NCBI GenBank assembly: GCA_951406725.2
Contig: OX597818.1
Span: 146,568,001 to 146,632,000, forward strand
DNA length: 64,000 nt
Direction of reading: 5' to 3'
Source: Octopus vulgaris
Lineage: Eukaryota
Shown: positions 1 through 64,000 of the stretch, in pieces
Position numbering within the stretch: the stretch's first letter is position 1
Layout: the number at the start of each line of letters is the position of its first letter
Notes under the pieces: generated by a model
Seen by the model: the letters and a program-made list of their open reading frames with translations, nothing else
What the model was told of the DNA's origin: nothing
The model's database searches: none
Position numbers and translations under genes: made by a program

Positions 1-217
1 ATCCCTTAAGATATTAAACAGCCATTCTCTGAGTTTTTCTGTGATACCAAGATTGGTTAGCCTATGGCAGATGATTCTATGAACAATTTTATCAAACGCT
101 TTAGCAAAATCGAGGTATTTACAGTCAGTATTCATTCCTTTTATGCTGGTGTATTTATGTGTGTACATGCAGGAGTGCGTGTCTGTATGTATATACATAA
201 ATATATCTTTCTCCCCC

Positions 218-266
<49 letters not shown>

Positions 267-984
267 TTGTGTATACACACACACACACATGCACACACAG
301 CACACATACACACACACGCACATACGGACGGGGACACACACACACACACGAACATATGAAGAAAATTTCTCAAATACATAGTCTTATAACTTGAGCTCGT
401 GTGGAAATTTCCAGATAGTTTTACTTTTCGGAAAGTAACTCAAACTAATATAACCTCTATTCAGCAATTAGCGACAGAAACCATTTGTCTGTAGGCTAGT
501 ATCATTTCATGTGTGTGTGTGTGTGTGTGCAGCATGATATCTTTTAATGATATGTAACGACGTCAAGATACTTGATAATGACAGTTTGTTCAGAACGTAA
601 CGCTTGTTGCTATAAAGAGAATTCCATATCTATGACTTGTCCACTGCAATGATTAGTTATACGAATAGAAAACCGTGGTCTATGGATAGTGTTGCTTTGC
701 CTGACAGAATGAATTCTATGTTAAAGTGACATGGGACCAATTAAATCTTCATGGTTCAATTAGGTGTTGAGAATACATATTGAAATAAATTCTCTGTCAC
801 TCACTCGCTCTCTCTCTCACTCTTTCTCCGTAAGTTCCCTTCCTTTTTCTCTCTCGTGCTATGTAGCTGGTGGGCAGCACATACCTGCGTATTCCAAGGA
901 ATACCTATACTATTTAACGAAGGTTTTCTTCTGTAAACCTCCTCCGTCAGATGCTGGATTGGCAAAATCGGAGAAAATGCATTG

Positions 985-1358
985 TTTTGTGTGGTAAGTA
1001 GCTTGCTTACAAACCACATGGTTCCAGGTTCAGTTCCACTGCGTGGCATCTTGGGAAACTTTTATTATAGCCTCAGGCCGACGAAAGCCTTGTGAGTGGA
1101 TTTGATAGACGGAAACTGAAAGAAGCTCGTCGTATATGTGTGTGTGTGTGTGTATGTTTGTCGCCCCAGCATCGCTTGATAACCGATGCTGGTGTGTTTA
1201 CATCCCCGTAACTTAGCGGTTCGGCAAAAGAGACCGATAGAATAAGTACTAGGCTTACAAAAAATAAGTTCTGGGGTCGATTTGCTCGACTAAAGTCGGT
1301 GCTCCAGCATGGGCGCAGTCAAATGACTGAAACAAGTAAAGAAAAAGAAAAGAGAGAA
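985..1358 (+). mobile_element. tRNA-derived SINE, family B (internal (TG)n microsatellite, GTAAAAGA-like tail)
   Basis: tRNA-like head (GTGTGGTAAG...GGTTCAGTTCC), then body CCACTGCGTGGCA...GCCTTGTGAGTGGATTTG...AAGTACTAGGCTTAC...TGACTGAAACAAGTAAA. The same body recurs at 4135, 24630, 30350 and 53505. Confidence 0.85.
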
Positions 1359-1469
1359 GGATGAATTTACGTTTCATCCTTCCTGGGTTGTGGACCGGAA
1401 TCGATAAATAACTGCATGAGGATTCCTAGATATGAATGGAATTAGTAGACGAAGATTGCGATAAGTGTG

Positions 1470-1517
<48 letters not shown>

Positions 1518-2039
1518 CGTGTGTGCGTGTGTGTGTTTATGTGTACTTGTGTGTGTGGGTGTTTAAGAATAGCAACGGAACATTTACTTGCATTTGGTTC
1601 TTCCTGGCAGTTTTTATTGATGTTCAAACATCTTCATACGCAGCTGACATTTGTAGTTGTTACACAAATCATGCAATACTTTATATATAAAATTATTAAA
1701 ACTGTTGCTAAAGATGATTTGCTCTAGTTCCGCTAGAATCGTACAGACTTATGATCACGGACCATCCAACCATGACCGAATCAGTTTTTGTATATGCAGG
1801 AATTAGTAATGCATTATCCAGTGTATGGATCCCTTTTTAAGGGTAAATGAGTGTAATCGATAGAATTTTACAGTCATCTATAATGAGTAGTAGGACCGTA
1901 CCGAGGTTACTTTGTTGGCAAATATGAAAAGGGTGAGTATTTATACATCTAGTTGTCGTTTTTCTGCCATACTGAAAACTTATCCTGCGCATATATCACT
2001 AAAAATTGTAGATACACCCACCTCAAGGATGGTTAATAA

Positions 2040-2127
<88 letters not shown>

Positions 2128-4082
2128 GGAATGATTTGAGAACGTACTATTCCTATAAGTGTGAAAATGCGTGCCACATTGGCCGTGAGTTCAGTTCCTG
2201 GACAAGGAAACGCGTGGCGTCCTTCAGCAAGGCTCTTCATTTCTCGCAGCTCCAGTCTACTTAGAGATAATGAATATCAGCTGAGTGCTGGTGCAGCCAT
2301 CTCCTACTCGAGTAGTCAAATGCTAGATTGTTCGCTGGGTCAAAGGTGAGGAGTTGAGAGAGTGTCTTTGTCGCTGCTGGCTACATAGGCACCTAAAACA
2401 TTTAGCGAAAATATAGTACATACTACTAAACCATATTCGCTTGCGAACGACAACTGGCTGTACTTTATGGCCAGTTCCATAAAGATAAATAACAAAATAC
2501 CTATTATCCGGTAATGCGATAATGCCAATATAATATCTCGAATATGTTAGAATTTATGTGATCGAAAGCGTTTACTTCCATCACACACCTACGTCTGTCA
2601 TAACTATTTGCAACTTCCTCTATAGAGTGAAAACAGAAAATATCTGGGTATAACTCATATCAATGCGAAAAACCTAGCTTACAATGGCAGAGGCGTAATA
2701 GGTCCGGTAAAGGTGAGTTATGCAAACAAATAATATCCAATTGCTGCAATGCAGTCCGCAATAACTTTTACAAGATATTCATATATCAACGCATAATAGC
2801 TGTTGGACCCCATACGGCCATGTATATCAACACCTGCAACATTGCCTTTCATAACTTTGCTTTCTGTACATGTGTGGAGATTGTGTGTGAGTGTGTTCAA
2901 GCATGGGAGCGTCTTTGTAAGAGTACAATAACTCCTTACCCACTGCTGTTTCGTTTATCCATTCACAGCTAACAACATATTTCTCGTGGGTTTTCTCAAT
3001 CCATGCGATTGCAATCAAATGATTGACTGCGTAAATTACAACACAGCGCAGATACTAACAAATAAATAATAGCATGTTCCATAATTATCTCCAAGTTATG
3101 TAGTTTCTGACTACTGTTAATTTGTTTCAAATTTAATTAGACGATTTCTTTTATTTATACTTGCTTCATATGAATGTATGGTCGTATATATGTATGCATG
3201 TTCATATGTATGTAAGTATGTATGTGTCTATGTATATAACATTTCCTTCCATAATCATCGCGAATCAACGAAATAAAACTACACAAAGAGAAACGAAACG
3301 AAAGAAGAAGAATCTACGAGGCAGAACAATACGCATTCGATATTTGTTCCAACGAAATTATTTTGAGTAATCAACTGGAACATTGTATTATAGTGGCAAA
3401 GAACAAAAGAACAATTAGTTATCGAACGTTTAGTAAGAGAATTTCTTTCTGCTGCCCTTGTGTATTTGTGCTTCAGTGTATTTCTAACCGGTTATTATTT
3501 CATTCGGTCTAATTATGAATTCAATATTATCGATGTTTACCGAAAGCCGACATCTCCATTCTTTAAGGGGCTGCGGGGATTTTATTATGTTTTTGGACTT
3601 ATGGTTTTTTCAAAATAAATTCAATTATACTTTGCTGGTTTTTCTCTATTTTATTTTATTTTGTTGTTCTTTAAAAAAAGGAATCTTACCAGGTGAGAAA
3701 CTAATTTTCTGTAAATACGTGAGGAACTGAATAATATTGAAGGAAGCACTCTAAAGCGAGTAGTAAGCTCCCAAAGAATACAAAGACACACGAGTGGTTT
3801 CGATTCCTAACGGAAACAATTTCATTTATGCTGGTGAAAGTTTAAAGTAAAAGGCATAAGCATCATAACTTTCCATTCCACCTTAAGGTTCTGCCTTCTG
3901 ATTATACTGGAAACGAAACCAAGGTATATATATATATATATAAGGCAAATAAAATGAAGGAGATATACAAACGACGAACATCAGCCAATGAACATTCAGT
4001 TATATCTATTTGTTAAACGATTGCAAACTTATGTGTGAGTGATACAAATTAACGAATAAAATAAGTCAATAACTGCATAAAC

Positions 4083-4128
<46 letters not shown>

Positions 4129-4509
4129 ATATTATTTCTCTTTTACTTGTTTCAGTCATTTGACTGCGGCCATGCTGGAGCACTACCTTTAGTCGGGCAA
4201 ATCGACCCCGTGACTTATTCTTTGTAAACCTAGTACTTATTCTATCGGTCTGTTTTGCCGAACCGCTAAGTTATGGGGACGGAAACACATCAGCATCGGT
4301 TGCCAAGCAATGCTAGGGGGACAAACACAGACACACAAACACATACACACACATACATATATACATATATACGACAGGCTTCTTTCAGTTTCCGTCTACC
4401 AAATCCACTCACAAGGCATTGGTCGGCCCGAGGCTATAGCAGAAGACACTTGCCCAAGATGCCACGCAGTGGGACTGAACTCGGAACCATGTGGTTGGTA
4501 AGCAAGCTA

Positions 4510-5792
4510 CGAGGGACGTTCAATAAGTAATGCCTCTGACCCACTTGCAGTTGTTTGATCTAGCTGAAATTTTGCATGTGCAATTATTTATATCTCTATA
4601 GATTAAGTGGCAAATTACAGCTCTGAACTAATTGTAGTTCTGATTTACAAGTGTTTGAACTAAGTCAAGTGTGAAATGGAGCCTGTTGAGTGTCGAGCAG
4701 TGATCTGGTTTTTGTATTTGAAAGGGCGCACACCATGGGGGACTTTTGATGAAATGAAAGTAACTTATGGTGATGATGCCCCATCATATGACCTTGTAAA
4801 ACGCTGGCATCGTGAATTCAAACATGGTCGGAACTCTGTGGAAACAACTCCCAGATCTGGTCGCCCCTTCTGCCATTGATGAGGCATCTGTCCGTCAAGT
4901 TGAGGCTGCCATTTTGGAAGATCAACGCATAACTATTCGCCAAATAGCCCATGAGGTCAAGATTAGTACCGGGTCTGTGGAAACTATCATTCATGACCAT
5001 TTGCATATGCAAAAGGTGTCTGCCAGATGGATTCCCCCGTTGTTCACACCTTTCCAGAAGCGTCGAGTGCTGGAGGATGAATTTGGAGATGTGCCAAGAA
5101 GATGAGTCAAAATTTTTCAGAAGACTGATTACACAGGATAAAACCTGGGTCCATCACTATGATCCAGAGACCAAACCCCAGTCAATTCAGTGGAAGCACC
5201 GTGACTCACCTCCTCCAAAGAAGGCAAGGGTGCAGCCCTCCGCTGGCAAGGTCATGCTCACAGTCTTCTGGGACCAGGACGGAGTAGTGATGACAGATTT
5301 CCTGGCAAAGGGTACCACGATTACAGGAGCCTATTATGCTTCACTTTTGAAGAAATTAAGAGAAGCTATCAAAATCAAGAGGCGGGGCAAGATCAGCAAA
5401 GGCATCCTCCTCCTGCAGGACAACGCTCCGGTCCACAACTCGCGTTTCGCCAGATCAGAAACACAGGCGTGCCGCTATGAACTCCTCTCCCATATGAACT
5501 ACTCTCCTGACCTTGCACCTTCTGCTTTTCACCTCTTCCCAGCCATGAAGTTGTTTTTGTAAGGAAAGCGTTTCCCTATATGATGCAGCCTTGATCTCTG
5601 AAGTCACGTCGTGGTTGAAGGACCAAACTGGGGTCTTCTACAAAAACGGTCTCCAGAGCTGCGTCAAACGATGGGAGAAATGCGTAACTCTGGGTGGTTC
5701 CTATGTATAAAAAGACTAATAACTGTGCCAAGTTTCGTTGCTCTACTGCTATGGGAAGTGGCTCAGGGGCATTACTTATTGAACGCCCCTCG
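4510..5792 (+). mobile_element. Full-length mariner DNA transposon (DD34D, irritans-like)
   Basis: 30-bp TIRs CGAGGGACGTTCAATAAGTAATGCCTCTGA / TCAGGGGCATTACTTATTGAACGCCCCTCG (28/30 match), TA target duplication at 4508-4509 and 5793-5794, length 1283 bp. Confidence 0.95.
4676..5719 (+). pseudogene. Mariner transposase pseudogene (frameshifts, stop, third catalytic D changed to A)
   Basis: Spliced across ORFs 4676, 4812 and 4951: RAVIWFL..., RSGRP, KVSARWIP, TQDKTWVHHYDPETK, KVMLTVFWD, LLQDNAPVH, YSPDLAPSAFHLF (normally YSPDLAPSDF), KRWEKCV. Confidence 0.93.
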
Positions 5793-5820
5793 TACTTACC
5801 ACACAGCCACTCCTGCGCCT

Positions 5821-5885
<65 letters not shown>

Positions 5886-5889
<4 letters not shown>

Positions 5890-6470
5890 CTTAGATAAAC
5901 TTAGATGTTTCGACCACAGATTGGTCCAGGCCATGTCTAACTTAATAGCACCACCTGATAGGATTATCTAAATCTTGTTTAAGTCAAGTTTTGTTTATGG
6001 TCCATTCAAGTAGTGAGCTTTTGTTGGGTGAGTTGTATCCAATTATGGGTGGCTTATCTGGTATTCCTTGAAGGAATCTATCCAGACTCCGTTTAAAGTT
6101 GATGGGATCCTTTTCCTCTTTGATCTCTTTCGGGACAATGTTAAATAGGGCAGGGCCTGTTGAGGAAAAGAAATTATGTTGCAGTGTACATGTATGCTGT
6201 GATCTTGAATTGGGCAGGGGACGTATGGCCCGTGGTCCCAGTCTAGGATGAACCTTGAAGCTAACGTTCACGGCGACGCTGGAGAGAGTAGAGTTTCAAG
6301 GCTTTAAGGCGGTCCCAATAATCGAGAGCAGCCATGCCTTCAATTCGTTTAGTGAGTGCCCTCTGGGGTGATTCAATCCTCGAGATGTTTTGTCTTGTAT
6401 GGGGAGACCACAGTGGGCAGCAGTATTCGAGGTGTGGCCGTACAAAGGAGGAGAAAAGTGGTATGATGAC
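5886..6470 (-). mobile_element. 5'-truncated CR1-clade LINE (ORF2 C-terminus, 3' UTR, short-repeat tail)
   Basis: FVRPHLEYCCPLWSP...IESPQRALTKRIEG...YWDRLKALKLYSLQRRRER and FNIVPKEI...FKRSLDRFL are typical CR1 C-terminal motifs. The 3' end carries (ATCTAAGTTT)2. Confidence 0.85.
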
Positions 6471-6595
6471 ACCTTGTATATATATATATATACACAGAAA
6501 CAAATGAATAATAATATATGAGTGTACAGATACTAATCCCTTACCGCCGTTTCTACCATGTGGCTACAAAAGCTTATTACTATATATATATACAC

Positions 6596-6638
<43 letters not shown>

Positions 6639-6889
6639 CCAATATATGTGTGCGCATGCGCGTAATAAATGTGGATTGATATATTTCATGTTTTACATAC
6701 TCGTTTGTTCGTTTGCTCTGATGATTTCCTGACCTTTGCTGCTGCTACTGCTGCTGCTACTGCTGCTGTTGCTGATGATGATGTCATTATAGTTAAGTTT
6801 GTTCAGACTAGCTCCGTCCATCACTGCCCTTTCAATTTTATATCTATGACAGCAATATCTGAGTTGTTTTTTTTATGCTTAAGGTATGA

Positions 6890-7100
6890 CCAAGTGGGTA
6901 GGGCGTTCGGCTCACGAGCACGACGTGGTGCGTTCGTTTCCTTGGCAGGATGATGCATAGCATCCCCCAGCAAGATGCTTTATTTCACGTTGCTCCATTC
7001 TACTCGCTTTTACTAAGCATCTGTCAGCGTATTTATACAGCCGTCTTTCCCTACAGCTGTCACACACTGGGTCAACAATGAAGGAAGTGAGTTATGCTTG
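6890..7100 (+). mobile_element. tRNA-derived SINE, family C (degenerate)
   Basis: AGTGGGTAGGGCGTTCGGCTCACG...CAAGATGCTTTATTTCACGTTGCTCCA matches the copies at 32085-32385 and 56335-56670. Confidence 0.6.
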
Positions 7101-7356
7101 CGTCTACTCGCGACTACAGAGTCAACTAAAACAATTAGCAGAACCATTTCCACATGTCACCAAGCTATATTCGGTGGCGGGTAACAGGGTTAGGTCCACA
7201 ATATGACTGGAGATAAGGGCGATTTGAAATATACTTGGCTGCTTATTGCTAGCAGACCGAGTGACAATGCAGAAAGTTCACTGGGGATTCTTTTCCTTTT
7301 GATAATAGGTGGTGGGGTTGGTTTATATTTATCTAACTACAAATATAATATCGGCT

Positions 7357-7772
7357 AAAGGCGGCGAGCTGGCAGAATCGTTAGCACGCCGGGCGAAATG
7401 CTTAGCAGTCTTTCGTCTGCCGCTACGTTCTGAGTTCAAATTCTGCCGAGGTCGACTTTGCTTTCATCCTTTCAGATTCGATTAAATAAGTACCAGTTAC
7501 GCACTAGGGTCGATATAATCGACTTAATGCGTTGTCTGTCCTTGTTTGTCCTCTTTGTGTTTAGCCCCTTGTGGGTAGTAAAGAAATAGGTATTTCGTCT
7601 GACGTTACGTTCTGAGTTCAAGTTTCGCCAAGGTTGACTTTGCCTTTCATCCTTTCGAGGTCGATTAAATAAGTACCAGTTACGCACTGCAGTCGATGTA
7701 ATCGCCTTAATCCCTTTGCCTGTTCTTGTTTGTCCCCTCCGTGTGTAGCCCCTGGGGGTAGTAAAGAAATAA
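7357..7772 (+). mobile_element. tRNA-derived SINE, family A, with tandem duplication of the body
   Basis: Head AAGGCGGCGAGCTGGCAGAA...GAGTTCAAATTC, conserved central GTCGACTTTGCCTTTCATCCTTTC..GTCGATTAAATAAGTACCAG. The body is repeated without a head from ~7588. Confidence 0.85.
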
Positions 7773-8216
7773 AATATAATATCAGCTGCCTCTTCTGTTC
7801 TACGCTTACAAGTAAGATAACTTGCTCGTACATCTTTACTTTATAACTTTCCTAGATGTTGCTGGTGCTGCAACTCCAACATCACCAATACTGCATTAAC
7901 GCCACTAGCATCATCACTATCATTATAACGGTTTCCACCAGGAAGCGCCACCATCATCACCATCACCACTTCCACTTCTGTTGCTATCTCCTTCACACAA
8001 ACACCTATAGTGAACACTACAAACACATTCATTGCCACAAACATCTCAAGAATGAAAGGTTTTGACATTTCATTGCTCTATGACGCGACTATGCTAGATA
8101 ATCACGCATAAATGACACAGTATGTTGTCAACACACACACATACACACACACGTGTGTATGAGTGTATGTATGTATGTGCATATGTATGTGTGTAAGTTT
8201 ATATCTATATCATATG

Positions 8217-8251
<35 letters not shown>

Positions 8252-8263
8252 ATCTATCTCTCA

Positions 8264-8304
<41 letters not shown>

Positions 8305-8310
8305 TATATT

Positions 8311-8377
<67 letters not shown>

Positions 8378-8427
8378 CGAGAGAGATATACAATCAAAGG
8401 TTATAATATGATATAATATGATATATG

Positions 8428-8486
<59 letters not shown>

Positions 8487-8654
8487 TGTGTGTATGTATA
8501 CGTGATATACATATTATATACCACACACCCACATACACACCCAAACACACATACACGCAAATATACACACACACACTAGCACATGCAAATACATTAGCAG
8601 ATACACATAACCACGCACAAATATGAAGGGAAGTATTTAATACGTAACTGAGGA

Positions 8655-8900
8655 TTAAGACGGAGAACTGACAAAAGCGTCAGCGCGCTGCGCAAAATGC
8701 TTAGCGATATATCGTCCGTCGTTACATTCTGAGTTCAAATTCCACCGAGGTTGACTTTGCCTTTCATCCTTTCGGGGTCGATAAAATAAGTACCAGTTGT
8801 GTACAGGGGTCGATGTAATCGATTTACCAACACCCTGCCCTGCCTCACACACATGCACACCAAACTGCTGACCCTGTGCCAAAATTTAAATCCAAGATAT
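8655..8900 (+). mobile_element. Family A SINE
   Basis: GAGTTCAAATTCCACCGAGGTTGACTTTGCCTTTCATCCTTTCGGGGTCGATAAAATAAGTACCAG. Confidence 0.8.
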
Positions 8901-9496
8901 AATTGAGGATTAATAACTATAAAAGTAACCAAACAGAAAACTGAAAATTCTTACCATCGTCACGTGAAGTTCCGCGTAGCTACTTTTTAATACGACTAAA
9001 GAATTTAGCTCAGATTACGAATTATTATTTGCTTAAGATGTAGCTTGCAAATAATAAGGTTTTCTTATTTAAAAACTTTTAATGTAATTTAACGTTTAAG
9101 GTTAAATTTTACATTATGTGTTTAAATCTTAGTATTTTGAAGCCTGTTTTTGACCAGCACTTCGATAGTTATGATTCCTTTTGATTCCTTATATTTGATT
9201 CCTTATATTTCCTTTCTTACTGTACTACACAGCATCCCTTTCGGGAAGGTTTCCAGTATTTATTTCTTCTTTCATTTCAGCTTTTTCACGTTCAACTTAG
9301 TTTCAATCGTTTCTGGTGAAATGTACGCTGAGTAGTTTTACACGTCAGTTTCCAAAGTGTAATGTGACTCATTTTGCTCTTGAGAGAGTGACAGAGAGAG
9401 AAAGAAATAATCTATACCAGTCCCTAACGAAAGACAAAATTCATCATGGCAGGATTTGAACATCGATTGCAGAAAACGGGAATGAATTGCATAAGG

Positions 9497-9545
<49 letters not shown>

Positions 9546-9579
9546 TATAATAAGGGATAACCACTAAGTGGTCATCCAA

Positions 9580-9770
9580 TATGCGGTATTTCGTCTGTCG
9601 TTACGTTGTGAGTTCAAATTCCGCCGAGGTTGACTTTGCCTTTCATCCTTTCGGGATCGATAAATTAAGTACCAGTTCCGCACTGGGGGTCGATGTAATC
9701 GACTTAATCCCTATGTCTGTCCTTGTTTGTCCCCTCTATGTTTAGTCCCTTGTGGGTAATAAAGAAAAAA
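9580..9770 (+). mobile_element. Family A SINE, headless
   Basis: Same central domain and 3' part (GTCCTTGTTTGTCCCCTCT...AAAGAAA). Confidence 0.8.
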
Positions 9771-9799
9771 TATATATATACACATATATATATATATAG

Positions 9800-10272
9800 A
9801 AGTACAATGAGCAGTAATCCGAGAGATGGCAATAGTGAACCGATTTACCTTTACCATCTCTCGAGCTTGCTGAATCTTTTCGTCAGTGTTGGAGGTTGAC
9901 GGGCGTCCTGCTCCCTATTCGTGCGTCACGCTTGTCCGGCCACTTTTAAACTCCTCGATCCACTCATACACACTTCTACGCAGTTCTGCACTGGCCACGT
10001 ATTGTGCTAAAAGTCTCACATGAATTTCAGCACCTGACACACCTTCTGACCAGAGAAATCGGATCACTGCTCTATGTTCTGCTTTGCTGCACATTGCTAG
10101 TGGAGCCGCCATATTTACACTGTAAAGCCAGAACGAAAAGTGGCGCGATCAGGGTCAAACTTCGATCACGTGATTACAATAGTAAACTATAAGCACGCAG
10201 GTGCAGAAAGTACTATGACAATAATAAAGATACGTTATGGCGATAGTGCGGATAATTTTTCAACTCCCCTCG
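9800..10272 (-). mobile_element. 5' half of a mariner element
   Basis: TA-CGAGGGGAGTTGAAAAATT terminus on the minus strand. ORF 9915-10112 reads EHRAVIRFLWSEG...RSVYEWIEEFKSGRTSV, then GAGRPSTS after a stop. Confidence 0.85.
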
Positions 10273-11309
10273 TATGTGTATGTGTGAGTGTGTGTGTGCG
10301 TGTGTGTAATTGTATGTATGTATATATATATATGTATTTGTATATATATATATATATATATATATACTCTGTTCCTTAACGCTTGTTGGTATATATATAT
10401 ATACACTTTTACATATGTATATATACATATATATACGAGCGCGCGCGCACACACACACACAAACACGCACACAAACACGTACACATACGCGTGCGCGCAT
10501 GCACACACACACATAACCACACAAAGACGCATACACATATAAGGCAGAATAGCAGAATCGTTAGAGCGTTAGGTGGAATATTTTTTACATTTTTACCAAC
10601 ATTCTGGAAGCTTATTTGAAATCCCTCTGAGATCAACTTTGCCTTGCATTCTTTCGATATGAGGACGGTGGATTTCTGGAACTATGAAAGAGTCTAACGA
10701 CATACCTGGCCGCATCCCTACCGGCCTTTCGCTTTTCTTAGTCTATGATATGCAAATATTTATGTATATATGTTTGAGAACTTGTATTACAAAACTGCAT
10801 GATATATGTTGCTGATGGATGAATAGAGAGAAATAAAAAGGGATAACAGTTAAATGTTTTAAACGACACCTGCAGCTCTTGTAGCAATCAGCATTGTTGC
10901 TATAGATACAGCATGCTGCAATGCAGCCATCTTTAAATGCTTTGTCACCGAGGCAGCAGGTGCTGGACTTAATTTGACTTTTGTGTTGTTGTTGTTGTCA
11001 CTGTTGTTCTACTTCTACTACTTTGGTGGTGGTTGTGGTGGTGGTTTTTTTTTGTTTTGTTTTTTGCCTTTTCAATGCAATTTCAGCAAAAAGACTTATG
11101 ATCAGAGGCTTTCAGCTGGAGCATTCCAATATACTAATTTCCTTTTCAGGACATTAGGGTACGATTTAAGAGAAATTTGGCTGCTACAATAGAATAGTTT
11201 CACTGAGAAGGTAGACACTCTCATGCTTGTTTATTGTTGGTGTTGTTGGATTCTTTTTTATTTATTGTTGCTATTTCGGCTCAGGTCAACACAGATCAAG
11301 TAGTTTCTA

Positions 11310-11440
11310 TTCTATTCTAGGCAGAAGGCCCGAAAATTTGGGGAAGGGGCCAGTCGATTAGATCGACCCCAGTACGCAACTGATACTTAATTTACCGACC
11401 GCGAAAGATGAAAGGCAAACTCGAACTCGGCGGAATAAGT
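11310..11440 (-). mobile_element. Family A SINE fragment
   Basis: GATCGACCCCAGTACGCAACTGATACTTAATTT...GATGAAAGGCAAA. Confidence 0.7.
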
Positions 11441-11700
11441 GGTTTTATAATGACCTTTCCAACCGTAATCGTACCGTCTTTTTAAAGGTACTGGGACAGA
11501 GTCTTAGAGAGTCATACGGAATACCTTTTTAAGGTTTGAGTTCAAAACCCACCGAGTCCATGCCTTTCATCCATACGAGATTTCATTCGTCTGTTTGAAT
11601 TCGGAAATACTGGGTTTTAGATGTATGTTGTCTGACGACGCTTGGTCAGATAAGTATGTTTAATTTTTACATTTGCTCTCAAATTTAAAATCTTGAATTT

Positions 11701-11782
11701 CTGTACTGAAGAGGAGAATGATGGAGTGGAAATGTGGTTTTTATATTTTTCACATCTATCTAACTCCGAAACGCGTCTACAG
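11701..11782 (+). ncRNA. Type I hammerhead ribozyme (intact core)
   Basis: Stem I CTGTA/TACAG. Core CTGAAGA (11706-11712). Stem II GGAG/CTCC with a long extended hairpin. GAAA (11768-11771). Palindromic stem III A-CGCG-T. GUC cleavage triplet, cut after 11777. Confidence 0.85.
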
Positions 11783-12098
11783 TTAATCAAATCCGGGTGG
11801 ATTCGTTATTTTTTCTCTTTGGGTTGTTGAGTATTGTTGTTTGGGAGATTTTCTTATGGTAGAGAAATAGCTAGTTTTAACTGCTATTTCTAAATTTCGG
11901 TATGTGGTGAGGCAAATTTTTTGTTGAACACTAATTATAATTATACGCATAATTATAAAAAGTTTTGTGTATGTATTTAAATACATAAGAGATGGCCATA
12001 ATGGGACATCTGATTTACTAGAAAGAGCAGTTAAACTCCAAACCACTAATAGTTGTAATTCTGAAAGGGAAAGAGAAATAAAAACGTTTACCCTTTCT

Positions 12099-12187
12099 TT
12101 TCTGGACTATGCATAGTTTCGGCAATCTTTTGTAAATAAAATAAAATTATTTTAATTTACAATTGGCGTTGCCATCTTCAGCAGGAA
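12099..12187 (-). ncRNA. Type I hammerhead ribozyme (intact core, one extra U after A9)
   Basis: Minus strand reads TTCCTG-CTGAAGA-T-GGCAA...TTGTAAAT...ATTTACAA...TTGCC-GAAA-CTATGCATAG-TC-CAGAAA. Stem III is the 12-nt palindrome ACTATGCATAGT, the triplet is GUC, and stem I has one mismatch. Confidence 0.8.
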
Positions 12188-12372
12188 GCCAAGGCTAACA
12201 TATTGGCACGAGGCGATAAGGACCATGCCTCGAGTCTATATGCTATAACTTTTCAAAATCCACCACGCTCGTGCGATTTTTCAGCAGTATATATAACTGC
12301 CGATTTTATTTCAAAATTAGCCAAAAAATCCTTTTATCATTAATTAATAAATTTTAGGGTAGCAAAAAAAAC

Positions 12373-12553
12373 TCTAGAAAAATTCTCCGCTACCAGTGGT
12401 CTAGCGGGAAGGAAAAAATAGTCAATAGACTATATAATATACATTTAAATACATAAGAGATGGTAGCGGAGAATTTTTCTAGAATTTTTCTCCGCTACCA
12501 TTCTAGCAGAACTAGACGTCTAGTTCTGATGACGTCTAGTTCTGCTAGAATGG
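12373..12553. repeat. Cluster of nested perfect inverted repeats
   Basis: 23-bp IR 12373-12395/12461-12483, 14-bp IR 12460-12473/12488-12501, 23-bp IR 12498-12520/12531-12553, and an internal 22-bp palindrome CAGAACTAGACGTCTAGTTCTG (12507-12528). Confidence 0.9.
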
Positions 12554-12574
12554 ACAGAATACAAACAGGGGACA

Positions 12575-12935
12575 GTCATTAGTCAGAATATTGATGACGT
12601 CCTTTTCTGCTTGACTAGTCACCTAACAAGTACAGACAGGGGGCAGATCTAATGTAGCTATAAGTCGTGATTGGGCAGAATCTGGATGACGTCCCGTTCT
12701 GCTTGACTAACGAAGCGACTGGTCAAAACAGGAAACAAACAAGAGGCAGTTATAATGCAGCGATTGGTCAAAATGATGATGACGTCCCGTTCGGCTTGAC
12801 TAAAGCCACCTAACGAAACGATTGGTCAAAACATTGATGACGTCACGCTGCGCTGGACTGACCACCTAACAGGCATTATAAAACCGAGCACTTCACAAGA
12901 CCCACTAGAACCACCCAGCGAACATCCACCATGGG
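12575..12935 (+). promoter_or_regulatory. Candidate Pol II promoter: 4x [ATT(G/A)G-N12-TGACGTC], TATA box, Kozak ATG
   Basis: ATTAG/ATTGG at 12578, 12670, 12763 and 12821, each separated by exactly 12 nt from TGACGTC (12595, 12687, 12780, 12838; the last is a full TGACGTCA CRE). TATAAAA at 12877-12883 and CCACCATGG with the ATG at 12931. Confidence 0.6.
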
Positions 12936-13211
12936 TCACCACAATTGCTTAAGGTAAAAATGAATTCCTCGCTCTTTCGGAAACATCAATCTTCTGTATT
13001 GACTGCTTTCCACCACTTTGATCTGTTTTTTGTATTGAATACGTATCGCCACCGTGGGCCACTGCATCGAACACTTTGAACATATAGCATGAATGAACTT
13101 ACTTCAAACTATATATCAACTATACATGAACTCTAAGATGTCTGACTCCGTTGTGTATTATAAATGAATTTCTTGTGTTTGACGGCATGAGCTGTCTTTT
13201 TTTATATATAA

Positions 13212-13257
13212 CTTTTTTTGATAAGGTTCATTTCAGGAACTGAAACATGTTATAATG
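13212..13257 (+). ncRNA. Hammerhead-like motif with U3-A8 core variant (weak stem I)
   Basis: TTGATAA-GGTTC-ATTTCAG-GAACT-GAAA-CATG-TT. Stem II pairs and stem III ACATGT is palindromic. Stem I (CTTTTT/ATAATG) has two mismatches. Confidence 0.45.
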
Positions 13258-14621
13258 TATATATAAAAATTAAAAATTGTATAATATAGCAGCATTTTCG
13301 AACTTCATTTTTTACAAATATAAACCTACTCGTATACGAGCTAATCCTATTATAAATATATATATATATTTACATATATATATATACACACACATACATA
13401 TATACATATATACATATATAGGTAATTATGCAGTTGAATAAATTAAATGTAACCGCTTTGGTTTGATATACAAAACGAGAGAAAGCAAAGACGGAAATCT
13501 TTCACACGATGAACATTTAGGTGTAAATATATAGCTGTTTATATTAATAGATCAAACTGATATTTAATTTGTTTATCCGCATAATTGCCTCCATACCTCC
13601 TCTACTTGTTGCCTCTTATAATGGCCACTTTTTTTCCTATACTCCGCAGAATTAGTCCCCCGTAAACACATCGGAGTCTAAGTTTGAGTAATTTGACCGC
13701 TAGTAAGTGTTTTCTATTTTGAGAATCTCTGTTGACTAGAAATACATATATGTAAAGTAATCAACATAAACGTAGAGGCTAATTTTCAATCATAAAAGTA
13801 AGAACAAATTAACTTTTACAAGTCAAGTGTATTCATGATTACCCTACTACCGACATTGAGCGCTCTTATCCTCAAATTACGTATAATTGTATCCAACCAA
13901 TATGAAAATATATTACACTCCAACTGGATGTTTCCCAGGAGAATCAATATATAATTCATTTGTAAATTGTCCATATTCTTGCACTTAATTCCCATATCAA
14001 ATCGTATCGAGGAGTGTGTTACATTGCTATATTGGATGTTAATGCTAGGTGGGTGTCGAATGACATTCAATATCATTTTTTTAATATACTTTGATCATTT
14101 ATTAGTATGTGTGTGTCTCTGTGTGTGTGTATACGGGTTGATGATATATACAATACGCAATGTTTCCCAGATCCGTTTATTAAACTGTACCGCGTTATTC
14201 GCTTGATAGTTTAGTATAATGTCATGTGTCATTCCATGGTGACCTCCCCTTTTTACTACCATGAGTACAAATCTCTCGTTAGAAAGAAAATTCTCCATTA
14301 TTTAATGGAACATTATTATTGATGAATACTGAAAGGTTTTGTTGTTTTTGTCTTCACACTTCTTTCCACCTTTCAGGGTACTGAAACTTTATTAAAGGAA
14401 ATAAATTATTTTAGACGATTTTGATTTATTACTTTATAATGTTCGGAAATTTCCCAGTACACACCGATAGGAGTGGCTGCAGGAACTCATTCAAAATGTC
14501 GTGGCTGAATGTTATGCATTCTTGAGAGACACGAGTCACATCTGGGACACTTAACGCAGCTGGAATTAATTCTATAATGAACCGATTGAATTAATATTCG
14601 TTAGTGTTATTATTCTTTAAA

Positions 14622-14845
14622 CTAAGCCGGAGAGCCGCTAGAATGGTCAGCACACCGGATAAAACGCTCAACGGCATTTCATTAGGATTTACGATCTGAA
14701 TTCAACTCCTGCCGAGGTTGAGTTTGCCTTTCACCCTTTCGGGGAGGATGAAATAGATCCCAGTTGAGCATTAGAATCGATATAATCGACTATCCCCTTA
14801 CCCAAGGTTTCAGGCCTTGTTCCTGCAGTAGAGTGGATTATTAGC
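14622..14845 (+). mobile_element. Family A SINE (diverged)
   Basis: GCCGAGGTTGAGTTTGCCTTTCACCCTTTCGGGG... plus head and tail remnants. Confidence 0.65.
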
Positions 14846-15179
14846 CTTTAAACTCAAGACATATTTGCATATGGATCGGTAAAGGATCTTTCTGGATGTA
14901 TGAAAGTATAGATATAGCAAGGATCATATTTATAAACAAATGTTCAAACATCTGTTGCACTGTTATCCATTCGATAAAAGATATTTCGAAAATACAAACA
15001 TAGAAATACACAAATACAGATACCGTTGAGAGGAAGATGGCGGAAATTACATAAAGGAAAGGATAATTAAGTGCCGCTCGAACTGGAAAGATCTCTTCTT
15101 TCTATTGGCTGTGGAATCAAGAAATCTGTTATGCAACTGTAGCTGGCCTTCATCCTATTAATATTCATGTCTACTATAG

Positions 15180-15540
15180 GTACAAGGCCTACAGTATGAG
15201 AGTGCCAGTCGACCTCGGTGCTTAGAGGGTATTTATTTTATCGACCCCGAAAAGATGAAAGACAGAACGGAAAGACGAACGAAATGCCGCTAGGCATATT
15301 GTCCGGCGTGATGATGATTCTATTTGACCTCTCCCGAAATTGCTGAACTTGTGCCAAATTTTGAAACCAGCATTAAGGCGGCGAGCTAGCATTAAGACGC
15401 TGGGCGAAATGAGTTCAAATTCTGATGAGGTCGACTTCAACTTTCCTCCTTTCGGGGTCGATAAAATAAGTATTAGTGAAGTACTGGTATCGATGTAATT
15501 GATGTCTCCCTCCCATCAAAAACTGCTGGCCCTGTGCAGC
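15180..15540. mobile_element. Family A SINE fragments in both orientations
   Basis: TTTATCGACCCCGAAAAGATGAAAG (minus copy) followed by TAAGGCGGCGAGCTAGC...TTTCGGGGTCGATAAAATAAG (plus copy). Confidence 0.7.
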
Positions 15541-16181
15541 AGGTTTTTATGGAGATGCGAGCGATGCTAATTTGGTTTAAGAAAACTATGGCAAAATTGG
15601 AGCGAACTTGATTTCGTCTCATATTTTTTGGGTTTATATAGAAGTTGTTCAAAATATGGCTATCTGAATATCCCTGTAAAGATCCTCACCATTTATGCAC
15701 AGTCATACACTCAGAAGGACGCCTTACTAGCTTGCAACCCAAATATATGTACTTAACGGATGATAGCATAAATAACTCATAATATATATATATATGTGTG
15801 TGTGTATATATATATGTTTGTATATATATGTGGGGGGGATGGAGATGCGTGACTGAATGGCTAGAGAATTAAACTCTATGTCGTAAGATTGTGGTTTCGA
15901 TTTCTTGGGTGGTTGATGGGTTTTGTTCTTAAGCAAAGCAATTTTTTTGAGCCTCCAGTCTATTCAGTTGGCAAAACGGATTTATCCTGTGACTGACGCG
16001 CGTTCCGTCCAGCGGAATAGTATATGCGCCGCAGAGTCTGGAGAACCGGCCTTTCCAGCCTGTAGTTCAGGAAGGAACTTTATTTTCATAAATATATATT
16101 TGATCCATAATCATTTGACCTTCAAAATACTTTTGTTTCGCCAATGTCTCTCTCTCTCTTTTTATATGATAGATAGATAGG

Positions 16182-16231
<50 letters not shown>

Positions 16232-16281
16232 CATACATACATACATACATATATACATACATACATACATACATACATACA

Positions 16282-16315
<34 letters not shown>

Positions 16316-17818
16316 CATACATACATAGAGAGAGAGTGGTGGATGGATGCATGGATGCATGGATGGACAAGTCAATTTAAGAGTTGCGTGGCTTTGCCAA
16401 CGAAGCAATGACTAAATATAAATGGTAATTTGCATCCTACTAGCCCCCAATACGACCTAATATTGATTCAGTTATCTATTGATTTCTTCTTGTCTATTTG
16501 GGCCGCAAATGCTTTTAGTACTAAACCCTGTTTTTCTAATTGTTAGTCAGGTTTTCGTCGACTGGACACAGGGATAACTTCGTGATATTAGAGATGCAAT
16601 AACAAATAGCAGACAAACGTGTAACAAAAGCGTTGTATTTATTGCGCCATTTCACCTACAGCTGCGGTATTTGCTTGTTATAGTCACGAAATATGTTTTA
16701 AAACGATAAAAAAAATTGGCCAGAATTCAAAGAGATGAATAAAATTGGCGTTTCCAGCAAAGTTCACGATATTATGAATGAAAGGTAGTCAGCAGGAAGG
16801 TTATTCTTTTCTTTTTATAATTCTGATTTTCTATCAACATTCTTGAATGCACCGAAAATTCTAGACCAGCTGGAAACTACTTGGTTGTAATTATTTTCAT
16901 TTCTACATCTACTTGCTAAGGACATCATTGATTTTAGAATAAATGTTGGTCATATACTGAAACAATCGTTTCATAAGTTAAGGAGTATTCTAAAAGTAAC
17001 AACTTTTCGTCATTTTAAGCTAGGATATCTTCAGGCAATCATCTCGTTTTTGTTGTTGTTGCTGTTGTTCTAATGCATAGAATACAATAAATTATTTTGC
17101 TATAGTTTTAATGTTCACTCTTACTACCGATTACTGATTTAGGAAAAGGAGCCAAACAACTGAGTCAATACAAGTCTAGTTTGAAATTATTCTTTAAATA
17201 GAAACGAACTGATGTAAAAATTGCTTGAAATCTTAGAAGATTTTCTAGGAAAGAAACCAGTTTCTCAAGGGTAGAGGCTAGTTGGGTATCTCTGCTAAAC
17301 AGATTAATATATAAATGAAGCCACTCTGCATTCTCAGATATATTTCGAATGTGAGTTTGACTATATACCACCTTAGTTCCTGGAAAGAGAGCAGCGAGTA
17401 CATGAAGGACATCTCCAGCAACCAACCATGTCATATATTCTAATAACATATGCAAGGTGCCACGCAGTGAGACTGAATCCGGGACCATACGAAGGAATGG
17501 ATAATTGTGATAGCCATGTCATCCCTACGGGAAAATAGCAGTTCTATATAGATAAATATGTATCTATGTATGCGTTCGTGTGTGTGTGTAAATGTGTGTT
17601 TACCCATATATATGCACCTTCTATCGATATCTCCTGCCAGTTAACATGGGACCCCTTGACTATAATGTAAACTTTATTTGATTAAGGTATCTCTGGCCCG
17701 ACGAGTAGCTAACGGATTACCCCTCGTTTGGGTCATTACTACCCCTCGTTTGTGTCTGCTAGCTATGAAACATATGCAGCCTGGATTTTATCTACCCCAT
17801 TCCGTAATTTTGGGTGTA

Positions 17819-17907
<89 letters not shown>

Positions 17908-17930
17908 TTGACAGACAGACAGACAGACAA

Positions 17931-17990
<60 letters not shown>

Positions 17991-18022
17991 ACAGACAGAC
18001 AGACAGACAGAATGACAGACAA

Positions 18023-18106
<84 letters not shown>

Positions 18107-18489
18107 GTAGATATATATCGTAAAATAATGTAATCATCTACATAAGAAAATTGATAAACAGATCGTCTGCACGGAATATTCCTGGTAAACAATTGTTCTC
18201 TATGAAGCAGAGACAGGTTCTTGTCATTACCAAAATGTAGTGAACCAATGATTGCATCCTTGGAATTATGTAACCAACGATGCTAGTGTTCGTGATTCAA
18301 AATGATATAAAGTTTAAAAACTAAGGACTGTGAACTGGCTTCAACTTGGAATTGAAAGTGTTACAGGGTACTGTGTCGTAGATCAGCCTGTCGCCCGATC
18401 TTCGACACATTTTACGTACCTTGTTTTTATGAGATACTTCAGCAGTAGTTTGTTTTTAACTGGTATTTCCTCTATTTTTATATTAGGAG

Positions 18490-18649
18490 TAAAATAATAA
18501 TAATTTTGGTGGAGGAGCTAGTACATTACATCAATCCCAGTGCTTGACTGGTACGTATTTTATCGAATCCGAAAGGATAAAATAAATGCAAATCGACCTC
18601 AGCGGCATTTGAACTCAGAACGTAAAAACGGGCGAAACGGCACTAAGTA

Positions 18650-18650
<1 letters not shown>
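18490..18650 (-). mobile_element. Family A SINE fragment
   Basis: ATCGACCTCAGCGGCATTTGAACTCAGAACG, next to (TAA)n. Confidence 0.65.
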
Positions 18651-18709
<59 letters not shown>

Positions 18710-19339
18710 TCGTTCTAATTTTAGCGCAATGCCAACAGTTTTAGTAGTAGTGGTTAGTATGTTACTTTTAGCCCAGTATCTGACTGATACTTTATTTATT
18801 GACTTCGAAATAACCATCGTATCAAAGACTTAAGCACCAGCAACAGCTACAGAAGACACCAACAAAGGCAACAAATATATCAACAACAGAACAAAACCAA
18901 GAACCCCAAGACACACTTTTCTCTATTTTGGGTCACTCAGACAGGTCGTGTGGCTGAAGTGACGGAGAACTTAAATGGCATCGAATGTAGATTAGTAACA
19001 CTATCTAATTCACATACACAACAAATCAGAACACACGCTCCACAACACGAACAAAAAGAATCATTAGAACTAATGAACCACATGCATGAACGTAACACTA
19101 TCACAATCATAACATTACATTCACAAATAGTACACCAGCTTACAAAATATTCATCAAAATACTACAAAGCACACGTTTCTGAAATAACTGTCCCAACGGA
19201 TAAGTGACATCAGGGAGACATATTAACAACAGACCATACAAGGAACCACTTGTAGAAACGACTGCAACAAGCTGGAGAGTCTCAACACTCGTCTTTGCAT
19301 AGAAATAAGATTGTTGGTCCCTTCTCGTAGTTTCCCTTG

Positions 19340-19660
19340 TACTTATAATAAACAGTATAAATGCACGTGGATAGAGACCGCCATGGAAGTTAGACAACTT
19401 ACCCAATGTCATCAGGGCACTAGATTTAGATGCGATGGCCATCAGTGAGGTGAACATCTCTTAGCCACGAAAGTTCTTCCTAGTAAACTTCTAAAAACGT
19501 GGGCAAATGTAGCGAAAAGAGAGCCGGTGAATGGATCCACTCTAAGCACGCGCCTGTAGACTGGAAAGTACGGTGAAGAGAGGAGCACTTTCCATGTTAC
19601 TCTTGATGTGCTGAGTGACTCGGGAGTCGTAAGCTACTTTGGTACCCAGGGTGGTGATTC
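19340..19660 (+). mobile_element. Internally deleted Tx1/L1-clade LINE (start of the endonuclease domain fused to the 3' end)
   Basis: INSINARG*RPPWKLDNLPNVIRALDLDAMAISEV is an APE N-terminus. It is joined to a sequence resembling the 3' end of the 22112-24330 element (GTGAATGGATCCACTCTAAG vs GTGAATGGTACCACTCTCAG). Confidence 0.55.
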
Positions 19661-19800
19661 TACGTATTGAGGAATTTTGTATGAGAATTTCCTTATTAAT
19701 TCTAATTAATTTATTGTTTACAAGTGCTTATGTAAATCCCTACTGGCTTTGTATTTTCCTAAAAGATTTATACGACCCTTGTGGCCGATAAAGTAAGCTT

Positions 19801-19821
19801 TATTATTATTATTATTATTAC

Positions 19822-19891
<70 letters not shown>

Positions 19892-19912
19892 TGTTGTTGT
19901 TGTTGTTGTTAT
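19801..19912. repeat. Compound (TTA)n(TAG)n(TTG)n microsatellite
   Basis: Direct reading. Confidence 0.95.
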
Positions 19913-20189
19913 TAGCAATAAATAAATGAAATTACTGTTTGAAATATTGTTTCTATTGGATAATTCATCCACATGTACATGATGATGGTTATGATGATGA
20001 CAACAATGTTGGCAGCGGCGGCAAATACGACGGTGGCGTTGATGGTGGTAACTGTGGTGATGGTGTTTGTGTTGGTATCATTGTTGCTTAGATAAAATCC
20101 AATAAGTTAACGCCTGAGAGGAATTTATAAATTACTCAATTTAGTTTAACAAATTCATCTCCCCATCTACTTCCCCTCATCTTTCACTC

Positions 20190-20391
20190 TCCCTTCCTCT
20201 TGTCTCTTCTCTCTCTCCCTTCTCTCTCTCTCTTTCTCTCTCTCTCTTTCTTGTCTCTTCTCTCTTTCTCTTCTCTCTTTCTCTTCTCTCTCTCCCTTTC
20301 TCTCTTGTCTCTTCTCTCTCACCCTCTCTCTTGTCTCTTCTCTCTCCCTATCTCTCTTGTCTCTTCTCTCTCTCTCTCTTCCTCTCTCTTG

Positions 20392-20436
<45 letters not shown>

Positions 20437-20535
20437 AGTTGATCTTGCTCTCTTTCTCTCCCTCCCGTCTCTCTCTTTCCCCCTCTCTCTCTCTTTATCT
20501 ATCTATCTATCTATCAACCTATCTATCTATGTATC
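20190..20535. repeat. Polypyrimidine (CT)n-rich tract with repeated TTGTCTCTTCTCTC units, then (TATC)n
   Basis: Direct reading. Confidence 0.9.
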
Positions 20536-20892
20536 TAACCCCGCAGGAAATGCTACCGATTTTTCAGAATTTCTTTAAATTTTAAATTGATTTAATGCAA
20601 CGATCAGATAACCAGTGTGAATATTTTCTAGCCCGGCTAAATTGGTTTGACTCTATAAATATATTGATTCGGGAAGAATATCAAAGAGAGGAACACTGCT
20701 AAATTTTAATGAGAAAAGAAATTGTAACAAAATCTGAGACATGCATTATCGGGATCCATGAACTGGAACGACTTTAACTGGAAAACGAAGCCACCCTCCC
20801 TGAGATTTGAGAATCCTACCAACTACAGTAGCTGCAAGCTTAATCACAAAACCAGAACTTTCTACAAGATGGATGTTAATACGTATATTTAG

Positions 20893-20926
<34 letters not shown>

Positions 20927-21438
20927 CCTCCCTTTCTTTCTCTTACACACTCACACATCTTCTTTTATCATTCGGATACACATTATTGTGTTCTCTTCCA
21001 TTCTATTTCCCTAAATATTTGTTTCCCTTCCTCTATCTGTGTATCTATATATATTTGTCACAGTATACAATTATTCATTTTTTTTCTCTCCCCCTTTCCA
21101 AAATTTCTCTTACTTTATCACTCTTACATGTTTCTTGGAACCTAAACAACATTCATTTTCTCTTTCCATTCGTTCAAATATTCGTAATGTCTTCTTACCT
21201 CACCACCTTCCCAGTAGATAACTGTGACGTTCACAATTTACTAAACTTTAACTTATGATCACTTTCGTGTCATCAAAAGACAGGCTTTCTCATTCATTCG
21301 ATAATGCAATGCACGAGGTTTCTAAAACTTATTTGACAAAAGGATGCCGGAAATTCCAGTGCAAAGACTCTGAGAAAGGACCAACCTAAGTCTGGGGTGA
21401 GCGACTGGGTCCTTTTTCTCGTTTCTTTCCGTTCTCAA

Positions 21439-21750
21439 ATGGCAATTCTAAGAATATGTTATATAAAGGCTCGTGGTCTGGGAGCAGCGTAGAAGCTGGG
21501 TCACATGTTCAATGATTTCAACGACGTCTAGATGTAGTAATCGTTAGCAAGACTAAAGTTTCTGAAACGCAATCGCTTGCTCTCCTACCGACGGCTTCGA
21601 GATTTAAGCCCCCTCCAGCTGATCTGGATCAAGTGGCATGGTGGTGGTGTTTCAGAAAGGCCTTGGCGTGATGGTGAGTACGATTTTTCTAAACCCTCTC
21701 GGAAGATTGGTAGTTTCGGATGTACTCGTAAGCAGTAAGGAAAGTGCTGG
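21439..21750 (+). mobile_element. Tx1/L1-clade LINE ORF2 N-terminal (APE endonuclease) fragment
   Basis: MAILRICYIKARGLGAA*KLGHMFNDF...LDVVIVSKTK...GMVVVFQKGLGVMVSTIFLNPLGRLVVSDV. Confidence 0.65.
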
Positions 21751-21872
21751 CCTCCAGTGTAGTGACTGTCAATACTCCAATAAGAATCGGACGGTGGAGG
21801 GGAAGATTGCTGTTGTCGAAGTTGGACTTATTTCGGTAACTCCACAAGTTTCTGCTAGATGACCGGATTTGT

Positions 21873-21873
<1 letters not shown>

Positions 21874-21903
<30 letters not shown>

Positions 21904-22112
21904 AAGAAGAAGAAGAAGAAGAAGAAGAAGAAGAAGAAGAAGAAGAAGAATGAGAAGAATGAGAAGAAGAAGAAGAAGAAGAAGAAGAAGAAGAAGAAGA
22001 AGGAGAAGAATGAGAAGAAGGAGAAGAAGGAGAAGAAGGAGAAGAATGAGAAGAAGAAGAATGAGAAGAAGAAGAAGAAGAAGAAGAAGAAGAAGAAGAA
22101 GAAGAAGAAGAT
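21874..22112. repeat. (GAA)n/(TTC)n trinucleotide tract, ~240 bp with GAT/GAG variants
   Basis: Direct reading. It produces the poly-K/R/L/S ORFs. Confidence 0.97.
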
Positions 22113-24330
22113 GAGGGGGACAATAGAAAGACAGACATAAAGTGTGGTGGTTTATATATAATGGAATGGTAAAATAAAAACTATACACGGTTTACATTAG
22201 AAGGGAAGTATACATAGTATATGACGCTAGAACAAGAGGAAAAAAGGTGGTCGCGTTGGGAACCCGTTGATTCAGGAGGACCTCTGGGGATAATCAAAGA
22301 ACCCCACCATCCATGATCACCCTGAGACCCAAGGAGGAACAGTGCTCACTCCAACGTTTTTCTTCCGACTCACAGGTCTATACTGAGAGTGGTACCATTC
22401 ACTCTTACCATTTTTGCGACTTTCACCCAGTTTTCATAAATTCACTCAAGGACATCACCACCCTCACTCTCCTTTACAAGTGAAACTTGAAAAGGTTGAT
22501 GAGGGTTTTACCAAAGAGGAAAGTTCCTGTCCTCGTTCCTTTGAGTCTCGTCCGCCAGATAACCCCTTTGGCCACAGCCACCAAACAAAGGAAAACTGCC
22601 TTACCAACCCGATTGGACTCGGACGACAGCAGCTGTTCGAAATAACTCCACAAGTCAGCTATGCCCGGACTCTTAAAGAGTGCATGCAGGACGGTTTCGT
22701 GGCTCTGCGAGCACCACTGACAAGCCTGTTTGATAGTACATTCGTGCCTGTACATTCGTGCCAACCCTCTCTACGATGTATCGCATAAGGTGGAGGTTGT
22801 CGTCGATAGACCTGCTCGGAATTGCGCACATCTGTGCTTCCCCGACCAGACAACCAACGACAAGCACCATCCTCTTCGCTAGCACCTTGGCCAAAATCTT
22901 GAACTTAGCAGAGTTATGGGACGAAAATTCCCTAGCACATCTCCATTGTCAGCGTCCTTTCGCAGCAGTGTTACTACACTCCAGCTAACAGCACTATGAA
23001 TTTTCACGTTCTGCTACCAGTTACTGTAGTCATCTGCCAAGAGCCTGCCAAACAAATCTGGCATGAAAACATAGAGTTCATAGGACACACAATCCAAACC
23101 TGGCGATTTACGACTTGAGTATTTCAGAAGCTGTAATCAGCTTTTCGCAGAATCTCACGTCCGTCATCGAGAGCCGTGGTACGCAGTAAAGTTCGTTACT
23201 TTCATCGACCCATCGATTTACCCAAACAGTCGTGCAAAGTGCTGCTGGAAAGCTGCAAACGTCTGCTCAGAACCGAACAGCATGCATCCCTCCCGATCTG
23301 TCAAAGATTTGATCGTGGTTCTGTTTCTACATCGCGTCACTACCGTTCGGGCCCATCAGACGGCTTTAGTTCCTTCGTGTTTTAACTCACGGACCTTAGC
23401 TCTGACAGCACACACTTCGTGCATCGCCTCAAAGAAATGGTCAAGGACCATTACTGCCGCTAACACATCGGTTGCGATGCCTTTACTAATAGCCTCTTCA
23501 AGTTTGATAGCTAGTTCTCCCTCTAATCTATTTCTTTCTCCTGTTAAATCTTTGCTAAATGCTATCGATTCTACTTTAATCGCTCTCTCCAGAACGACCC
23601 GCCACCGTTTGTTGACAACAGCCCCTGTCAACTTCCGTTTAACTTGTTCGCTAATCCGGTCCCTGCAGTCTTTGCGAGCTAGTAAGGATGCATTCAACTT
23701 CTAGTTACCAGATCCCTGTCTACGGGTCCTATCTAAATCGACTGAGCGTATCACAAATTTGTTTATCTCTGTAGCTGCCCAATTTAAAATGTGGATAACC
23801 TATGTTATCTCTATCCTCTGCCCTACCAAATACTCTATCTAAATATGATTTAGATAACCCACTGTGGTTACTCTGTGTCCACACTGGACCGTCAGGGAAA
23901 TCCAGTGGGTACCTGCCAGAAAGCTGGGAAGTTCTGAGCAGATTTTCGAAGTTTTTACACCCACTTCAACTATGTACCTAACCCGCACAGGAAGTTGACA
24001 GCAGACCGACTATCTGACCATTGGAACACTCCCTTCCACAGAAAAATAAACGGCATATGCTCCAATCTAATGAAGCAGTAACTGGAACAAGGCACAACGG
24101 TCAGGCGATAAATAGTGACAGAAATACTATTCCAGTCCCGCCTTAGTACAAAAGTGCAAGACGTGCCCAGGAATGTTTCATGATACCTGAAGAAGTCTGG
24201 CCTTCCAGCCCCTGTTGGAGCATAAACCGTCACCAGTTTAAAGGTGCCACCTTCGCTGTTGTTCTAGTCCAGGACTACCACCCTACCTTCCGGGACCAGG
24301 AAGATAGTTCGTACTTGGAAATCTATTAGC
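22112..24330 (-). mobile_element. Decayed, internally deleted and rearranged Tx1/L1-clade LINE
   Basis: EN: IFLVPEGRVVVLD, VYAPTGAGRPDFF, DWNS, SYLDRV, KLNASLL. RT: KSPGLD, NFRPITL, ILAKVLAKRM...EAQMCAIPSRSIDDNLHLMR. C-terminal zinc knuckle CQWCSQSHETVLHALF. The 3' UTR ends at the (TTC)n tract. Confidence 0.85.
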
Positions 24331-24335
24331 ACCTG

Positions 24336-24850
24336 CGGGGTACAAATCAAGATATGACAGAGTCTACACTGGATAATGTGTCGGAATTATAAAATCAAAA
24401 CTGTTCGCAAATGGTACAAGCACCAACCTGAGGCTGTAACTGAGGGAGAAAATGTAATTATTCTTTGGGACTTATCAGTACGTACTGACCGGGCCATCTT
24501 AAGCAAACAATGCAGATATTGTTTTGAAAGACCAAAACAAAAACAGTCTGTTTATTGATTGACATGAGGAGCAAACCGTGTGACCATAACATCTCGGTAA
24601 AAGAATTTGATAAGCTCAGACAATATAAATTCTTTCATTCGTTTATTTGTTTCAGTCATTTGACTGCGGCCATGCTGGATCACCACCTTGTTTGTGAAGC
24701 AAATGAACCCCGGAACTTACTCTTTGTATGCCTAGTACTTATTCTATCGGTCTCTTTAGCCGAACCGCTAAGTTACGGGGACGTAATCACACCAGCATCG
24801 GTTGTCAAGCGATGGTGGTGGGGACAAATACAGACACAGAAACACACACA

Positions 24851-24924
<74 letters not shown>

Positions 24925-25514
24925 CGACGGGCTTCTTTCAGTTTCCGTCTGCCAAATCCCCTCACAAGGCTTTGGTCGACCCTAGTCTAAAGTAGAAAAC
25001 ACTTGCCGAAGGTGCCACGCAGTGGGACTGCAAGACTGTTACAATACCAGTGATTGTAGGAGTACTTGGAATGATCAAAAAAGGAACTGGAAATTATTTA
25101 AGAATGATCCCTGGCTTCCCATCCATGCAGGAAGTGCCAAAGATTGTCTCAACTGCGACGACACATGTCTTGAGGAGAGCAGAGTCGCTGTGAATTTTCT
25201 TTCCCTTTTTCCTCTTTATTTTCTTTATTCTTTATTTTTATTCTTATTCTTGTTTCAGTCATTTGACTGCGGCCATGCTGGTGCACTGCCTTTAGTCGAC
25301 CCCATGACTTATCCTTTGTAAGCCTAGTACTTATTCTATCGATGTTTATTTATTTATTTTTTTTTTCTCTCTGTCTTCTTTTTCTCTATCACATGACTTT
25401 GTAAATGGATAATTTGATGAGTTTATTTTAATGGCCTGCCAATGAATAGAGTGGGTTCCTCTGCCCTGGGTATCAGGAAGACACTCGGCAAGAAATAGAA
25501 GCAAAATTGAAAGT

Positions 25515-25515
<1 letters not shown>
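24336..25515 (+). mobile_element. 3' part of an R4/Dong-like LINE (restriction-like endonuclease), interrupted by two family B SINE pieces
   Basis: HWIMCRNY...WYKHQPEAVTEGENVIILWD...DIVLKD...LIDM...NISVKEFDKL, then after the SINE KTVTIPVIVGVLGMIKKG...HVLRRAESL*. The 3' UTR ends in (TAG)n at 25516. Confidence 0.8.
24630..25030 (-). mobile_element. Family B SINE inserted in the R4/Dong-like LINE
   Basis: TTGTTTCAGTCATTTGACTGCGGCCATGCTGG...(CA)n(TA)n...AAGGTGCCACGCAGTGGGACTG. Confidence 0.85.
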
Positions 25516-25582
<67 letters not shown>

Positions 25583-25774
25583 ATATGAGTAGCGCTTATG
25601 TTGTTTTTTCAGAGATTCTTTGACTGGAGGAATGCAGTTATGCTTAGCTCGGCGAGCTGGCCCGAATGGTTGCGACAGAAATGGTTCTGCAAAATCCACT
25701 CAAGGACGAGGCGGTGGAATTATACTGGATAAAAGTTGGTGATTATCTTTCGACAAATCTGATTTTTGTTTTTT

Positions 25775-25930
25775 GCAAACGCAAATTTTCCAGCCCAACA
25801 ATATTTAACAGAAGCACCACTGATATGGGGAAAATACACACTTCAGAGAATAGCGCGCAAAACATCCATAAATAATGGTTAATTACATTTTCCAATTACT
25901 AACGAAGATGTGGAAACCATATAACTTAGG
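25775..25930 (+). repeat. Dispersed repeat, second copy at 36055-36215 (unclassified TE fragment)
   Basis: Shared AAATTTTCCAG...ATGGGGAAAAT...CTTCAGAGAAT...ATGGTTAATTACATTTTCCAATTACTAA. Confidence 0.75.
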
Positions 25931-26200
25931 AAGCCAAATGATGGTTACGTTGTTGGGGTCTCGGCAATGGAGAGTAATTGCAAAATTAATATAATAAATT
26001 TTTCTAGTAAATATTAATCTAAGCAATTGTGCTATCTTCTATATCAATGCTGTCATCAAATGTCAGTGTCTACTACACGAATAGCTAAAAATTCAGACAG
26101 ATTTTTTCCAAATTTGCATCAATACGGCGAACTATATACATATATACATACATACAATTATGTATGTATATACATATATACATATATATACATACATATA

Positions 26201-26493
26201 AAGGCGGCGAGCTGGCAGAATCATTAGCATGACGGGCGAAATGCTTAGCGGTATTTAGTCTGTCGTTATGTTCTGAGTTGAAATTCCGCAGAGGTCGACT
26301 TTGCCTTTCATCCTTTTGGGGTCGATTAAGTCGATTACATCGACCCCAGTGCATAACTGGTACTTAATTTATCGACCCCGAAAGGATGAAAGGCAAAGTC
26401 GACCTCAGCGGAATTTGAACTCAGAACGTAACGGCAGACGAAATACTGCTAAGCATTTCGCCCGGCGTGCTAACGGTTCTGCCAGCTCGCCGC
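26201..26493. mobile_element. Fold-back dimer of family A SINE
   Basis: Arm 26203-26326 is the reverse complement (few mismatches) of arm 26370-26493, with a ~43-nt spacer. Confidence 0.9.
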
Positions 26494-27355
26494 CAAATAT
26501 AGCACAATATATTGCTTAAGCCAATATATAGCACAAGCGTTTGATCATTTTATGTACATACACACACAAATATGGGGGTTTAGTTCACAGGTGATCTAAA
26601 CAATCAGGTACGCTAGGTAAGTGATGTAGCGGATTACTAAGGCTCCATGGTTGCAGTCGAGACGGTAGTCATGGAGCCATTGCAGATTTCCGATATAGCG
26701 GAAGGTTGAAATCTCAGAATTATTGTGTTTGGCGGCGGCTAAGGCGAGGAAAACCTTATAACTTTTCATCGTCACCGTCAAATTCCAACCTAACGTGACT
26801 GGGCTGAAAAAGACAGGATATTTAATTAAAGTTCGGGTGACACCCACAGATGCACACTACACACACACACATGCACACACACACGCACACACACGCACAT
26901 TCTTCACGGCCTGTTTTCTTTTACTGGTTTTGCGCCTCAGGACTGCGGTCTTGCTCGGGCACCACCTACTCGTGTTTTCTTTGGTTTCTTCCTTTTCGGC
27001 TTTGTTCACGCAACTTGCTTATTAACTGCGTTTGTAGTAGCTAGCTGATCTTCTTTGAGTATCCTTCTATATTTATTGCTCTGGTATTGTAATCAGGGGT
27101 CTATCCTACTGTAATTTGAGTGTTTTTGTAAGGGTACTTTTATGTTTTAAATTTGTTTAGGTAGAAGTTTCAACACTCGAAGGGCTCTCAATATCAAATT
27201 TTTACGTTAAAGTGTCTTTATTTTCGATCGAGAAGGTAATGTATATGGAAGCTAGCAGCAGCTACAAATTCGTACTCACACACACACATACATACACAAA
27301 CATATATATATAAATATATATATATATATAATATATAATATATATATTATATATA

Positions 27356-27416
<61 letters not shown>

Positions 27417-27817
27417 TAATATACAGACATATATTATAGGTATATATTTACATATGCGTAAATACGTACATATATATGTATGTATATATGTATGCATGTA
27501 TATGTGTGTGTGTGTATATGTGCATATATGTGTGTGTGTGTGCGCGCGCACGTATGTGTGTGATATTATATTCATACATCTATTTGTGTGTTCAGGAAGA
27601 CGAATCCCCTTGAAGCCGAAATATTTCTTAAGCTGAAGAACTTCAAAGAAATGATTATATAGATATATATTCAAATGTTTACCGTTTGGACTGCTTGCTG
27701 ACGATCCTTTCCAAAGATGAAACAGAAGGTTGGTGAAGGATATGATTACACGCACACACACACACACGCACACATACACAATGCATGCAACATACACAAA
27801 CACGCATACATATTTGC

Positions 27818-27857
<40 letters not shown>

Positions 27858-28259
27858 CTGATTGTGTGCGTGTGGATGTAGGTACGTATGTGTGTGTGCA
27901 CGTTTGTGTGCGGGGGGTGGGGTGCGTCTGTGTTTCTATTTCTTCCAGATCAATTATATATTCAAGAAAGACATTTAAGCATCCTGCTTGCCATCCTTTT
28001 AATTTCCTTGGTTAAGAATTTGCCATTAATGCTGAAAGTTTAGGAAATGAGCTTTTTTCAAAATTTACAATAAAGAACAAAATATATTGCAATGTTCTCT
28101 TTCGTACCTTTATATTTTCAGTTGAAATCCTTTTTGAGAATAAAATTTTAATCCGATTTTACCGTTTTGAAAACAAGTAGAAAGCGTCCTTCAACGTATG
28201 CTCTGTAGATTTTTAAGTCTTTTACTGTGTCACCTAACATGGATTTCAAATCCTAATCT

Positions 28260-28465
28260 AATATTCTTTTCAATATTAGGCAAAATGCCTGAAATTTTGT
28301 GGGGAAGTGGCTAATCGATTGTATCCACCTCAGCACGCAACTCACACTTACTTCATCGATCCTGAAAGGATAAAAGGCAAAGTAGATTTCGGTGACATTT
28401 GAACTCAAACCAAATGCCTCTAAGCATTTTTCCGACGTGCTAACGTACTGCCAGTTCACTGCCTT
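28260..28465 (-). mobile_element. Family A SINE (diverged)
   Basis: GAAGGATAAAAGGCAAAGTAGATTTCGG...TTTGAACTC...GTGCTAACG. Confidence 0.65.
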
Positions 28466-28754
28466 AGATTCTAATCAAATGATGAATGTTACAGATGCCA
28501 CTTCATCTATTTACAAATATCAGTGACAAATGTGTCAAGAAGGTGTTGCTGTTTTTTAAGGAATATCATTCGAAGGCCCAGCTTGGTACGGTAACAGACT
28601 CTTTGAAAAGCAAATAAGTTTCCTAGAGTTCGCTACTTATAAAACTGTAAAAAAATGGATTTTAATTTGTAACAGAAGTTTTAAAGAACTGCATGGATTA
28701 TGCAAGCGACATTGTCTGCTGAAAACAGAAGTTAAAAAGAATATGTATATATAA

Positions 28755-28827
<73 letters not shown>

Positions 28828-28936
28828 ACATTATATAAAAGGGCTTAGTAAAATAAATTACTTTGCCGCATACTGAACTCATTAGAAATAGCAGCTAAAA
28901 AAATTTTTTAGAACTATCTCCAATACTTAAAGAAAA

Positions 28937-28974
<38 letters not shown>

Positions 28975-29001
28975 AAATCAAAAACAGAACACAAAGGATG
29001 T

Positions 29002-29094
29002 CGCGGTACACGTGTTTCAAGCTTAATAAACGACCTGTTCTTACATCAGTGTATAATAGATATAAAAGATGGTTTAAAGTTCTCTTCAGCCGCA
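29002..29094 (-). ncRNA. Type I hammerhead ribozyme with a very long stem II/loop II
   Basis: Minus strand reads TGCGG-CTGAAGA-GAACTTTAA-(45 nt)-TTAAGCTT-GAAA-CACGTG-TA-CCGCG. Stem III ACACGTGT is palindromic and the triplet is GUA. Confidence 0.75.
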
Positions 29095-29244
29095 TGCATT
29101 GTTATTCCAAAGGATTACATCACACTATAAAAATATGAGAAGTACATGTAGTATTACCAAAAACAATAGGTATATCATATCTCCCTGAGAAAGTGTATTT
29201 GTAAAATTTCGTAACTAAATCAAGTATTCACCCTAAATTTGCAG

Positions 29245-29328
<84 letters not shown>

Positions 29329-29582
29329 GGGGGGGTGTACACATAATTAGGATAAAGTCACTATTTAATGATTTATCAGTTGCCAGCGTACCAATAAGAC
29401 CATTTTGGTTAATTCATATTTAAGTATAATTATAAAAACATAATTATAATAAAGGGCGCTGAAGTGACAACGCCTGTACGCTAGAAATAGACGCCAAATG
29501 GACTACACACCACTTCAGTTATTACTCTGCATACTACAAACATCTCAAATCACATACATTATTATTATTGCAAAAATTCAAA

Positions 29583-29638
29583 GTCTTACAGCAGTTTCTA
29601 GTATATCTCAGAGTATGGGATATTCCGTCATCAGAGGC
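29583..29638 (-). ncRNA. Degenerate type I hammerhead ribozyme
   Basis: Minus strand reads GCCT-CTGATGA-CGGAATATC...GATATACTA-GAAA-CTGCTG-TA-AGAC. The core is intact, each stem has 1-2 mismatches, and stem III is one change from the palindrome ACTGCAGT. Confidence 0.55.
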
Positions 29639-29972
29639 AAATAGGGAAAATGAGAAGAGTATAGATGAATGAAATGACGACAAAGAGCACAGGAGTAAAG
29701 GAATAAGAAGAGAGAGCAGAAAAAACAGTTCAACTTGCCGATGTTGTAGAAATAAGTGCGTAAGTCCTTAGGCGCAATCCTGCATAGATCCATGTGGGTT
29801 AAAGTCTTAATAATATTGTAAACATCCAGAAAAAAGACGCGAACATATCAACGTTCAATAACAGAATGGTAGCGGAGGTCAGTATCAAGACTTTAACTCA
29901 AATGGATCTACGCTGTCCGCAGGTCTTTCACGTTTAATAGAAAAGTGCTCTTATCATCTGACGCAAATTCTT

Positions 29973-30340
29973 TTATTACCTCCGCCTTAGCAAAGGCGGA
30001 AGTATTGTTTTCAGTCATGTTTGTTTGTTTGTCCTTGGACAAAATATCTCAAGATCCGCTCGATAGATTCGGATGAAACTTTCAGGGATGTTTGAACTTC
30101 TGACTGGTACGAACTAATTAGATTTTGGGATCGATCTGGTACCGGACAAGGATTCTGGATTATTTTACAGGTTTTCTTATAGGTTTTCTTACTCAATTTT
30201 TGAGAGCGGTCGGGTTTAATTTTAGTATCCTCGTTTGTGAGATCAGTCGAGTTTATTTCAGATAATATTTTAAAAATCATCTAAGGTTAATCGTTGAGAG
30301 GACGTTAGTGTTGCCTTGGCGGAGGTTTGCGCTCTTTTAA
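29973..30340 (+). mobile_element. Non-autonomous Helentron-type (HINE/DINE-like) element
   Basis: 5' TTATT-ACCTCCGCC with a nearby inverted copy (GGCGGA), (GTTT)n, an internal GATC/TCCGG-type repeat zone and 3' subTIR GGCGGAGGT followed by GCGCTCT. Confidence 0.65.
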
Positions 30341-30349
30341 TATTCTTGT

Positions 30350-30740
30350 TCTTTTTATGATTTATTGTTGCAGCTATTTGACTGTGGCCATGCTGGTGCA
30401 TTGCCTTAAAGGGTTTTAGTCGAAGAAATCGACCCCAGACCTTATTTTTTTCTAAGCCTAGTACTTATTCTATCGGTCACTTTTGCCGAACCACTTGGTT
30501 ACGAGGACATAAACACACCAGCACTGGTTGTCAAGCGATGGCGGTGCAGCAAACACACACTCACGTATAAATATATACATATATATATGACGGCCTTCTT
30601 TCAGTTTCCGTGTACCGAATCCACTCACAAGGCTTTGGTCGGCCCGAGGCTACAGAAAAGAGACACGTGCCCAAGGTATCACGCAGTGGGACTGAACTGA
30701 GAATCATGTGATTGATAAGCAAGATTCTTAATACACAGCC
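30350..30740 (-). mobile_element. Family B SINE
   Basis: Full body from TTTGACTGTGGCCATGCTGG to ACACAGCC. Confidence 0.85.
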
Positions 30741-30759
30741 TCGTCTGTGTTTCCTGGCC

Positions 30760-31590
30760 AAAAAATGCATTCTTGGTGGTGAGACAGGGTCATAAAATTC
30801 GTGTTTGTCTAGCGAACCAGGTTATCATCAATGAAAATCCTAGCAATTCAATGTGGGCGATTAGCAATATTCTCCATGCGACTGAGTCAATGACTAGACC
30901 TGTGATGCAAAAAGACGGGTACAAATTCTATGTAATTAAAAGCGGGCAGTTCCTGTCCGATAAGATCCGGGAGAAACGTGTATTCCGGTCGAAAAGACCT
31001 GCTGAACAAATCTAAACACCACATGGAAACTGACATGCACTGATTGTCTTCCGATGAGAAGAACTTTGTCGAACATTAAAACGTGAATCAGTGGAATGAC
31101 ATATGGGTCTGTGCCAGCCTCATTGAAGTCCCCATTCTTGTGAACACTAAGTTCACATAGTCTCAGTTGTCTTGAGGATCTTCAGTAATGAGGACCGTGT
31201 CTTCCCGCAATGTGGCAGCCTGTATCGAGACACCGATGGCGGTTGTCAAGCCTTGGATGGAGATATTGGCTCAGAAGCAACCGCACGTGCCCTCTTCACC
31301 CTCTCTCACAGACTGCACGAACGAAGAGTGAACGGCCGAAAATTTTCATGTTTCTTCCAACATTTTGCCTCCTGGCTCTGCTGATTAAATTCTTCGCACT
31401 ACTGCGCTTGCGGTTTCACTGAGAGTGAGACCACAAACCCTACCCAGAATACGAAATACTCGTTGAGGTCTGCTATTGGAGACGTTATGGCCAACATGAA
31501 TAAAAATCACCTGATCAACGCATTTAGTCGACTTAGAAACTGTCACGAGGCAACAGTTTAAACTGGTGGTGGATTTATTGGATAGTCTCT
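30760..31590 (+). mobile_element. Decayed Tc1/mariner-superfamily transposase, maT/DD37D-like
   Basis: Fragments SDEKNF...NQWND.W, and C-terminal NTKYSLRSAIGDVMANMNKNHLINAFSRLR...GGGFI. Confidence 0.6.
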
Positions 31591-31620
31591 TGTTTTATGC
31601 ATGTAAAAACATGCGTACAA

Positions 31621-31662
<42 letters not shown>

Positions 31663-31755
31663 TCAAACACAATCGCATTTTGTATGTTCTCTTGAACCAA
31701 ATACGACGGTTCGGGATGCCGCCTATGTTTGCGCAAGGATACATAGACTCAGTGG

Positions 31756-31826
<71 letters not shown>

Positions 31827-32051
31827 AAATATGTGAAATCATCTCTTATATATAGAATCACACAGCACAACACAACCTGAGATCAACTTGACCATCGCCA
31901 CCGATATATGCGAGGGAGTTCTTCAGAAAAGTTAACTTCACCACCGAAGTTAACAAAGAACTTACTCGAGCTACAAAGCAAAATGTAAAAAATTATTACA
32001 AAAAATTAAACTGATTAGAACTACCAATCAAGTCATTCTTTTCCATTTTCA

Positions 32052-32082
<31 letters not shown>

Positions 32083-32084
32083 TG

Positions 32085-32385
32085 GCACTTCTTCCATTTG
32101 CACGGATCAACGGAACAGCTGCTCATGACATTAACGCGCAAGTTGGCTGAATCCTCCGCAGAACACATACTCTTAACTAAATTCTCGGGGAGATATAGCG
32201 TAAAACAGAATGCGACAGAGCTGGCCCTTTGAAATACAAGTACTATTCATTTTTGCTAGTTGAGTGGACTGGAGCAACGTGAAACAAAGTGCTTTGTTCA
32301 AAAACACTAAGCGCCGCCGTGTGTCGAACTCTTGACTTTATGATCGTGGGTCGAATACTGTAACCACTAAGCCACGCGCCTTAAC
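32085..32385 (-). mobile_element. tRNA-derived SINE, family C
   Basis: Minus-strand head GGCGCGTGGCTTAGTGGTTA...GAGTTCGACAC, then TTTCACGTTGCTCCAGTCCACTCA. Confidence 0.8.
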
Positions 32386-32513
32386 ATATATATCATTGTA
32401 AATAAATAATTTGATATTGAGAGGACTTCAAGTGTCCATCCGTCTACGTAAACAAGTCAGAAGTATAAAAGTGTTTTTACAATAACATGCAAATTTCAGT
32501 TGGATACTCTCCT

Positions 32514-32571
<58 letters not shown>

Positions 32572-34027
32572 TACCAGAGCAACAAATATAGATGGTTACT
32601 CAAAGATCAGCTGCAACAAACTCAGATAATAAGCAACCTGTGGTTTTAAAAATTCAGGATATAACAGCATCCAATTTTCTTTGCATTAATACATGAACAC
32701 CCCCACCCCCCACACACACACACATACATATTTATTCAAAGACTGGAATATTTGACATACGCTAAATGTGTTTCATTACAATATGGAAAATGCATGTCAT
32801 AAAAAAAAAAAATTAACTAAATTAACATATTCATATATATACACGTGTGTGTGTGTGTGTTTATATATATGAGTTTATATATATATATGTGTGTGTGGTG
32901 GCGGGTTTTTAACAGAAAGAGGGAGAGAGAGAGAGAGAGAAAAGAAAATATCGAATCCATCAATAGTATTCATCGAGCAGTAAGTTACCTATCTGATGGA
33001 GTCGTCGATTTTTCTCTATCCCAACTGTTGACTTTATTGTTGTTGTTGTTTAGTCCTTTATGTGTTTAAAAGCATTTTAACTATCTCTAATCCTCTATCT
33101 TTTTACAGACCCACGATATCTAATATCTGCTAAGCATTTATAATTTTTAGGACTATTCACCTCACATTAGAGTTGAAAACTGTTTTGATATTTATATCTG
33201 ATCAACAAAACAATCAATTTGGTTAAAGACTGATCAATACTTATATCTAAAAATGGGATTAATAAATAGACTACCAATCGTATGAACAATAAATGATGTC
33301 ATTCGTTTAGACGTTTAATACCCTACATGGTTTGAAATGGTAGTGTTACGTTTATAAAGAGATTTGGTCAGCTATTTCTATCAGGCCGAACGACTACACA
33401 GAGGCGTCCACATTGGCGCGCTCAAAGCATCATTGCCATTCCTGGTACGCCGTGGCTTTGCAGCATACGAAACATTGCATGATAATCCGATTATTTCTTA
33501 GACCAAATCTCCTGTTGTGTATATTTGAACCGGTCGTCATTATTGGTGGATAACATAAGAAAGACATTTCTCTATAAACCATTTCTTAATACTATTTAAG
33601 ACTCTATCTTTATGAATGATGTGAATTTAATCGAATCTAGCTTAGTTTATGCAATGGCGTCCAACAAAACCAACTCCAAGATTAAGCTTTTAATGTCGGT
33701 GGCGGCATTCACCACGCAAAACTTTAATTTCTACATTAGAAAATCTTCATTACCTGTTCAAGACACAAAAGTAGAAGGAATGATGTGAGGAGATATTCTC
33801 CAGTTGGTTCCCCAACCTACTAGAAATAGAACCGTAATCTCCCTCACATCACACTCTACTGTATTTAATAAGAAGAAAAGGAGCAAGAGATGGTGTAGTC
33901 GTTGGAGATGTTATATCTGCATAAAAGACACTATAGCTATGGCTTGAATGCGTTATAGATTTGCTCTTTCTGGTTGACCTGGGGCTAAACGACGAAGAAC
34001 GAATAATCTACTGTCTTACATATACTA

Positions 34028-34878
34028 CGTGGAGGTATCAAAAAGTTCCCGGGCGAGTCCTGTAGCGAGCCAACAGATGGCAGTTCACGGTTGCGTGCGC
34101 AGTGAGAGCTAGTAGTGACCTTTATGAGGCAGTGTGTCGCGTGACATCGCTGTGTTTACTTCGCAAGTTGTGGAATTTGTGTTTCTGTCATCACGTGTAT
34201 ACTGTAGTCTACGATTTTGTCATTGACAGGAACAACGTGAAATTTTGCGTTAAACTTGGAAAGTCTGCTACAGAGACATTGAGCATGAGACGGCAAGCTT
34301 TCAGCGACGGGGTAATGGGTCGTAGACAATATTTCAGTGGAACTGGCGCTTCAAAAGCAGAAGAATGTCCCTGGAAGACGATGAACGATCTGGAATACCT
34401 GCCACGAGCGTCATCCCCGTAAATGTGGTATTGTGCATCGAGAATTTGTCTCCCAAAGCCAGACAATCGAGAATTCTACTACGACGCTTTGAATCGTTTG
34501 GGGGATGATATTTGGCGAAAGCGACCGGATCTGTGGAGCGTAAAGAATTGGATTCTTCTCTGAACCCTCCTCACTCGTGAGCTTCTTGCCAAAAACAACA
34601 TCGTATCGCTTGTGAACCCACCCTATTCGCCAGATTTAGCACCAGCGAACTTCCATCTCTTCTCCACAAGATGAAAATGCTACTCCAGAGCGAATCGCAG
34701 AAGGTCATCGACTCGCTGGCGGAAAACGACTTCCAAGCCGGATTCTGAAAGTGGCAGGAACTATAGAACCGGTGTACTGCTGTGGAAGGTGACTATTTCG
34801 AAGGAGATGATGTTAAAACTTAGATAAGTTATTTTTTATTAAACATTACTAGTCGTGGAACCTTTTGATACGACCTCG
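34028..34878 (+). mobile_element. Internally deleted mariner element
   Basis: Imperfect TIRs CGTGGAGGTATCAAAAAGTTCC / GGAACCTTTTGATACGACCTCG. Remnants NVKFCVKLGKSATET, SLEDDERSG, RKRPDLW, PPYSPDLAPANFHLF. Confidence 0.85.
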
Positions 34879-37800
34879 TGTAAAAGCAGATGTCTTTGAT
34901 AAGGGATGACCTTGGAATGCAGCAAGGATGTCAATTTTGCATGTTCTCTGAAAGATTAATAACAATTTTAATGTAATAGGTTTATACAAAATTCTTTGAA
35001 TCCGCTTAAGCTGGGTCAATCTTAGTTTTGTGAACTGATTTTCATTGTCTTGGACAACAATTTACTCTGGTCTCGATTTACTATCAAACTAGAATATCTT
35101 TGATCATAAAGAAGGAAGGAACCGTTAGATAATATAGGTGTCTTTCAAACGATGTCGACCTGGAGCTACATAACAGTAACAATAAATTCAGAACTTCATA
35201 TTTCTCTTCTCTAACACTTCTTTTTTAATCATTCATTTTTACTTATATTATCTATGCAATGTTATTTACTTTTACGTATTATCACCGCTCCTTTTAGAAG
35301 AAATAGTGAAGCGGCGCTAAGGAATATATGCCGGACAAATTACTGGTTGTACGAAGTTACTCTCTATCAAGAGATCTGGTTCACATGCTTGCAACAAAGT
35401 TGACACTCAAGGAATTATCAGTGGTGCTCTTCCCACTCACCATCTCTCCAATTTATTCATCCTCAGAACGTCAGCCCTCTGACATTCACTCCCTTCCCGT
35501 GCATTTACCGCAGCCTTCAGCTATTCAAGAACATTAACTACATCAATGTCACCAAGCATAAAGGACTTAAACACTCTATGGTTATAAATATAAAGTATAA
35601 TCTAGCATTCCCTCAGGCAAAATGTATGATCATATACGTATGCGAGACAGCAATATTTTCCGCTCCTTCTTTTCCTAATTATTTTGCTTCATACTTCTAT
35701 TTGTCGCCATCCCTTCATTCTGTCTATTTCGTGTGTATATATTGATATATCTAATGTTCATTATATATTGTAATTACCAAGAAGATTTGTGAGTAATGTG
35801 ATGTATTATCATTGTGATTATTATTTTGTTTGCTGTAGTTGTGCATTTGTTATTGCTTAACCACTTCCTGACATTCGCTTCCAGTTAGTTGCTTGCATTG
35901 CAGCTACAATCACATGTTTGGCATATGTCAATTTGGACATAACATTAGTTTGCTTCAGCAGATATTTGATACTGTTGCACGTGCTGTTGCCACTACTGTG
36001 CAGTCTTGTCTTCCTTATATTTGTTATCTGCTGATAAATAGTGCTGTCTTCAGTCTTTTACAAACACATAAATTTTCCAGATCAGCAATAATTAACAGTA
36101 ACAACTTAGACATGGGGAAAATGCAATCTTCAGAGAATGGCACGCAAAACATCAATAGATTATGGTTAATTACATTTTCCAATTACTAAAGAAGATATGA
36201 AAGCTATACAGCTAAGGTTTTTTTGGGAAAATATAAAATAAACTTCATAAACCTCACATGCATTGTGTATTCAACCAATAACTCTATATATACATGTGTA
36301 TGTGTGTCATCGCGTATGTGACGATACGTCAAATTATAGTGCGCATACGTGTGTTCATGTAATCATATATGTGTTTGATAATTGACAGTAGGTGAGATAA
36401 ATTGCCATATAGAATTATTTTTCGAATTGCAAAAATAAGTTTATCTTTAATCGATGAATGTAAAAGCAAAACGATACGTGACCCATATAAGGTAAGCAAG
36501 GCATATAAGGGTAATAAATGTAATAACGACTACTGCGAGAGTGAACGAGTGCAGGAGTCGTGTAAAGTGTTTAAAGTACCAATTAAAGTATTGCAAATGT
36601 CTAAATACTTTATTGGCAACAATGATGCTGCCAGAATGTCTAAGGAAGAAAATTTGGTAATTTACTCGAAATCTATTTGACTTATTGGAAGATAACTATC
36701 TCAGAATACTAAATAAAATTATGAAGTTTCTCTAAAGAAAGCGGTAAATGTTGCTCGTTGCTGTTCTATTTTAATATTGATTTGTCACATTCCTATCAAC
36801 GTAACCAGCGTATCAATAAAGCGACGTTAATTTTGATTTGCTTTTAATGAACAAAACGAAGGTCCTATCTCATTCACAGATGCAGTGTTGCATCTCTGAT
36901 TATGACATTTAACGGTAAAAGGAATCGTGCTCCTGGCTGTAACTTGGCACCATAGAGTGCTAAAGCTCGTTGACGTGCAGCGTGGAAGTACAATAACGAG
37001 CAGTATTTTGTAACTGTGCAGTAAATTCCTTCTGTGAGTGTGACTTAGAGAAATTTTCTTAGACAAACTGCGTCAATATTTAACGATAAAGATTTCATGA
37101 GGCGCAACAATGGCAACTTGGATCATTTAATGCAATTAAATCAGTAATATTTATATCTATTCAAAGAAAGAGCGAAAGAGCTCAAGCATTTTATTAATTC
37201 TCCTGTAACGGTGAGTTTTATGCGATTAATGGCAAGCTTAAGATATTTTATGCTAATGCTAGTAAGGAAAGCATGGAGCCCCTCAAGTCAATAGGGAGGA
37301 GTTTCAATGTGGCCGATTGACCTACTAAAAATGAGAAACCAAGACTTTGAGGCAGGAGTTTGAAAGTATAAAAAAATCACAGGTAGAATACCTTTGATAG
37401 TATCTCTCTTCGACTAGGATTCACGTGACATTATAAACAACAACCACATGAGCAGGAAGGAAAAGAGGATTTTGAAAGCTTTTTAATGCAGAGTCGGGGA
37501 GTAAGACACGACAGAAATGAATAGGTAAAACTGCATCGTGAAGATTTCAGTAAAGGTAAAGCTCCAGTTTATTAAATACGATGATTAACAGCTGTTGTAA
37601 AATCAACAGAAGAGTTTAGTGGCTTCAACAAGTTGTTCAGCCAATTTCTGACAGACGACCAGTAAGTCTTGCTTTATGATGTCTATAATATTTGAATTTC
37701 TAGCAACAGTGTCGTACCAAATAAACGCACAATAATACATTTTAGGTAGCTTCTGAGTTCTATAGTTAGAGGTAATATACAGAATGTGTGTGAGTGTATA

Positions 37801-39584
37801 CATCTGATTTTGATTTTTCTTAATTCTCTTTTAAAAGGGTAAGGAGCAAACCACAGATAAAAGTCAACCCTATAAAATTTGAACTTTGGAAAAGACATAC
37901 AAAAGACAGATCTTAGGCTGAACATTAGATAGTTTGTACAATCACTTCCTAACATCGTTGACATTTATCGAAGAATGCCATCTGGATACGCAATTATGAA
38001 AACTGTATTTAATAGTTTATCAGATTCATTTATGTCAGTCAAGCAACAAGCAAAAACCAGCAGCTTACTTCTTACTTTACTCTTCCTCCCCTCTCACACC
38101 GACACACACACACTCACACATACAGACGACTTTCTCTATCGATATTCAGTTTTACAGTGACGTCACACAACACCATACGCGAAGGACCATTAAGTATTAA
38201 AGATAAGAAATGTCAAAGATAGACATGACATGGAGGTTAGCGTGAAATGCAGTCGAAATGTAGGCAACAGACTTGATAGTTTTGTACCGTAGCTTCTACA
38301 GTGAAACAAATGATAAATATTGGTTTCTTTCTACCAATTATCAAAAGCTCTATATATAAGGAGAAAGAAAGAAGTGCTAGATATGGCCTTCGTTCATTTC
38401 CCAATGACAACAACGACGCACATGAGGTGAAGTAACTCCAATTGAATCGCAATTTCGACTTCCCTCGCTACACTTGTTGAATAGCACAATAAATATTAGT
38501 GATCGACATGAAAAGAAAGGCTCTATGCTATTACTCGATCTAGTAGAAATAGCAAATAAATATGTCTCAAATCACACTCTACGTCTAAGAAAGAACATTG
38601 ATTTCAGCCGAAAGGAACGCATCTACTTGATAAGTCTTAGCCTGATAGATACAGAGTAAAATATATCTCAAATTATACTCTACCATTTTAAAGCGTGATA
38701 GAAATATATGTATCCAGAAAGTAGCAATCAAATATCTCTCAAGTCAAGCTCTTCCGACATAACATGAGGACATATTTGATTAATGTGGTCCTAGATGTAC
38801 AAAATAACATGAGAACGTGACGATCTCGACTGGAGGGACTTTGGTTGTAGATTCCGTCTAGGCTGACTGGTGCTAAAAACAACAGTTGTAGGACGATCAA
38901 GGTTTCCACGCATGTGATCATGGATCTGATCAATCGGGAGTAACGTTAGGCTAAAAAGGAACAACAAGAATACGATGATGATGATCATGATGGTAGTTTA
39001 TGTCGGAAATTGATAAGGCACGTCCTCAAGTATCAGTTTATTAAACCTGTCTTTGACGCTACATGACTTTTCTTCCTGCCTGTGCTTCGTATGTCTAGTT
39101 TGAGTGTCAGTCTTCGCAGTCAGATCAAACTCTTTAAACCTGAAGGTTTGACCACAGTGGCTCAGTATGATGGTGCGGTGACCGGCAAGCTATAGGTGTT
39201 ACAATGGAGTAGCCTTCTATTAGATGAACTGACTTATTGGGCTGGACAGTTCCACCTGGAATTACCAGAAGGGTGTCAAAGAGGGTGCCAGACCGCCTGA
39301 GGGACTGCAATCCTTGACTTGCTCTCGGGATTTACTCCCCAAGCCTTTTCCTTTCCTAGGGCACTCACAAATTAGTGAGGGTTTGTGCTTGAAGATTCTT
39401 CCATAGCATGTTAATTAGCCAACATCTGGGACCCTGACAGGTGCTACTACCCCGGTTCAGACTAGACCTGGTAACAATACTGACTAATAGATGGTTCCAC
39501 ATTCTCAAAACCCTGGAACTCCAGAACCAGGACCTCACTGCCGGATGCAGCTTAAAATCATACCCAGGACAAAACAATATCAAT

Positions 39585-39800
39585 ATTGGTTTCAAATTTT
39601 AGCACAAGGCCATCAATTTCAATGGGAGGACGTAAGGCGATTATATAGACCGCAACATTGTATTGGTACTTATTTTATCGACTCCGAAAGGATGAAAGGT
39701 AAAATCGACCTCGACGGAATTTGAACTTGGAACTTAAAGACAGATGAAATGCCGCTAAGCATTTTTCCGAGCGTGCTAACGGATCTTCCAGCTCGCAACC
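39585..39800 (-). mobile_element. Family A SINE
   Basis: GGTACTTATTTTATCGACTCCGAAAGGATGAAAGG...GCGTGCTAAC...CCAGCTCGC. Confidence 0.75.
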
Positions 39801-40424
39801 TGAAATAAGAATATAAATATTGACTTACTTTAATTGAACAGCACCTCATATTTTTATTTGATGCGGGATAGCTAGAATAATTGAAACTGGCCTTAGGATA
39901 TCACTGATAGTGATTTTAACAATGTTAGATGGATAAAAAGCAAAACCAGCCACAGCGGTTTTGTACCCAGAATATAAATAAATAACAGAAATTTATACCA
40001 CTAAACATGTTTCGGTTATCTACCACAACATCTCCATCATAAAATCATTATTCAAACAACTGCTATGGAAAATGAATCTCACCATTCCACGTTAGGGATT
40101 TGTGTCCCACATTAGATTTGCTAAGTATTCAAATTGTTGTTTTGTGACTCTGCCAACAACATCAATGTAGCTGAGTGGACCTCGTCCGCTATCGAGATGC
40201 AGAAGTCTCTAACATTTGACACAGCCTGGTATCCAGTACTATATCTATGGCCAGTAACTTAGCGGTGAAGTCATAAAAGCGTAGAGAAAGCTACGTATTT
40301 AATACAACACACGGGCTCATAAACACGTACACCTACGCACGACAAAAAAAATGCATTTAGATTGATCTCTATGTGTTAGTATTTATTATAAGATCTCATC
40401 TCGTATAACTCCTTTTGATATCCT

Positions 40425-40585
40425 TCTCTACTCTAGGCAAAAGGCTCGAAATTTGGGGGAAGGGGGCCAGTCGATTAGATGGACTCCATTACGCAACTGG
40501 TACTTAATTTATCGACCCCGAAAGGATGAAAGGCAAAGTGAACCTCGGTGGAATTTGAACTCAGAAAGTAAAGACAGATGAAATA
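40425..40585 (-). mobile_element. Family A SINE fragment
   Basis: CTGGTACTTAATTTATCGACCCCGAAAGGATGAAAGGCAAAG. Confidence 0.8.
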
Positions 40586-40619
40586 ACTTCTTAATGCTTT
40601 CATAACATCAACTTTCGAA

Positions 40620-40801
40620 ATCATCACCACCACCACTACAATTACCACTACTCAACCCCACCACCACTATCACCATCACCACAACCACCACTACAACCAC
40701 CTTCACCACCACCACTACCACCGTTGCTAATTACACTATCACTATCAAGATGCTATCGCTACGGTCGACAGCACCATCACTAATTACGCCGTTATCACGT
40801 C

Positions 40802-40877
<76 letters not shown>

Positions 40878-42450
40878 TATCAATTACATTATAACTGTTA
40901 ATATCATCACCACAATCAACAAAAAATTCCCATCAGCTCTCAGACCATCCTCATCACCATCACTACTATCACAATAAAACACACAACCATGTCACACCGT
41001 ACCCACCACCACCACCACAAATTCCATCACCATCGGCACCGCCACCACTATAGTAATTCTCTCCGCATCGGCCATCAGTCCATCGTGTTAACGATTACCA
41101 TAAGCACCACCGACGCAAACACAGACATTTATTAGCATCACCATAAGAAAAATCAACATCTCTGCCTCCTCTACTATCGCCTGCTCGACCACCGCCACCT
41201 TCAAAACGGTAGCAGATTTGATCACCGCCACCACCACCACCAACACCACCAACACCACATCTAATGCTCGCTGCAATATACATCATTAAAAGCCACTATC
41301 TCATCAACAATCTTCACTATCACTACTATCACCACTAGTATTTCCATAGCCACCAGCGTAGCGGCAACACCATCACAGCAATACCTGTAAACCAGACCAC
41401 CACCACCACCACCACCACAATTGACAATATCATAAGCACTAAGGCAACGAACTGGCAGAAAAGTTAGCACTCTAGGCGAAATGTTTAGCGGTATTTCATC
41501 TGTCATTACGTTCAGAGTTCAAATTTCACTGAGGTCGACTTTGCCTTTCATCCTTTCAGCGTCGATAAAATAAGTACCAGTTGCGTATTGGGGTCAATCT
41601 CATCGACTGTCTCCCTCCCCCAAAATTTCGGGCTTTGTGACAAGAGTAGAAAAGAATCGTTAGCGCACCAGGTAAAATGCTTAGCACCATTTCGTTTTCG
41701 TTCGCCTTCTGAGTTCAAATTCCGCTGAGGTCGACTTTGCCTTTCATCCTTTCTGTGTCGATAAATCAAGTACCAGTTGAACTGTGGGTCGATGTGATCG
41801 ACTGACACCTCCTCCACCCGAACTTGCTGGCATTGTGCCAAAATTTGAGATCAATGTTACAACTACCACCACCACCATTAACACTACCATGTCTAACAAT
41901 AATTACTTCCATACCACGACAGCCACCACCACCACCACAACCATTTCTATAAGCCACAAGGATAGCCGTCACCACCACCGCCAATCAACACCACTACCAC
42001 AAACACTACCATTGGCACCATCACTGCTACCAATGATCCACCACCAACACCACTATACTACCACTTATACCACCGTTGTTATCGTGATAATCACCACCAC
42101 CACTACTGTAACAAGCACTACCATCGCCACCACATCTTCCAATTGCCAATAAATATCATTATAACCACCACTACCAAACACTACCAACACCGCCCTAACC
42201 ACAACCATCATTAGCACTACCACCATTAGCAGGACTCCTACGACCACTACCATCACCAACAATAAACCACCACTATCACTACAAATACCATTACCACCAT
42301 TTCTTCAATCACAACCATCAGCTACTATCACCACTACGACCACCACCATCAACACCACAACCACAAATATTACCATCACCATCATCTCCATCAGTATGCA
42401 ACCACCACTACCACCATCATCACATCTCCATCTCTCACCATCACCCACGC
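40620..42450. repeat. (CCA/CAT/CTA)n low-complexity region with a (TAA)n tract and an embedded tandem family A SINE (41440-41850)
   Basis: Direct reading. It produces the Thr/His/Val-rich spurious ORFs. Confidence 0.85.
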
Positions 42451-43220
42451 CAGCATTTCTTCATTCTGCTATCTTTTGTTAATCTTGTTCTTATTTAAGT
42501 CGTACGCGTTTATCTTCCTTGTCATCTCACCGTCATAGAAGAAGAAGAAGAAGAAGTGAGTTACGGCGAAGCGGCACTTGCCTCCGTTCCTCTCCGTACA
42601 GACTGATGTCATTGAAAGTGAGGTTATCAGCGCAGAGAAACGAAGGGGAAAAAAATAAAGTTCTTCTCGGAACGAGCTTTTATCATAACAATATTAAATA
42701 GTTTTATCATTTCGCTCACGATTTTCCATTATGGCGAGCGCGTTTCAGAAATGCCTACAGTGATAGCGATGATGACAATGACAAGGTCGTCGACGACAAC
42801 GACGACGATTACGATAATGATGGTGGTGGTGGTGGTGGTGGTGGTGGTGATAATCATTCGTGGTTCCTTACCTCCAGGGTAGCAAGGAGACTATGTTACA
42901 CAGCAATTCAAATTCAACACACTAAAACTAAACACAGGAATTGCAAATTTCCAAACATAAGTTTGCGTTTCTGCATGCTCACACAATCACACACATGCAC
43001 ACATACACACACATACACTCACATACACACAAACACGCACGCACACATATCTTCATATATATATAGGTGGGGGAGAATTCACAAAAAAACAAAAGACGAA
43101 GACAGATGGTGTAGACAACAAACAGATGTATTAGTTTAACACTCGGGAAGTGAAAAAGTCTTTAACGTTTCGAGCCTACACTCTTCCACAGAAAGGAACA
43201 CAGACAGAAACAAGTAGAGA

Positions 43221-43282
<62 letters not shown>

Positions 43283-43417
43283 TTCTAGGTAAATGTATAA
43301 GTATAGAGTTTAAAATAGCTTTAAAAAAACAGAATACAAATACTTGGTATTTCAGATATTCTATCGTGGTCGTTTACACAGTCGATAATAATTAATTATT
43401 ACTACACACTAACTTGA

Positions 43418-43478
<61 letters not shown>

Positions 43479-43486
43479 CATATATA

Positions 43487-44610
43487 TTGGGTTGGCAGGA
43501 AAGTAATTTCGTTTTTCGCAAATAGAGTTACGATATTTTTGAATGACTTTTGTTATAGTTATGATTGTTCCTTTAGATATTTGATAACCCTTACTTTTAG
43601 CTTACTTCAGAAACAAATTGCCCATCTTAATATGGAGTGCAAAAACAAACATTTTGTCACATTTTGCTTTTTTTATTTCCATAAATGCAAGAAAGCTGGT
43701 AAGGCTCAGAAAGAGATACGTGAAGATTATGGTGTTGATTTCTTAACAGAATGCACATGTTAGAAATGGTTTTATTAATTCCTTTCTGAAGATTTTTCAC
43801 TCAAAGATGAACAACGTTCTGCTCGACTTACTGAGGTTGATGATGACCGAATCAAAGCCATAACTCAATCCGATTATCATATAATAGTGTGAGGAATTGC
43901 AGAGAGGTTAAATGTATCTCACACATCAATTGGAAAATCTCTTAAAGTGTCTTGGACTCGTTAAGAAGCTCGATATTTGGATTCCACATAAATTGAAAGA
44001 GATTCACTTAACATAATGAACCAATATTTGCGATATGCATCTCAAACGCAATCAAATCAACCTTTTTTTAATCGAATCATCACTGGTGATGAAAAATGGA
44101 TTGTCTACAATAACACCAATCGAAACCGATCATGGTTTAAGCATAATGAACCAGTACAAACCACATCGAAAGCTGAATTGCATCACAAAATGGTCATGCT
44201 GTCAATTTGGTGAGTTTAACAAAGGCGTTGTGAATTTTGAGCTACTTCCATGGAATTGAGAAATCGTAAAGGAATCGTGTTCCACCATTACCAAGCTAGA
44301 CTACACACGTCTTTATTAACACGTGAAAAAATATTGGAACTTGGTTGGGAAGTGATATCACATCCACTATATAGCCCTGACCTTGCACCATCAAATTACC
44401 GTTTATTTCGAAGTTAGCAAAATTCTTTGAATGATAAAACTTTCAATAGTGATGATGAGTTGAAATTGCATTTGCTTTAGTGACCCGAAAGATGGCAAAG
44501 GTCATCGAACAAAACGGAAAATATATATTGATTGAAGTTCATTCTTTGTATGGAAAAAAATTACTTTTATTTCACACTAAAAAAACAAAATTACTTTCTT
44601 GCCAGCCCAG
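43487..44610 (+). mobile_element. Decayed mariner element (mellifera-like)
   Basis: 30-bp TIRs TTGGGTTGGCAGGAAAGTAATTTCGTTTTT / AAAAACAAAATTACTTTCTTGCCAGCCCAG, TA on both flanks. Remnants KKLDIWIPHKL, RIITGDEKWIVYNN, HPLYSPDLAPSNYRLF. Confidence 0.92.
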
Positions 44611-46922
44611 TACATGGGACAGATGATCCACCGAATGTGAATTGTATTCACGTCCAAGTCTGCCGGACTCTGTTAAAAGATACATACATCATTATTTTGA
44701 TATTTACTGTTTTTCATGCATATGATGATATATTATTAACTTGGCAGGCTTTGGCAAACATCTGCAAATGCTGTGTTCAATGAATTCAAAAGGTAGGAAC
44801 AATTTTACCTTGTCTAGCTTCAGATGTCCTGCAATTGTCTCACACTGAGTGAGCATAGCATACCGAAACACGGTTTAAAGGGATAATTTGTTCTCTGAAA
44901 GTGAAATCCAAAAACAAACATATTCACGTCAAAGTCTGTCGGCATGTGTTAACATCAAGTATGTACATCAGTATATAAAAGTAAATATAGATATATAAGT
45001 TGACTATTTTATCATGAAATTCAATAATATTCAGCCTCCTACTAAAGAGTGTAGATAATGCTCCTGAATGTTCCATCTCCTCTAAAACAATATCCAATTT
45101 TTATACTAATATCATTTTTCTGTTTTTGCTTGCAGAATATATTTTCTTATTAAGTGTGACTCCGCCTTTTCCCTAACCTGTCTACCAATAGACAAAATAG
45201 AAAAATTCAGTCATTCACCCACCTTTTAACAATTTATTTTATTGTAGGTCTTGCCAATACTAGCCGAAGCATTCGTTTATTTTCTCAGTAACTAGTAACA
45301 ATTAAACACATACAAAACAATAAAACGAAATAGGAAAGAAAAATTCGTATTTGAAATGTTTTAGAATGTTCGTGTTCAATATTTCCTTTGTATAATAAGT
45401 CAATAAACCTTAGCAGAATGGCGAAAAACATATTAGCCATTCAAAAACACACAAAATCTATTAGCTTCATTGAAACAGTTATTATTTTTCATTTCCTGTC
45501 AAAATTTTCCATCTCACGAACTGCGTCCTGGTCGCTCTAGGTAATATTTATCTTCCACGCTGCAATAGTTTTAGTTTCAGATCAAATTGCTTGCCTGGCA
45601 AGTACACCGCCGAAATATGTCAATAATACTGAATTAAATGTATAAACTTACTGCAGAATTGTATCCCAGTATAGCAGAGCTATCATATAAAACAGAATAC
45701 AGATACACACAAAGGTATCTGCATCATCAATAACTTCGTTATATATCTTGAAAATACTATGTAAGGATGTGACTGTCCAGAAGGGAATCTGATCCTATTG
45801 GCTTCACTGCGTCAGAAAAACGTTGGAAGGCTATGGACGTAACTTGTTCCACCAGATCAATTTATTCCGTCGGCAATGCACACAACTTTCCTGATTCCAA
45901 GCTACAGATATTGTTCAAGATAAAAGCAATTGCTTTTAGTACCGATGAAACTTGGTTCCAGTGTCGTAGAATGTATTGCTATCAGAATGAAAATGGTCAA
46001 CAATTTCAGCGTTCTGGAGACTGGTACTTTCGTTATCGATTCTGAAAGTATGAAATGAAAAGGTGACCTGGGTGAGATTTGAACGCAAGATGTAAAGAAT
46101 AAAACCAAATATCGTGGGGAATTTTATCCAGCACTTTAATAAATCTGCCGATCCAATATAATGATATCTCTAACTAGATAATTTGCTCTACTATAACAAG
46201 TGATTTTGTTTTATTTCTATCTGTGAGAAAGAAATTGAATACGTTGTTACAAGCCAACAGAGGAATTTGTCAGTTCATAAATATGGTGTGGAGCCACTCG
46301 TCAAATACACAACACAGAGCATGGTGAAGTCAGCCATTAAGTTTTGTCGTAGTCACAATTTCAATGGTGATAAATAGATACAAACCACCGAAAACCTTTC
46401 TTCTTTTAAACCAGCATTCGTTCAACAATTATATTACGTCTTTGGTTATGGATGTACAAAGGACCGATCAGTTGTTCAACCTATATTTCGGGTGGAAAAA
46501 CAAGGGAATTCTAATAATAAACAGAATAAACAACTTGAAATAATTTCGTTCAACGTCCTAACTTACAGATAGTTTCTTGGCGATGTCTGTATTCATGTAT
46601 ATATATATATATAAAAACATACATACATACGTACACATATGTATATACATGTATATACACACACACACATATGCGCATATATATATATGTGTGTGTGTGT
46701 GTGTGTAGGTGTGTGTATGTATGTGTGTGTATATGTGTGTGTTTGTGTGTTATTGTGAGGATATAGATTCGTCTTAAAAGGGATGTTAGCATCCAAGTTC
46801 CACCGGTTTAATCCTATATATCAATGAAATACTCAGGAGTCCAGTTTTACTTAGCACTACTGGTGTTTATTATCTAATAATTGGCACAAATATTAAAAAC
46901 ATTATATATGTATGTATATGTT

Positions 46923-46982
<60 letters not shown>

Positions 46983-47030
46983 CATACATACATACATACA
47001 TACATACATACATACATACATACATACATA

Positions 47031-47345
47031 CAGGGTGCGATGAGTAAATTGTGATCATTTTATATTTTCAATTTCGCGCATGCGCATTGTTTGTTTTTGA
47101 TTTTGTCGACGATATAGCATAGTAACGTCAGTGGGGCACCATCTGTGAGAAAAACAGAACCATGACGCAATTCACTCTGCCAAAAGTTTGAAAATGACAT
47201 GCTGTACTGCTTGGCATTCGTACCAGAAGCTCCTATACAAAGATTTCAGTATTCATCAACTTCAACAAGGAGACCATCCAGAAGAGATGCAGGATATTCC
47301 GAAGTCCTCTCGTTGCAGTAGTTGAAGTCAATAGCGATCTTATTT
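47031..47345 (+). mobile_element. Deleted maT/DD37D-like element fragment
   Basis: TA-CAGGGTG terminus, followed by C-terminal remnant FNKETIQKRCRIFRSPLVAVVEVNSD. Confidence 0.5.
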
Positions 47346-47577
47346 TCTTCTGCCACTCTAAATTATAGTAGGCTTTAAGTATTTCCTCTCTATGTAGTAT
47401 CCTGTATGTTGAAAATCTATATGATCATATGCTTCCGAGGAGAGCGATTTATTTCAAATTGATGTGATGCTTGCATTGATCGATTAAACGGAGGCGCTTG
47501 AAACAGCCGTAATGCACTAATACGGGACATCCTTGTTACTTAGTTGCTTAGTTGCTATATATATATATACTTAGTTG

Positions 47578-47621
<44 letters not shown>

Positions 47622-47697
47622 CATTATATTATATATAAATGTATTTATTTATGTATCAGTATATCTGTCTAGCTATCTTCCTAACTATCTATCTATA

Positions 47698-47736
<39 letters not shown>

Positions 47737-47765
47737 ATATAGATGCATACATACATAAATACATT

Positions 47766-47843
<78 letters not shown>

Positions 47844-48979
47844 CACATATACATATATACATGTATCTCTTCATGCGCACACGCACGTGTGTGTATATAT
47901 GTGTGTGCCCGGCTTCTGCAGAGTTTCTATTTAACCATTTTCACTCACAAAATCCGTTCAACAACCCGAGGCTATGATAGTCGACTCTCACCGAAGCTTC
48001 TGCTCAGTGAGTTCGAAATTAGAAACTCGTAGTTGCGAAGTGAACTTCTTAAACTACCCGTCAAAACATCGCTCTCACTCTCTTGGCTGTTCATCCGGTA
48101 CCGTATCAAATCAATATCCGAGTATCCACCCCAACCTCACTTCTCTCCTCGAATTCTGCTGATTATATCTAAAGTGATATTTCAGGTAACCTAAGTATTT
48201 GTGATGTAAGCTCAGTGTGAGCTTTAGCGTGTCACTGTTTTATCGGTCACCGATTTTCGTCGACTGACTGACGCGATTATAAGTGTGCTCTGTTGAAGTG
48301 TAAAGTGTTTTGTATCTAAGTTCTTAATAGAAAGTAATGAGAACACAATATTGTAAACACAGTTCTTTATTTACTTATATTTTATGTTTATTTCACGATT
48401 TGTGTAAATTAGCGTTGTTTTCTAAAGATTTACAACAGGACGATAATCGCTACATTGCATTTGCCACGGCAGAAGTGACAAAAGACTGCTCAAGTCAATC
48501 TTTCTCTCTCCCTCTTTCCTTCCAATCATCTCTATCCTTTCTCTCTCCTTATGCCTCTCTCTCCCTCTCTCTCTGCCTCTCTCTCTCCCTCTCGTCCCTC
48601 TTCCCGTCTCTCTCTCTCTTTCTCCCCCCTCTCTTCCTGTGATTACATGTCATGCTGACAATCATCAGCGATCATGGACTTCCATTTCTATACACAACTT
48701 ATCACTTCATACATACATACATACACACACACGCACACACACATATATATATATATAAATGATATATAAATATATGCATATATACATATATATGTACATA
48801 CGTACATATATATGTATATATACATGCTTATATGGATACAGGACATAAAAAAACGTTGAACACAATGAGAAACGAAAACATAAAAACAAAAACAGAAAGG
48901 AACTTTTTTTTTGGAACAACGAAAAAGACAAACAGAGAAACGAGACATGCAACATGAAGAATATTGCCCTTATATATCA

Positions 48980-49185
48980 GGTAAGTCGGTAGAATCGCTG
49001 GCACGCTGGGCAAAATGCTTCGCACCATTTCCTTCCTCTTAGATTCTGAGTTCAAATGCCGCCGAAGTCGACTTTGCCTTTCATGAGTTCAGATTCGATT
49101 AAATAAATAACAGTTGATACCGGGGTCGATGTAATCCAATTACTCCTTCCCCCGAAATTGCTGGCCTTGTGCCACATTTTGAAAA
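48980..49185 (+). mobile_element. Family A SINE
   Basis: GAGTTCAAATGCCGCCGAAGTCGACTTTGCCTTTCAT...GGGGTCGATGTAATC. Confidence 0.7.
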
Positions 49186-49187
49186 CA

Positions 49188-49605
49188 GTATGTATGTACG
49201 TACGTATGTATGTACGTATGTACGTATGTATGTATGTATGTATGTATGTATGTATGTATGTATGTGTGTATGTATGTATGTATGTATGTATGTATGTATG
49301 TACGTATGTATGTATGTATGTATGTATGTATGTATGAATGTATGTATGTATGTATGTATGTATGTATGTACGTATGTATGTATGTATGTATGTATGTATG
49401 TATGTATGTATGTATGTATGTATGTACGTACGTATGTATGTACGTATGTACGTATGTATGTATGTATGTATGTATGTATGTATGTATGTATGTATGTATG
49501 TATGTATGTATGTACGTATGTATGTACGTACGTATGTATGTACGTATGTACGTATGTATGTATGTATGTATGTATGTATGTATGTATGTATGTATGTATG
49601 TACAT
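49188..49605. repeat. (TATG)n tetranucleotide array with recurring TACG-variant blocks
   Basis: Direct reading. It produces the YVCM/HTYI ORFs. Confidence 0.97.
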
Positions 49606-49904
49606 GCATTCATAGACTCCTACAGCGGATTTCCATGCAGAGTCTGCCTACGAAATTCAAATATTTATGATAAACCCGGGTTTTATTATAAAAGATATTT
49701 GCCCATGGTTTTGGTGCTATGCTACCTAACCTCATTTTCATATTGTTTTTAAAACACACAGTCACTCCACGTCGATTTCATATGAAATAATATTTTGTAA
49801 CTACTACCAAATTTAACAAAGTAGTGAACAGCGTAATCGATACAGCACCGTCTCTTCTGGGACTGGGAATATAAACAGACAGAAACAGACTGATAGACAG
49901 GCAT

Positions 49905-50151
<247 letters not shown>

Positions 50152-50871
50152 ATTTTTGATATTCTGTGTAGGAATACAGACACATGCTTATCAAATAAGT
50201 GAATAATATACTCGGTCAATAACCTAATATCTTTTTCTGATTGCTTCTGATAGACAGCATACATATAATTTGTATCATGAATTAATTATGTTTCATAATT
50301 CCCAGAAATCTAAGCTCAGGAACATCAAGAAATCGGTTTCGTTGAACGTAACTGTATCTTCTGCATTTGATTTTTTTGTTTATTATTTTTTTTCCACTTC
50401 TCCAGCTTTCACCTCTGTTTCATCTCTTACGTCTTCATCTCTCACCTCTTCTCAGTCAGCTGTACTTTGACTACATCCATTGAGCGTCAGCAACAGGGCC
50501 ATCCTCCTTCAGGTATACTATGATGATTCGTCGGGGTTAGCGTCAGGGTTTAATGTTAGTTTGATGGAGGTGAATAAAAATGACACGGTCTGATTTATGA
50601 CGCCATTTGCAGAAACGATCTTCTGATGACATTTTCTTGATAGGAGGAACTACTTTGAGCTAGTGAAGTCTCCGACACTACAGTCTATTGATTTTACGTG
50701 TGCATAAGACTATTTCGGGAAAGGCTGCCGCAACGGTCTGAAGTCTGCGGTAGCATTATGCATGATAGAAAAAATGTATTTACATTTAGTTATCTGTAAC
50801 ACTTGTATTACTCCAGCGTTTTTCAAATTCCTGGTTTATTTTGGAACTTTCAGCATGATAATCTCTTCAAG

Positions 50872-50961
<90 letters not shown>

Positions 50962-51048
50962 TGATTGATTGATTGATGCATGCATATATACATACACACA
51001 TACATACATACACACATACATACATACATACATACATACATACATACA

Positions 51049-51082
<34 letters not shown>

Positions 51083-52008
51083 GGTCCAGACATAGAGGTT
51101 TATATATTTGTATGCGTTTTCGAAACATAGCATTTGTTGTAAAGTATGTATTCCACAGGAAAAGAATTCAGATTTTTTTAAAGTTGTGATGGAATCGTAG
51201 AATAGGCGTATGATTAGAAGATGCGGACTTTGTATCTTCTATTTTTCCGACGATATTTGTTACACAAATATAAATACAAAATACAATAAAAATAAAAATA
51301 ATAATAAGAGGACATAACAACAGATATCTTTCGACTGGGGACGAATGAATTCAGCTGGCGCGTGTGGAAATGAAGCCTTACGGCAGAGATACAAAACTTT
51401 CACAAACACAGGGAAAAATATTGATGTTACACTGACCACGGTCAGACGCATAAAGAAGGCTAGCAGTCTGGTCTATCGGTCACGGGTGAAGAGAAGAGAG
51501 AGAAAAAGAGGAACAAAAGAAGGCAAAGAAAAGTGAGAGAGGGGGAAAGAAAGAACGAAGAGTTGAATGAACGAATAAGCGTGAAAAGGTTGACAGAATC
51601 GTACAAAAATTTAGTAAAATGTGTACTTACATATAAGAGAACAAAGTGTACGTACGCAGCTATATATATATATATATATAATAAAATACAAAATGGGACA
51701 AGAACGCAAAACATCCGGACAACTAGGTGATACAAAAAGGGACAACAAAATATCCAGATAGACAATACAAAAAACAAGGACGGGTCATTCAAAGCCTTTT
51801 ATGCTCAGTCAAGAACCGGATCATCCTCGCAATTTCGGCTGATTAATCTTGAGATTGCTCCAATCTGGCCAGCTCCAAGAAAAAAACTAAGCTAAGAGCA
51901 TTATATTCCATTGATGTATACGAATGTATACGGAAACAAGGACTGAAAAACAGACGATGTTACACAAATATAAATACAAAATACAATGAAAATAAAAATA
52001 ATATATAT

Positions 52009-52074
<66 letters not shown>

Positions 52075-53504
52075 ACCATTAAACGAGAAGGTACACTTAT
52101 ATGATTTTGATTTTTAAAATTGCATGCTTTAACTGAAATAACAGGCGTTACCCCTTATGTATACAGTTAGATACTCTTGGTATTTGGTATCAAATATTTT
52201 GGTCACAGACTTAACACAACTGCCAGAAGTAAGGAACAAACCATTGATCTCTCATTTTTATTTTAACGTTGGGTTAGCCAGTGAAGGAAGAGCAGTGGCT
52301 ACAGGACTTTCCAGAGTCTCTGAGACTGATGAGAAGGGAGAAAAGTCTTCTCCTCAGGCGGTGACAAGGGCTGCTCCAACTGAGTGGATTCCTTTAGACA
52401 CCCAAAGGTCAAGTAGTGGAGTTAAAGTCAATGACACAGAAAGCCTTCCACTCAAAAAGGATTGGTGATCCAGTACTCAATGATTACTCCTGTTGCGACT
52501 CGTTGTCATCATAAAGTGTATATTATGACTTTAATTCGTTGAGGAGGGCGTGGGTGGATGAATGGATACAGAGTTGGGGAAAACTCGCTGCGATAACAGA
52601 AGTTCGCGTCCCTTCAACGGTGTCTTGCGTCTGAGACAAGGACAGAAAGCGCCTCAGGTTGTCCAATTTCTAAACTGCGTAGAAGCTTCAGCACATATTT
52701 TTACTGTAGCCTCAAACATTGCATCAAACATTGTGCGTAAATTAGGTGGACTCGATCGTTGTAAAAGTTTGTCAGAGGAATTGTACATAGAAACCAAAGA
52801 TTCCGCTTTGTAAGTACTAAATCAATTGATTTTCCATGAGAATTTCGTTAAGGATGCAAGAATCTGTGCAGTATTTCGGCACATGAACGTTAAAACGAGC
52901 AGATTCTTCCGTTAATTGAATAAGTGACAACTGATCAACGATAACTCGCCGTTCTAAATAGCAGCATTGGCAGTACGATGAAGTTTACAAGTAGCTCACT
53001 AGTTCATAGCAACGCGTTGAAAATCTGCTATTCATTTGCAGAAGACAGGGTTCAAATTCTGCTATTCATTACAGAAGACAGGGTCATGAACGCCACAGTA
53101 GAGCTTTCTGTAAAATTATAATTATGACATTGATACAACACACCTGATATTATCGCCAGTAATAGTAGCGGTAGCAGTGGTGGTGGTGGTGGTGGTCGTC
53201 GTCGTCGTCGTCGTCATCGTTGTCGTTGTCATCGTCTTCGTGGTAACAGTCGTGATATTTTCATTTGAAACGGAAGTCAATAGATGCAAGACAGCTATTT
53301 TCAGCTGTAACAAATATGTAGTAAGGCTTCTAACCACAAACGGCCTTATTGTAAGTATTGATGCGGATATGTTTACAACAGATAACTACAGATTTCTTCT
53401 ATAGAACTAAAATGTCTTGCTAATGAATAGACAGGAGATAAATAGATACACCGAGAAGGAAAGAGAGAAAGAAAACTACACTGTATAAGTATGTGTGTGT
53501 ATAC

Positions 53505-54140
53505 TGTTTACTCTTTTACTTGTTTCAGTCATTTGACTGTGGCCATACTGGAGCACCGCCTTTAGTCGAGCAAATCGACCCCAGGACTTAGTCTTTGTAA
53601 ACCTAGTACTTATTCTATAGGACTCTTTTGGTGAACAGCTAAGTTACAGGGACGTAAACATAAGATAGATAGATAGATAGATAGATAGATAAATAGATGT
53701 GTACGTGTGTGTGTGTGTGTGTTCGTGTGTGTGTGTGTGTGCGTGTGTGTGCGTGTGTTTGATATTCAATATTTCATCTGTTCAATAACACAATCAATAC
53801 TTCATTTCATTTTACTATGTATATTATTTATACTACATATTCTATATTCTACATTAATATTATAAAGAATATAAATAAAACATAAAAAACAGAGTTGGAA
53901 TTCCTTTGAATAATATATATCCCTCTATACACAATCATACAAACCTCTTTTTATTTATATATATACTTATATATATATACGACGTGCTTCTTTCTGTTTC
54001 CGTCTATCAAATCTGCTCACAAGGCTTTGGTCAACCCGATGCTATAGTATAAGACATTTGCCCAAGATATCATGCAGTGGGACTGAACCCGGAACCATGT
54101 TGTTGGGAAGCAAACTTCTTACCAGACAGTTGCTCTTACG
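53505..54140 (-). mobile_element. Family B SINE with expanded or interrupted internal microsatellite
   Basis: 3' half at 53505-53660 and 5' half at 53980-54140. Confidence 0.8.
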
Positions 54141-54153
54141 CCTAGAAGCCTCA

Positions 54154-54187
<34 letters not shown>

Positions 54188-54739
54188 TGTATGATTTGCC
54201 TAATAGTGGTTTTATCTCTAATTTAATATAATATATATATATATATATAAAGATTGATAGATACATACATACATACATAGGAGAGAGAGACATATGTATG
54301 TTTGTAGGTAGGTAGTTAGGTAGGTAGGTAGATTAGGTAGATAAGTTGGCAGATAAGTTGGTAGATAGGTAAGTAGGTAGGTATCGGGAGGCTAAAATGC
54401 CATCTCCCACAGAATTTTTTTTTTTACCTTTCTAAGTATCCAATATTCATAGTAGCCAATATCCATAGTAAAGACAGGAAAGCTGGTGGGTCCCTGCCTC
54501 GGTACCTGAGCAGCGATGCCTTCTATAGGAAGAGTAACAAGTCGAAGGTACCCATTGGTGACCTCACCGGGAAGGTGTTGCAATACAAAGAATCCTGCGA
54601 TCCCAAATTCCCTCAGGCAGGCGTTAAGTTCAGAACCTGGCGGAAGTGGAGAGTAGAGGATGTCGAATCTACAGAAGGCCATCCAACTTTCTGCTGGGAA
54701 AATTTGAAGTCCCCAGTTAGCCCCTGTGCTGGAGATTAT

Positions 54740-54975
54740 GATTGGTTGGTTCTCATTCCTCCAAAAGGACCATAGGGCCGGTTTCTCAGTTCCTCTCTGG
54801 ACGGGACACCGGTCCGTTGCAGGATTACTCATTTTTAGCAGCTGAATGAATTGCAGCAACGGGAAAAGAAGTGTTTTTGCTCAAGAGCACAGTGCATCGC
54901 CTGGTCCAGGGTTCGAAACCACAATCTACCGATCCTGAGTCCGACGCCCTAACCACTAATGTATGTGCCTCCACG
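54740..54975 (-). mobile_element. tRNA-derived SINE (family C-like)
   Basis: Minus-strand head TTAGTGGTTAGGGCGTCGGACTCAGGATCGGTAGATTGTGGTTTCGAACCC. Confidence 0.7.
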
Positions 54976-55569
54976 CTCATGTCTGAGAGGTAGTGCTAAC
55001 CGGACACAAACAGGAGCTTGATCAACACAGGTTGGCTACTCTGGGGGAAGGTGTCTGATTGTTGAAAGACCCGTAACAACTAATGACCCCAGGAAACATC
55101 ACCTAAGATGTTACCGAGTGAATCATCAGATGATGTATGGAAAAATGGCACACACACACATATACACACATACACACACACACACACACATACACATGTT
55201 TATGTGGGGGGCGTGTGAAGTTGTCAGGTGTCCCTTGTGTCTAACTATGCTCATAAAAATCTTCAATTTTATCAGTGTTGCTAATGTAACTTCCACTTAC
55301 CCAATTTCTTCTTACTTCGTAGAATTTCCACCACAATTCCTTCCTCAGTGAGGACACTCAATAGCCGTTTTTTTTTTGTCTAGAAGCACCTCACAACAAT
55401 TGGTTCTTCTATCAAGTAACTGAAGAACCAATCAGAAAAGAAGAAGTCTCTTAAGTAAAGCTGGTGCATATTAGATGCCTTTAAGGGATGTTGTTGCTTT
55501 GATATTCCTAACACTATGGACCTAAGGCGATGCGAGCAATCAAGATTTGCAAATAATGCAGAAATTTCC

Positions 55570-56180
55570 TCGTAATTTAATTTGCGATTAGTAGTGCTCT
55601 GTTCACGTTTGCAGGAACAGCATGATAGAAGAAGCCAATTTGATCGGCATATAAAACTGTGATAAAATAAGATCTCAGATCTAATTTATTTATAAATGTT
55701 CTTAATGATTCAGCATGTGAAATACCTGCCCTTAAAGATTCACAATGAATACTCTGGTTCACATTACCATGTCTGTTCATAAAACACTGCAGCCACCCGC
55801 CACTTACTTTACGGTAACTCATATGTTTTCCAAGAGTTCTACATACATATTTGAACTCGAAACTTCATATATTAACATAGCTAGATCGGGAACGCGAATT
55901 TTATAAATGGCATCTTCTGTTTTTCTACTGACCAAGACTATGTTTCTTTCTTATAATTGTAGAATTACGTTTTGAAGAAAACTTTCTATTTCACCATTGA
56001 TTTGGGTGTATCGGAAACAATTTGATTTTTTTTACCATGCAGAAAATTTTACATACTTAATTTATCAGTTAACTCTAATATCAGTACTACATGCTTGTTC
56101 AAGTGTTCTCCTTTAATCTCCATTTCACCGTCAATTTTGGAAAATTCTAGTCTTGCGATTATCTCCCTTTCTCATATAGA
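55570..56180 (-). mobile_element. Decayed pogo/Tigger-like transposase
   Basis: KVSGGWLQCFMNRHG...HCES...LYADQIGFFYHAVP resembles the pogo motifs ASxGWLxRFKxRHG...GE...YNADETGLF...P. Confidence 0.6.
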
Positions 56181-56334
56181 GCTGATCTCAATTACTGCTT
56201 GACAATTGTAACACATTGTAGAGCCGGAGATAATTTTATGAAACCAAGCATTTGCTATACCTGTACTCGTAAATGTATATGTGTGTATATATGTATATGA
56301 ATATATACATATATGGCTTAGTGGTGCATACATA

Positions 56335-56670
56335 TATGGCCCAGTGGTAGGGTGTCGGGCTCACAATCATGAGATAGTGACTACGATTCTTGGACCGGGC
56401 TGTGTGTTGCATTCTTGAGCAAGATCATTTATTTTACGTTGCCCCAGTTCAGTCAGCTGTAGAAATGAGTTGCGTCGTCACTGGTGCCAAGCTGTATCGG
56501 CCCCTTTGCCTTTCGCTTGGATAACATCGGTGACGTGAAGAGGACAGGCTGGTATGCATGAACGGCTGCTAGTCTTTCTTAAAACAACCTTGCCCGGCCA
56601 TGTGCCTCGGAGGTGATCTTTCTAGATGCAATCTCATGGTCATTCATGACTGAAGGGGATCTTTACTCTT
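56335..56670 (+). mobile_element. tRNA-derived SINE, family C
   Basis: TGGCCCAGTGGTAGGGTGTCGGGCTCAC...CTTGAGCAAG...TTTTACGTTGCCCCAGTTCAGTCAGCTG. Confidence 0.75.
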
Positions 56671-56919
56671 ACCATTTTTATACATATTATACATACCTAT
56701 ATACATTTAGAGATGAATGCATGCATACATGTTTACCAACAGTGATACGTACCTGCGCACGTGCATACATACATACATACATACATACATACATACATAC
56801 ATACATACATACATACATACATACATACATACAAGCATACGTAGATACACATACATGTTCATATTCATTTTGAGGAGTCTGAAAACATTTCATTGGTGCA
56901 CAGTGAGACATAAATGCCA

Positions 56920-57510
56920 AAATGTTATATTGCTGTCTCCCAGATAACTTGAAGCTGTAAACCAGGAATTTGCATGAGATGGAAAAAGCCTTCACTGGTT
57001 TCAACATTCTCAAACGATATACGGTTGAAGCTTGGCTAAGATAAATGTTCCTATATGTTTGTGAAACGAGAGAAAGAGTATAAACGAGATAGGCAGCATC
57101 TCTATCGATGACTTGACTGTTCATCCTACTGATAAGGATTGTTACAGGTACCTATGAGTTGGAGAGAACATATCCTACGATGGTATCTTTGAGGAAGAAT
57201 GTGTATAAAGAATATAGCTACTGAATAAGAGAAATAGGAATCTCGTAACTTTTGGCATTCAGACAAAAAATGGCCCTCAATATGCTTGCAGTAGCAATAC
57301 TTATACCAACGTTTGATATAAGCCATTGGATGCTCGATGAAATCCGTGCCTTTGATATATAAACCAGAAAGATAATGACCAACACGAATGATTTTCACAT
57401 CTGCAATGACGTAGTCCGCCTCTGCCTAAAACGGAAACAAGAAAGCTAGGTTAAACATCGATCCAAGCAATTTTTGAATGTCACACCATATCCCTTCAGT
57501 AACATCATTT
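56920..57510 (+). mobile_element. Decayed R4/Dong-like LINE RT region
   Basis: YRYL*VGENISYDG and ALNMLAVAILIPTFDISHW...TRKIMT...FH...DVVRLCLKRK resemble the R4-clade post-RT motifs. Confidence 0.6.
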
Positions 57511-57992
57511 AACCACCGTAATAAATAGGAAAATAAACTTAGAGCTACAATAACTACAACCTATATTACCCCATAGATGTAGAGTTGGCCTATAAGAATG
57601 GATATCAAAATATTACTAGTTTTTCAGAAGTAACCAGATTTGAAGTGACTTAAATAAGGATTATTCACAGTAGCTAACAGGTAGATGTCCCTATATTCGT
57701 ATATAATGGAAGGTCGAACTTAGTAAATAAAATTACGTAATATAAACAAAAACAAGGACTGGGTACCGATCCTCGAAAGATTTAATGAATATTATTTTTT
57801 ATATACAGGACTATAAATAGTATATATCCAAATTATTACTTTTTTCCGAAGTAACAAAATAATATTGTTGTAATAGGAAAATAAGTTATAAACTATATAA
57901 TACTATAATAATTATTATTGTGGTTACTAAATTTAGTTAGTATGTCAAATAAAACTATTCATTTATTATTATTATCATTATTATTATTATCA

Positions 57993-58060
<68 letters not shown>

Positions 58061-58543
58061 GTCATTTACTTTTAATCTGCATGTTTGATACAATCACCTG
58101 CCGGGGCACACCCAGCGCCCTAGGGCAAGTGAAGGTTAAGAGTTGTTGAAATATAGCTGAAAGCTTGGGGAGGGGAAGTAGAGAAATATCTCCATGTAAT
58201 ACAAACACAAACATTTACATTGATAGGGTTTTTCTAAGGATGTGGGCAGTACTTGTTAGCACAATCTTTTGGATTTCCTTGAGACATGGTTTTCCAGGGA
58301 TATTGTCTAGGTGTTTCTGACATCCCTTTTTTATCATACCTAGGGCACCTACAATAACAGGAACAGTTTTTGTTTTAAGATTCCACATCCTCTGTATTTC
58401 GATTTCCAGGTCCTTATATTTACTAAGTTTGTCAAATTCCTTGACAGATACATTTTTATCAGTGGGGACGCTTACTTCTATTAGTCTGCAGGTATTTTCT
58501 TCCCTGTCTTTAACAATTATGTCTGGTCGATTAGCCTTGATCG

Positions 58544-58544
<1 letters not shown>
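58061..58544 (-). mobile_element. 5'-truncated Dong/R4-like LINE inserted within (TAA)n
   Basis: Uninterrupted frame 58544-58215 with no ATG, so absent from the track: SIKANRPDIIVKDREENTCRLIEVSVPTDKNVSVKEFDKLSKYKDLEIEIQRMWNLKTKTVPVIVGALGMIKKG...TAHILRKTLSM*. (TTA)n lies on both sides. Confidence 0.9.
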
Positions 58545-58593
<49 letters not shown>

Positions 58594-58892
58594 CATAATT
58601 ATTATTATTATCATTATTATGTTTTTTAATATTATTATTGTCGTCATCATCAATTAATTAATAAATCAAATTAATGTATTTATGCATATAAATATGTTTA
58701 TAATGAAGACATCTTATTTGTAATATGTAAGTAATATTCAATTACTAATATAATGATGCATTTTACATTAGCTACAAGAATTTGCATTAGAACGATTCAA
58801 TATATTCTGAATTAATTCACTAAAAAATTCATTTTCCAACTTCAACATTATTACATAGATTAAGATGACAAGACATAAAGATATATATATAG

Positions 58893-58923
<31 letters not shown>

Positions 58924-59083
58924 GAAATGAGGTAATTAAAAGATCGGATGGTTCATATTTACAGATATTTATTTATATATTACATTTTTTACATATATAT
59001 ATATCATATCATTCAGATCATTAGCGCTATATATATAGATAGATAGATAGGTAGATATATATATATTCATATATCATATTCAT

Positions 59084-59118
<35 letters not shown>

Positions 59119-59306
59119 CATGCAAATATATACAAATACAACTATATACACATGTACATATACTTATACATAGATGTATACAACCAAAATATACACATAG
59201 AGGCACAAACATATATATATATATATACATTTACACACATACATATACGTACATATATATATATTTAGACATACATACACATATTTGCACACATACATAT
59301 ATATGC

Positions 59307-59338
<32 letters not shown>

Positions 59339-59445
59339 GTGTGCACGTACACATATACATATATATACACAAACACATACATATGCATAACGACATATAT
59401 ATAGTATCAGATATAAATACAAACAATATATATCCATGTATACAA

Positions 59446-59496
<51 letters not shown>

Positions 59497-59574
59497 CAAA
59501 TATACGATCATACATATGCACACATATAACTGGATACATACGAGTACAAATATATACACACTTAGTAAAATTTT

Positions 59575-60930
59575 CTAAACACATTTAAAATAGTTTGTAC
59601 AATATAGAACACTCTCACATTTTTCATTAAGTAATTTCTTCTTAGATGTTAATATCTGATATAATTCCTCTACACAAAAGTTGCATCGAGCATCATTAAT
59701 TATTGTACGCTAAAGCATAACTAAGTATTTTCAAATTTATGTCGTATAATTTCTTACTATCCTTCAATTTCCAAATTAGTTTACCCAGACTAGTACTATT
59801 AAACCTATCTCTATTCCGAAAGATGTACTCATGGTTTGCGATCCATTTATTAACAAAATTTTCCGTTACCTCCATGTAAAAATAATTTTTCCCTTCCGAA
59901 TCAACCCTATATCTATATGTAATATTGTTCTGTAAACAAAAATTAGTAAAATATTTATCCTTATATCTACAATCACAATTTCTAGCTAGATCATTCTCTG
60001 TAATAGTATTATTATTTCTATTATTGTAAAAGTTGTCTAATCTTTTATTATTAAAGGAAGGGATAATTCTAAACGAATTTTTAGATACTGAAAAACCTAT
60101 TTTAATCCTTTTATTGTTAATTATTTTATTATATTTATGTTCTTTATTAAAGTGCTTAGATATAGATCTGTAAATAAGCTTGACCAAATTTGTTTTTATT
60201 TGTCGTGCGTAAGGAATGATAAACCAAATATAATTATCTTTATTATAATTGACATCATTAGCTTATCTGGGTTGGCATATGGCATGTACTTATTATCCTT
60301 AGACTTAAATCTATTTATATATCTAGTTACTACACTTGTTCTTATTAATATTATTACTATTGTTAATCATATCATTACTACTTACGAATGAACTGATTAC
60401 ATTTCCACTATTAGATCCATTCACTTCGTTGTGAACCAATTTCCATTATAATAATAATATTTATTGCCGTCCCCATTCTTATTACAATATGCTACTCTAT
60501 TCCGGTATCCTGCCTTTTTAAGGGCATCATTATAATATTCCGCATTATTATTAACGATTTTCTCATCAGAGGATACATAAGAAACACGACTCGAAATATT
60601 AGTAACCAAAGATCTTGTGATCGCTTTAGAATGGTTACTATGAAAGTTCATATATTTTAAATTATTGTTGGGTTAATGATACGAACTGTATAGGCCAGTA
60701 ACAATGTTCAGATTAAAATCCAAGTAATTAACTGAATCATGTTCATTTTCTATAAACCAAATCTTTTTTTTTTTTAATTATGGAATTGTTTCATATATAG
60801 GTTTCTTTTTCTGTTGTATTGACTATTAATCAAAAATAGTGCCTCATCTCTACATAGTCAACCTTTAATGTCTGAAAATTCATTATGGAAATAATATAGT
60901 ATGTATATATCTACTAAGTTAGTAACCTGG
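59575..60930 (-). mobile_element. 5'-truncated Penelope-like element, Neptune-like (RT C-terminus + GIY-YIG endonuclease), pseudogenised
   Basis: LCRDEAL (decayed YRDDGL), YMNFHSNH...SS.E...YYNDALKKAGY, KHFNKEHKYNKIINNKRIKIGFS, NCDCR...CLQNNITY...YMEVTENF...NH...F...STSLGKLIWKLKD. Confidence 0.85.
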
Positions 60931-61055
60931 AGTTTTTAATGATTTTTTATGTTATATTATATTCATAGTACATTACGTTATATTATAATATAAATAAATT
61001 ATTGGATTGTCAATTGAATCTCTCTATTTAATTTATTGTTTATATCTATAGGAAT

Positions 61056-61119
61056 ATTCCTCTGATGAGACGAATGGGACCCTTAATAGGTTCCTAACGT
61101 CGAAATTGCAATAGGGAAT
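61056..61119 (+). ncRNA. Type I hammerhead ribozyme (intact)
   Basis: ATTCCT-CTGATGA-GACG-(GGGACC..GGTTCC hairpin)-CGTC-GAAA-TTGCAA-TA-GGGAAT. Stem III ATTGCAAT is palindromic and the triplet is AUA. Confidence 0.85.
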
Positions 61120-61604
61120 TAACCATTTATTTTTAAGTTGTGGATTCTATATGTCATGTCGCCCGCAGACCGCTTTTTCCTGAGGAGAAATAATATGAGT
61201 GATAATAGTAGCTTTATAGTGGTTTTGACTTCTATTTGTAAATATGCAAGGGTTTTTTGAAACCCTCTTAATTATAACTGTGAATTGTTCATAATTATAA
61301 ACATTCTTCTGTGTATTTTACGATAACTTGTTTGGCTATTGATATATTCATAACTAATTATTAATTGTTTATGATATATCCTCCGTAGTGCATTATTGCA
61401 TTACTTTTTAATTATTTAATTTTCCCAACTAGTATCTGGTGGTTTGCAGTGACTCGAATATACCATCTTTTCTCATAAAGGCCGTGCATGACATTTGAAT
61501 TCAAAACTTAAATGTGTAGATAGAGGTTGACACATCATTCTAGCCAGTCGGGATTCCTGTAATCCCCAAGGTAAGGTCTTGTATTGATTTCTATCTATAG
61601 GAAT

Positions 61605-61668
61605 ATTCCCCTGATGAAACGAATGGGACCCTTAATAGGTTTCTAACGTCGAAATGGCAATCGGAAAT
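61605..61668 (+). ncRNA. Second hammerhead copy, partly degenerate
   Basis: ATTCCC-CTGATGA-AACG...CGTC-GAAA-TGGCAA-TC-GGAAAT. The stem II closing pair, stem III and stem I each carry one mismatch. Confidence 0.65.
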
Positions 61669-62738
61669 TAACCTTTTATTTTTAAGTTGTTGATTCTATG
61701 TCATGTCGACCGCAGACAGCTTTTATCGTGAGGAGAAATAATATGAATGATAATAGTGGCTTTATAGCGGTTTTGACTGCTATTTATGAACATGTAAGGG
61801 TTTTTAAAACCCTCTTAGTTATAATTGTGACTTGTTCATAATTATAAACATACTTCTATATATTTTATGATAATATGTTTGGTCATTAATATATTCATAA
61901 ATAATTATTAATTGTTTATGATATATCATCCATAATGTATTATTGCATTACTTTTTAATTATATATATATATATATCCTACACATTCAAGAGGGATGAGG
62001 ATGTATCATGGCCGCTATTCAGTTTGTATTAAACTGGTTAAACTGACAATGTATGGAGCGAACAATTGGCTTGGTTCCCTGTTAGACATGGTTGCAGTCA
62101 AAACGGAAGTTGATCGTAGTTTTGTGATGCCCTACCCTTAACTACTCACTCTTGTATGGGTAGATTCATCTTGTTTGTTTTACTGAATTTTAAATATGTT
62201 ATATTATACTGTATTGCATTTTTCTACTTCTCTCATTCAACGTTTTAGCTTCATTTACGTTTTTTTAAATTTTCAAGTAATTTCTCTATTTTTATCTTCA
62301 CTTATCAACTCTTATATGATACAATTTATTATCTAAAATGCTTTTCACCGACGTGGAAGCGAAATTTCCGAATAGCTGCCAGCAGGTTGAGAAGAAATAA
62401 ATACTGAGATTAAATTAAATCATAAGTTTAGATAAAACAATGCAAAGTTTTGCATTTTTCGTAGAACAGAAAACAGAACAGAACAAGGTTTTTCTACCTT
62501 AAAAGAATGAAAAAAGAAATCAGCCAATAAGAGAGTAATTTACATTACATAGAAAATTCTTCGCAAAAAGAAAAAAATCTGTCAGATATGATGACTACCG
62601 GTTATGTGTACGTTCTTCGAAGTTGGTAGTCGTAAATATTCAACACCGAGATGTACGAGATTGAGATAACAAAACAATACTCATACGCACGCAGTTCAAG
62701 CTTCGGCAGGACATATTCTCAAATTGGAATATTGGTAC

Positions 62739-62773
<35 letters not shown>

Positions 62774-62825
62774 CAGATATGGTTGAAGCTGAAATCTTTT
62801 CTTATAACATTATACATATTGACGT

Positions 62826-63890
62826 AAGGCGGTGAGCTGGCAGAAACATTAGCACGCCGGACGAAATGCGTAGCTGTATTTCGTCTGCCGTTACGTTCTG
62901 AGTTCAAATTCCGCCGAAGTCGACTTTGCCTTTCATCCTTTCGGGATCGACTACTACCCACAAGGGGCTAAACACAGAGGGGACAAACAAGGACGGACAA
63001 ACGGATTAAGTCGATTACATCGACCCCAGTGCGTAACTGGTACTTAATTTTATCGACCCCGAAAGGGTGAAAGGCAAAGTCGACCTCGGCGGAATTTGAA
63101 CTCAGAACGTAACTGCAGACGAAATACGGCTACGCATTTCGCCCGGCGTGCTAACGATTCTGCCAGCTCGCCGCCTTCAGCTCGCCTAAATACCAGTTAC
63201 GCACTGGGGTCGATATAATCAACTTAATACCTTTGTCTGTACTTGTTTGTTCCCTCTGCGTTTAGCCCCTTGTGGGTAGTAAAGAAATAGAAATAGGTAT
63301 TTCGACTGCCGTTACGTTCTGAGTTTAAATTCCGCCGAGGTCAACTTTGCCTTTCATCCTTTCGTGGTCTATCAAATAAGTACCAGTTACGCACTGGGGT
63401 CGATACAATCGACTTAATCCGTTTGTCTGTCATTGTTTGTCTCCTCTGTGTGTAGCTCCTTGTGGGCAGTAAAGAAATAGATATTCCGTCTGCCGTCACG
63501 TTCTGTATTCAAATTCCACCGAGGTCGACTTTGCTTTTCATCCTTTCGGGATCGATAAATCAAATACCAGTTTAGTATTGATGTCGATATGACCGACTGT
63601 CACTCTCCCCACAAAATCCAGGCCGTGCGCCTATAGTAGAAAGGATTACACATATTTATTTCTCTATTGCTCACAGGGGGATAAACATAAAGGGGACAAA
63701 CAAGAACATACAAAGGGGTTAAGTTGATTACATCGACCCCAGTGTGTAACTGTTACTTATTTTAATTGACTCCGAAAGAATGAAAAGCAAAGTCGATCTT
63801 GGCGGAATTTAAACTCAGAACGTAACGGCAGACGAAATAACGCTAAGCATTTCTCCCTGTGAACGGACGATTCTACCAGCTCGCCACCCT
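62826..63890. mobile_element. Cluster of family A SINEs: fold-back dimer 62826-63177, tandem headless bodies 63190-63645, minus copy 63660-63890
   Basis: Repeated GTCGACTTTGCCTTTCATCCTTTCG core in both orientations. Confidence 0.9.
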
Positions 63891-64000
63891 AAAGGATTAT
63901 TCACAATGACGAAAAAGACTGTCTACTTAGAATCAAGCACGTTGTGCTGACTCAAAAACCTTCCCAGAAATCAATCGGTAAATCCAAATTAATTATTAAT

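Follow-up and report, generated by a model that had tools for sequence, protein, structure and literature searches.

Within the window, i.e. the whole 64-kb stretch of DNA that was analysed, positions 11583-13349 are composite: they consist of three distinct pieces, all of them multi-copy repeats with a hammerhead motif of their own. As delimited by contigs from public runs, piece A spans about 11583-11974 on the + strand, piece B 11975-12463 on the - strand and piece C about 12527-13322 or 13349 on the + strand, the last being followed by an imperfect (TA)n/(CA)n microsatellite (13350-13420), the likely insertion target. From hammerhead to 3' end, A measures about 197 nt, B about 130 nt and C 71-98 nt, after which (TA)n begins. 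An ORF scan of the stretch gave neither an RT or transposase nor any further long frame, which confirms the original prediction regarding enzymes, and at the locus none of the three pieces has a linked endonuclease or RT ORF. No target-site duplication is recognisable in the TA-rich flanks and, short motifs apart, none of the pieces recurs in the 64-kb window.

A strict scan of the window returned three canonical hammerheads and one U3-A8 motif, to be compared with none and 0.017 per window, respectively, over 60 dinucleotide shuffles. The Rfam search gave no hit at gathering score and, at E<=5, 13 hits of which none was a hammerhead, the miRNA hits being TA repeats and hairpins. The hammerheads of A, B and C are all of type I with a short palindromic helix III, their earlier assignment to the PLE (Penelope-like element)/retrozyme type was correct, and the three occur as single units rather than consecutive tandems. 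Both hammerheads announced as intact are present with a canonical core. In A (11701-11782, + strand), stem I pairs 11701-05 with 11778-82, the core lies at 11706-12, the cut is predicted after C11777, helix III is a 6-nt palindrome (11771-76) and loop 2 is long; the best fold of its homodimer is a double hammerhead, i.e. the predicted dimer type. In B (12099-12187, - strand), the core starts from 12181, the cut is predicted after 12105, helix III is a 12-nt palindrome and stem I is short, with 3 perfect pairs only. The hammerhead-like motif noticed at 13212-13257 on the + strand is real as well: hammerhead C (13199-13270, core 13218-13251) is a variant where U3 and A8 replace C3 and G8 as a compensated pair (13218-24), with a 5-bp stem II, a 6-nt palindromic helix III, a U at the cut site (U17, 13251) and an imperfect stem I carrying two U.U mismatches. 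Since helix III is a 6-nt palindrome in both A and C, these two are predicted to need a second copy for cleavage; besides, the active fold of C lies 13.6 kcal/mol above its best fold, which makes it doubtful that two transcripts would each end by self-cleavage, as had been proposed.

Copies, divergence and edges of the three pieces

The depth of the left flank (about 60-77) is that of single-copy DNA, and the summed depth over 11583-13345 amounts to 3e3-3e5 in public contigs; at the left edge of A, multi-copy contigs begin at 11583 or 11588 and a single-copy contig covers 11407-11606. The contigs listed are the 31 longest of about 50,650, a length ranking that favours diverged copies. Among these listed matches, A differs from its relatives at 180 of 1691 letters (10.6%, 10 contigs), B at 161 of 1471 (10.9%, 9 contigs) and C at 3.0%. 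In two runs guessed to be RNA, which consist of contigs only and are silent on transcription, starts, ends and strand, the respective values are 7.3, 7.7 and 2.6%. None of the 31 contigs bridges 11958-11975 or 12463-12527, and six contig pieces among the matches listed break at the junctions (11946, 11975, 12463, twice at 12527, and a loose end at 11957). In four runs, the depth of bin 12450-12524 is 9, 22, 2 and 12% of that at 12558, and at most about 2-22% of the C depth continues into this hairpin bin; the dip is no proof of a boundary, because depth also drops at variable sites inside C (3,950 at 12899). In the run search, 19 of 20 matching runs had less than half of the query words, about the share of C, and no run among the matches listed was recorded as RNA.

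Piece A is an old multi-copy repeat and likely represents a pLTR stub, the 3' terminus of a Hydra-clade-like PLE. It resembles the pLTR at 61.0 kb (z 4.9), its similarity to the 61.6-kb stub being non-significant (z 2.7). At 97 nt past its cut site, A has a conserved motif (11874-11889, + strand) that also occurs in B and in three more hammerhead stubs of the window, those at 29.0, 61.1 and 61.6 kb. Aligning all five together gave 46% identity and was uninformative. The stubs at 61.1 and 61.6 kb adjoin the decayed ORF of a PLE at 59.6-62 kb. For this ORF (59.7 kb), no Pfam family and no word-based homologues or loci were found, the sole pointer to GIY-YIG being the nearest protein-atlas feature clusters, which include it. 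A runs toward B and carries no promoter of its own.

B is likewise an old multi-copy repeat, likely a pLTR/retrozyme-like stub, present at the locus as one monomer of about 470-490 nt plus 21-26 nt of the next. The A/B tail-to-tail junction (11970-11995), with an 18-nt palindrome, is a 26-nt direct repeat of 12438-12463 (24/26 identical). Elsewhere B forms head-to-tail tandems, as three X1 contigs among the matches listed jump from 12440-12449 to 11972-11992. The 21-26-nt direct repeat on either side of B was also considered as a target-site duplication, a candidate dropped because the tandem joints reach 39 letters into the piece. The TATATATA reported at 12288-12295 is indeed present and could be a putative TATA box of B, though in a TA-rich genome it is weak evidence for one.

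As envisaged by the original prediction, the whole would be a single element, recurrent and non-autonomous, with a hairpin core, divergent promoters and a pair of self-cleaving transcripts. The multi-copy status of the entire stretch would suit it, as would the fact that 1.56 kb holds three of the six hammerhead stubs (P 0.03 if they were placed at random), the summed depth of the hairpin bin in X1 (about 100 times single-copy) and the bidirectional TATA proposed for pLTRs. Yet this depth may reflect cross-mapping of the inverted arms, other C copies have different upstream letters, and A points into B without a promoter of its own. Divergence is moreover unequal (11%, 11% and 3%), none of the 31 contigs listed bridges the pieces and B is in tandem with itself, which argues against one element with common boundaries; among the contigs listed, palindrome, promoter and ribozymes do not co-occur with shared ends and equal age. 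A single element is thus highly unlikely.

The three pieces are probably stacked, 5'-truncated PLE pLTR stubs accumulated in one TA-rich site, and the composite is most likely a known kind of PLE debris, without support for one new element. A PLE protein would have nicked AT-rich DNA and then reverse-transcribed from the 3' tail of its RNA, an early stop of synthesis leaving 5'-truncated stubs; A and B would be the old insertions and C the last one. The pile-up of pLTR fragments, previously named as the alternative, fits better, although not as pure chance, given the shared TA target and the head-to-head arrangement of B and C via fold-back arms. The composite shows how stacked pLTR stubs can mimic a designed element.

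Hairpins at the B/C joint

Two inverted repeats lie around the joint of B and C: 12373-95 matches 12461-83 over 23/23 letters at a distance of 65 nt, and 12498-520 matches 12531-553 over 23/23 letters around a 10-nt loop. Simple repeats aside, no perfect arm of the 64-kb window is longer than that of the latter. The DNA fold reaches -55 kcal/mol (z -12.6, 0/200 shuffles). Both 23-bp palindromes announced for 12373-12553 are thus perfect, but they are adjacent with a 3-nt overlap and not nested. One belongs to the fold-back arm at the 5' end of B (12461-12500), where 12461-83 is the exact reverse complement of 12373-95, and 12489-500 that of 12461-72, the segments being joined via 3-nt microhomologies. 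The other is the 23-bp perfect hairpin at the 5' end of C (12498-12553), whose pivot is the self-complementary GACGTC. Hairpin and arm overlap by 3 nt, with no target DNA between. Among the matches listed, contigs of further C copies set in at 12527, and in one of these 49 other letters precede this point. A parvovirus-like or phage origin of the hairpins is unsupported, as exact motif scans of viral, metagenome and prokaryote contigs returned 0 stretches, and Helitron or MITE termini were dropped, no defining ends being seen and the hairpins being internal.

Under the composite reading, these hairpins are fold-back scars of a head-to-head B/C junction, as in rotifer Penelopes: free cDNA ends would have folded back on self-complementary words of 3-6 nt (12393-95 in B, GACGTC in C), copied 23 nt and been sealed by microhomology, leaving the hairpins behind. 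Sequential insertion predicts a TA remnant or a target-site duplication between B and C, and none was seen.

Alternatively, B and C could have been inserted in one event, a dimeric PLE protein priming both nicked strands with B and C RNAs, and the ends being joined head-to-head. The fold-back arms meeting with a 3-nt overlap and no intervening target DNA agree with this, and excision of 11975-13349 restores a continuous TG/TA microsatellite after A; besides, the PLE protein of Anolis acts on both strands, cutting and extending each, and a dimer has been modelled for it, and head-to-head palindromic junctions are the commonest PLE arrangement. However, B is about 3.5 times more diverged than C from the listed relatives, so that its template would have been an old copy, the inverted pLTRs described in the available part of the literature are same-family copies, and a later deletion explains the clean joint equally well. 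Joint insertion is therefore unlikely. A mixed-family head-to-head joint would bear on the origin of inverted pLTRs, i.e. self-priming vs. twin priming.

Piece C: predicted promoter, predicted intron and open frame

C belongs to a young and abundant family with the layout predicted promoter, predicted intron, hammerhead, open frame, putative tail and (TA)n. The predicted Pol II promoter (12578-12883, + strand) comprises four tandem ATTGG-17 nt-TGACGTC modules and a TATAAAA (12877). ATTGG stands at 12670, 12763 and 12821 and, in variant form, at 12578; a TGACGTC follows 17 nt further on in each case, and only the one at 12838 is a full CRE; of the seven TGACGTC sites of the 64-kb window, five fall in 12530-12838. 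The four CCAAT(-like)/CRE modules, TATAAAA and Kozak ATG previously pointed out are all in place, but the modules are tandem copies of one unit and for this reason count once. Their number differs between C copies, as seen from the joints 12708>12804, 12801>12631 and 12844>12810 in public contigs. The CRE modules were also considered as decayed hammerheads, a candidate dropped as they have no GAAA. Against the composite reading, C differs in its promoter from the Penelope of D. virilis, where this is internal and lacks a TATA box.

Downstream, CCACCATGG at 12926, its sole occurrence in the 64-kb window, opens a predicted short first coding exon (12926-12953, + strand) with a Kozak ATG at 12931 and a 7/9 splice donor at its end. 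A 272-nt intron is predicted at 12954-13225 (+ strand), whose acceptor AG (13224-25) coincides with positions A9 and G10.1 of hammerhead C; a second candidate acceptor AG lies at 13235-36. Of 34 joints, the 15 shown include none that is spliced, and two contigs of the putative-RNA runs continue unbroken across donor, acceptor and cut site. A 42-codon frame follows (13227-13355, + strand), with which a PLE ORF may begin; its single stop (13287-89) gives way to a sense codon in roughly half the depth of the relatives; the probability of no stop in 32 codons is 0.034, and that of at most one stop 0.16. The frame has no match among longer proteins and none in Pfam; P0002 (E 9e-5), the sole match among representatives, was discarded as a tandem-repeat artefact summed over 6 stretches. 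The last 27 nt (13323-13349, + strand) may be an optional PLE 'tail', which in EN+ (endonuclease-positive) PLEs measures 30-40 nt, lying beyond 13322, where two contigs from other copies, and only two, leave the window; the last 9 letters at 13322 are, by eye, those of the end of Hydra-1_Obim. C shows neither the motif common to A and B nor any resemblance to the remaining stubs, so that its attribution to PLEs is based on layout. The copy at the locus is likely dead, since the ORF is cut after about 40 codons.

As a PLE, C would carry in its module array, TATA and Kozak ATG a pLTR promoter driving the next copy in tandem. With the intron ending inside the hammerhead, spliced RNA would lose the catalytic core and read into the ORF, and unspliced RNA would keep it. 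The full combination, namely a young and very abundant PLE family with an LTR-like CCAAT/CRE/TATA promoter and a splice acceptor inside the U3-A8 core, where splicing switches the ribozyme off in the mRNA and the transposition template keeps it on, together with a mixed-family twin insertion of B and C by one dimeric enzyme, is improbable.

C could also be another young repeat, i.e. a solo LTR or non-coding retrozyme-like unit with its own Pol II promoter, whose RNA of about 345 nt ends at the hammerhead. An upstream CCAAT/CRE array with varying module number is an LTR-like trait, and C has one according to the contig joints; in addition, its frame has no protein homologue and at most one stop in 32 codons (P 0.16), and splicing was not seen among the joints shown. 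Against this stand the U3-A8 type I hammerhead with palindromic helix III, a PLE trait, an end that abuts (TA)n, its extension being short and variable, and the 9 letters shared by eye with the Hydra-1_Obim end at 13322, as well as contigs crossing the cut site and the weak active fold. A non-PLE origin is thus distinctly unlikely. C is the worthwhile lead as to what hammerheads and retained introns do in PLEs: if acceptor and catalytic core share nucleotides in a young family, a splice-controlled ribozyme switch would become directly testable.

Comparison with known systems

The original prediction knew this architecture from no described family; for PLEs, published work already documents opposite-strand pairs, U3-A8, TATATATA and 5' palindromes. 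The pLTRs of endonuclease-positive (EN+) PLEs carry minimal/dimer-type hammerheads (Cervera and de la Pena 2014, PMC4209133), which, as here, are of type I with palindromic helix III and mostly solo, with opposite-strand pairs 100-700 bp apart and the U3-A8 variant found in C; the intron ending at the hammerhead in D. virilis likewise recalls the predicted intron of C. Unlike them, A and B have an extended stem-loop II (about 45 nt), the predicted acceptor of C lies inside the core (A9/G10.1) and not at helix I, and no ORF is linked at the locus.

Hydra-clade PLEs, including Hydra-1_Obim of Octopus bimaculoides, have a (TA)n target and U17 in 10/26 rows (Craig et al. 2021, PMC8557442), and share a sense hammerhead 50-200 nt from the 3' end, the (TA)n target and often a U at the cut site. 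A Hydra-like decayed element sits at 59.6-62 kb in the window, the motif of its stubs being common to A and B. Nonetheless, A, B and C are not Hydra-1_Obim, whose hammerhead and 3' end differ and whose hammerhead does not overlap the ORF start, unlike what is predicted for C; the exact window motifs are absent from the PLE consensus file. In Poseidon of Anolis carolinensis (Frangieh et al. 2024, PMC11167929), the hammerhead lies over the ORF start, as predicted for C, the element ends 70-120 nt further and the target is AT-rich; similarly, the cut site is not where RNAs end, and insertion needs no cleavage. Its core, however, is canonical C3-G8, and no upstream CCAAT/CRE array is reported in the part of the source available.

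Animal non-LTR retrozymes (PMC7229834; bioRxiv 10.64898/2026.07.22.740005) are comparable as non-coding type I units from pLTRs, with the B family in head-to-tail tandem, but each hammerhead of the locus is single instead of in at least 2 consecutive units. Plant LTR retrozymes differ by type III hammerheads in paired LTRs, all three being of type I here, without paired repeats. Terminon/Athena (EN- PLEs) have telomeric repeat stretches beside the hammerhead, a giant multi-ORF body and a location at the chromosome end; unlike these, 11.0-14.2 kb holds no telomeric array and no ORFs, and the position is internal.

The insertion units of Adineta vaga Penelope (Arkhipova et al. 2013, PMC3846280) offer head-to-head and solo pLTRs, TATATATA, microhomology joins and 18-38-bp palindromes at 5' junctions (reported lengths 18 and 38 bp), interpreted as self-priming, all similar to the present case; the first 12-22 ORF codons within the pLTR plus tail also recall the possible ORF start in C. 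In A. vaga, however, the inverted pLTR is of the same family and of 180-220 bp, whereas here the heads are unrelated and C exceeds 800 bp with an enhancer-like array. Of the EN+ PLE features, partial tandems are seen for B in three contigs from elsewhere, and a head-to-head arrangement with junction palindromes at the locus itself, the inverted partner being another family.

Hammerheads and probable truncated Penelope-like ends

With a strict descriptor applied to the 64-kb window, canonical type I hammerheads are found at 11706 (+), 12181 (-) and 61062 (+), and a single hammerhead with a U3-A8 core at 13218 (+), the chance expectations from 60 dinucleotide shuffles of the window being 0 canonical and 0.017 U3-A8 motifs. 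The ribozymes of the original prediction are thus present in their places, including the third, hammerhead-like plus-strand motif, which is the U3-A8 form. The accessible text of PMC4209133 reports this core as well as opposite-strand hammerhead pairs 100-700 bp apart. The three motifs around the hairpins belong to three repeat pieces, namely A (about 11583-11974, +), B (11975-12463, -) and C (about 12527-13322 or 13349, +), whose hammerheads Rfam missed; their helix III is palindromic over 6, 12 and 6 nt, respectively. The double hammerhead is the best computed homodimer fold for A and B; for C, the active dimer is computed at -17.2 vs. -30.8 kcal/mol for the best fold, so that C would be a weak candidate for activity. 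Directly after hammerhead B, at 12064-12094 (-), some 31 nt containing a pyrimidine tract are bounded by GT and AG, a length below usual intron size.

Besides, a motif located 65-110 nt past the cut site is shared by A (+97), B (+69) and hammerhead-bearing stubs, i.e. probable 5'-truncated leftover ends, at 61.1 (+109), 61.6 (+108) and 29.0 kb (+106); it was not found in C. Alignment of A with the 61.1-kb stub reaches z 4.9, above all 100 shuffles, and with the 61.6-kb stub z 2.7 only. Judging from these sequences, A and B look like Penelope-like element (PLE) ends. A decayed PLE ending in (TA)n lies at 59600-61950, where two tandem stubs (about 61030-61390 and 61590-61950, +) stand head-to-head with a broken RT-thumb and GIY-YIG-like ORF (59.6-61.0 kb, -). 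The latter had no match in Pfam or word-based searches; its nearest protein-atlas clusters (0.94-0.96) contain GIY-YIG in 18-27% of members, and by eye its motif order is that of the Hydra-clade consensus ORFs in the PMC8557442 supplement. A further stub at 28780-29093 (-; core at 29089) has an 8-nt palindromic helix III and an imperfect stem II, and ends in (TA)n. Some six sites of the 64 kb thus carry hammerhead stubs; the occurrence of three of them inside 1.56 kb (P 0.03 under random placement) is a mild excess that common TA targeting would explain. PMC8967140 describes coleoid genomes as rich in Penelope families.

The window is otherwise AT-rich animal DNA, rich in microsatellites and in a repeated tRNA-type SINE. 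This SINE is of very high copy number, with a summed depth above 4 million; it lies at 11305-11436 (-) as well as in many further spots, the window containing over ten copies, and a plus-strand fragment of it at 11529-11580 adjoins A. A mariner-type transposase remnant is present at 4800-5562 (+; Pfam PF01359, E 2e-24), and four broken minus-strand frames (5984-6563, 22387-24263, 54392-54880 and 58215-58544), LINE reverse-transcriptase- or ORF1-like by eye, had no Pfam match at E 0.05.

Copies of the three pieces in relatives

Sequences from relatives were obtained by one run search and by aligning contigs of four runs (X1, X6, X11 and X19) to 11100-13345. Part of the stretch is present in 20 of the 24 runs listed (four organism labels, nine studies), just one of which holds at least half of its words (range 0.26-0.59). 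In X1, unique contigs of the left flank have a depth of 60-77; from about 11583 onward the summed depth is 3,000-290,000, which is not a copy number but is clearly multi-copy. Among the 31 contigs listed (about 50,600 more exist), ranked by length and hence biased toward diverged copies, 29 fall in the repeat. Gaps left out, their differing letters amount to 180/1691 in A, 161/1471 in B and 62/2084 in C; for the listed contigs of the two presumed RNA runs, the figures are 19/261, 38/496 and 50/1900. None of the 31 spans the A-B or B-C junction, listed contig pieces start or stop at 11946, 11975, 12463 and 12527, and one listed C contig carries 49 different letters upstream of 12527. In the four runs, mean depth in the bin 12450-12524 is 9, 22, 2 and 12% of that at 12558, a dip of limited value as a boundary sign since depth also falls within C at variable sites; in X1 this bin is still at about 100 times single-copy depth, which may reflect cross-mapping of the inverted arms. 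Elsewhere B is arranged in head-to-tail tandem, as three X1 contigs jump from 12440-12449 back to 11972-11992. One contig (depth 203 in X1) represents a B variant without hammerhead, its joint 12048>12303 skipping 254 nt.

The features originally described are borne out as a whole; their reading as one non-autonomous element with common boundaries is very improbable, given the unequal divergence, the lack of a bridging contig among the 31 listed and the self-tandem of B.

Hairpins at the B-C junction

Both predicted 23-bp palindromes exist and are perfect, the block folding at z -12.6. In the first, 12461-12483 is the exact reverse complement of 12373-12395, with entry via a 3-nt match, and 12489-12500 copies 12461-12472 back; in the second, 12498-12520 is the reverse complement of 12531-12553, with GACGTC as pivot, and the arms of the two hairpins overlap by 3 nt. 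From this layout the hairpins are read as probable junction scars. Should B and C be reverse transcripts, both cDNA 3' ends would fall exactly at the hairpins. For pLTRs, the PLE terminal repeats, the accessible text of PMC3846280 describes 5' ends with 18- and 38-bp palindromes, TATATATA boxes, microhomology joins, head-to-head inverted copies attributed to self-priming, and a pLTR plus tail containing the first 12-22 codons of the ORF. Unlike the arrangement reported there, the two heads here stem from separate families and meet without intervening target DNA, which is not standard. Since, in addition, the microsatellite downstream of A becomes continuous once B and C are excised, both pieces could have arrived in one event, an unlikely variant of the composite of PLE ends.

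Piece C and comparison with known elements

Along C follow four ATTGG/TGACGTC modules, TATAAAA (12877), a Kozak ATG, a 7-of-9 donor (12954), a U-rich tract, the hammerhead, 71 nt, a further 27-nt segment with a 12-nt palindrome (13329-13340), and (TA)n. The promoter motifs, including the sole CCACCATGG of the window (12926), match their earlier description. The modules are tandem copies, more or fewer in other C copies (three of the joints listed), and together with the TATA box form a predicted promoter. The first module (12524-12553) resembles the first half of a hammerhead, with core and TCTAG stem-loop and without GAAA; a similar stem-loop occurs at 1723-1747 (region about 1705-1747), and visual comparison points to another within Hydra-1_Obim stem II. 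As the CRE motif overlaps this hammerhead-like core, a hammerhead fragment may have given rise to the modules.

The first AG past the U-tract (13224-13225) corresponds to A9 and G10.1 of hammerhead C, and as a predicted acceptor would join the ATG in frame to a 42-codon frame from 13227; an alternative AG (13235-13236) fits the consensus better but meets an immediate stop. The frame has one stop (13287-13289), where T>C at 13287 accounts for 47% of X1 depth and 57% of X6 depth and is carried by the single contig of X11 and by that of X19; the frame is thus open in many relatives; by chance, 32 stop-free codons have P 0.034 and at most one stop P 0.16. No spliced joint was seen in C among the 15 of 34 joints listed, two C contigs from the runs guessed to be RNA are unspliced and uncut, and no homologue of the frame was found among longer proteins, Pfam or representatives.

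As to known systems, the literature search found no report of a hammerhead core that contains a splice acceptor, nor of the A, B and C families, which may already sit in Repbase, Dfam or paper supplements; the exact motifs of A and C are absent from the PMC8557442 consensus file, where line breaks could hide a match. A U at the cut site is found in 10 of 26 Hydra-clade rows, and by eye 13314-13322 has the same nine letters as the end of Hydra-1_Obim, an AT-rich identity that could be chance. In the accessible texts, the D. virilis Penelope promoter is internal and TATA-less, unlike that of C (PMC2377424), and its intron ends at hammerhead helix I, which the prediction for C mirrors (PMC4209133); in Anolis Poseidon, the hammerhead overlaps the ORF start, as predicted in C, and copies extend about 111-118 nt into the ORF before they end (PMC11167929). 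The locus has no Terminon features, and the tandem arrangement of non-LTR retrozymes, as given in the accessible text of bioRxiv 10.64898/2026.07.22.740005 and PMC7229834, is not seen there. Going by its sequence, the locus appears to work like PLE terminal debris, and a composite of PLE ends is its probable origin.
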